A DNA stretch of 29,204 nucleotides, from contig JAKAEG010000001.1 of NCBI GenBank assembly GCA_021819985.1, positions 1 to 29,204 of the forward strand, in the 5' to 3' direction. Under the pieces are notes generated by a model, which worked only from the letters and a program-made list of their open reading frames with translations, did no database searches and was not told the origin of the DNA. Numbering within the stretch: the stretch's first letter is position 1; each line of letters opens with the position of its first letter. A program made the position numbers and the translations under genes. This stretch comes from Nitrospirota bacterium (lineage in GTDB: Bacteria > Nitrospirota > Thermodesulfovibrionia > Thermodesulfovibrionales > JdFR-88). Of this stretch, positions 1 to 29,204 are shown piece after piece.

Positions 1-1
1 G

Positions 2-508
2 CAAAGGCCGCCGGCCGAAGTCAATCTTCTTATGAAATTCCTGGAATTCTTTCTCCGCGATGAGATGTACGAGTTCAAGAAACTGGACATTTCTTTCCGG
101 GCGATCGGGGATTTAAGCAAACTGCCCGAAATCGTGCGCAGGATGGTGGCGCAGGCCGAGGATTTGACAGCCGGCTGTAAAGGAATGGCTCTCACCATCG
201 CCATCAGTTATGGCGGCAAGGATGAGATATTGCGGGCGGTGAAGAAAGCGATTGCGTTCGGCAGTGAGCCAAACATGATAAACGAAGAGGCTTTCTCAGG
301 ATTTCTGGACACTGCAGGACTACCGGAGCCGGACCTCATCATAAGGACATCAGGCGAAAAAAGGACCAGCAACTTTCTTGTCTGGCAGTCGGCGCATACG
401 CAGTTTTACTTTACGGACACGCTATGGCCGGATTTCGGCAGAGAGCAACTCCTCCAGGCGCTCGGGAATTATCGGGTGCGAGCTAAGAGTTTTGGGGCGA
501 AGATATGA
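2..508 (+). CDS. uppS: Isoprenyl transferase (undecaprenyl diphosphate synthase family), 5' end outside window
   Basis: Motifs AISYGGKDEI, PDLIIRTSGEKRTSNFLVWQ, WPDF; frame stays open to the window edge (QRPPAEVNLLM, matching the RPxxEVxxLM motif). Confidence 0.92.
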   Translation, partial: QRPPAEVNLLMKFLEFFLRDEMYEFKKLDISFRAIGDLSKLPEIVRRMVAQAEDLTAGCKGMALTIAISYGGKDEILRAVKKAIAFGSEPNMINEEAFSGFLDTAGLPEPDLIIRTSGEKRTSNFLVWQSAHTQFYFTDTLWPDFGREQLLQALGNYRVRAKSFGAKI

Positions 509-545
509 CCTTGAAAGACAGTTAAAAATAAAGAAAGTTTGCATA

Positions 546-866
546 TCAGCTTAACGCTTTTTCCAGAAAGTCCAAACAGAGGTTCAATGTCTTTACGTCG
601 GCGTCTTTCAGCAAAGAATCAAGCGCTTTTCTTACCGCCTTCTCGGACTGGACTTCATATGGAAAGAGAAATATCTCGTAAAGCTCTATTTCAAGGCCTT
701 TGGCGATCTTGTCCAGAGTTTTGATAGTCACATTTTTCTGGCCGCTTTCAACCGCGCTTATATACTTTGCATTGATGCCGGTTTTTTCTTCTAATTGCTC
801 CTGCGTAATTCCTCTTTTTTCTCTGATCCGTTGTATTTTTTTCCCGACGCCTACAAGTAGGCTCAT
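546..866 (-). CDS. XRE-family HTH regulator (C-protein-like)
   Basis: REKRGITQEQLEEKTGINAKYISAVESGQKNVTIKTLDKIAKGL; SD AAGGAG upstream. Confidence 0.9.
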   Translation of the reverse strand: MSLLVGVGKKIQRIREKRGITQEQLEEKTGINAKYISAVESGQKNVTIKTLDKIAKGLEIELYEIFLFPYEVQSEKAVRKALDSLLKDADVKTLNLCLDFLEKALS

Positions 867-991
867 AAAACCCTTATCTCCTTTTTGGAAAAGGATAACA
901 AGGAGAGTCCCGGAAATAGTACATCTTAAAAAGCGAAAAAATAGTCGAAAGTAATCTATATGTTGATTTAACTCAACTTTTATATTAATAT

Positions 992-1019
992 TTGACTAGA
1001 AGTTAATGTTTTTTATAAA
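992..1019 (+). promoter_or_regulatory. Sigma70-like promoter TTGACT-N16-TATAAA with inverted repeat TTGACT-AGA-AGTTAA (992-1006) over the -35
   Basis: Read directly; 5/6 bp inverted repeat with 3-nt spacer; same geometry recurs at 8880-8907. Confidence 0.55.
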
Positions 1020-1035
1020 ATCCGATAAGGGAAAT

Positions 1036-1467
1036 ATGTATATCTGCCGGAAGCATATCCTGCTCGTAGATGATGAAGAGCTGTTTCTGAAAAGCCTAAT
1101 AGAAGGATTAGAGTCCAACTGTGGCGGTTTCGAAATACTTACGGCTGAAAATGGCAAAAAGGCCGTTGAGGTATTCAGGAGCGGCCTCAAGATAGACCTG
1201 ATGGTCACCGATCTAAGTATGCCGGAGATGAACGGATTCGAACTACTGGCCTTTGTAAAAAAGAATTTCCCGGCAACCCCGGCGTTGGTGCTTACCGGAG
1301 CGGTTACGCCCGAAATTGAAGAGCATCTCAAGTCAATTGGAGATTATGATTGCATCGAGAAAACCATCGAGTTCGACAATCTTTGGAAAAGGGTCATTAG
1401 CAGGCTGGATCTTCCATCTGCACACCCGGTTTTTTTTCATAAAGCAATTGACAATAGAATTCATTAA
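1036..1467 (+). CDS. Stand-alone response regulator receiver (REC) protein
   Basis: ILLVDD, VTDLSMP (phospho-Asp), VLTG, IEK; no output domain; start moved to ATG 1036 behind AAGGG and the promoter. Confidence 0.88.
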   Translation: MYICRKHILLVDDEELFLKSLIEGLESNCGGFEILTAENGKKAVEVFRSGLKIDLMVTDLSMPEMNGFELLAFVKKNFPATPALVLTGAVTPEIEEHLKSIGDYDCIEKTIEFDNLWKRVISRLDLPSAHPVFFHKAIDNRIH

Positions 1468-1624
1468 AAGGGTCTCTCCCAATTGAGTGGAAAAGATGCA
1501 TTGTAAGATGTCGGCAAGTGGAGGAATGCCACGCTTTTTCAAAGCGGACAAGCCTCATTATTAATCTTTACTTTATTTTTTTTCTAAAATGAAAAAACTT
1601 TTGTAAGGACAGTTTTAGTAGAAC

Positions 1625-2590
1625 TTGGACAATTTCGTATCTGACAGCAACATTGCTATTGCCATCCTCGATTGTATCGGCGACGCCATTAGCATCCAGG
1701 ACACTGACTTCCGAATATTGTTTCAAAATCGGATGCACAAGAACTGGATTGGAGACCATACCGGCAAGCATTGCTACAAGGCGTTCCACGGGAGAGAGTC
1801 AGTATGTGAAGGCTGTCCTGTGGCCATGGTGTTCAAAGATGGTAAGCCGCATCGCTCAGTGCGCAGGAACTTTACGGACAAAGGGCCAAGATACGTTGAA
1901 ATCATTGCCTCCCCCTTAAAATTAAAAAACTCCAACGGGGATGATATAACAGCCGGCGTTGAGGTTGCCAGAGATATGACTGAGCGTGTGGCCGCCGAGA
2001 TACAAAGAGATGATTCACGAAGAATGCTGGAGGACGTGGCCCACGGGATTTCCGAAAGCATCCTTTTGCTTACAAAAGACTGGAAAATCCTTTGGGCCAA
2101 TGATGCGGCAAAAAAACTGGCGGGCCAAAACATAATAGGGCAGTTTTGCTATAAGGCCACTCACCGAAGTGAAGCACCCTGCAACACTTTGGACGAACCC
2201 TGCCCCTTAAGCGGCATGAAATCATATGAAGAGCCAAAATTTGTGGAGCACCTTCATTATGATGAAAACGGGGACAAGATTTTCGTGGAGGTCTCAGCCT
2301 ATCCAATAAGGAACGAAGCCGGGGAAGTGGACAGGTTCGTCCATATATCCAGGGACATTACGGAGCGCAAACGGACCGAAGCGGAAAGGGAGCATCTCAT
2401 TAAAGAGCTCGGTATAGCGCTGGCCAATGTCAGGCAGTTGACCGGTCTTCTGCCCATTTGCATGCACTGCAAGAAAATACGGGACGACAAGGGCTACTGG
2501 AACCAGATCGAGGCTTATATCAGCGAGCACACGGAAGCCGAGTTCAGCCATGGTTTGTGTCCGGAATGCAGAAAGAAGTATTACCCGTAA
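1625..2590 (+). CDS. PAS-PAS sensor protein with C-terminal Cys/His (CxxCKKIR...HGxCPxC) domain
   Basis: Two PAS/PAC repeats (EIIASP...VEVARDMTER; EVSAYP...VHISRDITERK), coiled coil, then LPICMHCKKIRDDKGYWNQIEAYISEHTEAEFSHGLCPEC; TTG start uncertain. Confidence 0.85.
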   Translation: MDNFVSDSNIAIAILDCIGDAISIQDTDFRILFQNRMHKNWIGDHTGKHCYKAFHGRESVCEGCPVAMVFKDGKPHRSVRRNFTDKGPRYVEIIASPLKLKNSNGDDITAGVEVARDMTERVAAEIQRDDSRRMLEDVAHGISESILLLTKDWKILWANDAAKKLAGQNIIGQFCYKATHRSEAPCNTLDEPCPLSGMKSYEEPKFVEHLHYDENGDKIFVEVSAYPIRNEAGEVDRFVHISRDITERKRTEAEREHLIKELGIALANVRQLTGLLPICMHCKKIRDDKGYWNQIEAYISEHTEAEFSHGLCPECRKKYYP

Positions 2591-2591
2591 A

Positions 2592-2717
2592 AAATGGGAA
2601 AAAGAAAGAATCTGCAATGGGCTCGCGATTTACGACAAGGAGAAGGATTTTAAAAAAGTGTTTGAGGAGGCGGATGCGCAGATGTACACAAAAAAACAGA
2701 ATAAGAAGCAAAGTTGA
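2592..2717 (+). pseudogene. Relic of a GGDEF domain C-terminus
   Basis: Frame reads GLAIYDKEKDFKKVFEEADAQMYTKKQNKKQS*, like the GGDEF tail SxGxAxY...ADxxMYxxK; stop is 2 nt before the next ATG. Confidence 0.55.
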
Positions 2718-2719
2718 TT

Positions 2720-4666
2720 ATGGATAAGAAAAGTTCATCAGGACTTGGGAAAAACAGGCTTTATGCGGCTGCCGCCGGAATGTCCAGAAGTTTCTTCGAG
2801 TACGTCACTTTTGTCCGCCAGCCATTAAAGAAAAAATTTACCCTGTTTAGCGCGGGGGTCCTTTTCTGGATTCTCGTCATATCTTCAATCAGCATTTCCG
2901 CACTTGTCTGTCTGGGACGTGAATCCGGCGGGACACTTCAATACTTCATACCCCAGGACCGTGCCGCTCAACTGATAATAATGGATATCCAGGACCTGAG
3001 AGTTGATGGTTACAGACTGGAAAGAGCCCCTAGCATGCAATCGATCATGAGGATTAATGGAGAATCCACCTCCGGAATCAAGGACATAGGCCAGGTGCTC
3101 TACGCGATGGGGCATGGCGGCTCCGTTAACGATTTCAACGCGGAAGACGATTTGGTCAGCCGCTTCTCCATCGAGGCCGCGCGCGGGCCTGGCAAGGCGT
3201 TTGTCAAGAACATGTCTGGGCTTATGTATGGCATCAAGGCCGGGCTGGGCAATATTTCCGGCATAAAGCTGAAAACATTGAATTCAAAGGCGGGCACGGG
3301 CCGGCTTGAAAAAGCACTGGCGGTTTACGATGCGTCTATTTCAAAGGCCATTGCCCTGGCGGGTGAATATTCGCGCAAGATATCCGCCGATTACTCCGCT
3401 GATCCAAGGAATATAAGGACGTACACTTCCTTTGCCCTCCTGGTTCTGTCGGTCGCCATATTGATGTCAATATTGCTACTAATCGTATTTACCACCGCGA
3501 TCTCAAACGCAGTCATAAACCCGGTAAAAACCGTGACCGGGCAGATCCAATCCTTAAGTAGAGGGTACATAGATATCTCCAAGCGCATTGAAACCGTCTC
3601 TCAGGATGAAATCGGCCGATTGGCCATTGACTTTAATGCCCTTATGGAAACAATGGACAGCATAACCAAATTCAAGAAGGCGATTGAGGAAGACGACGAC
3701 CTGGCGGATGTCTACTCCCGCCTTGGCGCGGAGTTCAAATATTACGGCTTCGACGGGTTCACTATTTATGAGGTGGCCAACAGCCAGAACAAGATGAAGC
3801 CAGTCTATCCCCTGGCGCACTCGGGCGCTGAAATTTCATGTAACCCGGAAATACTCGAAAACTGTTTCTTGTGCAGGGCAAAAAAAACGGGGCACGTGGT
3901 GTCCTCCATCGAATATACGGGCATATGCAAGTATTTTTTGCAAGGGGCGGAAATGGACCACATATGCGTCCCCATGATGGTCGGCGGCTCCGCCGGCGGA
4001 GTGGTGCAGTTTTTGGCAGAAAAATCCGGTATGAATGCACTTCATAAGGAGGCCATTCAGGGCTGGTTGAACGCGGCGCGCCGGTACATGGAGGAGTCCA
4101 TTCCGGTAATAGAGACTAAGAGACTTATGGCCACACTGAAGGAATCGGCTCTGAAAGACGCGCTGACCGGGCTCCATAACAGGCGTTTTCTTCAGGAATG
4201 CGCCGAGAGCCTGGTTGCAGGCGCTCTGAGGCGGGGCAAGCATATCGGGCTTATCATGGGTGATATCGACTTCTTCAAACAGGTCAATGACATCTACGGC
4301 CATAACACCGGCGACTCGCTACTCAAGGAGACGGCGGAAATACTCAAGAAGAGCGTCCGCGCAGCCGATCTGGTCATCCGGTTCGGTGGAGAGGAGTTCC
4401 TGATAGTCCTTATGGACGTCTCCGAAGGCGAATCTGCCGGGATAGCGGAAAAAATAAGAGAAAAAATGGAGGCCAATAAATTCAAGGTGGCCGACGGGAC
4501 GCTTAAAAAGACGATCAGCCTGGGCATTAGCGAGTTTCCGCTTGATGCGGAGAGCTTATGGCACTGCATCAAATTCGCCGATGTGGCACTCTATGAGGCC
4601 AAAAATAGCGGCAGGAACAGGTGTGTGCGGTTCGCCAGGGAGATGTGGAAAGATGAGCAGTTTTAA
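2720..4666 (+). CDS. Membrane-bound diguanylate cyclase (2 TM, HAMP, GAF-like, GGDEF)
   Basis: TM segments, HAMP (SQDEIGRLAIDFN), DALTGLHNRR, DIDFFKQVNDIYGH, RAADLVIRFGGEEF (RxxD I-site and GGEEF intact). Confidence 0.93.
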   Translation: MDKKSSSGLGKNRLYAAAAGMSRSFFEYVTFVRQPLKKKFTLFSAGVLFWILVISSISISALVCLGRESGGTLQYFIPQDRAAQLIIMDIQDLRVDGYRLERAPSMQSIMRINGESTSGIKDIGQVLYAMGHGGSVNDFNAEDDLVSRFSIEAARGPGKAFVKNMSGLMYGIKAGLGNISGIKLKTLNSKAGTGRLEKALAVYDASISKAIALAGEYSRKISADYSADPRNIRTYTSFALLVLSVAILMSILLLIVFTTAISNAVINPVKTVTGQIQSLSRGYIDISKRIETVSQDEIGRLAIDFNALMETMDSITKFKKAIEEDDDLADVYSRLGAEFKYYGFDGFTIYEVANSQNKMKPVYPLAHSGAEISCNPEILENCFLCRAKKTGHVVSSIEYTGICKYFLQGAEMDHICVPMMVGGSAGGVVQFLAEKSGMNALHKEAIQGWLNAARRYMEESIPVIETKRLMATLKESALKDALTGLHNRRFLQECAESLVAGALRRGKHIGLIMGDIDFFKQVNDIYGHNTGDSLLKETAEILKKSVRAADLVIRFGGEEFLIVLMDVSEGESAGIAEKIREKMEANKFKVADGTLKKTISLGISEFPLDAESLWHCIKFADVALYEAKNSGRNRCVRFAREMWKDEQF

Positions 4667-4750
4667 TTGAAGGCTGCAATCTATATTCCCTTCATTGTCC
4701 CCGATTCCACACTCAAGCTGCGCCAAAGCATGGTTTTTGAACGACGAGGA

Positions 4751-6358
4751 TTATTTTAAAAAATTGACAAAATCCTCTGCCGGCAAAGGACGGCTGAAGA
4801 AAAAACCCTGAACCGCATCGCACTTGTGCTCCTGAAAGAAATTAAGCTGCCTCTCGTTCTCCACGCCCTCGACAATGACTTTTAAATTAAGGCTTTGGGC
4901 CATTGCGATAATGGTTTTCACGATCACTTCGTCATTGTAGCTTGAAAACATGTTCTTGGTAAATGAAATGTCTATCTTCAAGGCGTCAAGCGGGAGCTTT
5001 CTCAAATAGCTGAGCGATGAATACCCGGTTCCGAAATCATCGACTGTGATCTTCACCCCTGCGGCTTTCAGTTCCTCCAAAACAAGGATGGCCCCCTCCG
5101 GATCTTTCATTATTGTGCCTTCAGTGACCTCGATTTCGAGGTAATGCGGCTCAAGCCCGGTATCGCTCAAGGTCTTGAAGATTACTTCTGTAAGGTCCTT
5201 CTGATCGAACTGCCGGCCCGATATGTTCACGGCCACGCTCACTGCCTCAAGACCGGCATCCTGCCACTTTTTATTCTGCAAACAGGCCTCTTGCAATACA
5301 AATTTTCCGATCGGCACGATAAGGCCGCTTGCCTCGGCCAGCGGGATAAATTCCAAAGGCATCGTCAGCCCGGAGGCGGGGTGCCTCCACCGCAGAAGGG
5401 CCTCCATCCCTGCGGTCTTTCCCGTCTTTAAATCAATTTTTGGCTGGTAATAAATCAGGAATTCGTTCCGTTCCAGGGCCTTATGCAAGTCATTTTCCAT
5501 CGTCAGCCTCTTGAGGGCAGCGTCGTTCATGGATTGTGCGTAATATTGAAAGTTGTTCTTCCCATTGCGCTTTGCGCAATACATTGCAGAAACGGCATTT
5601 TCTATTAGACCTTCCGCATCCTGACCATCACTTGGATAGACCGAAATGCCAATGCCGGCAGTTAAAAATATTTCCCGGTTTTTAAGTTTGAAGGGCTCAG
5701 ATAATCTTGTCAGGATGCGGTCCGCTACAAGACCTGCATCCTGAAGGGATGAGAGCCCCTTGAGCAAAACGGCAAACTCGTCTTCCCCGGTCCGGGCGAT
5801 TTCTTCGGTTGCTTCATCCGACATCCTGGCAATATCGTCACTGGTTCTTATAGTCCCCACCAGCCTGCTCGAAACGTCTTGCAATAGCTTATTGCCAGCG
5901 TCATGCCCGAGGGTGTCGCATATCCGTTCGAACTCGTCAAGGTCAACATAGGCAATGGCGATTTTTTGGTTATAACGCTTTGCGTACTCGATTGTCTTGT
6001 CTAAAAGTTCTTTAAAGAAATCCCTGTTGGGTAGCCCGGTGAGGCTGTCGTGATAGGCAAGAAAATGAAGACGATCTTCCGCCTTCTTGCGCTCCTCAAT
6101 AATTTTTAAAGGGTTTACGACCCAGTGAACTATCAGACACGATGCAACGCCGCCCAGGACCAAAATGCCGGCAAGATCGACCATGAGCGAAGGCAACCAT
6201 TTTTCAACACCAACGAGGTTAAATGTCACCATGATGAGCAATTCAGTCGCGACAATGCTGACAAGCAGTCTGAGACCGATGCCGATTGCGCTATTTTTGC
6301 CAAAAATCTTTGCCACGTCAAGATTCGCCATGCCCCGATGCTTTCCAAAGCGCCGCAT
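4751..6358 (-). CDS. GGDEF-EAL protein, likely c-di-GMP phosphodiesterase with degenerate GGDEF
   Basis: 2 TM; HDSLTGLPNR; RTGEDEF instead of GGDEF; EALLRW, DDFGTGYSS, EGVE, QG intact; start could be 6331. Confidence 0.92.
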   Translation of the reverse strand: MRRFGKHRGMANLDVAKIFGKNSAIGIGLRLLVSIVATELLIMVTFNLVGVEKWLPSLMVDLAGILVLGGVASCLIVHWVVNPLKIIEERKKAEDRLHFLAYHDSLTGLPNRDFFKELLDKTIEYAKRYNQKIAIAYVDLDEFERICDTLGHDAGNKLLQDVSSRLVGTIRTSDDIARMSDEATEEIARTGEDEFAVLLKGLSSLQDAGLVADRILTRLSEPFKLKNREIFLTAGIGISVYPSDGQDAEGLIENAVSAMYCAKRNGKNNFQYYAQSMNDAALKRLTMENDLHKALERNEFLIYYQPKIDLKTGKTAGMEALLRWRHPASGLTMPLEFIPLAEASGLIVPIGKFVLQEACLQNKKWQDAGLEAVSVAVNISGRQFDQKDLTEVIFKTLSDTGLEPHYLEIEVTEGTIMKDPEGAILVLEELKAAGVKITVDDFGTGYSSLSYLRKLPLDALKIDISFTKNMFSSYNDEVIVKTIIAMAQSLNLKVIVEGVENERQLNFFQEHKCDAVQGFFFSRPLPAEDFVNFLK

Positions 6359-6697
6359 GTAGCATTATAACTTTTAATAATCTCACGTTTTCAAGAGATA
6401 TGTAAAAAGATTCTCCAAAGTTTCATGTCGCGGTAATTTTTTCGTGGATGGTGCATTTTGAGTTACCCCTAGGATTATGGAACGGGGCTATGGAAATGTA
6501 GAAAAATTTTCGAAACGGAGCTATACTCCTTTCATAAAATCGGGGAAGTTGGCACTTTTGTCTTGGAGATGCATTCCAGGGTCGACGGAACAAGTTAGGA
6601 AAATGTGATTATTTTGCGGATTTATAAAAGAAAGGAAAATCCACTCGTGAAAAAAGAACCTGCGAAGGGCAAAGTCACAAAAAAAGAGGAAATGAGC

Positions 6698-7012
6698 ATG
6701 AACGTTCCGAGGATGAAAAAGCAATATTTGAAAAACCGTCCTAATTGTAAAGTGACATTCTGTTTATGCAAGGAAGCAGTGCGAGATGCCAGCAAGGTGA
6801 CTGTCGTGGGCGATTTTAACGGATGGGACGAGAACGCAACCCCACTGAAAAAACAGAAGGATGGCGGATTTTCTGTCACAGTGGAGATAGAGTGCGGAAA
6901 AGAATACCGGTTTCGCTATCTCATAGACGGCCAGCGATGGGAGAACGACTGGAACGCGGACAGATACTCCGCCAATCCTTTCGGCAATGAAGACTCCGTT
7001 GTCATGGCTTGA
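6698..7012 (+). CDS. Isoamylase early-set / CBM48 (glycogen-binding) domain protein
   Basis: KVTF, VTVVGDFNGW, LKKQKDGGFSVTVEI, YRFRYLIDG, NPFG; SD AGAGGA precedes ATG 6698. Confidence 0.85.
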   Translation: MNVPRMKKQYLKNRPNCKVTFCLCKEAVRDASKVTVVGDFNGWDENATPLKKQKDGGFSVTVEIECGKEYRFRYLIDGQRWENDWNADRYSANPFGNEDSVVMA

Positions 7013-7193
7013 TAGATGAATTGAAGTGTAAACTTTTTGCAGGTGGCACTGATACAGCTACGGTCAATATCTGTCCAATATAAAGCAATCCTGCGTAGCA
7101 GCTCTCGGACGGCTGCTCTTCATAAATGCAAAAGACTCAAAACGGATATATGTTCAGCTATACAATAATAGTTCTCGTATGAAATCTGAGGCA

Positions 7194-7685
7194 TCAAGCC
7201 CGATAGGCGTACAATGCGCCGGTGATCAAAAGCACGGCCAGACCGAAAAGGAAATTAACCTTCACCAGGTTTAAAGACAGTTTTTGAAGGGAGCCGATTT
7301 TTTCAGGGTATGTGCCTTCCGCCGTCAACTTTGCGATCTTTGGGGTAAGGATTAATCCCCTGTAGAAGTGAATGCCTGCCATGATCAACACCAGAAAAAT
7401 TTTTGCCAATAAAGCTCGTGACCACGGGCTATCAAGAGAGGCTATTTCAGAAAAACTGTGCGCCGAGATACTCATAAAAATGCCGGTAACGAAAAGCAGC
7501 AGGATGCTGAGATTTGCCCAGGGCGTAAAACGCTTGCCCAATACGCCCATGAGCTTGCCCGGTTGCTCAAGATTTTTTTTTGCAGCGGGAATAGCAATGA
7601 ATAATATGAAAAATATGCCGCCTATCCATACCACTGCAGCAAATATATGTACCGCCGCACCGATGCTTAGCAAGATTTCACGCAT
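7194..7685 (-). CDS. CopD/DUF4149-like 4-TM membrane protein
   Basis: HIFAAVVWIGG motif, RF...TG, AKIFLV, four hydrophobic helices. Confidence 0.75.
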   Translation of the reverse strand: MREILLSIGAAVHIFAAVVWIGGIFFILFIAIPAAKKNLEQPGKLMGVLGKRFTPWANLSILLLFVTGIFMSISAHSFSEIASLDSPWSRALLAKIFLVLIMAGIHFYRGLILTPKIAKLTAEGTYPEKIGSLQKLSLNLVKVNFLFGLAVLLITGALYAYRA

Positions 7686-7746
7686 TTCATACCTCCGCAG
7701 CCAATTTAGAATAGAGGGGAAGGCGGTCCCTTCCCCTCTGCCGGCA

Positions 7747-8040
7747 TTATTTCTTTACAGGCGGCACACAGCCGCATCCGCATCCACAACCCGACTTCTC
7801 CTGGGTTGCCTTGCCCGTTTCACTTTTCTCCACGTCCTTTTTTGTCTCAGACACTTTTCTCACCTCCCTTCCCGGCATACCGGCCGATTTTATTTTTTTG
7901 TTCACCAGCCCCAATTCAGATTCCAAACGTCCCCTGTGCTGTCTCAGCAGTTTGAGCAATTCGTCCCTGCTCAGAAGAATATTTCCACCCGCGCAACTGC
8001 AGGCGGCCCTGCTATTTCCTTTTATTTCTTCCTGGCACAT
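7747..8040 (-). CDS. Small Cys-rich coiled-coil protein (metallothionein-like CGCGCGC tail)
   Basis: CSCAGG, RLESELGLVNKKIKS, C-terminal CGCGCGC; shares a module with the adjacent ArsR tail; no clear SD. Confidence 0.65.
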   Translation of the reverse strand: MCQEEIKGNSRAACSCAGGNILLSRDELLKLLRQHRGRLESELGLVNKKIKSAGMPGREVRKVSETKKDVEKSETGKATQEKSGCGCGCGCVPPVKK

Positions 8041-8084
8041 GATTAGATTATTAGCATATTCTTATTTAAATTAGAAAAAAATAT

Positions 8085-8489
8085 TTACCGATTCCTTTCA
8101 AGCGAGGCGATTTTCTTTTCCACCTCTTTGAGTTCCCTTTCAAGCCGTTTTTTATATTCCAGGAGAGCGGTCCTGCCGTCCCCAGTCCCCTTTTCCACGC
8201 GAGGTTTGCAGCTACCCGCGCAGCCGCACGTGCATACCTTTATCAATTCCTTCTGACAATCGTCAAGCTTGTCCTCATTCAGAGAGTAATAGATGTGATA
8301 GCCCTTCCTCTCGTCCGCCACCAGGCCGGCCTGTTTCAGAATCCGGAGATGCTGCGACACTGCCGACTGGCTTATGCCCAAAGACTCAGTGATAGCGTTT
8401 ACGGCAAGCGGGCCGCCCTTTAGCAGCTCTATGATCTTTATTCTCGTATCGACCGAGAAAACCTTAAACGATTCAGCTTCGACTTTCAC
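8085..8489 (-). CDS. ArsR/SmtB-family repressor with C-terminal Cys cluster and coiled coil
   Basis: DTRIKIIELLK, SQSAVSQHLRILKQAGLV, YYSLN; tail CTCGCAGSC...RLERELKEVEKKIAS; SD GGAG 7 nt before GTG. Confidence 0.92.
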   Translation of the reverse strand: MKVEAESFKVFSVDTRIKIIELLKGGPLAVNAITESLGISQSAVSQHLRILKQAGLVADERKGYHIYYSLNEDKLDDCQKELIKVCTCGCAGSCKPRVEKGTGDGRTALLEYKKRLERELKEVEKKIASLERNR

Positions 8490-8500
8490 GCTTTATCTCC

Positions 8501-8549
8501 ATAAGTAATCGCTAATATACTTATACATTATTTGATTGCAGATTGTCAA
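8501..8549 (-). promoter_or_regulatory. ArsR operon promoter TTGACA-N18-TATAAG with operator ATAAGTA-N10-TACTTAT (8501-8524)
   Basis: Perfect 7-bp inverted repeat overlapping the -10 and predicted start site, as expected for ArsR autorepression. Confidence 0.65.
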
Positions 8550-8581
8550 ATGAATTTATACGAAATGAATTTATACGAAAT
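8548..8581. repeat. Tandem 15-bp duplication AAATGAATTTATACG x2 (+AAAT)
   Basis: Exact copies at 8548-8562 and 8563-8577. Confidence 0.9.
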
Positions 8582-8628
8582 TACGGAAATTTGTATAGGA
8601 ATACTTATTGGCAAGAATCTGGATTATC

Positions 8629-8874
8629 CTAGAGTCCTTCGAATATCTTCGACAATGATACACCCAAGGCCTTAGCCAGTTTTCTGAGAGAAGTAATCGT
8701 TGGATTTCTCTCGCCTCTTTCTATGCCCCCAATATAATTTCTGTGCAGGCCGGACTGTTCGGCTAACTCTTCTTGCGAGAGGCCAGTCGCCATTCTTAAG
8801 CCTCTAAGCTGCTTTCCCAGCCTTCTTAAGAAGGTATCCATAAGTGGATTATTTTGTGGCTGGGCTGAATTCAT
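8629..8874 (-). CDS. XRE-family HTH regulator, R-M controller (C) protein-like
   Basis: [40 protein letters not shown], close to the C.AhdI/C.Esp1396I pattern; start could be 8841. Confidence 0.9.
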
Positions 8875-8879
8875 GTCTA

Positions 8880-8907
8880 CACACTATGAGTGTGATTCTG
8901 TTATAAT
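8880..8907 (+). promoter_or_regulatory. C-box-like operator CACACT-ATG-AGTGTG (8880-8894) plus extended -10 TGnTATAAT (8899-8907)
   Basis: Perfect 6-bp inverted repeat 5 nt from the XRE ATG; consensus extended -10. Confidence 0.7.
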
Positions 8908-8955
8908 TGCATCTGGCAAAGAAGAGAAAACGGAACCGGAAAGGAGGATATTGAA

Positions 8956-9375
8956 ATTTTCCAGACGGGGGAACACCGGAAAAATATCCTGCTTGTGGAT
9001 GACAAAAAGGACGTCCTGCAACCTCTGGCGGAAGGGCTGAGGGTTTCCGGAGAATTCGACGTATTCACGGCCGAAAACGGCAGGAAGGCGCTGGAGATAT
9101 TCAAGTCCGGCCGCAAAGTGGATGTTCTTGTTACCGATATAGAAATGCCAGTGATGGACGGGTTCGAGCTTCTGGCTCAAGTAAAAAAGGATTACCCTGA
9201 TACACCAGCCATTGTGCTTACCGGCCACATAACCCACAAAATTAAAGAGCAGCTCAAGGCAATCGGGGACTTTGTCTGTATCCAGAAACCTGTCAGTTTC
9301 TGGGAACTCCGGCGGAAGATAATAGATGAACTTCGTATTCACTCCGCACGGGGAGAAAATAAAAAAACGAAATAG
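8956..9375 (+). CDS. Stand-alone receiver (REC) protein, paralogue of 1036..1467; probable ATT start
   Basis: HRKNILLVDD is encoded in frame upstream of the first GTG (8995); SD AAGGAGG 8941-8947 lies 8 nt before in-frame ATT 8956; VTDIEMP, VLTG, IQKP intact. Confidence 0.8.
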   Translation: MFQTGEHRKNILLVDDKKDVLQPLAEGLRVSGEFDVFTAENGRKALEIFKSGRKVDVLVTDIEMPVMDGFELLAQVKKDYPDTPAIVLTGHITHKIKEQLKAIGDFVCIQKPVSFWELRRKIIDELRIHSARGENKKTK

Positions 9376-9382
9376 CCCAAAT

Positions 9383-9775
9383 ATGGGGAAATTGAAAATG
9401 CTCAAAAGCGAGAAGGCTACGGGTGAGCTTATCAGGCAGATGAGAAAATCTTCCGGCATGTCGCAAATGCAGCTTGCGGAGAAGGTCGGGATTTCATATC
9501 AGCAGGTCCAGAAATACGAGAAAGGGGTAAACAGGCTCACCGTTCCAAGGATGAAGCAGATATCATGGGCGCTGGGAGTGCCCGCAAGTCTTTTCCTCGA
9601 TGAAGGAAACCTGCTTATGCCCGGGCAGCAAAAAGAAACGGGGCGGAATTGCCTTTTGGACGACGAGGCTAGGCTGCTCATGCTGTTCAGAAGAATCCGC
9701 AGCAGAAAGCTAAAACATGGCTTCATAGAGATGCTTGAGGATGTTGTAAATATATCGAATGGCAAGAAAAACTGA
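9383..9775 (+). CDS. XRE-family HTH regulator
   Basis: GMSQMQLAEKVGISYQQVQKYEKGVNRL; start 9383 or 9398. Confidence 0.88.
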   Translation: MGKLKMLKSEKATGELIRQMRKSSGMSQMQLAEKVGISYQQVQKYEKGVNRLTVPRMKQISWALGVPASLFLDEGNLLMPGQQKETGRNCLLDDEARLLMLFRRIRSRKLKHGFIEMLEDVVNISNGKKN

Positions 9776-9776
9776 A

Positions 9777-10097
9777 ATGCCGATTACTCGCGCCAGATCC
9801 ATTCTTTCGATTGTCTTGATTCTATTTATCCTGGGCGTGGCGGTGGTGGCGGGAGCGGCCAATTCTTTACAGAAAAGTCCCGAGTATCAGACCGCGGGGG
9901 CCCATAACCAATCCGAGGACGCCATGTTATCTGATATAAAACACCGTTGCGCTGCTGACCTCGGCCCGGGCTACTCCTTGCAGGTGCAAAAGACGTATAA
10001 TGGCGGCTATCTGTTCATTTGCGCCCAAAAGGATGATAACGCAAAAGGAATGCTGTATCCACGGCTTGTTCCGTCAGAAGCGCAAAAGCCCTTTTGA
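9777..10097 (+). CDS. Small exported hypothetical protein
   Basis: Basic N-terminus plus hydrophobic SILSIVLILFILGVAVVAGAA signal/TM; two Cys; ATG 1 nt after the XRE stop. Confidence 0.6.
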   Translation: MPITRARSILSIVLILFILGVAVVAGAANSLQKSPEYQTAGAHNQSEDAMLSDIKHRCAADLGPGYSLQVQKTYNGGYLFICAQKDDNAKGMLYPRLVPSEAQKPF

Positions 10098-10111
10098 TTC
10101 ACGGGCTATTT

Positions 10112-11497
10112 TTATTTCTGTATCTTCGGTCGCACCTCCTCGATCTCCCTTATCCTCCCTTTCTTCATCTCCTCAAAATATGACACGGTTTCCCCGAAGG
10201 CCTCGGCGTTGAAGGGCGTGTAGAAAGAGGAGAGTTCCTTGCCGTCCTCCATCTGGACGATGAATGGTCCGCCGAAATAGCCGTCCTTTATGAGCCCGCG
10301 CGAGATGGCGTCCTTCTCTCGTCGAAGGTTGCAGACGATTGAGTAGAGGATATTTCTCTTAAGCTCCCGGTCCGAGTCCATGAGGGCGACATCAGGATTA
10401 CCCTTGCCGAGCTTCTTGGCCGCCTCTTCGAGCACCCCGGCCTGAAAGTACACATGTCCGTCCGGCATCGAGAAGGCGCTCCACCGCTGGCCGTCCAGGC
10501 GGTTGATATAAGGTTTCAGCTCCGCCAGGAACTTTTCGGCATCGAACCAGGGAAGAGGGACTTCCTTCAGCTTGACCTTCTCTTTTTCTTTCTTGGCATG
10601 GGTGATAAAGATACTGTCTTTTTCGGTCGGGCCCGCTTCCGCTTTCGGGGCCGACTGAAGAGGCTCCTCCGGTCTGCCAGGCTCCGGACCGGACCCGCCC
10701 TCAGTAGGGCGCTCCTGGATGTTACTGGCAATCTCCGTTCGCCTGGCATCCTGGTCCGCTTCCTTGAGCTTTTCTCCAAGCAGCCCCTTTGGGTACCTGT
10801 GGTGGTCGACAATGGCTTTATTGACATCGTCCTTATAGGGAAGCCCTGCGTAGCCCGGGAGGCCCTCCAGAATCGTTACGCTTATGAGTGGGTGGTCTCC
10901 CAGGGAGTAAAGGGTTTTTCTAAAAGAGGGGAGTTTGCCCAAGTCATGCCCCAGGGCGGCAATCAGAACCTTGGGAAGCATCGCGACGGATCCCTTGAAG
11001 GCTTTTATCATCTCTTCCGCCACGTCCAGGGTATGCCGGTAGAGTTTTACCCCGGCCAGGACGTCATAGGCGTTTTTGTCTGTGAAGCCTTCGGCTTCGC
11101 CCTTACCATTCACAACGGATGGGCAATCCCCCTCCCGATCGAGAAGTTGAAGAATTTCCCTGACCACGGTGCCGGCGGGAGTGGCGGAAAAGGTCCGCTC
11201 TTTTACGTACTCATCATAAAAATCCCGTATCTCCGGATGATCGAAGGCGAGGTCTTCGGCCTCCGCGGGCGGTGGCTGCCCGGCCTGGTTCCTCCAGAGG
11301 CCGGCAAGTTGCTCCAGGGATATCTCGGCGTTTCTGTGCCGGGACCAGATGGTGGACAGGGTCTCCAGGGCGATTTCCTTCTTGCCGCCCTTTTTCCGGG
11401 AGGGAAGGCCCTGTCCGGGCCCGGCGGACGGGCAAAGCGTCTTCCAGAGCCCGAAAGCGGCCGCCGCGATCCCAACGATCAGGGCCAGCTCAAACAT
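10112..11497 (-). CDS. HD-domain protein with N-terminal TM, possible MOBH/TraI_2-like relaxase
   Basis: H...HD...H...HH...D set (RHTLDV, LGHDLGK, DHP, DHH, EADQ); N-terminal MFELALIVGIAAAAFGLW; ATG 11497 overlaps the T4CP stop. Confidence 0.7.
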   Translation of the reverse strand: MFELALIVGIAAAAFGLWKTLCPSAGPGQGLPSRKKGGKKEIALETLSTIWSRHRNAEISLEQLAGLWRNQAGQPPPAEAEDLAFDHPEIRDFYDEYVKERTFSATPAGTVVREILQLLDREGDCPSVVNGKGEAEGFTDKNAYDVLAGVKLYRHTLDVAEEMIKAFKGSVAMLPKVLIAALGHDLGKLPSFRKTLYSLGDHPLISVTILEGLPGYAGLPYKDDVNKAIVDHHRYPKGLLGEKLKEADQDARRTEIASNIQERPTEGGSGPEPGRPEEPLQSAPKAEAGPTEKDSIFITHAKKEKEKVKLKEVPLPWFDAEKFLAELKPYINRLDGQRWSAFSMPDGHVYFQAGVLEEAAKKLGKGNPDVALMDSDRELKRNILYSIVCNLRREKDAISRGLIKDGYFGGPFIVQMEDGKELSSFYTPFNAEAFGETVSYFEEMKKGRIREIEEVRPKIQK

Positions 11498-12869
11498 CGG
11501 GCCGCCTGTCCCTCTGTGGACCGTCAATTTCCGCCATTCCCTCCACCGCGCTTATACTGGGAAGCTTGATGTGAACATATGGGTTCGAGACGTCCTCGGT
11601 CTTTCCTACGTAAGCGCCAGAGTAGCCCATCATGTAGAATTTTCTCGCGGGGAGATTAAGCACGTCCTGCGGCTTTAGCACCGGCTCTTCCATCTGCCTC
11701 ACTGTCATGCCGCCGCCCACACTCAGTATCGGCGCATATTTCGCCTTTTCCCCGAAATGGTCCGCTACGTATTGGGCCGTCTTCGCATCAGGGACCCTCA
11801 TGAAGAGCTTTGTATTGGTGTTGTCCAGTATCACGTTTGCGTAGTCCTCGCCCAGGGCCGCGTAAAGCTGGCTTACGGACTGGGAAAAACCGTGCACCCA
11901 CACGCCTGCCCCGCCGGCCTTGGCGAAGAGGTCGTCTATGCCGTAGTAAAGGACGTTCTGGGCCTCGTCTATGTAGAGACAAAGGGGCGGCGTGACCTTT
12001 CTGCCGGAGGCGAACACCCGCCCCACAAAGCTCTGTATCATCGAGATCACCACCTTCCCCAGGGTGTAAGCGGCCCTCCTGGTGATGAGAGAGGCAAGCT
12101 GGACGATCATAATCACCCGTTTGCCCTCTTCCAGCCGCTTTAAAAACCTGTTTTCATCGGCGCGGCCTATGATCTTCCCGATGTTGCCGGAGGTAAGCTC
12201 CATGAGGGCCACGCGCAGCGAGGAGGACACCTTACCGTAGTAATCCTGCGGGGAGTCGAGGATTTTCTGCATGTCGGAGGAAAGCTGTCTGGCCTCATCG
12301 GAGTCTATCGAGTCGATCTCGGCCTTGAGGTTTTCCAAGTCGGTATGGGAAATCCGGTTTTTTACGTCATTCAGGTTGAAGAGGGGCGGTTTCCCCTCGT
12401 TCTTGGCCAGAAGGATGAGACCCTGGACCACGACAAGACTTACCTCGTAAGCGACATTGTAGAAAAATTTCTCCTTGCCTACTTCGACGCCAGAGACTAT
12501 GTGCCCCACCAGCTCCTCGGGCATGAAATAATAGGCCAGCGGGTCTATGATGGCGCTGTAGGCCGGAAATACCGGCGTGACGAGCATAAGCTCCTCCTGT
12601 CGGCCCTCCTCGAAGGCCGCCTGGACTATCTTGGAGAAAATCTCAGCGTCTCCCTTGGGATCTATGAGGACCACGCTGTGGCCCTTTCTTATGTCCTGCT
12701 CGGCCATGTTCTCTATGACTCGGGTCTTGCCCACGCGGGTGGTCCCGAAGCACCAGAGGTGGCCGTTACGATGCGCGTCCGGGATGGCTATCCGGATATT
12801 GCGGGTGGGATCGGCGAGTTTCTGGCCCCGGCCGAGTATGAGCTGGCTCTCCTTATCTCCCCCGGACAA
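11490..12869 (-). CDS. traD: Type IV coupling protein (TraD/VirD4-like ATPase) without N-terminal TM
   Basis: HLWCFGTTRVGKT (Walker A), VLIDPKGD, LYIDEA (Walker B), FSQSVSQL, NTNTKLFMRV. Confidence 0.82.
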   Translation of the reverse strand: MSGGDKESQLILGRGQKLADPTRNIRIAIPDAHRNGHLWCFGTTRVGKTRVIENMAEQDIRKGHSVVLIDPKGDAEIFSKIVQAAFEEGRQEELMLVTPVFPAYSAIIDPLAYYFMPEELVGHIVSGVEVGKEKFFYNVAYEVSLVVVQGLILLAKNEGKPPLFNLNDVKNRISHTDLENLKAEIDSIDSDEARQLSSDMQKILDSPQDYYGKVSSSLRVALMELTSGNIGKIIGRADENRFLKRLEEGKRVIMIVQLASLITRRAAYTLGKVVISMIQSFVGRVFASGRKVTPPLCLYIDEAQNVLYYGIDDLFAKAGGAGVWVHGFSQSVSQLYAALGEDYANVILDNTNTKLFMRVPDAKTAQYVADHFGEKAKYAPILSVGGGMTVRQMEEPVLKPQDVLNLPARKFYMMGYSGAYVGKTEDVSNPYVHIKLPSISAVEGMAEIDGPQRDRRPDV

Positions 12870-13596
12870 AATGGACGATGATCCTTTCCTTAAGCTCCCC
12901 CGAGACCGCTTTTATGCACTCCCCGGGGACCCTGCCCTCCGCCTCGACCAGGCTGAAAACCCCTGCGGCCCTTTTCACGCACCTGACCCTTATGGCCAGG
13001 AGCCTGTCCGAAAGCTCCCTCTGGAAAAGACCCTCCGTGAGGCTCCGCGATGTCCTGCTCAAGGAGACTTTCAAGACCGGGACGCGGCCGTTTGATGATG
13101 GCGTTACACTCGATACGTAGAAGTTAAGATAGTCCCCGGTCCGGTAAAGGCCCCTTTCCTTGGGCGTCTGATGCTCTTTTTCGCATACCCCGACCACAAG
13201 CCAACCGGCGCTGCCGTCCAGCTCGACGAATATGCGCTCCTCGAATACCGCGGCGACATGCCCGCCGATGATCCCGCCTGTGAGGTAGCGGAGTTTTCCG
13301 TAGCCCCGGACCGTGGCCTCCCTTTGAAGGGCGGAGACGATATCGTATTTGATCGCCCGAAGGACGTTCTTTTTAAGGCGCTCCATGGGGAGCAGTTCAA
13401 CCCTGTTTTCCCTGAAGACGTAGATTTCGCATCCCTCTCTGGTCAGCATGCACTCCACATCCAGGCGGAAGATGCCCGACAGAGTGCCGGATATGGACCT
13501 CTCGATGGCCGCTTTCGCCTCGTCGCAGGGAAGCTCGTACTTATCGGCGACGGCCCGGAGGTCAGCGCCGCCTGAAATATCTTTTAAAAACCGCAT
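12853..13596 (-). CDS. Truncated NusA-like protein (NTD, S1, partial KH1)
   Basis: Motifs align by eye with NusA: AVADKYELP, GGIIGGHVAAV, RTGD, LSRT...LFQRE, KRAAG, IKAVSGELKERI; SD AAGGAGG before ATG 13596. Confidence 0.75.
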   Translation of the reverse strand: MRFLKDISGGADLRAVADKYELPCDEAKAAIERSISGTLSGIFRLDVECMLTREGCEIYVFRENRVELLPMERLKKNVLRAIKYDIVSALQREATVRGYGKLRYLTGGIIGGHVAAVFEERIFVELDGSAGWLVVGVCEKEHQTPKERGLYRTGDYLNFYVSSVTPSSNGRVPVLKVSLSRTSRSLTEGLFQRELSDRLLAIRVRCVKRAAGVFSLVEAEGRVPGECIKAVSGELKERIIVHFVRGR

Positions 13597-13990
13597 AGAC
13601 CCTCCTTGCGTACCGCGCTCTTTTTTCGTTGTCCGAGGCGTTGTAGCAGCCCACAGCCTCCCATGTATAGCCGTACCTCCGGACGCACCGGGCCAGTATC
13701 CAGGCGCCTGCTTTGACATTAGTGCAGGGATTCCCAAGAGACCGCCAGACGCCCATGCCAAGCGTCGGGGCCCAGGCTGAGTTGATCTGCATGAGACCGT
13801 AATCGTATGTGCCGTTTTGGTTCCAGTTGACCGCCTGGGGGGTGAAATCAGACTCGACCTTTGCGATCGACCAAAGGAGCCGGGGAGATACGCCGTACTT
13901 CGCCCCCGCGGCCTCGAAGCAGAAGGCGTAGGCCGGGGCGGCGGATGAAAGAATGAGGATCAAGGCAATAAGGGCCCTTTTTATATCCAT
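13562..13990 (-). CDS. Lytic transglycosylase (SLT; VirB1/TrbN/IagB-like) with signal peptide
   Basis: IAKVES (catalytic Glu), GLMQIN, NVKAGAWIL, AVGCYNA; signal ending AYA-F. Confidence 0.92.
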   Translation of the reverse strand: MDIKRALIALILILSSAAPAYAFCFEAAGAKYGVSPRLLWSIAKVESDFTPQAVNWNQNGTYDYGLMQINSAWAPTLGMGVWRSLGNPCTNVKAGAWILARCVRRYGYTWEAVGCYNASDNEKRARYARRVYAVFKRYFRRR

Positions 13991-14199
13991 CTATAGTGAT
14001 ATAGGCAGGGGGCAACTTTAAGCGGGCGCGTTCAGTTCAAGACGCAAGGTTTTCACCGAGAAAAGATGCTTTTGATGGCCGGGTCGGGGTTCGGAGTCCC
14101 TTCAACTTCGCAGGGTACTTACTCTGCTTCTGATGCTAAGATTTGCCCTGAAATCTGTTGTGAGTCTATTCTTTGCAAAATGCAGTGTACGACTAGAAA

Positions 14200-14371
14200 T
14201 TATGCTATGGGGATTTCGTAATCCTTTACTGAAAAAGCCATTTCGTTTTTTTTCGGTCAGTGTGTGTCCCGACACGTGGCGGCTCTTACTCCTGAATTTT
14301 ATTGAATTCGAAATGAGGTTCTGTGAGAGTTGTATCATCTGGATCGGGTCAGCGGCTACTCTTGGCAGCTA
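14200..14371 (-). pseudogene. Decayed sensor histidine kinase HATPase_c fragment
   Basis: *LPRVAADPIQMIQLSQNLISNSIKFRS (N box), then frameshifted PPRV, KWLF, SVKDYEIPI (degenerate SVxDNGxGI G1 box). Confidence 0.7.
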
Positions 14372-14441
14372 ATCCATCCTTTCGGGAAGAGTATTATTTT
14401 CACATTGAGCCGCAAAGAAAAGGAATAGTCAATTCGCTCAG

Positions 14442-14470
14442 TTGACATTTAAGTCTGCATGTGATTTAAT
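14442..14470 (+). promoter_or_regulatory. Sigma70 promoter TTGACA-N17-TTTAAT (TG extension)
   Basis: Consensus -35, correct spacing, directly before the riboswitch. Confidence 0.75.
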
Positions 14471-14484
14471 CAGAATCGAGTTTA

Positions 14485-14680
14485 GGTTTACAGGTGCCCT
14501 AAAGGGCATTAAAGGGAATCCCGTGGAAATCGGGAGCGGTCCCGCCGCTGTAACCGGGGACAAACCTTCAGTAAAGCCACTGTGCCTTATAAAAGGCATG
14601 GGAAGGCGAAGGTGAGGATGAACCGGGAGCCAGAAGACCTGCCTGTGAGCAATTAGAGAAGGAACTTCTCGCGGAAGAAG
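14485..14680 (+). promoter_or_regulatory. Cobalamin riboswitch 1
   Basis: CAGGTGC, AAAGGGAA, GTGGAAATC, CCCGCCGCTGT, GCCACTG 14576, GGGAAGG 14600, GAGCCAGAAGACCTGCC 14627; P13 CTTCT-CGCGGA-AGAAG 14665-14680. Confidence 0.95.
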
Positions 14681-14731
14681 GAAGGACGGGGATGGTAAAC
14701 CCGTCCGCAAGGGATGAAGCAAACTGGGTGC

Positions 14732-14773
14732 AATCCCGATGGCTGTCACCGGCCATCGGGATTTTTGTTTTTT
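14732..14773 (+). terminator. Intrinsic terminator of riboswitch 1 expression platform
   Basis: Perfect 12-bp stem AATCCCGATGGC/GCCATCGGGATT followed by a T tract. Confidence 0.88.
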
Positions 14774-14795
14774 AAGCCAAAAAAAGGAGGGATTT

Positions 14796-15494
14796 ATGCA
14801 TATCGAAGACGGGATTCTGCCGCCCAAGGCTTGGGGGTTCTGGTACGCAGTAGCAATGCTTTTCATTATTCCAGGTGTAAGAGAAATTAAAAGACGCGTT
14901 CGTGAGAACCTGTCTTACAAGCCGTTTCTTGCCATGGTGGGGGTTGCCGTCTTTGTAATCTCGGCCATGCATTTGCCGGTACCCGTGACCGGCTCCTGTT
15001 CGCACCCCTGCGGCACGCCTCTTGCGGCAATAGTGATTGGCCCGTTTGCAACGGCCGTAGTATCGGCCATAGTGCTTTTTTTTCAGGCCATTTTTCTTGG
15101 GCACGGAGGTATCACCACCATCGGGGCCAACGATTTTTCCATGGGCATAGTCGGGGGAATATCCGGCTATCTCTGCTGGAAATTCCTCAGGCGCTTCAAT
15201 TCCCCCTTATGGCTGGCCGGCGGCGTAGCTGGTTTTGTTGGCGACGTGATGACGTACCTTACATCCGCTTTCGAGCTGGCCTGGAGCCTGCATGGCCATA
15301 TCCCGCTTCTCAAACAATGGATGATCTTTTTTGCGGGGTATGGGCCGACGCAGTTGCCGCTGGCCGTTGCCGAGGCCGTTTTCACCGCCGCCGTGTTGCA
15401 AGTGATGTACAACCGCAGGCCGGATCTGCTGCCGGGCGTGACGGGCAGGAAAAAGACATTTAGTGAAATCGGAAAGGCTGAGGCGAAAGGATAG
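14796..15494 (+). CDS. cbiM: Cobalt ECF transporter S component CbiM
   Basis: N-terminal MHIEDG, GSCSHPCG, FQAIFLGHGGITTIGAN; SD AAAGGAGG; under a B12 riboswitch. Confidence 0.92.
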   Translation: MHIEDGILPPKAWGFWYAVAMLFIIPGVREIKRRVRENLSYKPFLAMVGVAVFVISAMHLPVPVTGSCSHPCGTPLAAIVIGPFATAVVSAIVLFFQAIFLGHGGITTIGANDFSMGIVGGISGYLCWKFLRRFNSPLWLAGGVAGFVGDVMTYLTSAFELAWSLHGHIPLLKQWMIFFAGYGPTQLPLAVAEAVFTAAVLQVMYNRRPDLLPGVTGRKKTFSEIGKAEAKG

Positions 15495-15500
15495 GGTGAT

Positions 15501-15827
15501 ATGAAAAAGAATAAGGATAGCAAGGCAGAAACTGTCACCTGGTTTGATCCCTTCACGCGCTGGATGCTGATAATCATGTTCGTATTGCTGGCAGTAATTT
15601 TCGTTGCGGCAAAATACATGGACTTGCATCACATGCTTGGCGGCGGTACGGACGATACGGTAAACGCCATGGCCTCCAGGGTGGCCGATACGAAGGCCGC
15701 CCACCCGTTCGTCAACTTGCCCGGCGACGCCCAGGTCGGCGCATTTTCCGTGGCCAACTTCTTTGCGGGCATGATCGTTGGGCACAATTGGAAAAAGCTG
15801 TTTGAAAGGGAGAAAGAGGATTTTTAG
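15501..15827 (+). CDS. cbiN: CbiN-like cobalt transport accessory protein
   Basis: Two TM with GGGTDD...PGD loop; lies between cbiM and cbiQ. Confidence 0.7.
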   Translation: MKKNKDSKAETVTWFDPFTRWMLIIMFVLLAVIFVAAKYMDLHHMLGGGTDDTVNAMASRVADTKAAHPFVNLPGDAQVGAFSVANFFAGMIVGHNWKKLFEREKEDF

Positions 15828-15828
15828 C

Positions 15829-16623
15829 ATGCAGTATGTCGCATTTGACGGGCAACCGAGCACGACGTATCTTCACCGTCTGGACGGGCGAGTCAAGACA
15901 AGCGTCCTTTTAAGCGCAATAGTCATTGTCACTGCTCTGACCAAATTGCCTCTGGTGGCCTGCCTCTTACTCGCTGCTCTGGCTCTTCTGTATACGCTTC
16001 ACTTGCCGCTTAAAAAAGTGTTATGGCGCATGTCCGTCCCTTTTGGCGTAGCCTGGCTGGTGCTCCTGAGCCTGATATTCACTACCGGTCATACGGTCAT
16101 TGTCGCAATTAAATTCTGGCATATTTCAGTGTCCGCTTACAGGGAGGGCATGACGCTTGGTCTCCTGGTAATGCTCCGGATCCTTGCGGCGGTCTCTCTG
16201 GCCATGCTGCTTTCTTTCTCAACCCCGATGATCGAGATACTGGCCACGCTCCGGCTTTTTAAAGTGCCGGGGATCATCCTTGACCTGGCGGACATGATTT
16301 ACCGGTACACGTTCTCACTGGGGGAAATAGCCGCCACCATGCGCAAGGCGCAGCGTGCTCGTGGAGGCGAAGGGCTGCCTTGGCATCGACAGGCCAGGGA
16401 CGCGGGAATAATTGCAGGAAATCTGATGATAAAGGCTTTTGACCGCAGCGTCAGGATTTATAAAGCCATGCTGGCCCGGGGATATGACGAAGACGCCAAA
16501 ACGCCAGCCTATTATACCAGTCCCGTTTCGGGCAAAGATATCCTGGCTGGCATCCTGGCAAGTCTGGTTCTGCTTGTCTTGCTCGTTGGTAATTTTGAGA
16601 CTGCCCGGAAAGGCTGGTTATAG
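15829..16623 (+). CDS. cbiQ: Cobalt ECF transporter T component CbiQ
   Basis: LHRLDGRVK, MIYRYTF, AQRARG, AMLARGY. Confidence 0.92.
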   Translation: MQYVAFDGQPSTTYLHRLDGRVKTSVLLSAIVIVTALTKLPLVACLLLAALALLYTLHLPLKKVLWRMSVPFGVAWLVLLSLIFTTGHTVIVAIKFWHISVSAYREGMTLGLLVMLRILAAVSLAMLLSFSTPMIEILATLRLFKVPGIILDLADMIYRYTFSLGEIAATMRKAQRARGGEGLPWHRQARDAGIIAGNLMIKAFDRSVRIYKAMLARGYDEDAKTPAYYTSPVSGKDILAGILASLVLLVLLVGNFETARKGWL

Positions 16624-16643
16624 AAGGCTGGTCATAAGGGAAA

Positions 16644-17495
16644 ATGGATCTAATAAAACTGACGAATGTGAGCTTTGTGTATCCAGATAGCACGCGGGCG
16701 CTTACCGATATAAATCTATCCATCAGAACCGGAGAGAGGGTGGCCGTACTGGGGGCAAACGGTGCGGGCAAGTCCACCCTTTTTCAACTGTTTAACGGTC
16801 TTTTGCAGCCCGCACAGGGATCCGTGTCGGTCAATGGCAGAGTTGTCGAAAAATCATACTTGAAAGAAGTTCGCCGCCTGGTCGGCATGGTCTTCCAGGA
16901 TCCGGACGACCAGCTTTTTTCAAGCACAGTTCGTCAGGAGATAGCCTACGGTCTGATCAACCTTGGCCTGACAGGCGACCGCATGGAACAGGCCGCCTCC
17001 TGGGCGCTGCAAGTGGCCGGGCTGGAAGGCTTTGAAAACAGAAGCCCTTTTAATTTGAGCGGCGGCGAGAAAAAGCGAGTGGCCTTGGCCAGCGTGCTTG
17101 CCATGCAGCCGGAAGTCCTGGTGCTGGATGAACCGACCGCTGCCCTCGATCCTATTGGCGCGGCCAAAATAATAAAATTGCTCAATTGCATCAACGGGGA
17201 ACTTGGCATAACCCTTGTTTTTGCAACCCATGATGTCGATGCTGTTCCTTTGCTGGCTGACCGCGTCTACGTAATGGACAAAGGGGAAATCAAGCTGTCC
17301 GGTTCCGTGACGGAAGTGTTCGCTAGGAAGGACGTGATCCGTGCCCATAACCTGAGGTTGCCGCGTATAGCCCACCTGGCGGAATTGTTGGAACGGGAAG
17401 GGCAATGCCGGTTCGTGTCGTTGCCGCTTACAATAGGCCAAGCCAGAAAAGCTCTTATGGAGCAAATCGCTAAAAAGGGAATCAACACTAAATGA
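16644..17495 (+). CDS. cbiO: Cobalt ECF transporter ATPase CbiO
   Basis: GANGAGKST, FQDPDDQLF, LSGGEKKRVA, LDEPT, ATHD. Confidence 0.93.
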   Translation: MDLIKLTNVSFVYPDSTRALTDINLSIRTGERVAVLGANGAGKSTLFQLFNGLLQPAQGSVSVNGRVVEKSYLKEVRRLVGMVFQDPDDQLFSSTVRQEIAYGLINLGLTGDRMEQAASWALQVAGLEGFENRSPFNLSGGEKKRVALASVLAMQPEVLVLDEPTAALDPIGAAKIIKLLNCINGELGITLVFATHDVDAVPLLADRVYVMDKGEIKLSGSVTEVFARKDVIRAHNLRLPRIAHLAELLEREGQCRFVSLPLTIGQARKALMEQIAKKGINTK

Positions 17496-17782
17496 ATCTC
17501 TCTAGCCAGCGAAAAATGAACTACAAGTATTTCGTGCACCGGGACTGCGCTTTTTTCCCATGTCACGATCTTGCGGAATGGAGGTCGTGCCTTTTTTGCT
17601 GGTGCCCGCTTTATCTTCTGGACTGCGGCGGGGATTTCACTTTTAAAGACGGCATAAAAGACTGTTCTAACTGCACTATCCCTCATGCCGAAGATGGATA
17701 TGACTACGTCCTTCAAATTATAAGTGGCATGAGGCAGGATATCATGGAAATACTTGCCTTGAAAGGAGGTAACGCTATTTAA
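17492..17782 (+). CDS. Cysteine-rich small domain protein (zf-like, PF04071-type)
   Basis: CAFFPCH...CLFCWCPLY...CGG...KDCSNCTIPH; ATGA overlap with cbiO. Confidence 0.85.
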   Translation: MNLSSQRKMNYKYFVHRDCAFFPCHDLAEWRSCLFCWCPLYLLDCGGDFTFKDGIKDCSNCTIPHAEDGYDYVLQIISGMRQDIMEILALKGGNAI

Positions 17783-17817
17783 GTTTTTTTAATGGGCACA
17801 AAATAAACAGAGTTGAT
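17752..17817 (+). repeat. 66-bp direct repeat, copy A
   Basis: Matches 23887-23951 with 5 mismatches and 1 indel. Confidence 0.92.
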
Positions 17818-17847
17818 TATCTAAATTAAGCCTGCCGTGGATTTTCC

Positions 17848-18045
17848 TTGCGCAGGCGCAGATGGATGTGGAAGAGGGGTGAAAATCCCCCGCTGCCCCG
17901 CAGCCGTGATGGGAACGAAAGCCCGATACGCCACTGTCAAGCGTAAGACCTTGATGGGAAGGCGGGCAAGTAGATGGGCGTTCATTGGGTGCCCTTGCCC
18001 TCAGCCGGAAGACCTGTCTGTCTGAAAAAATACCTCGCGGGAGGG
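17848..18045 (+). promoter_or_regulatory. Cobalamin riboswitch 2 (translational type)
   Basis: GGGGTGAAAATCCCC, GCTGCCCCGCAGC, GCCACTG 17930, GGGAAGG 17956, CAGCCGGAAGACCTG 18002; P13 CCTC-GCGG-GAGG contains the btuB SD. Confidence 0.93.
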
Positions 18046-18050
18046 ACGCA

Positions 18051-19853
18051 ATGAAGACGTTTGTCTGCCTGTTTTGTTTCATCCTTCTTTCTTTGCCAGC
18101 TTTTGGTTTAGCACAGGAAACAAGTGCAACTCTGCCGGACGTTGTTGTCTCCGCAACAAGAGTCGAGGAACCGGTCCAGGATGTCGCTCAGGATGTTACG
18201 GTCTTAACGGCGCAGGAAATCAAAAAAGGGGGCTTCAGCACAATCACGGGTGCAATTGCCAGCGTGATGGGTGTGCAGGTGAACGAATATGGGAACCGTG
18301 GCTCGATAGCAACCGCATCCATAAGAGGGGCTACATCGGCACAGGTTCTGATTCTCATAGACGGCAAGAGGTTAAACTTGCCCTCTACAGGGCAATTCGA
18401 TCTCAATGACTTGCCAATCACGCTTGATGATGTCGAGCGCATAGAGGTAGTGAGGGGCGCGTCATCCGCGCTTTATGGCGCCGATGCGATGGGAGGAGTG
18501 ATAAATATCATTACGAAAAACCCGGGTAAACCTGTGACATCCCTTTCAGCCTCTTACGGAAGCTTTGATACGAGACACATTAGCGCCTTTACCAGTCGTC
18601 AAGTGGGCAATTTTGGCTATGTCCTTTCTGCTGAAAAAGAGACATCGGATGGTTTCATGCCCAATACAGATTACGACTTGTGGAATTTGGACGGCAAGTT
18701 CACTCTGAAATTGTCCAGGGACGCCAACGTGGTGTTTAACGCAAATTACGACCATAAAGAAGAAGGCGTGCCTGGTGAAGAGGATTATCCAACTCCCGAC
18801 GCAAGGGAGCATGATGAAAATGAGCTGTTTGGCATCGGCTTGAACATCAATAAAATGCATCTTAATCTTTACTCCCATGAGTCCGGGCTTCACTATTGGG
18901 ACCCACTGGTTGAAGACGACTATTATCGGACCGGCATGCGCGGGGCGGACATACAGGACAGTTTTCTTCTTGGCAGCTCGAATCTCGTGACTGCAGGAGG
19001 GGGAATCGTAGCGGAAAGACTTAACAGCAACGTTGTTGGCATAAAAAACAGGACAACGGAAGGTGTCTTTGCTCAGGACCAGCTGATTTTTACGGAGAAC
19101 CTGATTGCAACGGCCGGCCTCAGGTATGACAATTACGATTTAGGCTCGCGTGTTACCCCGAGGGTATCCGCTCTGTACAGGCCTTTTGCCAAGACAACAT
19201 TTAGAATATCAGCGGGCACGGGCTACAGAGTACCAACCTTCGAAGATTTATATTGGCCTAATACGGGCTATGCCGCGGGAAATCCCAATTTAAAGCCGGA
19301 GAAATCGAAGGAATACGAAATATCCGTTGAGCAGATGTTCGGGAAAAGCCTGACGGCAAAGGCCCTGGCTTTCCATAAAAATGTGGAAGATCTTATCCAA
19401 TGGGCGGAGCTCCCATCCGGGATGTGGATGCCGGAAAATATAGATCAGGCCAGAATCAACGGCATAGAATTTGATGCGAACTATGTCTTTAAAAATATTG
19501 CCCTGTCGCTAAGTTATTACTATCAGGACCCAAAGGATGAAAACACGGGGGAGAATATACCCTATCTGCCGAGGCAGAATGTAAAAGGTAACATCTCCTA
19601 TGAAACCAAAACCGGTCTCATTGCCTCGCTCGAAGGCAATTATGTGAGCAATTATGTGACCCCGGGCAGCCCATCCTGGAGCTATTATTACCTCAACGGC
19701 AAAATAAGCCAGAAGGTGCCGCTTTTGGGAGGCAGGGCTAACGGCGAGATTTTCCTGGAGGGAAAAAACATACTCGACAATAAATATCAGATAGTGCAGG
19801 GCTATCCCATGCCGCCCGCCGCAGTCAACGGAGGTGTGAGGATTTCATTTTGA
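18051..19853 (+). CDS. btuB: TonB-dependent outer membrane cobalamin receptor
   Basis: Signal peptide, TonB box LPDVVVSATR, plug IRG...ILIDG, IERIEVVRGASSALYGADAMGGVINIIT, C-terminal F; under a B12 riboswitch. Confidence 0.9.
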   Translation: MKTFVCLFCFILLSLPAFGLAQETSATLPDVVVSATRVEEPVQDVAQDVTVLTAQEIKKGGFSTITGAIASVMGVQVNEYGNRGSIATASIRGATSAQVLILIDGKRLNLPSTGQFDLNDLPITLDDVERIEVVRGASSALYGADAMGGVINIITKNPGKPVTSLSASYGSFDTRHISAFTSRQVGNFGYVLSAEKETSDGFMPNTDYDLWNLDGKFTLKLSRDANVVFNANYDHKEEGVPGEEDYPTPDAREHDENELFGIGLNINKMHLNLYSHESGLHYWDPLVEDDYYRTGMRGADIQDSFLLGSSNLVTAGGGIVAERLNSNVVGIKNRTTEGVFAQDQLIFTENLIATAGLRYDNYDLGSRVTPRVSALYRPFAKTTFRISAGTGYRVPTFEDLYWPNTGYAAGNPNLKPEKSKEYEISVEQMFGKSLTAKALAFHKNVEDLIQWAELPSGMWMPENIDQARINGIEFDANYVFKNIALSLSYYYQDPKDENTGENIPYLPRQNVKGNISYETKTGLIASLEGNYVSNYVTPGSPSWSYYYLNGKISQKVPLLGGRANGEIFLEGKNILDNKYQIVQGYPMPPAAVNGGVRISF

Positions 19854-20710
19854 CCATAAAGCGGTTTTTATATGCCCTGATTTTTTGTATTGCTTTCTAC
19901 GGAAGAGCTTTTGCCTCACCGCCTGAAAAGATAGTCTCTCTTGCGCCAAATGTAACCGAGGTGCTCTACGCGCTCGGCCTTGGAGACAGAATCGTCGCCG
20001 TCACAAATTTCAGTGATTATCCACCGGAGGCGAGGCTGAAACCCAAAATCGGAGGAATAATAAACCCTTCGATTGAAGACATTTTAACCATTAAGCCGGA
20101 TGTAGTAGTGATGGACGCTGGCTTAAATCCAGATGGACTTGAAGGGAGGCTTGAGAAACTTGGAATTAAGGTCATTGTTTTCCGTGCGGAGCGCATAGCC
20201 CAATTGCCGCAGGCAATCAGAAAATTGGGAGTGGCCCTGGATGTAAGAGAAAAGGCAGACAAAGTTGCGCAAAGAATTCAAACTGGCATTCGCAGGATTA
20301 AATCAAATGCAGAAAAGTCTTCTCTTTATTTACACGGCAGGAAAGCGGTTTTCATCATATGGCCCGATCCATTGATAGTAGCAGGGCCGGGAACTCCTAT
20401 CAGTGACGCAATAAACCTGCTTGGTTGGAGGAATATAGCCTCAGACGCTAAAACGAGTTATCCCAGATATTCGCTTGAGGACATTATCATACGCTCTCCG
20501 TATGTCATATTGATTGGCACGGGACATGCGGATATGATGGAGACCTCGAAGAGGCTTTTAAAAAGATTGTCCATACTTGATGCCGTAAAAAAAGGAAGGG
20601 TTTATTACGTAAGCGATGCCCTTTACAGGCTTGGGCCAAGAACAGTCCATGGAATTCAGGAACTGGCACGATATTTAAATGGGGAATGTAAAACCCGAAA
20701 AGAGAACTGA
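19850..20710 (+). CDS. btuF: Cobalamin ABC transporter periplasmic binding protein
   Basis: KIVSLAPNVTEVLYALG, PSIEDILTIKPD, RLGPR. Confidence 0.88.
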   Translation: MTIKRFLYALIFCIAFYGRAFASPPEKIVSLAPNVTEVLYALGLGDRIVAVTNFSDYPPEARLKPKIGGIINPSIEDILTIKPDVVVMDAGLNPDGLEGRLEKLGIKVIVFRAERIAQLPQAIRKLGVALDVREKADKVAQRIQTGIRRIKSNAEKSSLYLHGRKAVFIIWPDPLIVAGPGTPISDAINLLGWRNIASDAKTSYPRYSLEDIIIRSPYVILIGTGHADMMETSKRLLKRLSILDAVKKGRVYYVSDALYRLGPRTVHGIQELARYLNGECKTRKEN

Positions 20711-20711
20711 C

Positions 20712-21680
20712 ATGAACAAAAAAGGTATCACGGCTCTCGTTTTTTTAACTCTTCTGATATTCACTTCATCGGTGTTCATAGGGCCAAAGTTAATAGACCC
20801 GTTCAGGATGGATAAGGTCGCGAGGGAAATTATCATTTCTATCCGGTTGCCGAGAATAATAATTTCCATACTGGTCGGAGCGGCTCTTGGCAGTTCAGGC
20901 GCAATACTTCAAGGCATGCTTCGCAATCCCCTGGCAGATCCTTATATTCTTGGCTTATCGAGCGGATCCGCCCTTATGGCGGTCGTTAGCTTGTTATTTG
21001 ACAATATATTTTTTGGACTTTTTACACTGCCCATGCTCGCTTTCCTTGGGGCAATTGCTGCTGGAGCAGCGGTTGGTGCATTAGGACAGAAAAAAGGAAA
21101 TCTTCTGCCGGAGAGGCTGCTACTGGCAGGCGTAGGGCTGGGTTTTCTTTTTTCGGCCGCCCTTATGCTTGTTATGAGCTTATCTACGGACGAAGGACTT
21201 CGGAGGGCGACATTCTGGTTGTTTGGAGACTTGTCAATGGCGGATTGGACGCTCGTCCCTTACGGTATTGCCTTTATTCTTCTTGGTTTTGGTCTATCCC
21301 TCTGGAGGGCTAAGGCATTGAACGCTCTTATGCTCGGTGATGAAGTGGCATACAGTCTTGGTTTTTCGCCTTCCAAAGAGAGATGGGTCCTGTTTCTCGC
21401 GGTTGGGCTCATGACCGCCTCGTCCGTGTCGCTTGGCGGCGTGGTGGGATTCATAGGCCTTTTGGTCCCCCATATAATCAGGTCTTTTGTCGGATCTGAT
21501 AACAGGATCCTGATACCGATGTCGGCCTTGGCGGGCGGAGCGCTTCTATGTGCAGCGGATACAATTGGAAGGACCGTGGTTGCTCCAAATGAGCTTCCAG
21601 CGGGCGTCATTACGGCAATTATAGGTGCGCCTTATTTCCTTTATCTGCTCAAAAAGAAAGACCTTCTGGGAGTTTCCTGA
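20712..21680 (+). CDS. btuC: Cobalamin ABC transporter permease (FecCD family)
   Basis: IRLPR, RNPLADPYILGLSSG, GFIGLLVPH, GVITAIIGAPYF. Confidence 0.9.
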   Translation: MNKKGITALVFLTLLIFTSSVFIGPKLIDPFRMDKVAREIIISIRLPRIIISILVGAALGSSGAILQGMLRNPLADPYILGLSSGSALMAVVSLLFDNIFFGLFTLPMLAFLGAIAAGAAVGALGQKKGNLLPERLLLAGVGLGFLFSAALMLVMSLSTDEGLRRATFWLFGDLSMADWTLVPYGIAFILLGFGLSLWRAKALNALMLGDEVAYSLGFSPSKERWVLFLAVGLMTASSVSLGGVVGFIGLLVPHIIRSFVGSDNRILIPMSALAGGALLCAADTIGRTVVAPNELPAGVITAIIGAPYFLYLLKKKDLLGVS

Positions 21681-22484
21681 ATGGTTGCGCTCGATTTGAA
21701 GAATATTCATTTTTCCTATGGCAAGGGGAGTTTTATCCATGACCTGACCATGACTGCGGATGAAGGAGGATTCATCGGTCTTATAGGAGTAAACGGGTCA
21801 GGGAAGTCCACGGTGTTAAAACTTGCTGCGGGGATTCTCAAGCCGCAGTCGGGGGCCGTCGATCTTAGAGGGCGGCCTATCGGTTGTTACAAAGGGAAAG
21901 AGAGGGCAAGACTTATAAGCTATTTGCCTCAAATACTCAGTTTTAATATTCCACTAAGGGTGAAGGAATTTATAGCCATGGGGTTTTATCCTCATGACCG
22001 CCTTCCGGGTACCTCTCTGGATGATGCCTTGGAAATAACAGGTCTCCAAGGCAAAAAAAATTCATATATGGCAGAGCTGAGCGGTGGCGAAAGAAAAAGG
22101 GCGTACATTGCAATGACACTTATTCAGGGGGCGGATATTCTTTTGATGGATGAGCCGCTTGCGAATCTGGATATCAAATATCAGATAGAGTTGATAAAGC
22201 TGCTCAGGACTTTGAAAGATGAAAAGGGAATAACCGTTATCATGGCATTGCATGACATAAACATGATGTTTCAGTTTGATGTTTTGCACGTGATCAACAG
22301 AGGGCAACTGGCCGCTTCCGGCGCGCCGCGAGAAATAATGACCGGTGAATTGCTTGAAAAGACCTTCGATATTGATTTCAAGACATTCAAAAAGATGTAT
22401 TTTTTTGGTCAATCGGATAAGAATAGTAAAAACAGATATTTTTCTTTACGAGACGTTTCTATATTCCATCGAACAATGGAATGA
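21681..22484 (+). CDS. btuD: Cobalamin ABC transporter ATPase
   Basis: GVNGSGKST, LSGGERKR, LLMDEP, LHDIN. Confidence 0.88.
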   Translation: MVALDLKNIHFSYGKGSFIHDLTMTADEGGFIGLIGVNGSGKSTVLKLAAGILKPQSGAVDLRGRPIGCYKGKERARLISYLPQILSFNIPLRVKEFIAMGFYPHDRLPGTSLDDALEITGLQGKKNSYMAELSGGERKRAYIAMTLIQGADILLMDEPLANLDIKYQIELIKLLRTLKDEKGITVIMALHDINMMFQFDVLHVINRGQLAASGAPREIMTGELLEKTFDIDFKTFKKMYFFGQSDKNSKNRYFSLRDVSIFHRTME

Positions 22485-23254
22485 AAGCGTCATTTTCATT
22501 TTCTTTATTATTTCATGTTGCGGTGATATTGATATTGACCGTGCTTTTCATTAGGTCCGTTTCCCGGCACAATGAAGACAAGCGGAATTTTTTCGTTACC
22601 TTGGCCAATCCAGCCCAATGTACTGAAAAAAATATACCGAAAGACAAAAAAGAAAAAACGGGTAAAACAAAAATTATGGGACCTAAGATCCACGTAAAGG
22701 CTGCAATTCCTGAAGTGAAAATTGAAAAAAAATCAGCAAAAGAAACCAGACCCACTGGAATCAGGATAAAAAGCACACCCGTTTCTCCCATTTCGGATGG
22801 GAAAGCATTTTTGAAAAGTATTCTATCTGGCAATGCTGAAATTAAGGAAAAAGAGGAGATTGCAGGCAAAAATGCTAAGGGCCCTGCGCTTTCGCCTTCA
22901 AATGGGGTTTCCGTTAAGGCCGCCGGTTGCCAGAGGATTAGTTCTCATGGCCGGGCTGGGGCGGGCTATTTGAGTGAAGGCTATGTCAATGAACATCTCG
23001 ATTTTATACGGGAGCTGATAGAGAAAAATCTGAAATACCCGTTTGCCGCAAGAAGAATGGGCTGGACAGGCACGGTTGTAATAAAATTTATCGTTACTGT
23101 GGATGGACATGCTTGCAAATTTAGAATCATAAAGACTTCAGGATATTCTATGCTGGATGACAACGCCATGAACACTATAAAGAAGATATCGTCATTCCCC
23201 CGGCCGCGCGCCAGCGTTGAGCTGACAATACCGATTACATACAGACTTGAGTGA
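22481..23254 (+). CDS. tonB: Energy transducer TonB
   Basis: N-terminal TM with SLLFH; C-terminal YPFAARRMGWTGTVVIKF...SGYSMLD. Confidence 0.88.
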   Translation: MKASFSFSLLFHVAVILILTVLFIRSVSRHNEDKRNFFVTLANPAQCTEKNIPKDKKEKTGKTKIMGPKIHVKAAIPEVKIEKKSAKETRPTGIRIKSTPVSPISDGKAFLKSILSGNAEIKEKEEIAGKNAKGPALSPSNGVSVKAAGCQRISSHGRAGAGYLSEGYVNEHLDFIRELIEKNLKYPFAARRMGWTGTVVIKFIVTVDGHACKFRIIKTSGYSMLDDNAMNTIKKISSFPRPRASVELTIPITYRLE

Positions 23255-23335
23255 TCTCATCCTATGCAATCGGGATCCGGTCACTCATCATTTTTTCAGA
23301 TTTTTCAAGATGTTTCAGCGAAATGATCGGCTTTA

Positions 23336-23389
23336 TTGACAATTGTTTCCGATTGGTTTATGATAACACGAAATTAAAAATCATAACAC
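23336..23389 (+). promoter_or_regulatory. nikR promoter TTGACA-N17-TATGAT with overlapping NikR operator (TAACA-N15-TAACA; TTATGAT-N15-ATCATAA)
   Basis: Read directly; matches the TRWYA-N15-TRWYA pattern of H. pylori NikR and resembles E. coli GTATGA-N16-TCATAC. Confidence 0.75.
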
Positions 23390-23390
23390 C

Positions 23391-23807
23391 ATGGCAATTG
23401 TCAGATTTGGAATATCATTAGACAGCGCGTTACTTGAGCGGTTCGATGGCCGCATAAAGAAAAAGGACTACGCTAACCGGAGCGAGGCGATCAGGGACCT
23501 TATCAGGGACAGCCTTGTCGTGGAAGAATGGGAATCGGCCACCGCCGAGACCGTGGGGACTATAACACTTGTCTATTCCCATGACACCAGGGAACTCACG
23601 GACAATCTTACCGATTTGCAGCATCACTACCACAACTCGATAATCTCGGCGATGCATATACACTTGGATGAGCACAATTGCCTTGAAGTTATTGTGGTAA
23701 AAGGCAGGGCGAAGGATATAAGAACGATAGCCGACAGACTGATCGGCACAAAAGGAGTGAAACACGGAAAACTTACGGTGACGACTACCGGGAAACGTCT
23801 GAAGTAA
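23391..23807 (+). CDS. nikR: Nickel-responsive regulator NikR
   Basis: RHH RFGISLD...[11 protein letters not shown]; Ni ligands QHHY...[12 protein letters not shown]. Confidence 0.97.
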
Positions 23808-23825
23808 AATTTTTTTGTCGCATGG

Positions 23826-23850
23826 TAGCACGTTTTTCGGAAAGATAACA
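23826..23850 (+). promoter_or_regulatory. Candidate second NikR operator TAGCA-N15-TAACA
   Basis: One mismatch to TRWYA-N15-TRWYA; upstream of the YHS/porin genes. Confidence 0.45.
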
Positions 23851-23886
23851 CTAAATTGGTCTCTAGCTGGATCTCTGGGAGCATTG

Positions 23887-23951
23887 ACTTGCCTTGAAAG
23901 GAGGTAATCCTATTTAAGTTTTTTAGTAGGCTCAAAATAAACAGAGTTGAT
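23887..23951 (+). repeat. 66-bp direct repeat, copy B
   Basis: Matches 17752-17817. Confidence 0.92.
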
Positions 23952-23991
23952 ATTGATTTTTGGTTGGGAACTTAAGAAAGGGATAATGCAA

Positions 23992-24330
23992 ATGATGAGA
24001 AAGGACTTTCATCTCTGGAGATCAGCGGCCGCACTTGCGACAATTATTCTGTTGATGGGGAGCGGGACCTTCATGCCTTTTGCGTGTGCTGCATCCGTCA
24101 CAAATAGCTCTTCAGTACCAAAGCCGGAAATGGTGGGAAATAAATTCTGCTCGGTAAGCGGCGACAGGATCAACGAAAAAAACAAGGTGACTTACGAATA
24201 TAAGGGCAAGGTCTATAATTTCTGCTCCCCGGATTGCGTTGAGGAGTTCAAAAAGGACCCTGAAAAATATCTTGAAAAAATGGAAAAAGCGTATAAAGGA
24301 GCAGACGGCTTGAAAGTATCGAGCCACTGA
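23992..24330 (+). CDS. Exported YHS/TRASH metal-binding domain protein
   Basis: Signal peptide; CSVSG...[26 protein letters not shown]; start 23986-23995. Confidence 0.85.
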
Positions 24331-24347
24331 ATGCGGGAAGGGAACGG

Positions 24348-25811
24348 ATGACAACATTGAAACAGCTTATTAAACTGTGGATATTCTCCGCATCCATGAT
24401 TTTGTGGCTTCTCTTGCCGGCTTTCACTCATCTCGTCTGGGCCGAAGCGCCCGGGGACTCGAATTCAACGGCGCCGGACCACGATTCATCTGGAATTCTG
24501 CCGTTCCTTTCCGGTATGTGCCGCTGCAACAATATGTTGGGCGACAGGTGGGGGGGGCTCCGCCCGGTGCTGGGCGGCTATGGCGTCTCCCTCTCGCTGC
24601 TGGAGACCAGCGAAGTGCTCGGCAATGTGTCGGGCGGCGTCAGGCAGGGTTTCGAATATGACGGATCAACCTATGGAGTCCTGCAAATTGACACAAAAAA
24701 GGCGTTTGGGTTGTACGGCGGGACCTTCAACGCGAGCGCCCTTCAGATACATGGGCGCAATTTGAGCACGGACAACCTCCTGGTTTTGCAAAGCGCCAGC
24801 GGCATAGAGGCCTGGCGCTCCACGCGGCTGTGGGAGCTCTGGTATCAGCAGCAGTTCGATAAGGCTGACGCGTATGACGTAAAAATCGGCCAGCAAAGCC
24901 TCGATCAGGAGTTCATGGTGAGCCAGAATGCGCTGCTTTTTGTCAATGCCATGTTCGGTTGGCCGATGTTGCCGGCGGCCGACCTGCCTGCCGGGGGGGC
25001 GGCCTATCCGCTCGCCTCGCTTGGCATTCGACTGCGCACGCATATCCCCACTACGCCATGGACTTTTCTGACAGGCGTGTTCAGCGGCAGCCCGGTAAAG
25101 AACAACGCCGGCGATCCGCTGGATTCGTCCGGGACAAGTTTTGCGCTTAATACCGGCGCACTTGCAATAGCCGAAGTGCAGTATGCTTACCCGCCGTCGG
25201 GAGCTGGCCAAAACGGGAAAGGGCAGCTGCCGCGGGTATATAAACTTGGCTTCTGGTACGATACTGAAGGATTTTCGGATCAGAGATTCGACGACACCGG
25301 CTCGTCTCTCTCCAAGCCTGAAAGCACGGAAATTCCGCGGACGCATGGGGGCGATTATGCCATCTACGCCGTGCTGGATCAAACGATCTGGCAACAGGTT
25401 TCGGAACCGGGCCGGACGCTCAATGTCTTTGTCCGTGCGATGGGGACTCCGCTGACCGACCGCAATACCGTTGACTTCAGCATGAATGCCGGCATTACCT
25501 TTAAAGAGCCGTTTTTACACCGCTGCTGTGATTCTTTCGGCCTTGGCGTGGGCTATGCCCATGTCAGCAGCCAGGCGGCGGCGTTTGACAGGGATGCCAA
25601 TTTCTTCAATAATTCGGCCTTGCCGGTCCGCAGCGGAGAAACCGTAGTGGAGGCGACTTACCAGTATCAAATAACTCCGTGGTGGCAGGCGCAGCCGGAT
25701 TTTCAATACTTTTTCAATCCCGGCGGGGGGATTCCCAACCCGGATTCTTCCTCCGGGGAGCGGGTAAAAAATGAGGCGGTCATCGGATTGAGGACCACTA
25801 TCACATTTTGA
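24348..25811 (+). CDS. OprB-family (carbohydrate-selective type) porin
   Basis: MLGDRWGGLR, GNVSGGVRQG, RLWELWYQQ, KIGQQSLDQEF, EATYQYQITPW, QPDFQY, GLRTTITF. Confidence 0.88.
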   Translation: MTTLKQLIKLWIFSASMILWLLLPAFTHLVWAEAPGDSNSTAPDHDSSGILPFLSGMCRCNNMLGDRWGGLRPVLGGYGVSLSLLETSEVLGNVSGGVRQGFEYDGSTYGVLQIDTKKAFGLYGGTFNASALQIHGRNLSTDNLLVLQSASGIEAWRSTRLWELWYQQQFDKADAYDVKIGQQSLDQEFMVSQNALLFVNAMFGWPMLPAADLPAGGAAYPLASLGIRLRTHIPTTPWTFLTGVFSGSPVKNNAGDPLDSSGTSFALNTGALAIAEVQYAYPPSGAGQNGKGQLPRVYKLGFWYDTEGFSDQRFDDTGSSLSKPESTEIPRTHGGDYAIYAVLDQTIWQQVSEPGRTLNVFVRAMGTPLTDRNTVDFSMNAGITFKEPFLHRCCDSFGLGVGYAHVSSQAAAFDRDANFFNNSALPVRSGETVVEATYQYQITPWWQAQPDFQYFFNPGGGIPNPDSSSGERVKNEAVIGLRTTITF

Positions 25812-25865
25812 AAGAAAAATACGGAGGAGAAACTTCGCAGCGCGGTTATGGTGGACGGGACAGGG

Positions 25866-25902
25866 AAAGGAGGATAGAGTCATCGGTCATGAATTTTATG
25901 AT
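25866..25902 (+). repeat. Bipartite motif AAAGGAGGAT-N16-AATTTTATGAT, copy 1
   Basis: Same two blocks and spacing at 28876-28912. Confidence 0.6.
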
Positions 25903-25955
25903 CACGCCTTTGACGGACCATATTTGTCTTTACAAAATTTCATTGGAGGTTTTAA

Positions 25956-26642
25956 ATGCATATCCCCGATGGATATCTTAGTCCTGAAACATACGTGCCT
26001 TTTTACGGAGTGTCCCTCTCGATCTGGGCTGTCGCCCTCAAAAAGATGAAAAAGACGCTGTCCGTCAGGCATATTCCCTACCTTGCCATGGCGTCGGCCT
26101 TTTCATTTCTTATCATGATGTTCAATGTTCCCATCCCGGACGGCACTACCGGCCACGCGGTTGGCGGAGGGATCATTGCTATCCTGCTGGGACCCTGGAC
26201 TGCGGTGATAGCCGTTACCGTCAGCCTGATAATCCAGGCGCTCGTCTTTGGAGACGGCGGAATAACCTGTCTGGGCGCTAACAGCTTCAACATGGCCATA
26301 GTGTTGCCTTTTGTATCCTACTGGGCTTTTAATCTCATAAGGGGACGCTCCGTCTCCGGCCCAAGGCTCTATATAGCTGGATTCCTTTCCGGGTGGTTAG
26401 GGCTGTCGGTGGCCGCGGCATGCTGCGGAACAGAGTTGGGAATCCAGCCCCTGATCGCCCATGGGCCTGGCGGAAGACCCCTTTATGCGCCGTATCCCCT
26501 GAAGGTGGCCTTCCCCGCCATGGTATTGGGCCATATGGGCGCATTCAGTATAGTGGAAGGCGCAATCACTGCCTTGGTGCTCGTTTATTTTGTCAAGCAC
26601 GAGCCGGACATGATTTATGCATTCCGGCGCAAGGAGGCCTGA
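25956..26642 (+). CDS. nikM: Nickel ECF transporter S component NikM
   Basis: MHIPDGYL, GTTGHAVGG, GDGGITCLGAN; SD GGAGG; linked to nikR. Confidence 0.88.
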   Translation: MHIPDGYLSPETYVPFYGVSLSIWAVALKKMKKTLSVRHIPYLAMASAFSFLIMMFNVPIPDGTTGHAVGGGIIAILLGPWTAVIAVTVSLIIQALVFGDGGITCLGANSFNMAIVLPFVSYWAFNLIRGRSVSGPRLYIAGFLSGWLGLSVAAACCGTELGIQPLIAHGPGGRPLYAPYPLKVAFPAMVLGHMGAFSIVEGAITALVLVYFVKHEPDMIYAFRRKEA

Positions 26643-26643
26643 A

Positions 26644-26985
26644 ATGACGAAATTTCAGAAAAAACTCTGGGGCGGCATCGCTGTTATTGCGCTTCTTACG
26701 CCTCTGGGGCTCATTATCCCGGCCATATTCCAAGGCGGACTGGGAGGGGGCGACGCATGGGGCGAGTGGGAGCCTGACACACTTAAAAAAATGATAGGTT
26801 TCGTGCCGGATGGATTCAGAAGTCTGCACGGTCTGTGGCCGGCTCCGTGCAAGGACTATAATTTTGCCGCGACTTCCAATGCCGGTCAGTTATTATCATA
26901 CATTGGGTCCGGAATCATCGGCATAGTGGTGGCCGGGCTATTGATATATTTAATCGCGAGGATAACCATCCGGCATGGAAAATAA
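26644..26985 (+). CDS. nikN: NikN / PDGLE-domain accessory protein
   Basis: LTPLGL...AWGEW...VPDGF...AP..DY plus C-terminal TM. Confidence 0.8.
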   Translation: MTKFQKKLWGGIAVIALLTPLGLIIPAIFQGGLGGGDAWGEWEPDTLKKMIGFVPDGFRSLHGLWPAPCKDYNFAATSNAGQLLSYIGSGIIGIVVAGLLIYLIARITIRHGK

Positions 26986-27892
26986 AATACCTGGCTTCCT
27001 GCTTGAAAAGCCGTCATCGCCCCCGGCCATGGGAAGACTCAGGACTTCTTTCATCGAGAATGGCATCCATCATGTGGCGAATATTATCAAAACCGGGTAC
27101 ATCCAGTGGGAGACCGCTTCGGAGGATAATTTCTTCCAGCAGATCGACGCGAGAGTGAAGGTCCTTTTCCTTCTCTTTTTCGTCTTGATCGTGAGCCTGA
27201 AAAAAGACATCGTGCCAGAAGCCCTGATCGGGGTTTTTGTATTAATTTTGACCCTTATGGCGCGCCTCGATGTTATCAGCTTCTATAAACGGGTCCTCTT
27301 CTTCGGCTTCATCTTCGGTTTCCTGATCGCCCTCCCTTCAGCTTTCAACGTCATCACAAAGGGGACGATAATTCTCCCAGTATTGAGCCTTTCAAGACCT
27401 CATGGTTTCTGGATATACCGGATACCAAAGGAAATCGGCATTACGAGGGAGGGGGCTTATGGCGTCGCCATGCTTACGCTAAGGGTCATGGACTCCCTGT
27501 CAATATCTCTTTTCGTTTTGTATACCACCCCATTTCCGGAGATCATAAAGGCGCTGAAAGTGCTGAAAGTCCCCGACAGCTTCCTTATGATCATAACCCT
27601 TGCCTACAAGTATATCTTCATATTTGCAAAGACGGTTGAAGATATGCACCTCGCGATAAAGGGGAGGCTGGCGGGGCATATCAGCGATTCCGATGCGAGG
27701 AAATGGATAGCAGGCAGGATGGCGTTTATATTCAAAAAGACCAGGCTCCGGTGCGAAGAGATTTTCAACGCGATGCTTGGCAGGGGTTTTTCGGGCGACG
27801 TGCGGATTTACCGGGCAAGAAGGCTCCGCGCAAGGGATTGGATTACAGGAGCCGTCCTTTTCATGAGCGGGATTATATTTTTATTGATATGA
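26975..27892 (+). CDS. nikQ: Nickel ECF transporter T component NikQ
   Basis: QQIDARVK, LAYKYIF, AMLGRGF. Confidence 0.87.
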   Translation: MENKIPGFLLEKPSSPPAMGRLRTSFIENGIHHVANIIKTGYIQWETASEDNFFQQIDARVKVLFLLFFVLIVSLKKDIVPEALIGVFVLILTLMARLDVISFYKRVLFFGFIFGFLIALPSAFNVITKGTIILPVLSLSRPHGFWIYRIPKEIGITREGAYGVAMLTLRVMDSLSISLFVLYTTPFPEIIKALKVLKVPDSFLMIITLAYKYIFIFAKTVEDMHLAIKGRLAGHISDSDARKWIAGRMAFIFKKTRLRCEEIFNAMLGRGFSGDVRIYRARRLRARDWITGAVLFMSGIIFLLI

Positions 27893-27902
27893 GGTGATTT
27901 TT

Positions 27903-28724
27903 GTGGAAGACATGATAAGCCTTGAAGGGATAAGCTTCAGCTACTATAACAGGATTCCCGCTCTCTGCGACATGAGTTTAGGCATTAAAGAGGGGGAGAG
28001 ATTCGCCATTATAGGCGCAAACGGAAGCGGCAAGTCAACACTCTTACAGATTATGAGCGGCCTGATACATCAATCGGAGGGGAAATATTTTTTCAAGGGC
28101 AGGGAGATATCGGAACATGCCCTGAGGGACAAAGGTTTTTTGCGTTTCTTCAGGGAGAGGGTCGGCTATGTGTTTCAGGATTCCGATATCCAGTTGTTCT
28201 GCCCGACTGTCCTGGATGAGCTGCTTTACGGCCCCATGCAGTTGGAGCTGAAGGAAAGCGAAGCCTTGGACCGGGCCTTCGAGGTAATGAGGATACTTAA
28301 TATCGAGAATCTGAAGGACAGACCCTCCTACATGCTTTCGGGAGGAGAGAAAAAAAGGGTAGCCATCGGTTCGATCCTGACCATGAACCCGGAAGTATTA
28401 CTCCTCGATGAGCCGACAAACGGTCTTGACCCCAGGACGCAATGCTTTCTCGTCGAATTGATGCTTGCCTTAAATGATGCCGGAAAGACAATCGTAATAG
28501 CGACGCACGATTTGTCCCTGGTCGGCGAACTTGATGCAAAGGTAACTGTGCTTTCAGAAGACCATCGGGTCGTGACAACCGGCAGAGCCGATGATATATT
28601 AAAAGACGAGAGTATTCTTCTGGATGTGAATCTAATCCATGAGCATATCCATTTTCACGGTAAATCTTCCCATAGCCACTTGCATTCTCATTATCTATTC
28701 CATCGGCACAAAGATAGGGAGTGA
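27903..28724 (+). CDS. nikO: Nickel ECF transporter ATPase NikO with His-rich tail
   Basis: GANGSGKST, LSGGEKKRVA, LDEPT, ATHD; SD GAGGTGA before GTG 27903 (27894 or 27912 also possible). Confidence 0.88.
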   Translation: MEDMISLEGISFSYYNRIPALCDMSLGIKEGERFAIIGANGSGKSTLLQIMSGLIHQSEGKYFFKGREISEHALRDKGFLRFFRERVGYVFQDSDIQLFCPTVLDELLYGPMQLELKESEALDRAFEVMRILNIENLKDRPSYMLSGGEKKRVAIGSILTMNPEVLLLDEPTNGLDPRTQCFLVELMLALNDAGKTIVIATHDLSLVGELDAKVTVLSEDHRVVTTGRADDILKDESILLDVNLIHEHIHFHGKSSHSHLHSHYLFHRHKDRE

Positions 28725-28875
28725 GCAAATATTTATGCTTTAAACGGTAATTCTCGTCATACCAGCGAGATGTTGGACAGAGGATACGTTCGTAACTGTT
28801 ACGGCGATGAGTCGAAAGACTGTTGATCGTTACAATTACATGGAAACAACTGTATTTCCATTAAAATTTTGCAAA

Positions 28876-28912
28876 AAAGGAGGATTTTGTAAGTTGCTTG
28901 AAATTTTATGAT
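28876..28912 (+). repeat. Bipartite motif AAAGGAGGAT-N16-AATTTTATGAT, copy 2
   Basis: Matches 25866-25902. Confidence 0.6.
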
Positions 28913-28924
28913 ATGACAAGAATT

Positions 28925-29203
28925 TTATGGATTAAGCAACCTTTCCCGCAGCAAGGTATATCTTTTTTGAGGCTTGTCATTTTTGATCGCGATTGCGATG
29001 GCCTTTTTTGTCCCGACAAGCACCACCAGCCGCTTGCCGCGGGTGATGCCTGTATAGAGCAGGTTCCGCTGCAGCAGGATATAATGCTGCGTCAGGACGG
29101 GCATGACTATGGCGGGATATTCGCTCCCCTGGGATTTGTGAATCGAGACGGCATAGGCGAGGACGATCTCGTCAAGCTCCGGATAATCGTAATGGACGAC
29201 CTT
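28925..29203 (-). CDS. recD2: ATP-dependent RecD-like DNA helicase, C-terminal 92 aa (5' end outside window)
   Basis: Hand translation: LAYAVSIHKSQGSEYP...LQRNLLYTGITRGK (SF1B motifs V/VI); not in the ORF track. Confidence 0.92.
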   Translation of the reverse strand, partial: KVVHYDYPELDEIVLAYAVSIHKSQGSEYPAIVMPVLTQHYILLQRNLLYTGITRGKRLVVLVGTKKAIAIAIKNDKPQKRYTLLRERLLNP

Positions 29204-29204
29204 T

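Follow-up and report, generated by a model that had tools for sequence, protein, structure and literature searches.

It is probable that four overlapping genes in a 29,204-nt stretch of Nitrospirota DNA (the window) are the Dtr/T4CP module of F-type (MPF_F) conjugative elements, carried here as an orphan copy that has been kept and acts in trans. The domain identities of the products, the fixed order of three of the genes, the residence of relatives with a complete F-type T4SS, and purifying selection are direct observations. The original prediction, made from the window alone, offered three options; a retained ICE core fits best, the homologues being found in F-type ICEs and plasmids. For this genome the island is a stranded conjugation module, not a new kind of system.

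The quartet lies on the minus strand and comprises genes for a lytic transglycosylase (SLT; 13562..13990, 142 aa), a NusA-like protein (12853..13596, ATG start, 247 aa), a coupling protein (T4CP; 11490..12869, 459 aa from a TTG, the earliest start available in the maximal ORF) and an HD protein (10112..11497, 461 aa). The overlaps of 35, 17 and 8 nt between successive genes and the unbroken frames of all four ORFs were reproduced as predicted. Equally sound were the claims that the NusA-like SD lies inside the SLT gene (AAGGAGG, 5 nt ahead of the ATG) and that the SLT has none: no purine-rich SD precedes its ATG, where the sequence reads ...CCTATATCACTATAG up to the start codon. By GC (0.577 versus 0.485) and GC3 (0.71-0.75 versus 0.55-0.63) the composition of the quartet is foreign.

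The SLT product is an exported specialised lytic transglycosylase, IagB/VirB1-like. It matches PF01464 in Pfam (2e-22, 79 bits) and, in NCBIfam, IagB (1.5e-33) and TrbN and VirB1 (both about 1e-6), with every equivalog score under its own cutoff. Its N-terminus is hydrophobic (KD19 2.17) with a signal peptide ending AYA, and the catalytic Glu-Ser motif reads KVESDF, so that SLT domain and secretion signal are both present.

The T4CP is an anchor-less type IV coupling protein, the SXT/PFGI-type TraD ATPase domain alone. Pfam and NCBIfam searches gave TraG-D_C (4e-16), TrwB_AAD_bind (1e-12) and TIGR03743 SXT_TraD (1.7e-48), and its Walker A (GTTRVGKT) and Walker B (LYIDE) motifs are those expected of the VirD4/TraD/TrwB P-loop NTPases. 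The best TIGR03743 stretch starts only at position 165 of the 636-position profile, which means that the N-terminal membrane domain is missing; even the maximal 459-aa ORF has no TM segment, at its N-terminus or elsewhere, and 65 T4CP homologues of 434-500 aa likewise have no such domain. The protein is 97% identical to its orthologue at L003, a locus of a related MAG.

The NusA-like protein is a shortened NusA paralogue with NTD, S1 and KH1 but without KH2 or AR. Its TIGR01953 score (4.6e-10, 39 bits) is below the equivalog cutoff of 253.4 and the fold is restricted to NTD, S1 and KH1, so we call it a homologue of NusA (a paralogue) and not an orthologue. The predicted structure (pLDDT 93.9) matches NusA structures in Foldseek (E 2.6e-15 to 1e-11, TM 0.59-0.69), and the family profile matches NusA in the PDB at 1e-10 across residues 14-241. 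None of the 151 clusters of relatives, of about 240 aa, is a full-length NusA. Bacterial NusA shares the NTD, S1 and KH1 folds and the LSRTS linker motif, and the family profile also finds host nusA genes at about 1e-10; NusA-like differs in its length of 247 aa, in lacking KH2 and AR, and in heading a transfer operon, whereas nusA sits in rimP-nusA-infB. A complex prediction for T4CP and NusA-like scored 0.00, which speaks neither for nor against binding.

The HD protein is the best relaxase candidate, a putative MOBH-like nickase; no canonical relaxase was found adjoining the trio of NusA-like, T4CP and HD genes. It consists of a TM helix (residues 2-21), an HD domain (about 85-262; HD family match, 26 bits), a disordered segment (264-304) and a conserved alpha/beta domain (317-461). 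Its metal motif (H155, H184-D185-L-G-K188, D248), invariant in 43 sequences, aligns with MOBH residues H107, H151-D152-x-G-K155 and D254 and conforms to the H...HDxxK...D pattern. The prediction of a MOBH HD relaxase is plausible as remote homology, profile-profile comparison with TraI_2 being colinear but weak (prob 21-65%, E 1e-3 to 6e-5). It was nevertheless overstated, because the PF07514 (TraI_2) and NCBIfam MobH models gave no match at E<=0.1 and the 3H motif is absent. That alternative motif (SE.HHH) is essential for cleavage in GGI TraI (PMC6736028); the aligned region of the HD protein reads LLDREGDCPSVVN..GE.EG, with no His triad. In hhalign the 317-461 domain aligns with the latter half of TraI_2, not with TraI_2_C.

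Other approaches to the HD protein were set aside. When two Nitrospirota TraI_2-like ORFs were compared with it by single-sequence hhalign, the alignment was confined to the HD motif; whole-model Foldseek (PDB, AFDB) found generic HD folds and members of its own family and nothing else, and an Atlas feature search with the C-terminal domain found nothing. MOBH and MOBF models had no match near the related loci, nor was there any relaxase Pfam match in 46 kb of the Thermodesulfovibrio TK110 element. The MOB-suite label 'non-mobilizable' was dropped as a sign of a missing relaxase because plasmids with an annotated MobH receive the same label.

Relatives of the trio and quartet reside in F-type elements, both ICEs and plasmids, of Nitrospirota, Thermodesulfobacteriota and Campylobacterota. 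There were several hundred protein matches, and 161 relatives were confirmed in a collection of species-representative genomes. The trio is fixed in 58 of 59 related loci, with a median gap of -1 nt and NusA-like directly upstream of T4CP (58/59). In Thermodesulfovibrio TK110 it heads a complete traL-to-traG operon running in one direction, in the order NusA-like-T4CP-HD-HD_5-OmpA-pilin-TraL/E/K/B and then DsbC-TraV-TraC-TraU-TrbC-TraN-TraF-TraH-TraG. Across a phylum sample of 301 genomes TraC_F was found in 10 of the 11 with the HD family and in 8 of the 290 lacking it; in seven Nitrospirota genomes both genes are on one contig, separated by 19-37 kb, and TraC lies 40-95 kb from HD loci in five genomes of Desulfobulbales. 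The Trichlorobacter and Campylobacter plasmids pIAE1 and pCIG1485E also carry the module. The possibility that all such quartets belong to ICEs already described holds only in part: related modules are indeed located in conjugative elements, but neither the NusA-like nor the HD gene is described in them, the annotations being hypothetical or 'HD domain-containing'. The 241/231-aa and 132/128-aa partner proteins drew no Pfam match at all, leaving no demonstrable link to TraJ/DUF4400.

In the window the quartet has host genes on both sides, lying between a B12-riboswitch/cbiMQO cluster and regulatory genes. The cobalamin riboswitch (14475-14660, plus strand) controls cbiM; the supposed decayed kinase upstream of the SLT (14438-14866, minus strand) is not supported, as that ORF has no family match and is antisense to this riboswitch. 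An orthologous site exists at L003, with flank identity of 81-90% and similar dS; an empty-site comparison with a same-genus genome found no conserved synteny in that genome. Contigs from four runs span the quartet junctions and contain no excision joints; the runs matched in the run search were all DNA, from mine drainage.

The scanned ORFs of the 29-kb contig include no T4SS genes and no integrase, and the window has no tRNAs and no convincing flanking, att or direct repeats; the quartet has neither the integrase/excisionase with att nor the T4SS in cis that define an ICE or IME. The earlier statement that T4SS and integrase are absent is therefore true of the window but not of the MAG as regards the T4SS, since a host-genome search found TraE, TraK, TraB, TraV and TraC of F type on its contig C83. 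Two further T4CP-HD copies are on contigs C43 and C360. Because the MAG is fragmented (379 contigs), C83, C43 and C360 could stem from co-binned strains. Genes for 80-aa, 231-aa and 128-aa membrane partners are present on C43 and C89 and missing from C122; the quartet copy has lost, or never had, these genes and the T4SS. The option of a minimal mobilisable element is conceivable given the C83 genes and the selection on the window's branch, but the searches for integrase, att and oriT found none.

A conserved segment of roughly 110 nt upstream of the SLT (13991..14100, minus strand), leader or promoter-proximal, is the only nearby candidate for a non-coding regulatory or oriT site. When six loci with otherwise unrelated upstream DNA were aligned, GTTGCCCCC..CTAT was invariant; 13 nt present in L003, L015 and L017 are deleted from the window copy. 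Folding of the 156-nt upstream region gave no significant oriT-like hairpin (z 0.83), and the segment has no sigma-70 promoter match.

The quartet is under purifying selection, on the window's own branch included. Neutral evolution, which would have undercut the original prediction, does not describe these genes: dN/dS is 0.03-0.25 overall, 0.13-0.25 for the SLT and 0.03-0.11 for the T4CP. On the window branch the N:S counts are 7:51 (T4CP), 18:25 (NusA-like), 34:36 (HD) and 14:10 (SLT), where neutrality would give about 3:1.

These counts bear on whether the quartet is an inert remnant of a recent ICE deletion, functionless and as yet undecayed, which we consider unlikely. Such a deletion would fit the lack of T4SS, integrase and membrane partner genes in cis, the 13 nt missing from the conserved upstream segment, and the comparison with L003, which continues downstream in ICE-like fashion with 80/231/128/174-aa genes and an amidoligase in the place taken by ArsR and host genes in the window. 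The four frames are intact, however, and the synonymous bias on the window branch is strong, strongest in T4CP, and like that of the L003 branch; dS to L003 of about 0.4-0.45 indicates considerable divergence, although a very recent truncation could postdate this signal. Domestication, the third of the original options, has no positive support. A domesticated or defence-type system would have a soluble FtsK/TraD-like ATPase working without a T4SS, together with an HD nuclease and the NusA-like protein as RNA binder, for instance to counter incoming DNA or to export or turn over DNA; we consider it highly improbable. Toxin-antitoxin and Abi genes adjoin the module in L003 and L008, but these are typical ICE cargo; PADLOC matches were weak (mad8 1e-12 for the ATPase, Cas3 HD 7e-6 for the HD protein) and no known defence family matched at significant coverage. 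A conserved chromosomal site under purifying selection would suit defence, but members of the family lie within transfer operons and are found together with F-type TraC, and an exported SLT suits assembly of an envelope machine. A defence or phage reading was dropped, the PADLOC matches being partial as well as weak and PHROGs giving nothing useful beyond transglycosylases.

A narrower alternative concerns the HD protein, which could be an ancillary phosphohydrolase or nuclease with a second role in tethering the T4CP, acting for example in nucleotide signalling or in RNA or ssDNA-end processing, while another, unrecognised gene encodes the true relaxase. We give this some weight while doubting it. 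Structurally the HD domain comes closest to generic HD hydrolases, YhaM and Cas3-HD, the 3H motif is missing, and complete elements contain numerous unannotated ORFs as well as a primase-helicase and a topoisomerase; a Campylobacter homologue is fused to a GGDEF-annotated protein, with a second small HD protein there too. Against this, the colinear TraI_2 alignment takes in the post-HD subdomain, 3KQ5 and a MobH cluster are among the nearest structures over both domains, the gene's position adjoining a MOBH-type TraD is invariant, and a preprint reports short MOBH-like HD nucleases to be the only relaxase candidates of other 'relaxase-less' plasmids (PMC12934698).

Since the quartet has been kept intact, the orphan module probably works in trans with the F-type T4SS and sister modules encoded elsewhere in the genome. 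The TM-anchored HD protein would keep a soluble TraD-type ATPase at the membrane; it may be a remote 3H-less relative of MOBH TraI_2, and would most likely make a metal-dependent cut at oriT. The SLT enzyme would open peptidoglycan locally (compare VirB1 and LtgX). The NusA paralogue keeps the RNAP-binding NTD and the nucleic-acid-binding S1 and KH1 domains, and might be an operon-specific elongation or antitermination factor for a long transfer operon, comparable with plasmid NusG paralogues, or a single-strand-binding relaxosome accessory. The NusG paralogues RfaH, ActX, TaA and UpxY are plasmid- or operon-specific and stand at the start of long acquired operons; the NusA-like protein is likewise a paralogue of a general elongation factor opening such an operon, by analogy only, as it belongs to another protein family and the likeness is one of gene position.

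More speculatively, and we would not expect all of it to be right, the HD protein would be a new relaxase class, a compact 3H-less MOBH offshoot that nicks oriT and replaces the T4CP anchor; the NusA paralogue, once captured, would connect the coupling ATPase with transcription of the transfer genes or with the handling of the displaced strand; and orphans under selection at a fixed site near metal-uptake genes would act in trans with a resident F-type T4SS and mobilise the adjacent chromosome, Hfr-like. Many conjugative plasmids and ICEs outside Proteobacteria are typed as relaxase-less, which limits the prediction of gene flow. Should this HD family prove to be the nickase, it would allow a wide range of F-type elements to be classified, from sulfate reducers, Nitrospirota and Campylobacterota alike. 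Mobile operons are known to have captured NusG paralogues, and the strict linkage between a NusA paralogue and a coupling ATPase would be the equivalent case for NusA; an anchor-less T4CP with a TM-anchored enzyme offers a testable model for physically joining substrate processing and pumping.

We compared the module with mobI-traI(MobH)-traD-traJ(DUF4400) of SXT/R391 ICEs and IncA/C plasmids and with traD-traI-ltgX of the gonococcal genetic island (GGI). All have an SXT/PFGI-type TraD adjoining an HD-domain enzyme that appears to have an N-terminal element for membrane association and, after a disordered linker, a globular C-terminal part, together with a lytic transglycosylase and linkage to an F-type T4SS. 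The module differs in its order (accessory-T4CP-HD, theirs being accessory-relaxase-T4CP), in a T4CP without transmembrane domain, in an accessory gene that is a NusA paralogue and not MobI, and in an HD protein of about 460 aa, without 3H or a recognisable TraI_2_C and unmatched by TraI_2/MobH HMMs. For the 'Hodor' gut megaplasmids short MOBH-like HD nucleases have been proposed as relaxase (bioRxiv 2026, PMC12934698). These too are conjugative replicons with no canonical relaxase and an HD nuclease seen by structure or HH-type searches; likened here by description alone, they have a separate helicase and a VirB-type system, whereas our HD protein, in F-type elements, is partnered by a NusA paralogue and an anchor-less TraD.

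Convergent with the quartet are genes for an XRE protein (8629-8874, minus strand), a receiver (8995-9375, plus), an HTH_3 protein (9326-9775, plus) and a small exported protein (9759-10097, plus), with HTH_3 matches among them. All but the small exported protein, which had no match there, also occur at L003 (65-72% aa identity). All four come after T4CP-HD in the paralogous copy on C43 (63-84% aa) and are possibly the element's regulatory module.

The four genes overlap one another by 35, 17 and 8 nt on the minus strand, bearing out the original prediction: SLT (13990..13562, 142 aa), NusA-like (13596..12853, 247 aa, ATG start), T4CP-like (type IV coupling protein; 12869..11490, 459 aa, with TTG as the first start of the maximal ORF) and HD (11497..10112, 461 aa). 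The expected Shine-Dalgarno sequence within the SLT gene is AAGGAGG, 5 nt 5′ of the NusA-like ATG, and the SLT gene has none, its ATG being preceded by ...CCTATATCACTATAG. The quartet is compositionally foreign, with a GC content of 0.577 (0.485 for the rest of the window) and a GC3 of 0.71-0.75 (0.55-0.63 in neighbor genes). The other window genes are uppS, c-di-GMP signalling genes, ArsR, CopD-like, cbiMQO, btuB/FecCD/TonB, nikR, OprB and a second cbiMNQO. The window ORFs scanned include no T4SS gene or integrase, and no tRNA was detected, so the predicted lack of T4SS and integrase holds within the window.

The "decayed kinase" reported upstream was rejected. This ORF, 14438-14866(-), has no family match and is antisense to a cobalamin riboswitch (14475-14660, plus strand, 121.6 bits) that precedes and controls the cbiM operon. 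A second cobalamin riboswitch (17822-18035, plus strand, 69.3 bits) precedes the btuB-like operon. A terminator-like hairpin with a 14-bp stem at 14732-14763 resembles the expression platform of the first riboswitch.

Purifying selection acts on all four genes. The dN/dS check proposed with the prediction gave pairwise values of 0.03-0.11 for T4CP and 0.13-0.25 for SLT, NusA-like and HD; these resemble the values of the cbi genes and are not neutral. Parsimony counts of N:S changes on the window branch are 7:51 for T4CP, 18:25 for NusA-like, 34:36 for HD and 14:10 for SLT, where neutrality would give ~3:1. About 110 nt 5′ of SLT are conserved among four loci with otherwise unrelated upstream DNA, and no hairpin or sigma-70 promoter stands out in this segment. 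Relative to its three closest loci, L003 (the orthologous site in a related Nitrospiraceae MAG), L015 and L017, the window copy has a 13-nt deletion at about 14020-14040, so that the promoter-like TTGACC...GAATAT pair of L003 loses its spacing here.

Relatives of the HD protein number several hundred, in Nitrospirota, Thermodesulfobacteriota and others, and 161 loci were confirmed in a scan of species-representative genomes. We fetched 80 of these, and 59 had enough upstream DNA for a gene-order count; NusA-like, T4CP and HD occurred in that order in 58, and each of the two junctions had a median gap of -1 nt. Among loci with ample upstream DNA, only L033 (uncultured delta proteobacterium, 21 kb) has HD with its 241/132-aa partners but no T4CP or NusA-like gene that could be detected. 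Only the Nitrospirota/Syntrophaceae clade has SLT 5′ of the trio. Desulfobulbales loci have, after the trio, genes for a polytopic membrane protein of ~240 aa and a protein of ~130 aa; L003 and contig C43 of our MAG have 231/128-aa homologues of these partners, plus an 80-aa membrane protein, a few kb downstream.

The module resides in conjugative elements. Thermodesulfovibrio sp. TK110 has a long operon with all genes in one direction, whose first gene, behind an HTH/ImmA-like pair, is the NusA-like one; this operon begins NusA-like-T4CP-HD-HD_5-OmpA-pilin-TraL-TraE-TraK-TraB-DsbC-TraV-TraC and includes, further on, TraU-TrbC-TraN-TraF-TraH-TraG. A divergent operon there encodes primase-helicase, topoisomerase IA, HU, SSB, SLT, YdjM, a ParM-like protein and a 242/128-aa pair that resembles the partner pair by size and order alone. 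In a 301-genome sample of the phylum, F-type TraC was found in 10 of 11 HD-family genomes and in 8 of the 290 others; in seven genomes the two share a contig, 19-37 kb apart. In five large Desulfobulbales genomes TraC is 40-95 kb from the HD loci, where placeable on one contig. The 290-kb Trichlorobacter lovleyi plasmid pIAE1 has the order SSB-SLT-NusA-like-T4CP-HD followed by genes of 83, 238 and 160 aa, and a modified module is on the F-type Campylobacter iguaniorum plasmid pCIG1485E. In the latter (11301-15649) T4CP is preceded by a small HD phosphohydrolase gene and followed by the HD-family homologue, whose 800-aa product carries a diguanylate cyclase annotation; SLT lies downstream. The proposed search for flanking tra genes or an integrase places relatives in F-type elements; in the window itself neither was found.

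We interpret the quartet as a stranded module for DNA processing and coupling that belongs to an F-type conjugative element; of the options first offered, "retained core of an ICE" fits best. It is not the new kind of system that had been suggested, being instead an undescribed variant of the MOBH-TraD theme, from which it departs in three unusual traits: a T4CP without a membrane anchor, an HD enzyme that is TM-anchored and lacks the 3H motif, and a NusA paralogue.

Family searches identified the SLT, which has a signal peptide, by PF01464 (2e-22) and as IagB-like (1.5e-33), and the T4CP by TraG-D_C, TrwB_AAD_bind and TIGR03743 SXT_TraD (1.7e-48). Both Walker motifs are present in the T4CP (A, GTTRVGKT; B, LYIDE), which falls in TraD clades that accompany MOBH. 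Its membrane domain is missing, because its best-scoring TraD match begins only at profile position 165; no TM segment was found in it.

The HD protein matches PF01966 (26 bits), and its model has four parts: a single N-terminal TM helix (2-21), the HD domain, a disordered stretch (264-304) and an alpha/beta domain (317-461). In the family alignment H155, H184-D185-L-G-K188, Y197, H202, H232-H233 and D248 are invariant, the linker is variable and disordered, and the C-terminal domain is conserved, holding W317, N332, R338, S343, G347, Y350, Q352, L402-I403, P428, E432 and others. Three weak, partly independent lines link the protein to MOBH relaxases. Among them, profile-profile comparison with 19 TraI_2 domains (17 MobH/TraI_2-annotated proteins and two divergent TraI_2-like Nitrospirota ORFs) was colinear across 308 columns (probability 65%, E 6e-5), pairing the HD-domain metal ligands and aligning the C-terminal domain to the second half of TraI_2 ('G.RW...DG.VYFQ...ARGLI' with 'GRW..N.PGARLW..DGLHVVWP...ERGLA'). 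Another is a MobH-relaxase cluster that ranks third among the distinct families closest in shape in the ESM Atlas (residues 87-461). Beyond these lines, the overall layout recalls TraI of the gonococcal genetic island (GGI), with its membrane-association element and HD catalytic part, a disordered linker and a globular C-terminus. Against the MOBH HD relaxase of the original prediction, Pfam and NCBIfam searches gave no match to TraI_2/MobH models, and the HD protein lacks the alternative 3H motif that GGI TraI requires (PMC6736028). No match to MOBH or MOBF models was found near these elements in the five Desulfobulbales genomes, nor any relaxase Pfam in the 46 kb of TK110 element sequence covered. 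A 2026 preprint reports something similar, namely plasmids without a canonical relaxase whose sole relaxase candidates are short MOBH-like HD nucleases (PMC12934698). We consider the HD protein a candidate nickase of the element, with the balance tilting modestly in favor. A Nitrospirota genome without this HD family (G275) has a 370-aa TraI_2-like ORF (L098, C5:46045-46806, 1.2e-17) 8 kb from an F-type TraC (C5:54386), which may be the conventional counterpart. Two plasmid loci with MobH/TraI relaxase annotated beside traD (L110, NZ_AP025151.1; L111, NZ_CP020371.1) are nevertheless typed 'non-mobilizable' by PLSDB/MOB-suite, so this label is unreliable for MOBH-type elements.

The NusA-like protein matches TIGR01953 weakly (4.6e-10), far under the equivalog cutoff. 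An exhaustive profile-free search gave 151 clusters of relatives, nearly all of ~240-280 aa plus some shorter fragments, with no full-length NusA among them. A confident AlphaFold model (pLDDT 93.9; 56 input sequences) matches NusA structures over its whole length, through NTD, S1 and KH1 (E 2.6e-15 to 1e-11, TM 0.59-0.69); the family profile finds Mycobacterium tuberculosis and Planctomyces NusA at 1e-10 and host nusA genes of other genomes at ~1e-10. From these structure and profile matches, it is a true but truncated NusA paralogue, without KH2 and AR domains. The NTD is the RNAP-binding part of NusA. Its retention and the gene's place at the operon head favor an operon-specific elongation or antitermination role, which would be like that of NusG paralogues in other mobile operons. 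A single-strand-binding relaxosome accessory would be equally compatible, given the S1/KH domains and how tightly the gene is coupled to T4CP. Our literature search found no paper tying a NusA paralogue to conjugation.

The window is an entire contig of a MAG from mine drainage (94% complete, 379 contigs). L003 has the quartet at the same site, flanked on one side by TonB receptor, cbiO, cbiQ and cbiM (81-90% aa identity to the window) and on the other by HTH, receiver and XRE genes (65-72%), with a HicAB pair inserted. The dS between the two is ~0.40-0.45 for the quartet and 0.42-0.64 for the flanks, a similarity that fits co-inheritance. Past the XRE gene, L003 continues with PIN/AbiEi, 80/231/128/174-aa genes and amidoligase-type cargo, and the window with ArsR and host genes to uppS. 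Where L003 synteny ends, between ArsR and XRE, is a perfect tandem duplication of AAATGAATTTATACG (8548-8577).

Two more T4CP-HD copies lie in the same MAG: one on C43, where the complete L003-like layout is present down to the 80/231/128-aa genes, and one on C360. C89 carries another 80/231/128 set, and C83 an F-type T4SS segment with TraE, TraK, TraB, TraV and TraC; no VirB4-type gene was found in the MAG. The T4SS sought in the host genome is represented by the C83 segment, with none in the window. The quartet is retained intact and probably acts in trans, together with that T4SS and the sister modules encoded on other contigs; a remnant of recent truncation is the less likely alternative. 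In four runs of the same sequencing study, contigs cross both quartet-flank junctions, and no excision joint was seen in them.

In total the MAG has three T4CP-HD copies, two partner sets and one F-type T4SS segment. C43, C360, C89 and C83 are all short and may derive from one element, several elements or co-binned strains. The 231-aa gene of C89 matches in two frames, pointing to a possible frameshift. In runs X2-X4 summed contig depth over the T4CP gene (11816-12718) is 2-4x that of its neighbors, consistent with the samples containing several strains or near-identical T4CP copies.

Follow-up and report, generated by a model that had tools for sequence, protein, structure and literature searches.

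A four-gene module of mobile genetic elements, present in the Nitrospirota genome studied here, encodes a true but very remote homologue of NusA. Judging from sequences and models, we put the probability at roughly one half that this NusA-like protein serves a conjugative DNA-transfer (Dtr-type) module as a NusA-derived accessory subunit that binds nucleic acids, and is not a general transcription termination factor. Its gene lies within the first 29,204 nucleotides of contig JAKAEG010000001.1 (assembly GCA_021819985.1), the stretch of DNA that was analysed as a whole and to which we refer as the window. The positions of the gene, its domains and its neighbours are compiled in Table 1.

Table 1. 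Features of the NusA-like gene and its module in the window
Feature	Position	Strand	Remarks
NusA-like gene (main finding)	12853..13596	(-)	247 aa + stop; homology by profiles and folds
Shine-Dalgarno sequence AAGGAGG	13601..13607	(-)	4 nt upstream of the NusA-like ATG, within the end of the SLT gene
NTD, residues 1-105	13282..13596	(-)	α1, α2, α4 and three strands retained; head deleted
S1 (OB-fold) domain, residues 106-183	13048..13281	(-)	HMMER, hhalign, VIA-align
KH1 remnant, residues 184-247	12856..13047	(-)	hhalign; GxxG loop and helix deleted
Lytic transglycosylase (SLT, IagB/VirB1-like)	13562..13990	(-)	first gene of the operon; N-terminal signal-type hydrophobic segment
TraD-type type IV coupling ATPase (T4CP)	11490..12869	(-)	without N-terminal TM domain
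HD-domain protein, relaxase/nuclease candidate	10112..11497	(-)	N-terminal TM helix, HD domain
Cassette, 3.9 kb	10111..14052		recurs at 81-88% nucleotide identity in differing genomic contexts

Homology to NusA and domain losses

With about 16-18% identity to NusA, the relationship is detectable only with NCBIfam, profiles and folds. Pfam, PHROGs and PADLOC gave no match for the NusA-like protein, and a phmmer search of the PDB with the single sequence returned nothing relevant. Searched as a single sequence, it is matched by the NCBIfam model TIGR01953 (NusA) over residues 70-213 with an E-value of 4.6e-10; the 39 bits of this match fall far short of the equivalog cut-off of 253.4 bits, and the host's own NusA reaches 403 bits on the same model. 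A profile of the family, built from 60 diverse members, matched almost exclusively NusA chains in the PDB (top match 4mtn, E 4.9e-12, with positions 7-240 aligned to NusA 12-247), and hhalign against eight housekeeping NusA proteins returned a probability of 98.8% (E 8.9e-17), pairing columns 3-242 with NusA residues 7-276. Comparisons of folds point in the same direction. In Foldseek searches with an AF2 model (pLDDT 75), NusA accounted for the top 18 PDB and the top 24 Swiss-Prot matches, the best of them with E-values of 1e-13 to 2e-15. VIA-align superimposed the NTD and S1 domain together on NusA over 164-169 aa with an rmsd of 3.0-3.8 (169 aa and 3.8 for 5lm7_A), the S1 domain with an rmsd of 1.9-2.6, and all three domains over 222 aa of 4mtn; ESM-Atlas models compared with full NusA yielded TM values of 0.80-0.84 across residues 1/5-247. 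As the NTD and KH1 align in addition to S1, the protein is not merely a generic S1-domain protein, and that explanation is ruled out. An earlier note on this DNA had aligned blocks of the protein with NusA by hand, had proposed a truncated NusA paralogue on this basis, and had named profile and Foldseek searches as the means to check it; HMMER and hhalign recover the same blocks, and these searches lead to NusA itself.

The NusA-like protein has kept the domain order NTD, S1 and KH1 of NusA (TIGR01953; the host's 375-aa copy), and the NusA motifs LSR(T), R-x-x-G and EL-x-ERI are conserved in it as well. A motif of the family, C-x4-Q-x-P-x-E-R, is found in its S1 domain, whose end is formed by the NusA-like LSR(T) with an invariant R181. 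Residues R209, G212 and E237 of the KH remnant are (near-)invariant, as in NusA. Of the losses that the earlier note had described, those of the KH GxxG loop and of KH2 are fully borne out. None of the 60 family members possesses GxxG in the KH remnant, and a segment of about 26 residues in NusA is fixed at 14 residues throughout the family; the host NusA carries GMKG and GKKG. KH2 is missing because the protein ends after KH1, the hhalign alignment stopping at NusA residue 276. The AR domains are indeed absent too, but the host's 375-aa NusA also does without them, and their loss is therefore nothing special. We add to this list a deletion in the NTD that had previously escaped notice: in the hhalign alignment, about 30 residues are missing where NusA has its residues 60-90, and helix α3 and with it the NTD head (α3, β3, β4) are thereby removed. 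In NusA, this head contacts the αCTD, and helices α1, α2 and α4 form the pocket for the flap-tip helix (PMC5842316). The model of the NusA-like protein lacks α3 and has helices at residues 10-19, 24-43 and 76-105, so that the α1/α2/α4 body of the NTD is present; hhalign aligns it over columns 3-105.

The NTD is the least conserved domain of the NusA-like protein and the KH1 remnant the most conserved one. Together, S1 and the KH remnant form the most conserved and most basic parts of a protein whose median pI is 9.4. The KH remnant is uniformly basic (pI 8.6-11.0), whereas KH1 of NusA is acidic (pI 5.1).

A normal NusA of 375 aa is encoded elsewhere in the genome (contig C335). The earlier view of a paralogue distinct from the chromosomal NusA, for which a phylogeny had been suggested, agrees with our tree: the NusA-like family forms a separate clade on a branch of 2.75 substitutions per site with support of 100/100, although the NusA sequences in this tree come from one order only, so that it documents separation and not the origin of the family. 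The family comprises 151 clusters at 50% identity, has no Pfam match, and was encountered in genomes named Nitrospiraceae, in Thermodesulfobacteriota and on one Campylobacter plasmid; the N-terminus and length of the protein from the window are shared by 33 close homologues (237-254 aa). Unlike NusA, the NusA-like protein is accessory and patchy in its distribution (4 of 40 relatives, 4 of 401 genomes of the phylum sample), and it is encoded inside a conjugation module. Many specialised paralogues of NusG reside on mobile elements. Our search of the full-text literature yielded no description of a bacterial NusA paralogue tied to conjugation.

A conserved module of conjugative elements

The genes for the periplasmic SLT, the NusA-like protein, a soluble T4CP and a membrane-anchored HD protein overlap each other by 35 nt (SLT/NusA-like), 17 nt (NusA-like/T4CP) and 8 nt (T4CP/HD), and constitute a translationally coupled operon. 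The likely start of the HD protein is the ATG at 11497; the list of open reading frames gives a TTG at 11527. The coupling ATPase matches TIGR03743 (TraD) with an E-value of 1.7e-48, beginning at about model position 165, carries a TraG-D_C domain, and scores highest on the SXT_TraD and TOL_TraD models. The GC content of the cassette (55-59%) exceeds that of its flanks (44-50%). Neither an oriT-like inverted repeat nor promoter or terminator signals beyond chance level were detected in or beside it.

In all 15 examined loci with enough sequence, the order SLT, NusA-like, T4CP, HD is kept, from 87% down to about 21% identity of the NusA-like proteins; three of these loci have an extra gene or block inserted. 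Conjugative plasmids carry the module, as does an F-type tra cluster, and in the window it takes the form of a bare 3.9-kb cassette. Plasmid pIAE1 is one of the carriers, as are Geobacter anodireducens pSD, typed as MPF_F, and a Campylobacter upsaliensis plasmid with the F-type genes TraU and TrbC; the latter two have no clear coupling protein other than the ATPase of the module, and MOB-suite did not detect a known relaxase on either. Genes for UvrD-type helicases are located close to the module on both pIAE1 and the Campylobacter plasmid. On the latter, a 221-aa open reading frame belongs to the NusA-like family (hhalign 96.3%); the 269-aa reading frame that follows it and adjoins the T4CP gene does not (hhalign 0.5%). 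In a further genome (G139), the module contains TraT and lies immediately upstream of the TraK and TraB genes. In the genome of the window, contig C83 encodes F-type TraE/K/B/V/C, and contig C43 a second T4CP-HD pair. This distribution corroborates the claim of the earlier note that the gene is mobile-element-encoded.

All four genes of the module are under purifying selection. Between cassette copies, dN/dS amounts to 0.15-0.21 for the NusA-like gene, 0.13-0.21 for SLT, 0.13-0.20 for HD and 0.04-0.11 for T4CP. The rate at which the NusA-like protein diverges matches that of the HD protein and is much higher than that of the ATPase, as would be expected of element-specific recognition parts. 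These data bear on the idea that the gene encodes a dominant-negative fragment of NusA, decaying or selfish, which disturbs termination in the host generally, including that at adjacent cobalamin riboswitches. Such a role might be read from the truncation of the protein relative to NusA and from the position of its gene, 880 bp from a cobalamin riboswitch with a terminator-like hairpin. However, the low dN/dS values and an architecture fixed across 151 clusters bespeak a maintained function, the riboswitch neighbourhood is not conserved, most copies of the cassette lie elsewhere, and in a genome of the same genus synteny and similarity stop at the riboswitch. We therefore regard this scenario as highly improbable.

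The HD protein is predicted to consist of an N-terminal TM helix, the HD domain, a disordered linker and a C-terminal α/β domain; H165, H194-D195-x-x-K198, Y207, H212, H242-H243 and D258 are invariant. It is the only relaxase candidate of the module, but an assignment as a bona fide MOBH relaxase was not confirmed: neither TraI_2 (PF07514) nor TraI_2_C matches it, the 3H (HHH) motif is absent among its conserved residues, and Foldseek found only generic HD hydrolases in the PDB. The sole link to MOBH is a VIA-align match to 3KQ5 (Z 9.2 over 244 aa, rmsd 16.6). Relaxases of the MOBH type with an HD domain cut single-stranded oriT DNA without a stable covalent intermediate, and the route by which this DNA arrives at the coupling protein is an open question (PMC6736028, PMC12857230). 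As in the MOBH modules of SXT/R391, R27 and the gonococcal genetic island, in which TraI is paired with TraD (PMC6736028), a TraD-type coupling protein is present here, and the HD protein may resemble MOBH TraI in its HD-x-x-K motif and invariant Tyr, in a disordered linker followed by a globular domain at the C-terminus, and in a membrane-associating helix at the N-terminus. It differs in the lack of TraI_2, TraI_2_C and HHH, and the coupling protein differs in the lack of a TM domain; no NusA-like component of MOBH systems was found in the literature searched. Similar in outline are the conjugative "Hodor" megaplasmids (bioRxiv, PMC12934698), which lack a canonical relaxase and carry a short MOBH-like HD nuclease and a separate helicase. 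The Hodor HD nucleases match TIGR03760 by HHsearch, whereas hmmscan gave no such match for the HD protein studied here, and the Hodor text makes no mention of NusA.

The HD fold also lies near those of nuclease-type HD proteins (YhaM, Z 15.1; Cas3-HD, Z 9.3), which raises the question of anti-plasmid or anti-phage defence, with a HerA/FtsK-like ATPase, a Cas3-like HD nuclease and the NusA-like protein as a nucleic-acid sensor. PADLOC matches of the ATPase to mad8 (E 1.1e-12) and of the HD protein to Cas3-HD (E 6.9e-6), together with the location of bare cassettes among HicAB, PIN, AbiEi and HEPN genes, would be in keeping with it. These matches are partial, though, and complete no single system; PADLOC returned nothing for the NusA-like protein or SLT, and the ATPase stands far closer to TraD. 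Moreover, the module provides the sole coupling-protein and relaxase candidates on two plasmids with F-type genes, is embedded in a tra cluster, and includes a secreted lytic transglycosylase, which fits the assembly of a secretion apparatus. Defence is thus a quite unlikely role.

Candidate functions of the NusA-like protein

Three sets of data suggest a role in conjugative DNA processing: the loss of the αCTD-binding head, of the omega-contacting KH1/KH2 region and of GxxG; the status of the NTD as the least conserved domain; and the fixed linkage to the ATPase and the HD nuclease, which persists even in 3.9-kb cassettes without a long operon. In the mechanism that we envisage, single-stranded nucleic acid would be bound by the basic and conserved pair of S1 and KH remnant; this could be the transfer strand once melted or nicked, or else a transcript at the transfer origin. 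With its variable NTD, the protein would dock to a partner protein, and the substrate would be presented to the HD nuclease and then handed to the coupling ATPase. The cassette in the window could accordingly represent a mobilisation module that uses the F-type mating apparatus encoded elsewhere in the genome. Nucleic-acid binding by the NusA-like protein, its partnership with ATPase and nuclease, and a relaxase activity of the HD protein are suppositions of this model, and the missing canonical GxxG binding loop of the KH remnant speaks against it, as do the poor match of the HD protein to MOBH relaxases and the lack of an oriT-like inverted repeat beside the cassette. Known relaxosome accessory factors are mostly RHH or HTH proteins, to which the fold of the NusA-like protein is unrelated. 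Nevertheless, it has features in common with factors such as TraM of F, which binds the TraD C-terminus (PF12696): it is likewise small, cytoplasmic and encoded beside an ATPase and a nicking enzyme, and likewise evolves fast, in step with the nuclease.

A role in transcription would be equally compatible with the flap-tip pocket, which is retained, and with the modelled flap complex. In a complex prediction, the NusA-like protein and the RpoB flap scored 0.58 against 0.01 for the best control, which we rate as weak support: among solved complexes, 51 of 78 attain the score mark applied, as do 2 of 108 mismatched pairs, but with values ≤0.60 only 5 of those 78 attain it, together with all 4 passing mismatches (of 180). 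Because the host rpoB is cut by the contig end before the flap, the flap of a relative (G006) that also carries the module was used. The predicted interface places α1/α2/α4 against the hydrophobic face of the flap-tip helix, in the canonical pocket, with NTD residues 12-19, 31 and 74-90 as the contact surface. Conservation is higher at these positions than in the remainder of the NTD (mean entropy 2.40 versus 2.92 bits), and the counterparts of R104 and K111 of NusA in the alignment are K76 (K/R in 41 of 60 members) and K83 (K/R in 30 of 60) of the NusA-like protein. Docking onto RNA polymerase is therefore plausible in the light of these models.

An element-specific elongation or antitermination factor, the proposal of the earlier note confined here to the genes of the element itself, could exploit such docking: its NTD would bind the flap-tip helix either together with host NusA or as its substitute and promote read-through of tra genes, and the position of the gene at the head of the F-type tra cluster in G139 would suit it. 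Operon-specific elongation factors for long operons of mobile elements are known in the form of the RfaH-type NusG paralogues; on this reading, both they and the NusA-like protein would be paralogues of a Nus factor that serve the genes of their own element, but they belong to another family, NusG and not NusA. To our knowledge, neither an ops-like recruitment site nor an antitermination activity has been described for the NusA-like protein. Nothing in our analysis supports antitermination, a dominant-negative action on termination in the host or an influence on the nearby riboswitches, all of which the earlier note had considered. On the other side, the complex score may reflect solved NusA-RNAP structures already known to the prediction model, conservation is lowest in the NTD although its presumed target, the flap-tip helix, is nearly invariant, and head, KH2/omega contact and GxxG loop have all been lost. 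Furthermore, purifying selection acts in four-gene cassettes that have no long operon to read through, and in every case the gene accompanies those of the ATPase and the HD protein, not promoters or regulators. An elongation factor of this kind is consequently a possible but tentative reading.

The two functions might even be combined: with its NTD seated on the flap-tip helix and S1 plus the KH remnant holding either the displaced strand or the transcript, the NusA-like protein could recruit the HD nuclease and the TM-less ATPase to the transcription bubble. We consider this bridge rather unlikely. If true, it would couple nicking and loading of the transfer strand to transcription through the transfer origin, and would explain both the access of HD-type relaxases, which cleave single-stranded DNA only and without a covalent intermediate, to their substrate and the delivery of the DNA.

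Returning to the accessory subunit that we favour, the NusA-like family is sizeable, with its many clusters wholly unannotated. The module may define a class of conjugative and mobilisable elements that are at present typed as "non-mobilizable", since their relaxase and the NusA-like partner both escape recognition; recognising the module would improve the prediction of plasmid mobility. The NusA-like protein would provide an experimental handle on DNA delivery by HD-type relaxases that operate without a covalent intermediate and, should it bind RNA polymerase, the first instance of a Nus-factor fold connected with DNA transfer.

The diverged NusA homologue and its family

The gene for the NusA-like protein is preceded by an AAGGAGG box placed 4 nt ahead of its ATG, within the final codons of the preceding gene. 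Its 33 close homologues (58-90% identity), all labelled hypothetical and stemming from MAGs named Nitrospiraceae or Desulfobacteraceae, share its length and N-terminus. The family is real and sizeable: HMMER, run exhaustively on 1.84 billion representatives, yielded 151 clusters at 50% identity, which with few exceptions are 220-290 aa long and match from end to end. Pfam, PHROGs and PADLOC hold no model for it.

The likeness of this protein to NusA is beyond chance. The single sequence matches the NCBIfam model TIGR01953 (NusA) with E 4.6e-10, at 39 bits against a cut-off of 253 bits, and the PDB matches of a profile built from close relatives are NusA chains only (E 0.02); with a profile from 60 diverse members, E in the PDB search fell to 4.9e-12, for a match spanning positions 7-240. 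In a profile-profile comparison, the family aligned with eight housekeeping NusA proteins at 98.8% probability (E 8.9e-17), columns 3-242 corresponding to NusA 7-276. The first 18 PDB matches and the first 24 Swiss-Prot matches of the AF2 model (pLDDT 75) are NusA, the best at E 1e-13 to 2e-15; with VIA-align, the NTD and S1 are covered at rmsd 3.0-3.8 and 4mtn is matched in all three domains, and ESM-Atlas models superpose on full NusA with TM 0.80-0.84 (by query). Since NTD, S1 and KH1 all align with NusA, these profile matches, the profile-profile comparison and the fold matches exclude that we are dealing with only a generic S1 domain. The separation from chromosomal NusA expected in the earlier note is borne out by our tree, in which a branch of 2.75 substitutions/site (100/100 support) splits the eight housekeeping proteins from the family; the genome's own 375-aa NusA (403 bits) is encoded on another contig.

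The earlier note had also described the protein as lacking the KH GxxG loop, KH2 and the AR domains. The first two losses are confirmed: about 12 residues are deleted from KH1, among them its first helix and GxxG loop, no form of GxxG occurs in the KH remnant of any of the 60 members (0/60), the length of this segment is invariant, and KH2 is absent. The AR domains are missing as well, a trait that is not distinctive, as the host NusA also lacks them. A deletion of about 30 residues in the NTD corresponds to helix a3 and the head of NusA. Still present are the S1 barrel, helices a1, a2 and a4, and three motifs that are conserved in NusA: LSR(T), R-x-x-G and EL-x-ERI. Among the family's domains, conservation is highest in the KH remnant (mean entropy 2.28 bits), intermediate in S1 (2.49 bits) and lowest in the NTD (2.81 bits); the remnant is uniformly basic, with a pI of 8.6-11.0 versus 5.1 for NusA KH1.

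The four-gene module and its surroundings

Four overlapping genes stand in a row (Table), with the NusA-like gene in second place; their order is the same in all 15 loci whose sequence extends far enough, even where NusA-like identity falls to about 21%. The block is found again at 81-88% identity in related genomes, in unrelated surroundings and often at contig ends; one copy adjoins a tyrosine recombinase. Its distribution is patchy (4 of 40 close relatives, one with two to three copies; 4 of 401 genomes sampled phylum-wide). Comparison of copies gives dN/dS values of 0.15-0.21 (NusA-like gene), 0.13-0.21 (SLT), 0.13-0.20 (HD) and 0.04-0.11 (ATPase); selection maintains all four genes. The divergence of the NusA-like protein keeps pace with that of the HD protein, and both change much faster than the ATPase.

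Features of the module, its copies and its neighbourhood
Feature	Location	Position	Strand	Remarks
Receiver	window	1006-1467		paralogous to the receiver of the pair below
XRE regulator and receiver-domain pair	window	8629-9813		left of the module; 76% identity to comparison stretch L001, 14182-15367
Module block	window	10111-14052		3.9 kb, raised GC
Gene 4, HD-domain protein	window	10112-11497		N-terminal TM helix
Gene 3, TraD-type coupling ATPase (T4CP)	window			starts ~35 residues ahead of Walker A, without TM segment; TIGR03743, E 1.7e-48, from model position 165
Gene 2, NusA-like	window	12853-13596	-	intact ORF, 247 codons
Gene 1, lytic transglycosylase (SLT)	window			signal peptide; IagB/VirB1-like
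Cobalamin riboswitch	window	14475-14660	+	121.6 bits; ahead of cbiMNQO
Terminator-like hairpin with T-run	window	14732-14763		3' of the preceding riboswitch
Cobalamin riboswitch	window	17822-18035	+	69.3 bits; ahead of TonB-dependent receptor operon
Tyrosine recombinase	L024, module copy	8416-9255		directly upstream of the copy
F-type mating-pair genes	L033, contig C83 of the same genome	988-7588		TraE, TraK, TraB/TrbI-like, TraV, TraC
Second T4CP-HD pair	L034, contig C43 of the same genome	6326-8759		ended by contig edge at the expected NusA-like position
Interrupted module	L042, contig C4 of genome G120	10495-17070		~6.5 kb inserted between NusA-like gene and T4CP
Interrupted module	L043, contig C7 of genome G139	7079-18286		TraT surface-exclusion gene between SLT and NusA-like, then TraK, TraB; Gp3-like recombination directionality factor upstream

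Past the L024 recombinase lie a 1326-aa protein without Pfam match and two zinc-ribbon proteins. The DNA between the XRE/receiver pair and the module differs between the window and the related L001 contig; on the other side, synteny with a same-genus genome starts at the first riboswitch (position 14488).

Besides the G139 element, the 15 loci include Trichlorobacter lovleyi pIAE1, Geobacter anodireducens pSD, typed MPF_F, and a plasmid of Campylobacter upsaliensis that carries TraU and TrbC and has an additional ORF between the NusA-like gene and the T4CP. On the latter two, the module's ATPase is the sole clear coupling protein; MOB-suite detected no relaxase on any of the three plasmids. 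A defence role for the module fits poorly with this embedding among tra genes and is improbable.

Invariant residues of the HD-protein family are H165, H194-D195-x-x-K198, Y207, H212, H242-H243 and D258. In the model, a TM helix and an HD domain are joined through a disordered linker to a C-terminal a/b domain, an architecture that echoes MOBH relaxases (PMC6736028). Both a TraI_2 match and the HHH motif are absent, Foldseek retrieved generic HD hydrolases only, and VIA-align placed YhaM (Z 15.1) and Cas3-HD (Z 9.3), both nucleases, above 3KQ5, a MOBH3 structure (Z 9.2 over 244 aa, rmsd 16.6); MOBH membership is thus not established. A recent preprint (PMC12934698) reports short MOBH-like HD nucleases and separate helicases from megaplasmids without canonical relaxases; on two of our plasmids, UvrD-type helicases are encoded close to the module. 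The a/b domain (residues 326-467) resembles a "large polyvalent protein-associated domain" AlphaFold DB cluster (E 4.1e-4) and, weakly, the SaPIbov1 Rep helicase (Z 7.8).

Predicted RNA polymerase contacts and possible roles

In NusA, a pocket of a1, a2 and a4 takes in the flap-tip helix of RNA polymerase, the head binds one aCTD, omega binds between KH1 and KH2, and AR2 provides a fourth contact, with an aCTD (PMC5842316). With head and KH2 lost and a1/a2/a4 kept, only the pocket for the flap-tip contact is therefore retained among the first three; AR2 is missing from the host NusA too. K76 and K83 align with NusA R104 and K111, both essential for pause enhancement (PMC5842316). We modelled residues 1-185 with the RpoB flap of the relative G006, because the host rpoB is cut by a contig end. 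This single pairing scored 0.58 versus 0.01 for the best control, which the method rates as weak support. Among solved complexes, 51 of 78 attain the mark set for this score, as do 2 of 108 pairs that were mismatched; the range of 0.60 or below holds only 5 of those 78 and all 4 passing mismatches (of 180). In the predicted interface, residues 12-19, 31 and 74-90, which make up the canonical pocket, meet the hydrophobic side of the flap-tip helix (AEEKLL-AIF-KA), and the positions predicted to be in contact vary somewhat less than the remaining NTD. As NusA-RNA polymerase complexes have already been solved, this model may reflect likeness and not binding.

An element-specific elongation factor is a serious rival reading, and we hold it to be possible, if rather unlikely. 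Still less probable is that the protein bridges RNA polymerase and the transfer machinery. The earlier note had entertained a dominant-negative NusA that rewires host termination; such a general action, on terminators of the host or on the cobalamin riboswitches nearby, found no support and is most improbable.

Full-text literature searches brought up no bacterial NusA paralogue described in connection with conjugation; the word NusA is absent from a T4SS review and from the megaplasmid preprint (PMC12934698). Further ESM Atlas clusters contain short NusA_N-bearing proteins of 142-277 aa, most commonly from Actinomycetota, Cyanobacteriota and Bacillota. Shortened NusA-like proteins may extend beyond the family of the module, although some could be fragments.

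For the module itself, the most economical reading, to which we assign a probability of about one half, is that the protein is a NusA-derived accessory subunit of conjugative DNA processing, whose S1 domain and basic KH remnant would serve the HD nuclease and the coupling ATPase by holding single-stranded nucleic acid.

Follow-up and report, generated by a model that had tools for sequence, protein, structure and literature searches.

The OprB-family porin encoded between nikR and nikMNQO in this Nitrospirota genome is, judging from its relatives and their gene neighbourhoods, a transplant from an iron-uptake operon into a position that is likely under NikR control, where it probably admits nickel but is not specific for it. 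The reading that we favour, and consider reasonably likely, is that the porin serves as a NikR-controlled channel of the outer membrane, passive and independent of TonB, through which small metal ions or complexes pass, with the selectivity set by NikM.

The window (the whole stretch of 29,204 nucleotides that was analysed) carries nikR, a NikR-type box, yhs, oprB and nikM-N-Q-O in this order on the plus strand [Table 1], and upstream of nikR lie a cbiMNQO operon and a btuBFCD-tonB block, both with B12 riboswitches. The placement of yhs and oprB between nikR and nikMNQO, with 17 nt separating the two genes, was confirmed as given in the preliminary description, and the nikR-yhs-oprB-nikMNQO order is shared by four other assemblies of close strains.

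Table 1. Features of the nikR-yhs-oprB-nikMNQO locus (window coordinates).
Feature	Position	Strand	Support or remark
Sigma70-like promoter of nikR (TTGACA-17-TATGAT)	23336..23364	+	11/12 matches
NikR-type box 1 (TAACAC-N14-TAACAC), overlaps -10 element of nikR promoter	23364..23389	+	
nikR	23391..23807	+	NF003381 above cut-off
NikR-type box 2 (TAGCAC-N14-TAACAC), ahead of yhs-oprB cassette	23826..23851	+	Sister block has box 2 too
Non-coding copy of zf-like gene 3' end and spacer	23887..23951	+	Sequence repeat
yhs, exported YHS/TRASH-domain protein, 112 aa	23992..24330	+	PF04945, E 2.9e-12
oprB, OprB-family 16-strand porin, 487 aa, C-terminal Phe	24348..25811	+	PF04966, E 3.9e-88
nikM, ECF S component, N-terminus MHIPDG	25956..26642	+	
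nikN	26644..26985	+	Matches C-terminal part of NF005598
nikQ	26975..27892	+	
nikO, ATPase	27894..28724	+	

The pattern TARCAC-N14-TARCAC has four matches in the 2.96-Mb genome, all of which flank nikR genes, one on each side of nikR both in the window and in the paralogous block of contig C78, whereas shuffled versions of the genome gave 0-3 matches (mean 0.9). The half-site agrees with the published NikR signal GTGTTAC-N13/14-GTAACAC, and the regulator and importer genes are likewise those of the described NikR-nikMNQO ECF system; however, the boxes are direct repeats where the published one is inverted, and the locus adds an outer-membrane gene (PMC545781). At the other nikR loci of the class, a NikR box in inverted or direct form was found upstream of the gene in 46 of 65 cases and downstream in 19 of 65. 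The NikR of G. uraniireducens reportedly binds direct repeats. Since a NikR-type box lies directly upstream of the cassette, control of the yhs-oprB-nikMNQO unit by NikR is likely, which is in line with the earlier assignment of the two genes to a nickel regulon. Ni-NikR would repress the unit, the genes from yhs to nikMNQO would be co-expressed, and the porin would be made when nickel is low. No terminator-like site was found on the plus strand of the nikR-yhs interval, and a weak promoter-like site at 25910-25938, which is without a NikR box, might let nikM be expressed independently of the porin gene.

The oprB product passes PF04966 with 296.8 bits (cut-off 22.9), and its structural model has 16 strands, with the export signal judged by eye and the pore loops modelled at low confidence (residues 186-221 with pLDDT below 50). 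The best Foldseek match is the P. putida OprB (4GEY, TM 0.71), which has the same 16-strand fold but a sugar as its substrate. Conceivably, the Pfam family name and this match could indicate an ordinary sugar porin; yet the two proteins are 22% identical, the ORFs of the window that were scanned revealed no sugar genes (as the preliminary description had stated for the neighbourhood), and the relatives of the porin lie in iron operons, so we regard a sugar porin as highly improbable.

We then compared the porin with its homologues, using an alignment-based scan of genome contigs and taking as sample the 160 best among over 900 pattern matches; OprB clades further away may well be linked to nik genes, as in L296 and L298. 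The porin was not found in 39 relatives of the host, in which the best hits were partial matches of 29-40% identity; the nearest homologues (53-72% identity) are mostly from Alphaproteobacteria, and also from Verrucomicrobia, Acidobacteria and others. Among 166 loci of the closest porin relatives, neither nikR nor a YHS gene occurred, and the single cbiM was 4 kb off on the opposite strand. An NHL-repeat gene stood beside the porin in 137 of the 140 loci with enough flank, typically about 17 nt downstream, and a Dyp peroxidase (EfeB-like) was present in 106 of 109 such loci, a representative of which passes the EfeB equivalog TIGR01412. Cupredoxin genes were found in 55 and FTR1 genes in 21 of the loci of this clade, and the nearest sister porins sit behind hemP/FeoA/Fur genes. 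The porin tree, which was built with FastTree only, nests the window porin in this Efe-like iron-operon clade, with an SH-like support of 96 for its grouping with L015-L018 and L101. In the window, by contrast, the porin is followed by nikM and not by the NHL-repeat and Dyp peroxidase genes. Because the relative loci are of the iron-operon type and none has nikR, a nik-linked OprB clade, which had been envisaged earlier, is absent among the close homologues; a lack of linkage to nik genes was one of the outcomes that the preliminary description had named as refuting its proposal. As a separate observation, the operon of porin, NHL-repeat protein and EfeB-like peroxidase (with cupredoxin and FTR1 in some cases) is very stable over several phyla (e.g., L154:7373-8548, L123:8531-9883, and about 130 similar loci), and its 390-aa NHL-repeat protein is without an assigned function.

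The position between nikR and nikM can evidently be held by different barrels. The sister block (contig C78, complete in L357) reads zf-btuBFCD-tonB-nikR-barrel-nikMNQO, in which the barrel is a 540-aa, AlgE-like PF13372 protein unrelated to OprB, and its nikM is 84% identical to that of the window. Window and sister block are homologous up to a point past box 2 and again from about 55 nt ahead of nikM, which places the limits of the cassette at about 23855-25900; this cassette would have replaced the AlgE-like barrel. The PF13372 barrel is probably the older occupant of the position, since homologues of it come after the nik genes in G. metallireducens, where a perfect NikR box stands in front, and after nikM-nikN in genome G176; the G. 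metallireducens gene (CP000148.1, L359:7001-8605), an 'alginate export' barrel, lies 49 nt past the NikR-boxed nik(MN)QO. Across the class, a barrel gene comes first after nikR (second here, after yhs) in 24 of 66 nikR loci, which are related and not independent samples. These barrels belong to COG4313/PF13557 (15, two of them broken), LbtU-like proteins (4), TonB receptors (2), and the AlgE-like and OprB families (1 each), with 1 unassigned. Five barrel families in one position imply that barrels were recruited there at least five times, and the barrel seems optional, as 42 of the 66 loci, including the native C150 locus of this genome, have none in the position. Our literature search found no paper describing nikMNQO operons with a position in which barrels are interchangeable.

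Similar barrels stand before other metal importers. In the 30 best loci of the COG4313 family, the barrel stands before cbiM in 12 cases and before feoA in another 12, and before nik genes and chemoreceptors in 2 each. Distant PF04966 porins precede nikK-nikM (L296, L298), cbiM (L280) and feoA (L297). Most of these neighbours were named from BLAST matches or by inspection, and representatives were checked against Pfam. This sharing of the same barrel families among iron, cobalt and nickel operons argues for channels of low selectivity whose expression is induced together with that of the importer. One COG4313 subfamily, in which the mature protein usually begins with HPL[IV]TDD, was seen in 113 of the 251 genomes of the class, mostly at the head of Fe, Co or Ni uptake genes (e.g., L208:6919-7683, L213:6718-7536, L301-L330), and is a candidate metal channel family. 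Directly after a boxed nikR, L269 encodes an unassigned 335-aa barrel-like protein with a C-terminal Phe (L269:883-1887), and L229 encodes, in the place of nikM, a 237-aa His-containing membrane protein with a weak DsbD_2 match (L229:5315-6025, minus strand), a possible alternative Ni permease.

The genome has three nikR loci, on C122, C78 and C150. The C150 copy is of the type found in the genus and is 64% identical to the window copy, and the C122 and C78 copies have nearer counterparts in other families (80-86%), which suggests that a Co/B12/Ni uptake block was acquired and has been duplicated; with 2.7% contamination in the assembly, co-binning of C78 is possible. A 65-nt repeat made of the last codons of a zf-like gene and the adjoining spacer occurs at 17752-17817 and 23887-23951 of the window and at C78:147-211. 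Two copies precede btuB riboswitches, and the third is the non-coding remnant before yhs, a probable leftover of recombination or a piece of promoter. We discarded the idea that the repeat is an RNA or operator of wide distribution, since it has no Rfam match and occurs in this genome only among 251.

The remnant of a cobalt-operon zf-like gene at the 5' junction would also fit a cassette that is a mere passenger, recombined behind a NikR box and encoding a general, iron or cobalt channel whose nickel regulation is incidental. Consistent with this, the cassette is confined to one species-level lineage, with the porin missing from the 39 relatives, a porin follows that zf gene in a genome of the same genus (L224), and the kin of the YHS protein come from Cus-type efflux clusters. 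However, the porin occupies the exact position of another barrel in the sister block, and barrels recur after nikR far above their usual share of a few percent of genes. The porin is also intact in the two strains compared, which differ by 26 synonymous and 23 non-synonymous codon changes, and the crude pN/pS of 0.27 points to a gene maintained under purifying selection. A passenger therefore seems rather unlikely to us, and we keep to the reading of a NikR-controlled channel of low selectivity.

We next consider whether the porin has itself changed since the transfer. Its stem branch is 0.63 (median end branch 0.2), and it is altered at 8 columns that are conserved in at least 95% of the relatives (median of relatives, 1). 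Five of these columns fall within the predicted L2/L3 region, which we take to be the constriction of the OprB pore. Four Cys are new (C58, C60, C393 and C394), all retained in strain L011, and by strand topology they face the periplasmic side. Such changes could mean that the porin was retuned into a channel selective for Ni or a Ni-chelate, with the new Cys, the YHS protein or both handing the ion on, a version of the preliminary description's view that is confined to this lineage. Against this, L2/L3 acquired neither His nor Met, and H135, M202 and M207 date back to the iron clade; one and the same barrel family is found in Fe, Co and Ni operons; the YHS gene is frameshifted in L334 and missing from the other nikR loci; and loss of partner proteins would also give a long branch. 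The changes thus fit either retuning or relaxation after the loss of partners, and we think a nickel-selective porin improbable. We are equally sceptical of the broader proposition that the NikR operons of Thermodesulfovibrionia and Geobacter hold dedicated TonB-independent Ni channels drawn repeatedly from unrelated barrel families (COG4313, LbtU-like, AlgE-like PF13372 and OprB), with this OprB retuned to Ni through its constriction loops and Cys cluster.

The YHS protein scores 46.8 bits against PF04945 (cut-off 30.3) and has a Cys triad of C53, C78 and C82. The signal peptide and C..FCSPDC motif of the preliminary description are both there, with FCSPDC at residues 77-82 after C53 and, by eye, a hydrophobic N-terminal stretch ending in an A-x-A site. 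It shares the three-Cys motif with FCSxxC of the YHS/TRASH domains, of which one assayed member senses copper, and differs from that member in being stand-alone and exported (PMC4626032). Close homologues adjoin YtkA-TolC-CusB-type efflux genes or a cation-efflux gene, and most carry CCxxC, many with a His tail, whereas the window copy has CSxxC and no tail. No YHS gene occurred at any of the 65 other nikR loci, and in L334 a one-base insertion parts the signal peptide from the domain (seen in a single contig, where an assembly error is possible). We know of no YHS/TRASH domain that binds Ni. The proposed role as a periplasmic nickel metallochaperone, comparable to BtuF, is thus unlikely, and the protein resembles a hitchhiker from clusters for copper export. 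It would have arrived as part of the cassette, and probably either is dispensable or serves as a general thiol/metal buffer.

The genome encodes [NiFe] hydrogenases and a CODH-like gene. Its only TonB receptors found in the assembly, which is 94% complete and may miss a receptor, are two BtuB types with B12 riboswitches, and no COG4313 homologue of the nikR-linked type was found in it. Because the position after nikR repeatedly holds channels and the TonB receptors are all BtuB-type, the TonB-independent outer-membrane route proposed earlier is plausible, but the nickel selectivity ascribed to it is unsupported. Ni(II) would cross the pore into the periplasm and feed NikMNQO, which would set the preference for nickel. 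Two observations on selenocysteine genes can be added. In a [NiFe] hydrogenase large subunit on C47:1796-3346 (minus strand, L360), both N-terminal Ni-ligand Cys codons are TGA and the C-terminal motif is normal; two TGA codons also occur in 22 of 34 matches to it among relatives, and SelA and tRNA-Sec are both encoded in the genome. In addition to the normal tRNA-Sec with a UCA anticodon on C127, a long tRNA whose anticodon is GCA (Cys) lies at C307:14105-14200 (L361) and exceeds the Rfam tRNA-Sec cut-off.

Metal-regulated porins ahead of metal importers are already known or predicted, and the earlier statement that describes OprB porins as carbohydrate porins is incomplete, since it leaves out the iron-linked cases of FeoP, the Fur-boxed OprB of Geobacter and Slr1908 (PMC2631029, PMC545781, PMC8707739). 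FeoP of Acidithiobacillus (feoPABC) and the OprB before feoAB in G. sulfurreducens, both predictions, likewise place an OprB porin under a metal repressor and ahead of an inner-membrane metal importer, but with Fur and iron in place of NikR and nickel, and the likeness to FeoP is drawn from the arrangement of the genes (PMC2631029, PMC545781). Slr1908 of Synechocystis, an OprB-domain porin with a measured iron uptake phenotype, differs as a major porin of the cyanobacterial SLH-OprB type (PMC8707739). HopV and HopW of H. pylori are NikR-regulated predicted porins, and loss of hopV lowers cell Ni, as indicated indirectly; unlike the window porin, they belong to the Helicobacter-specific Hop family and lie outside a nikMNQO operon (PMC5385501).

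Entry of Ni through the outer membrane where there is no nickel TonB receptor is usually ascribed to unnamed general porins (PMC11247825, PMC7726332), and the window locus and its sisters name candidate nickel channels. They also hint at the substrates of barrel families that now carry annotations as channels for sugar, alginate or hydrocarbons. The AlgE-like homologue after the NikR-boxed nik(MN)QO of G. metallireducens is a candidate nickel channel in a culturable and tractable test case, and the window porin would represent a natural swap of regulation from iron to nickel.
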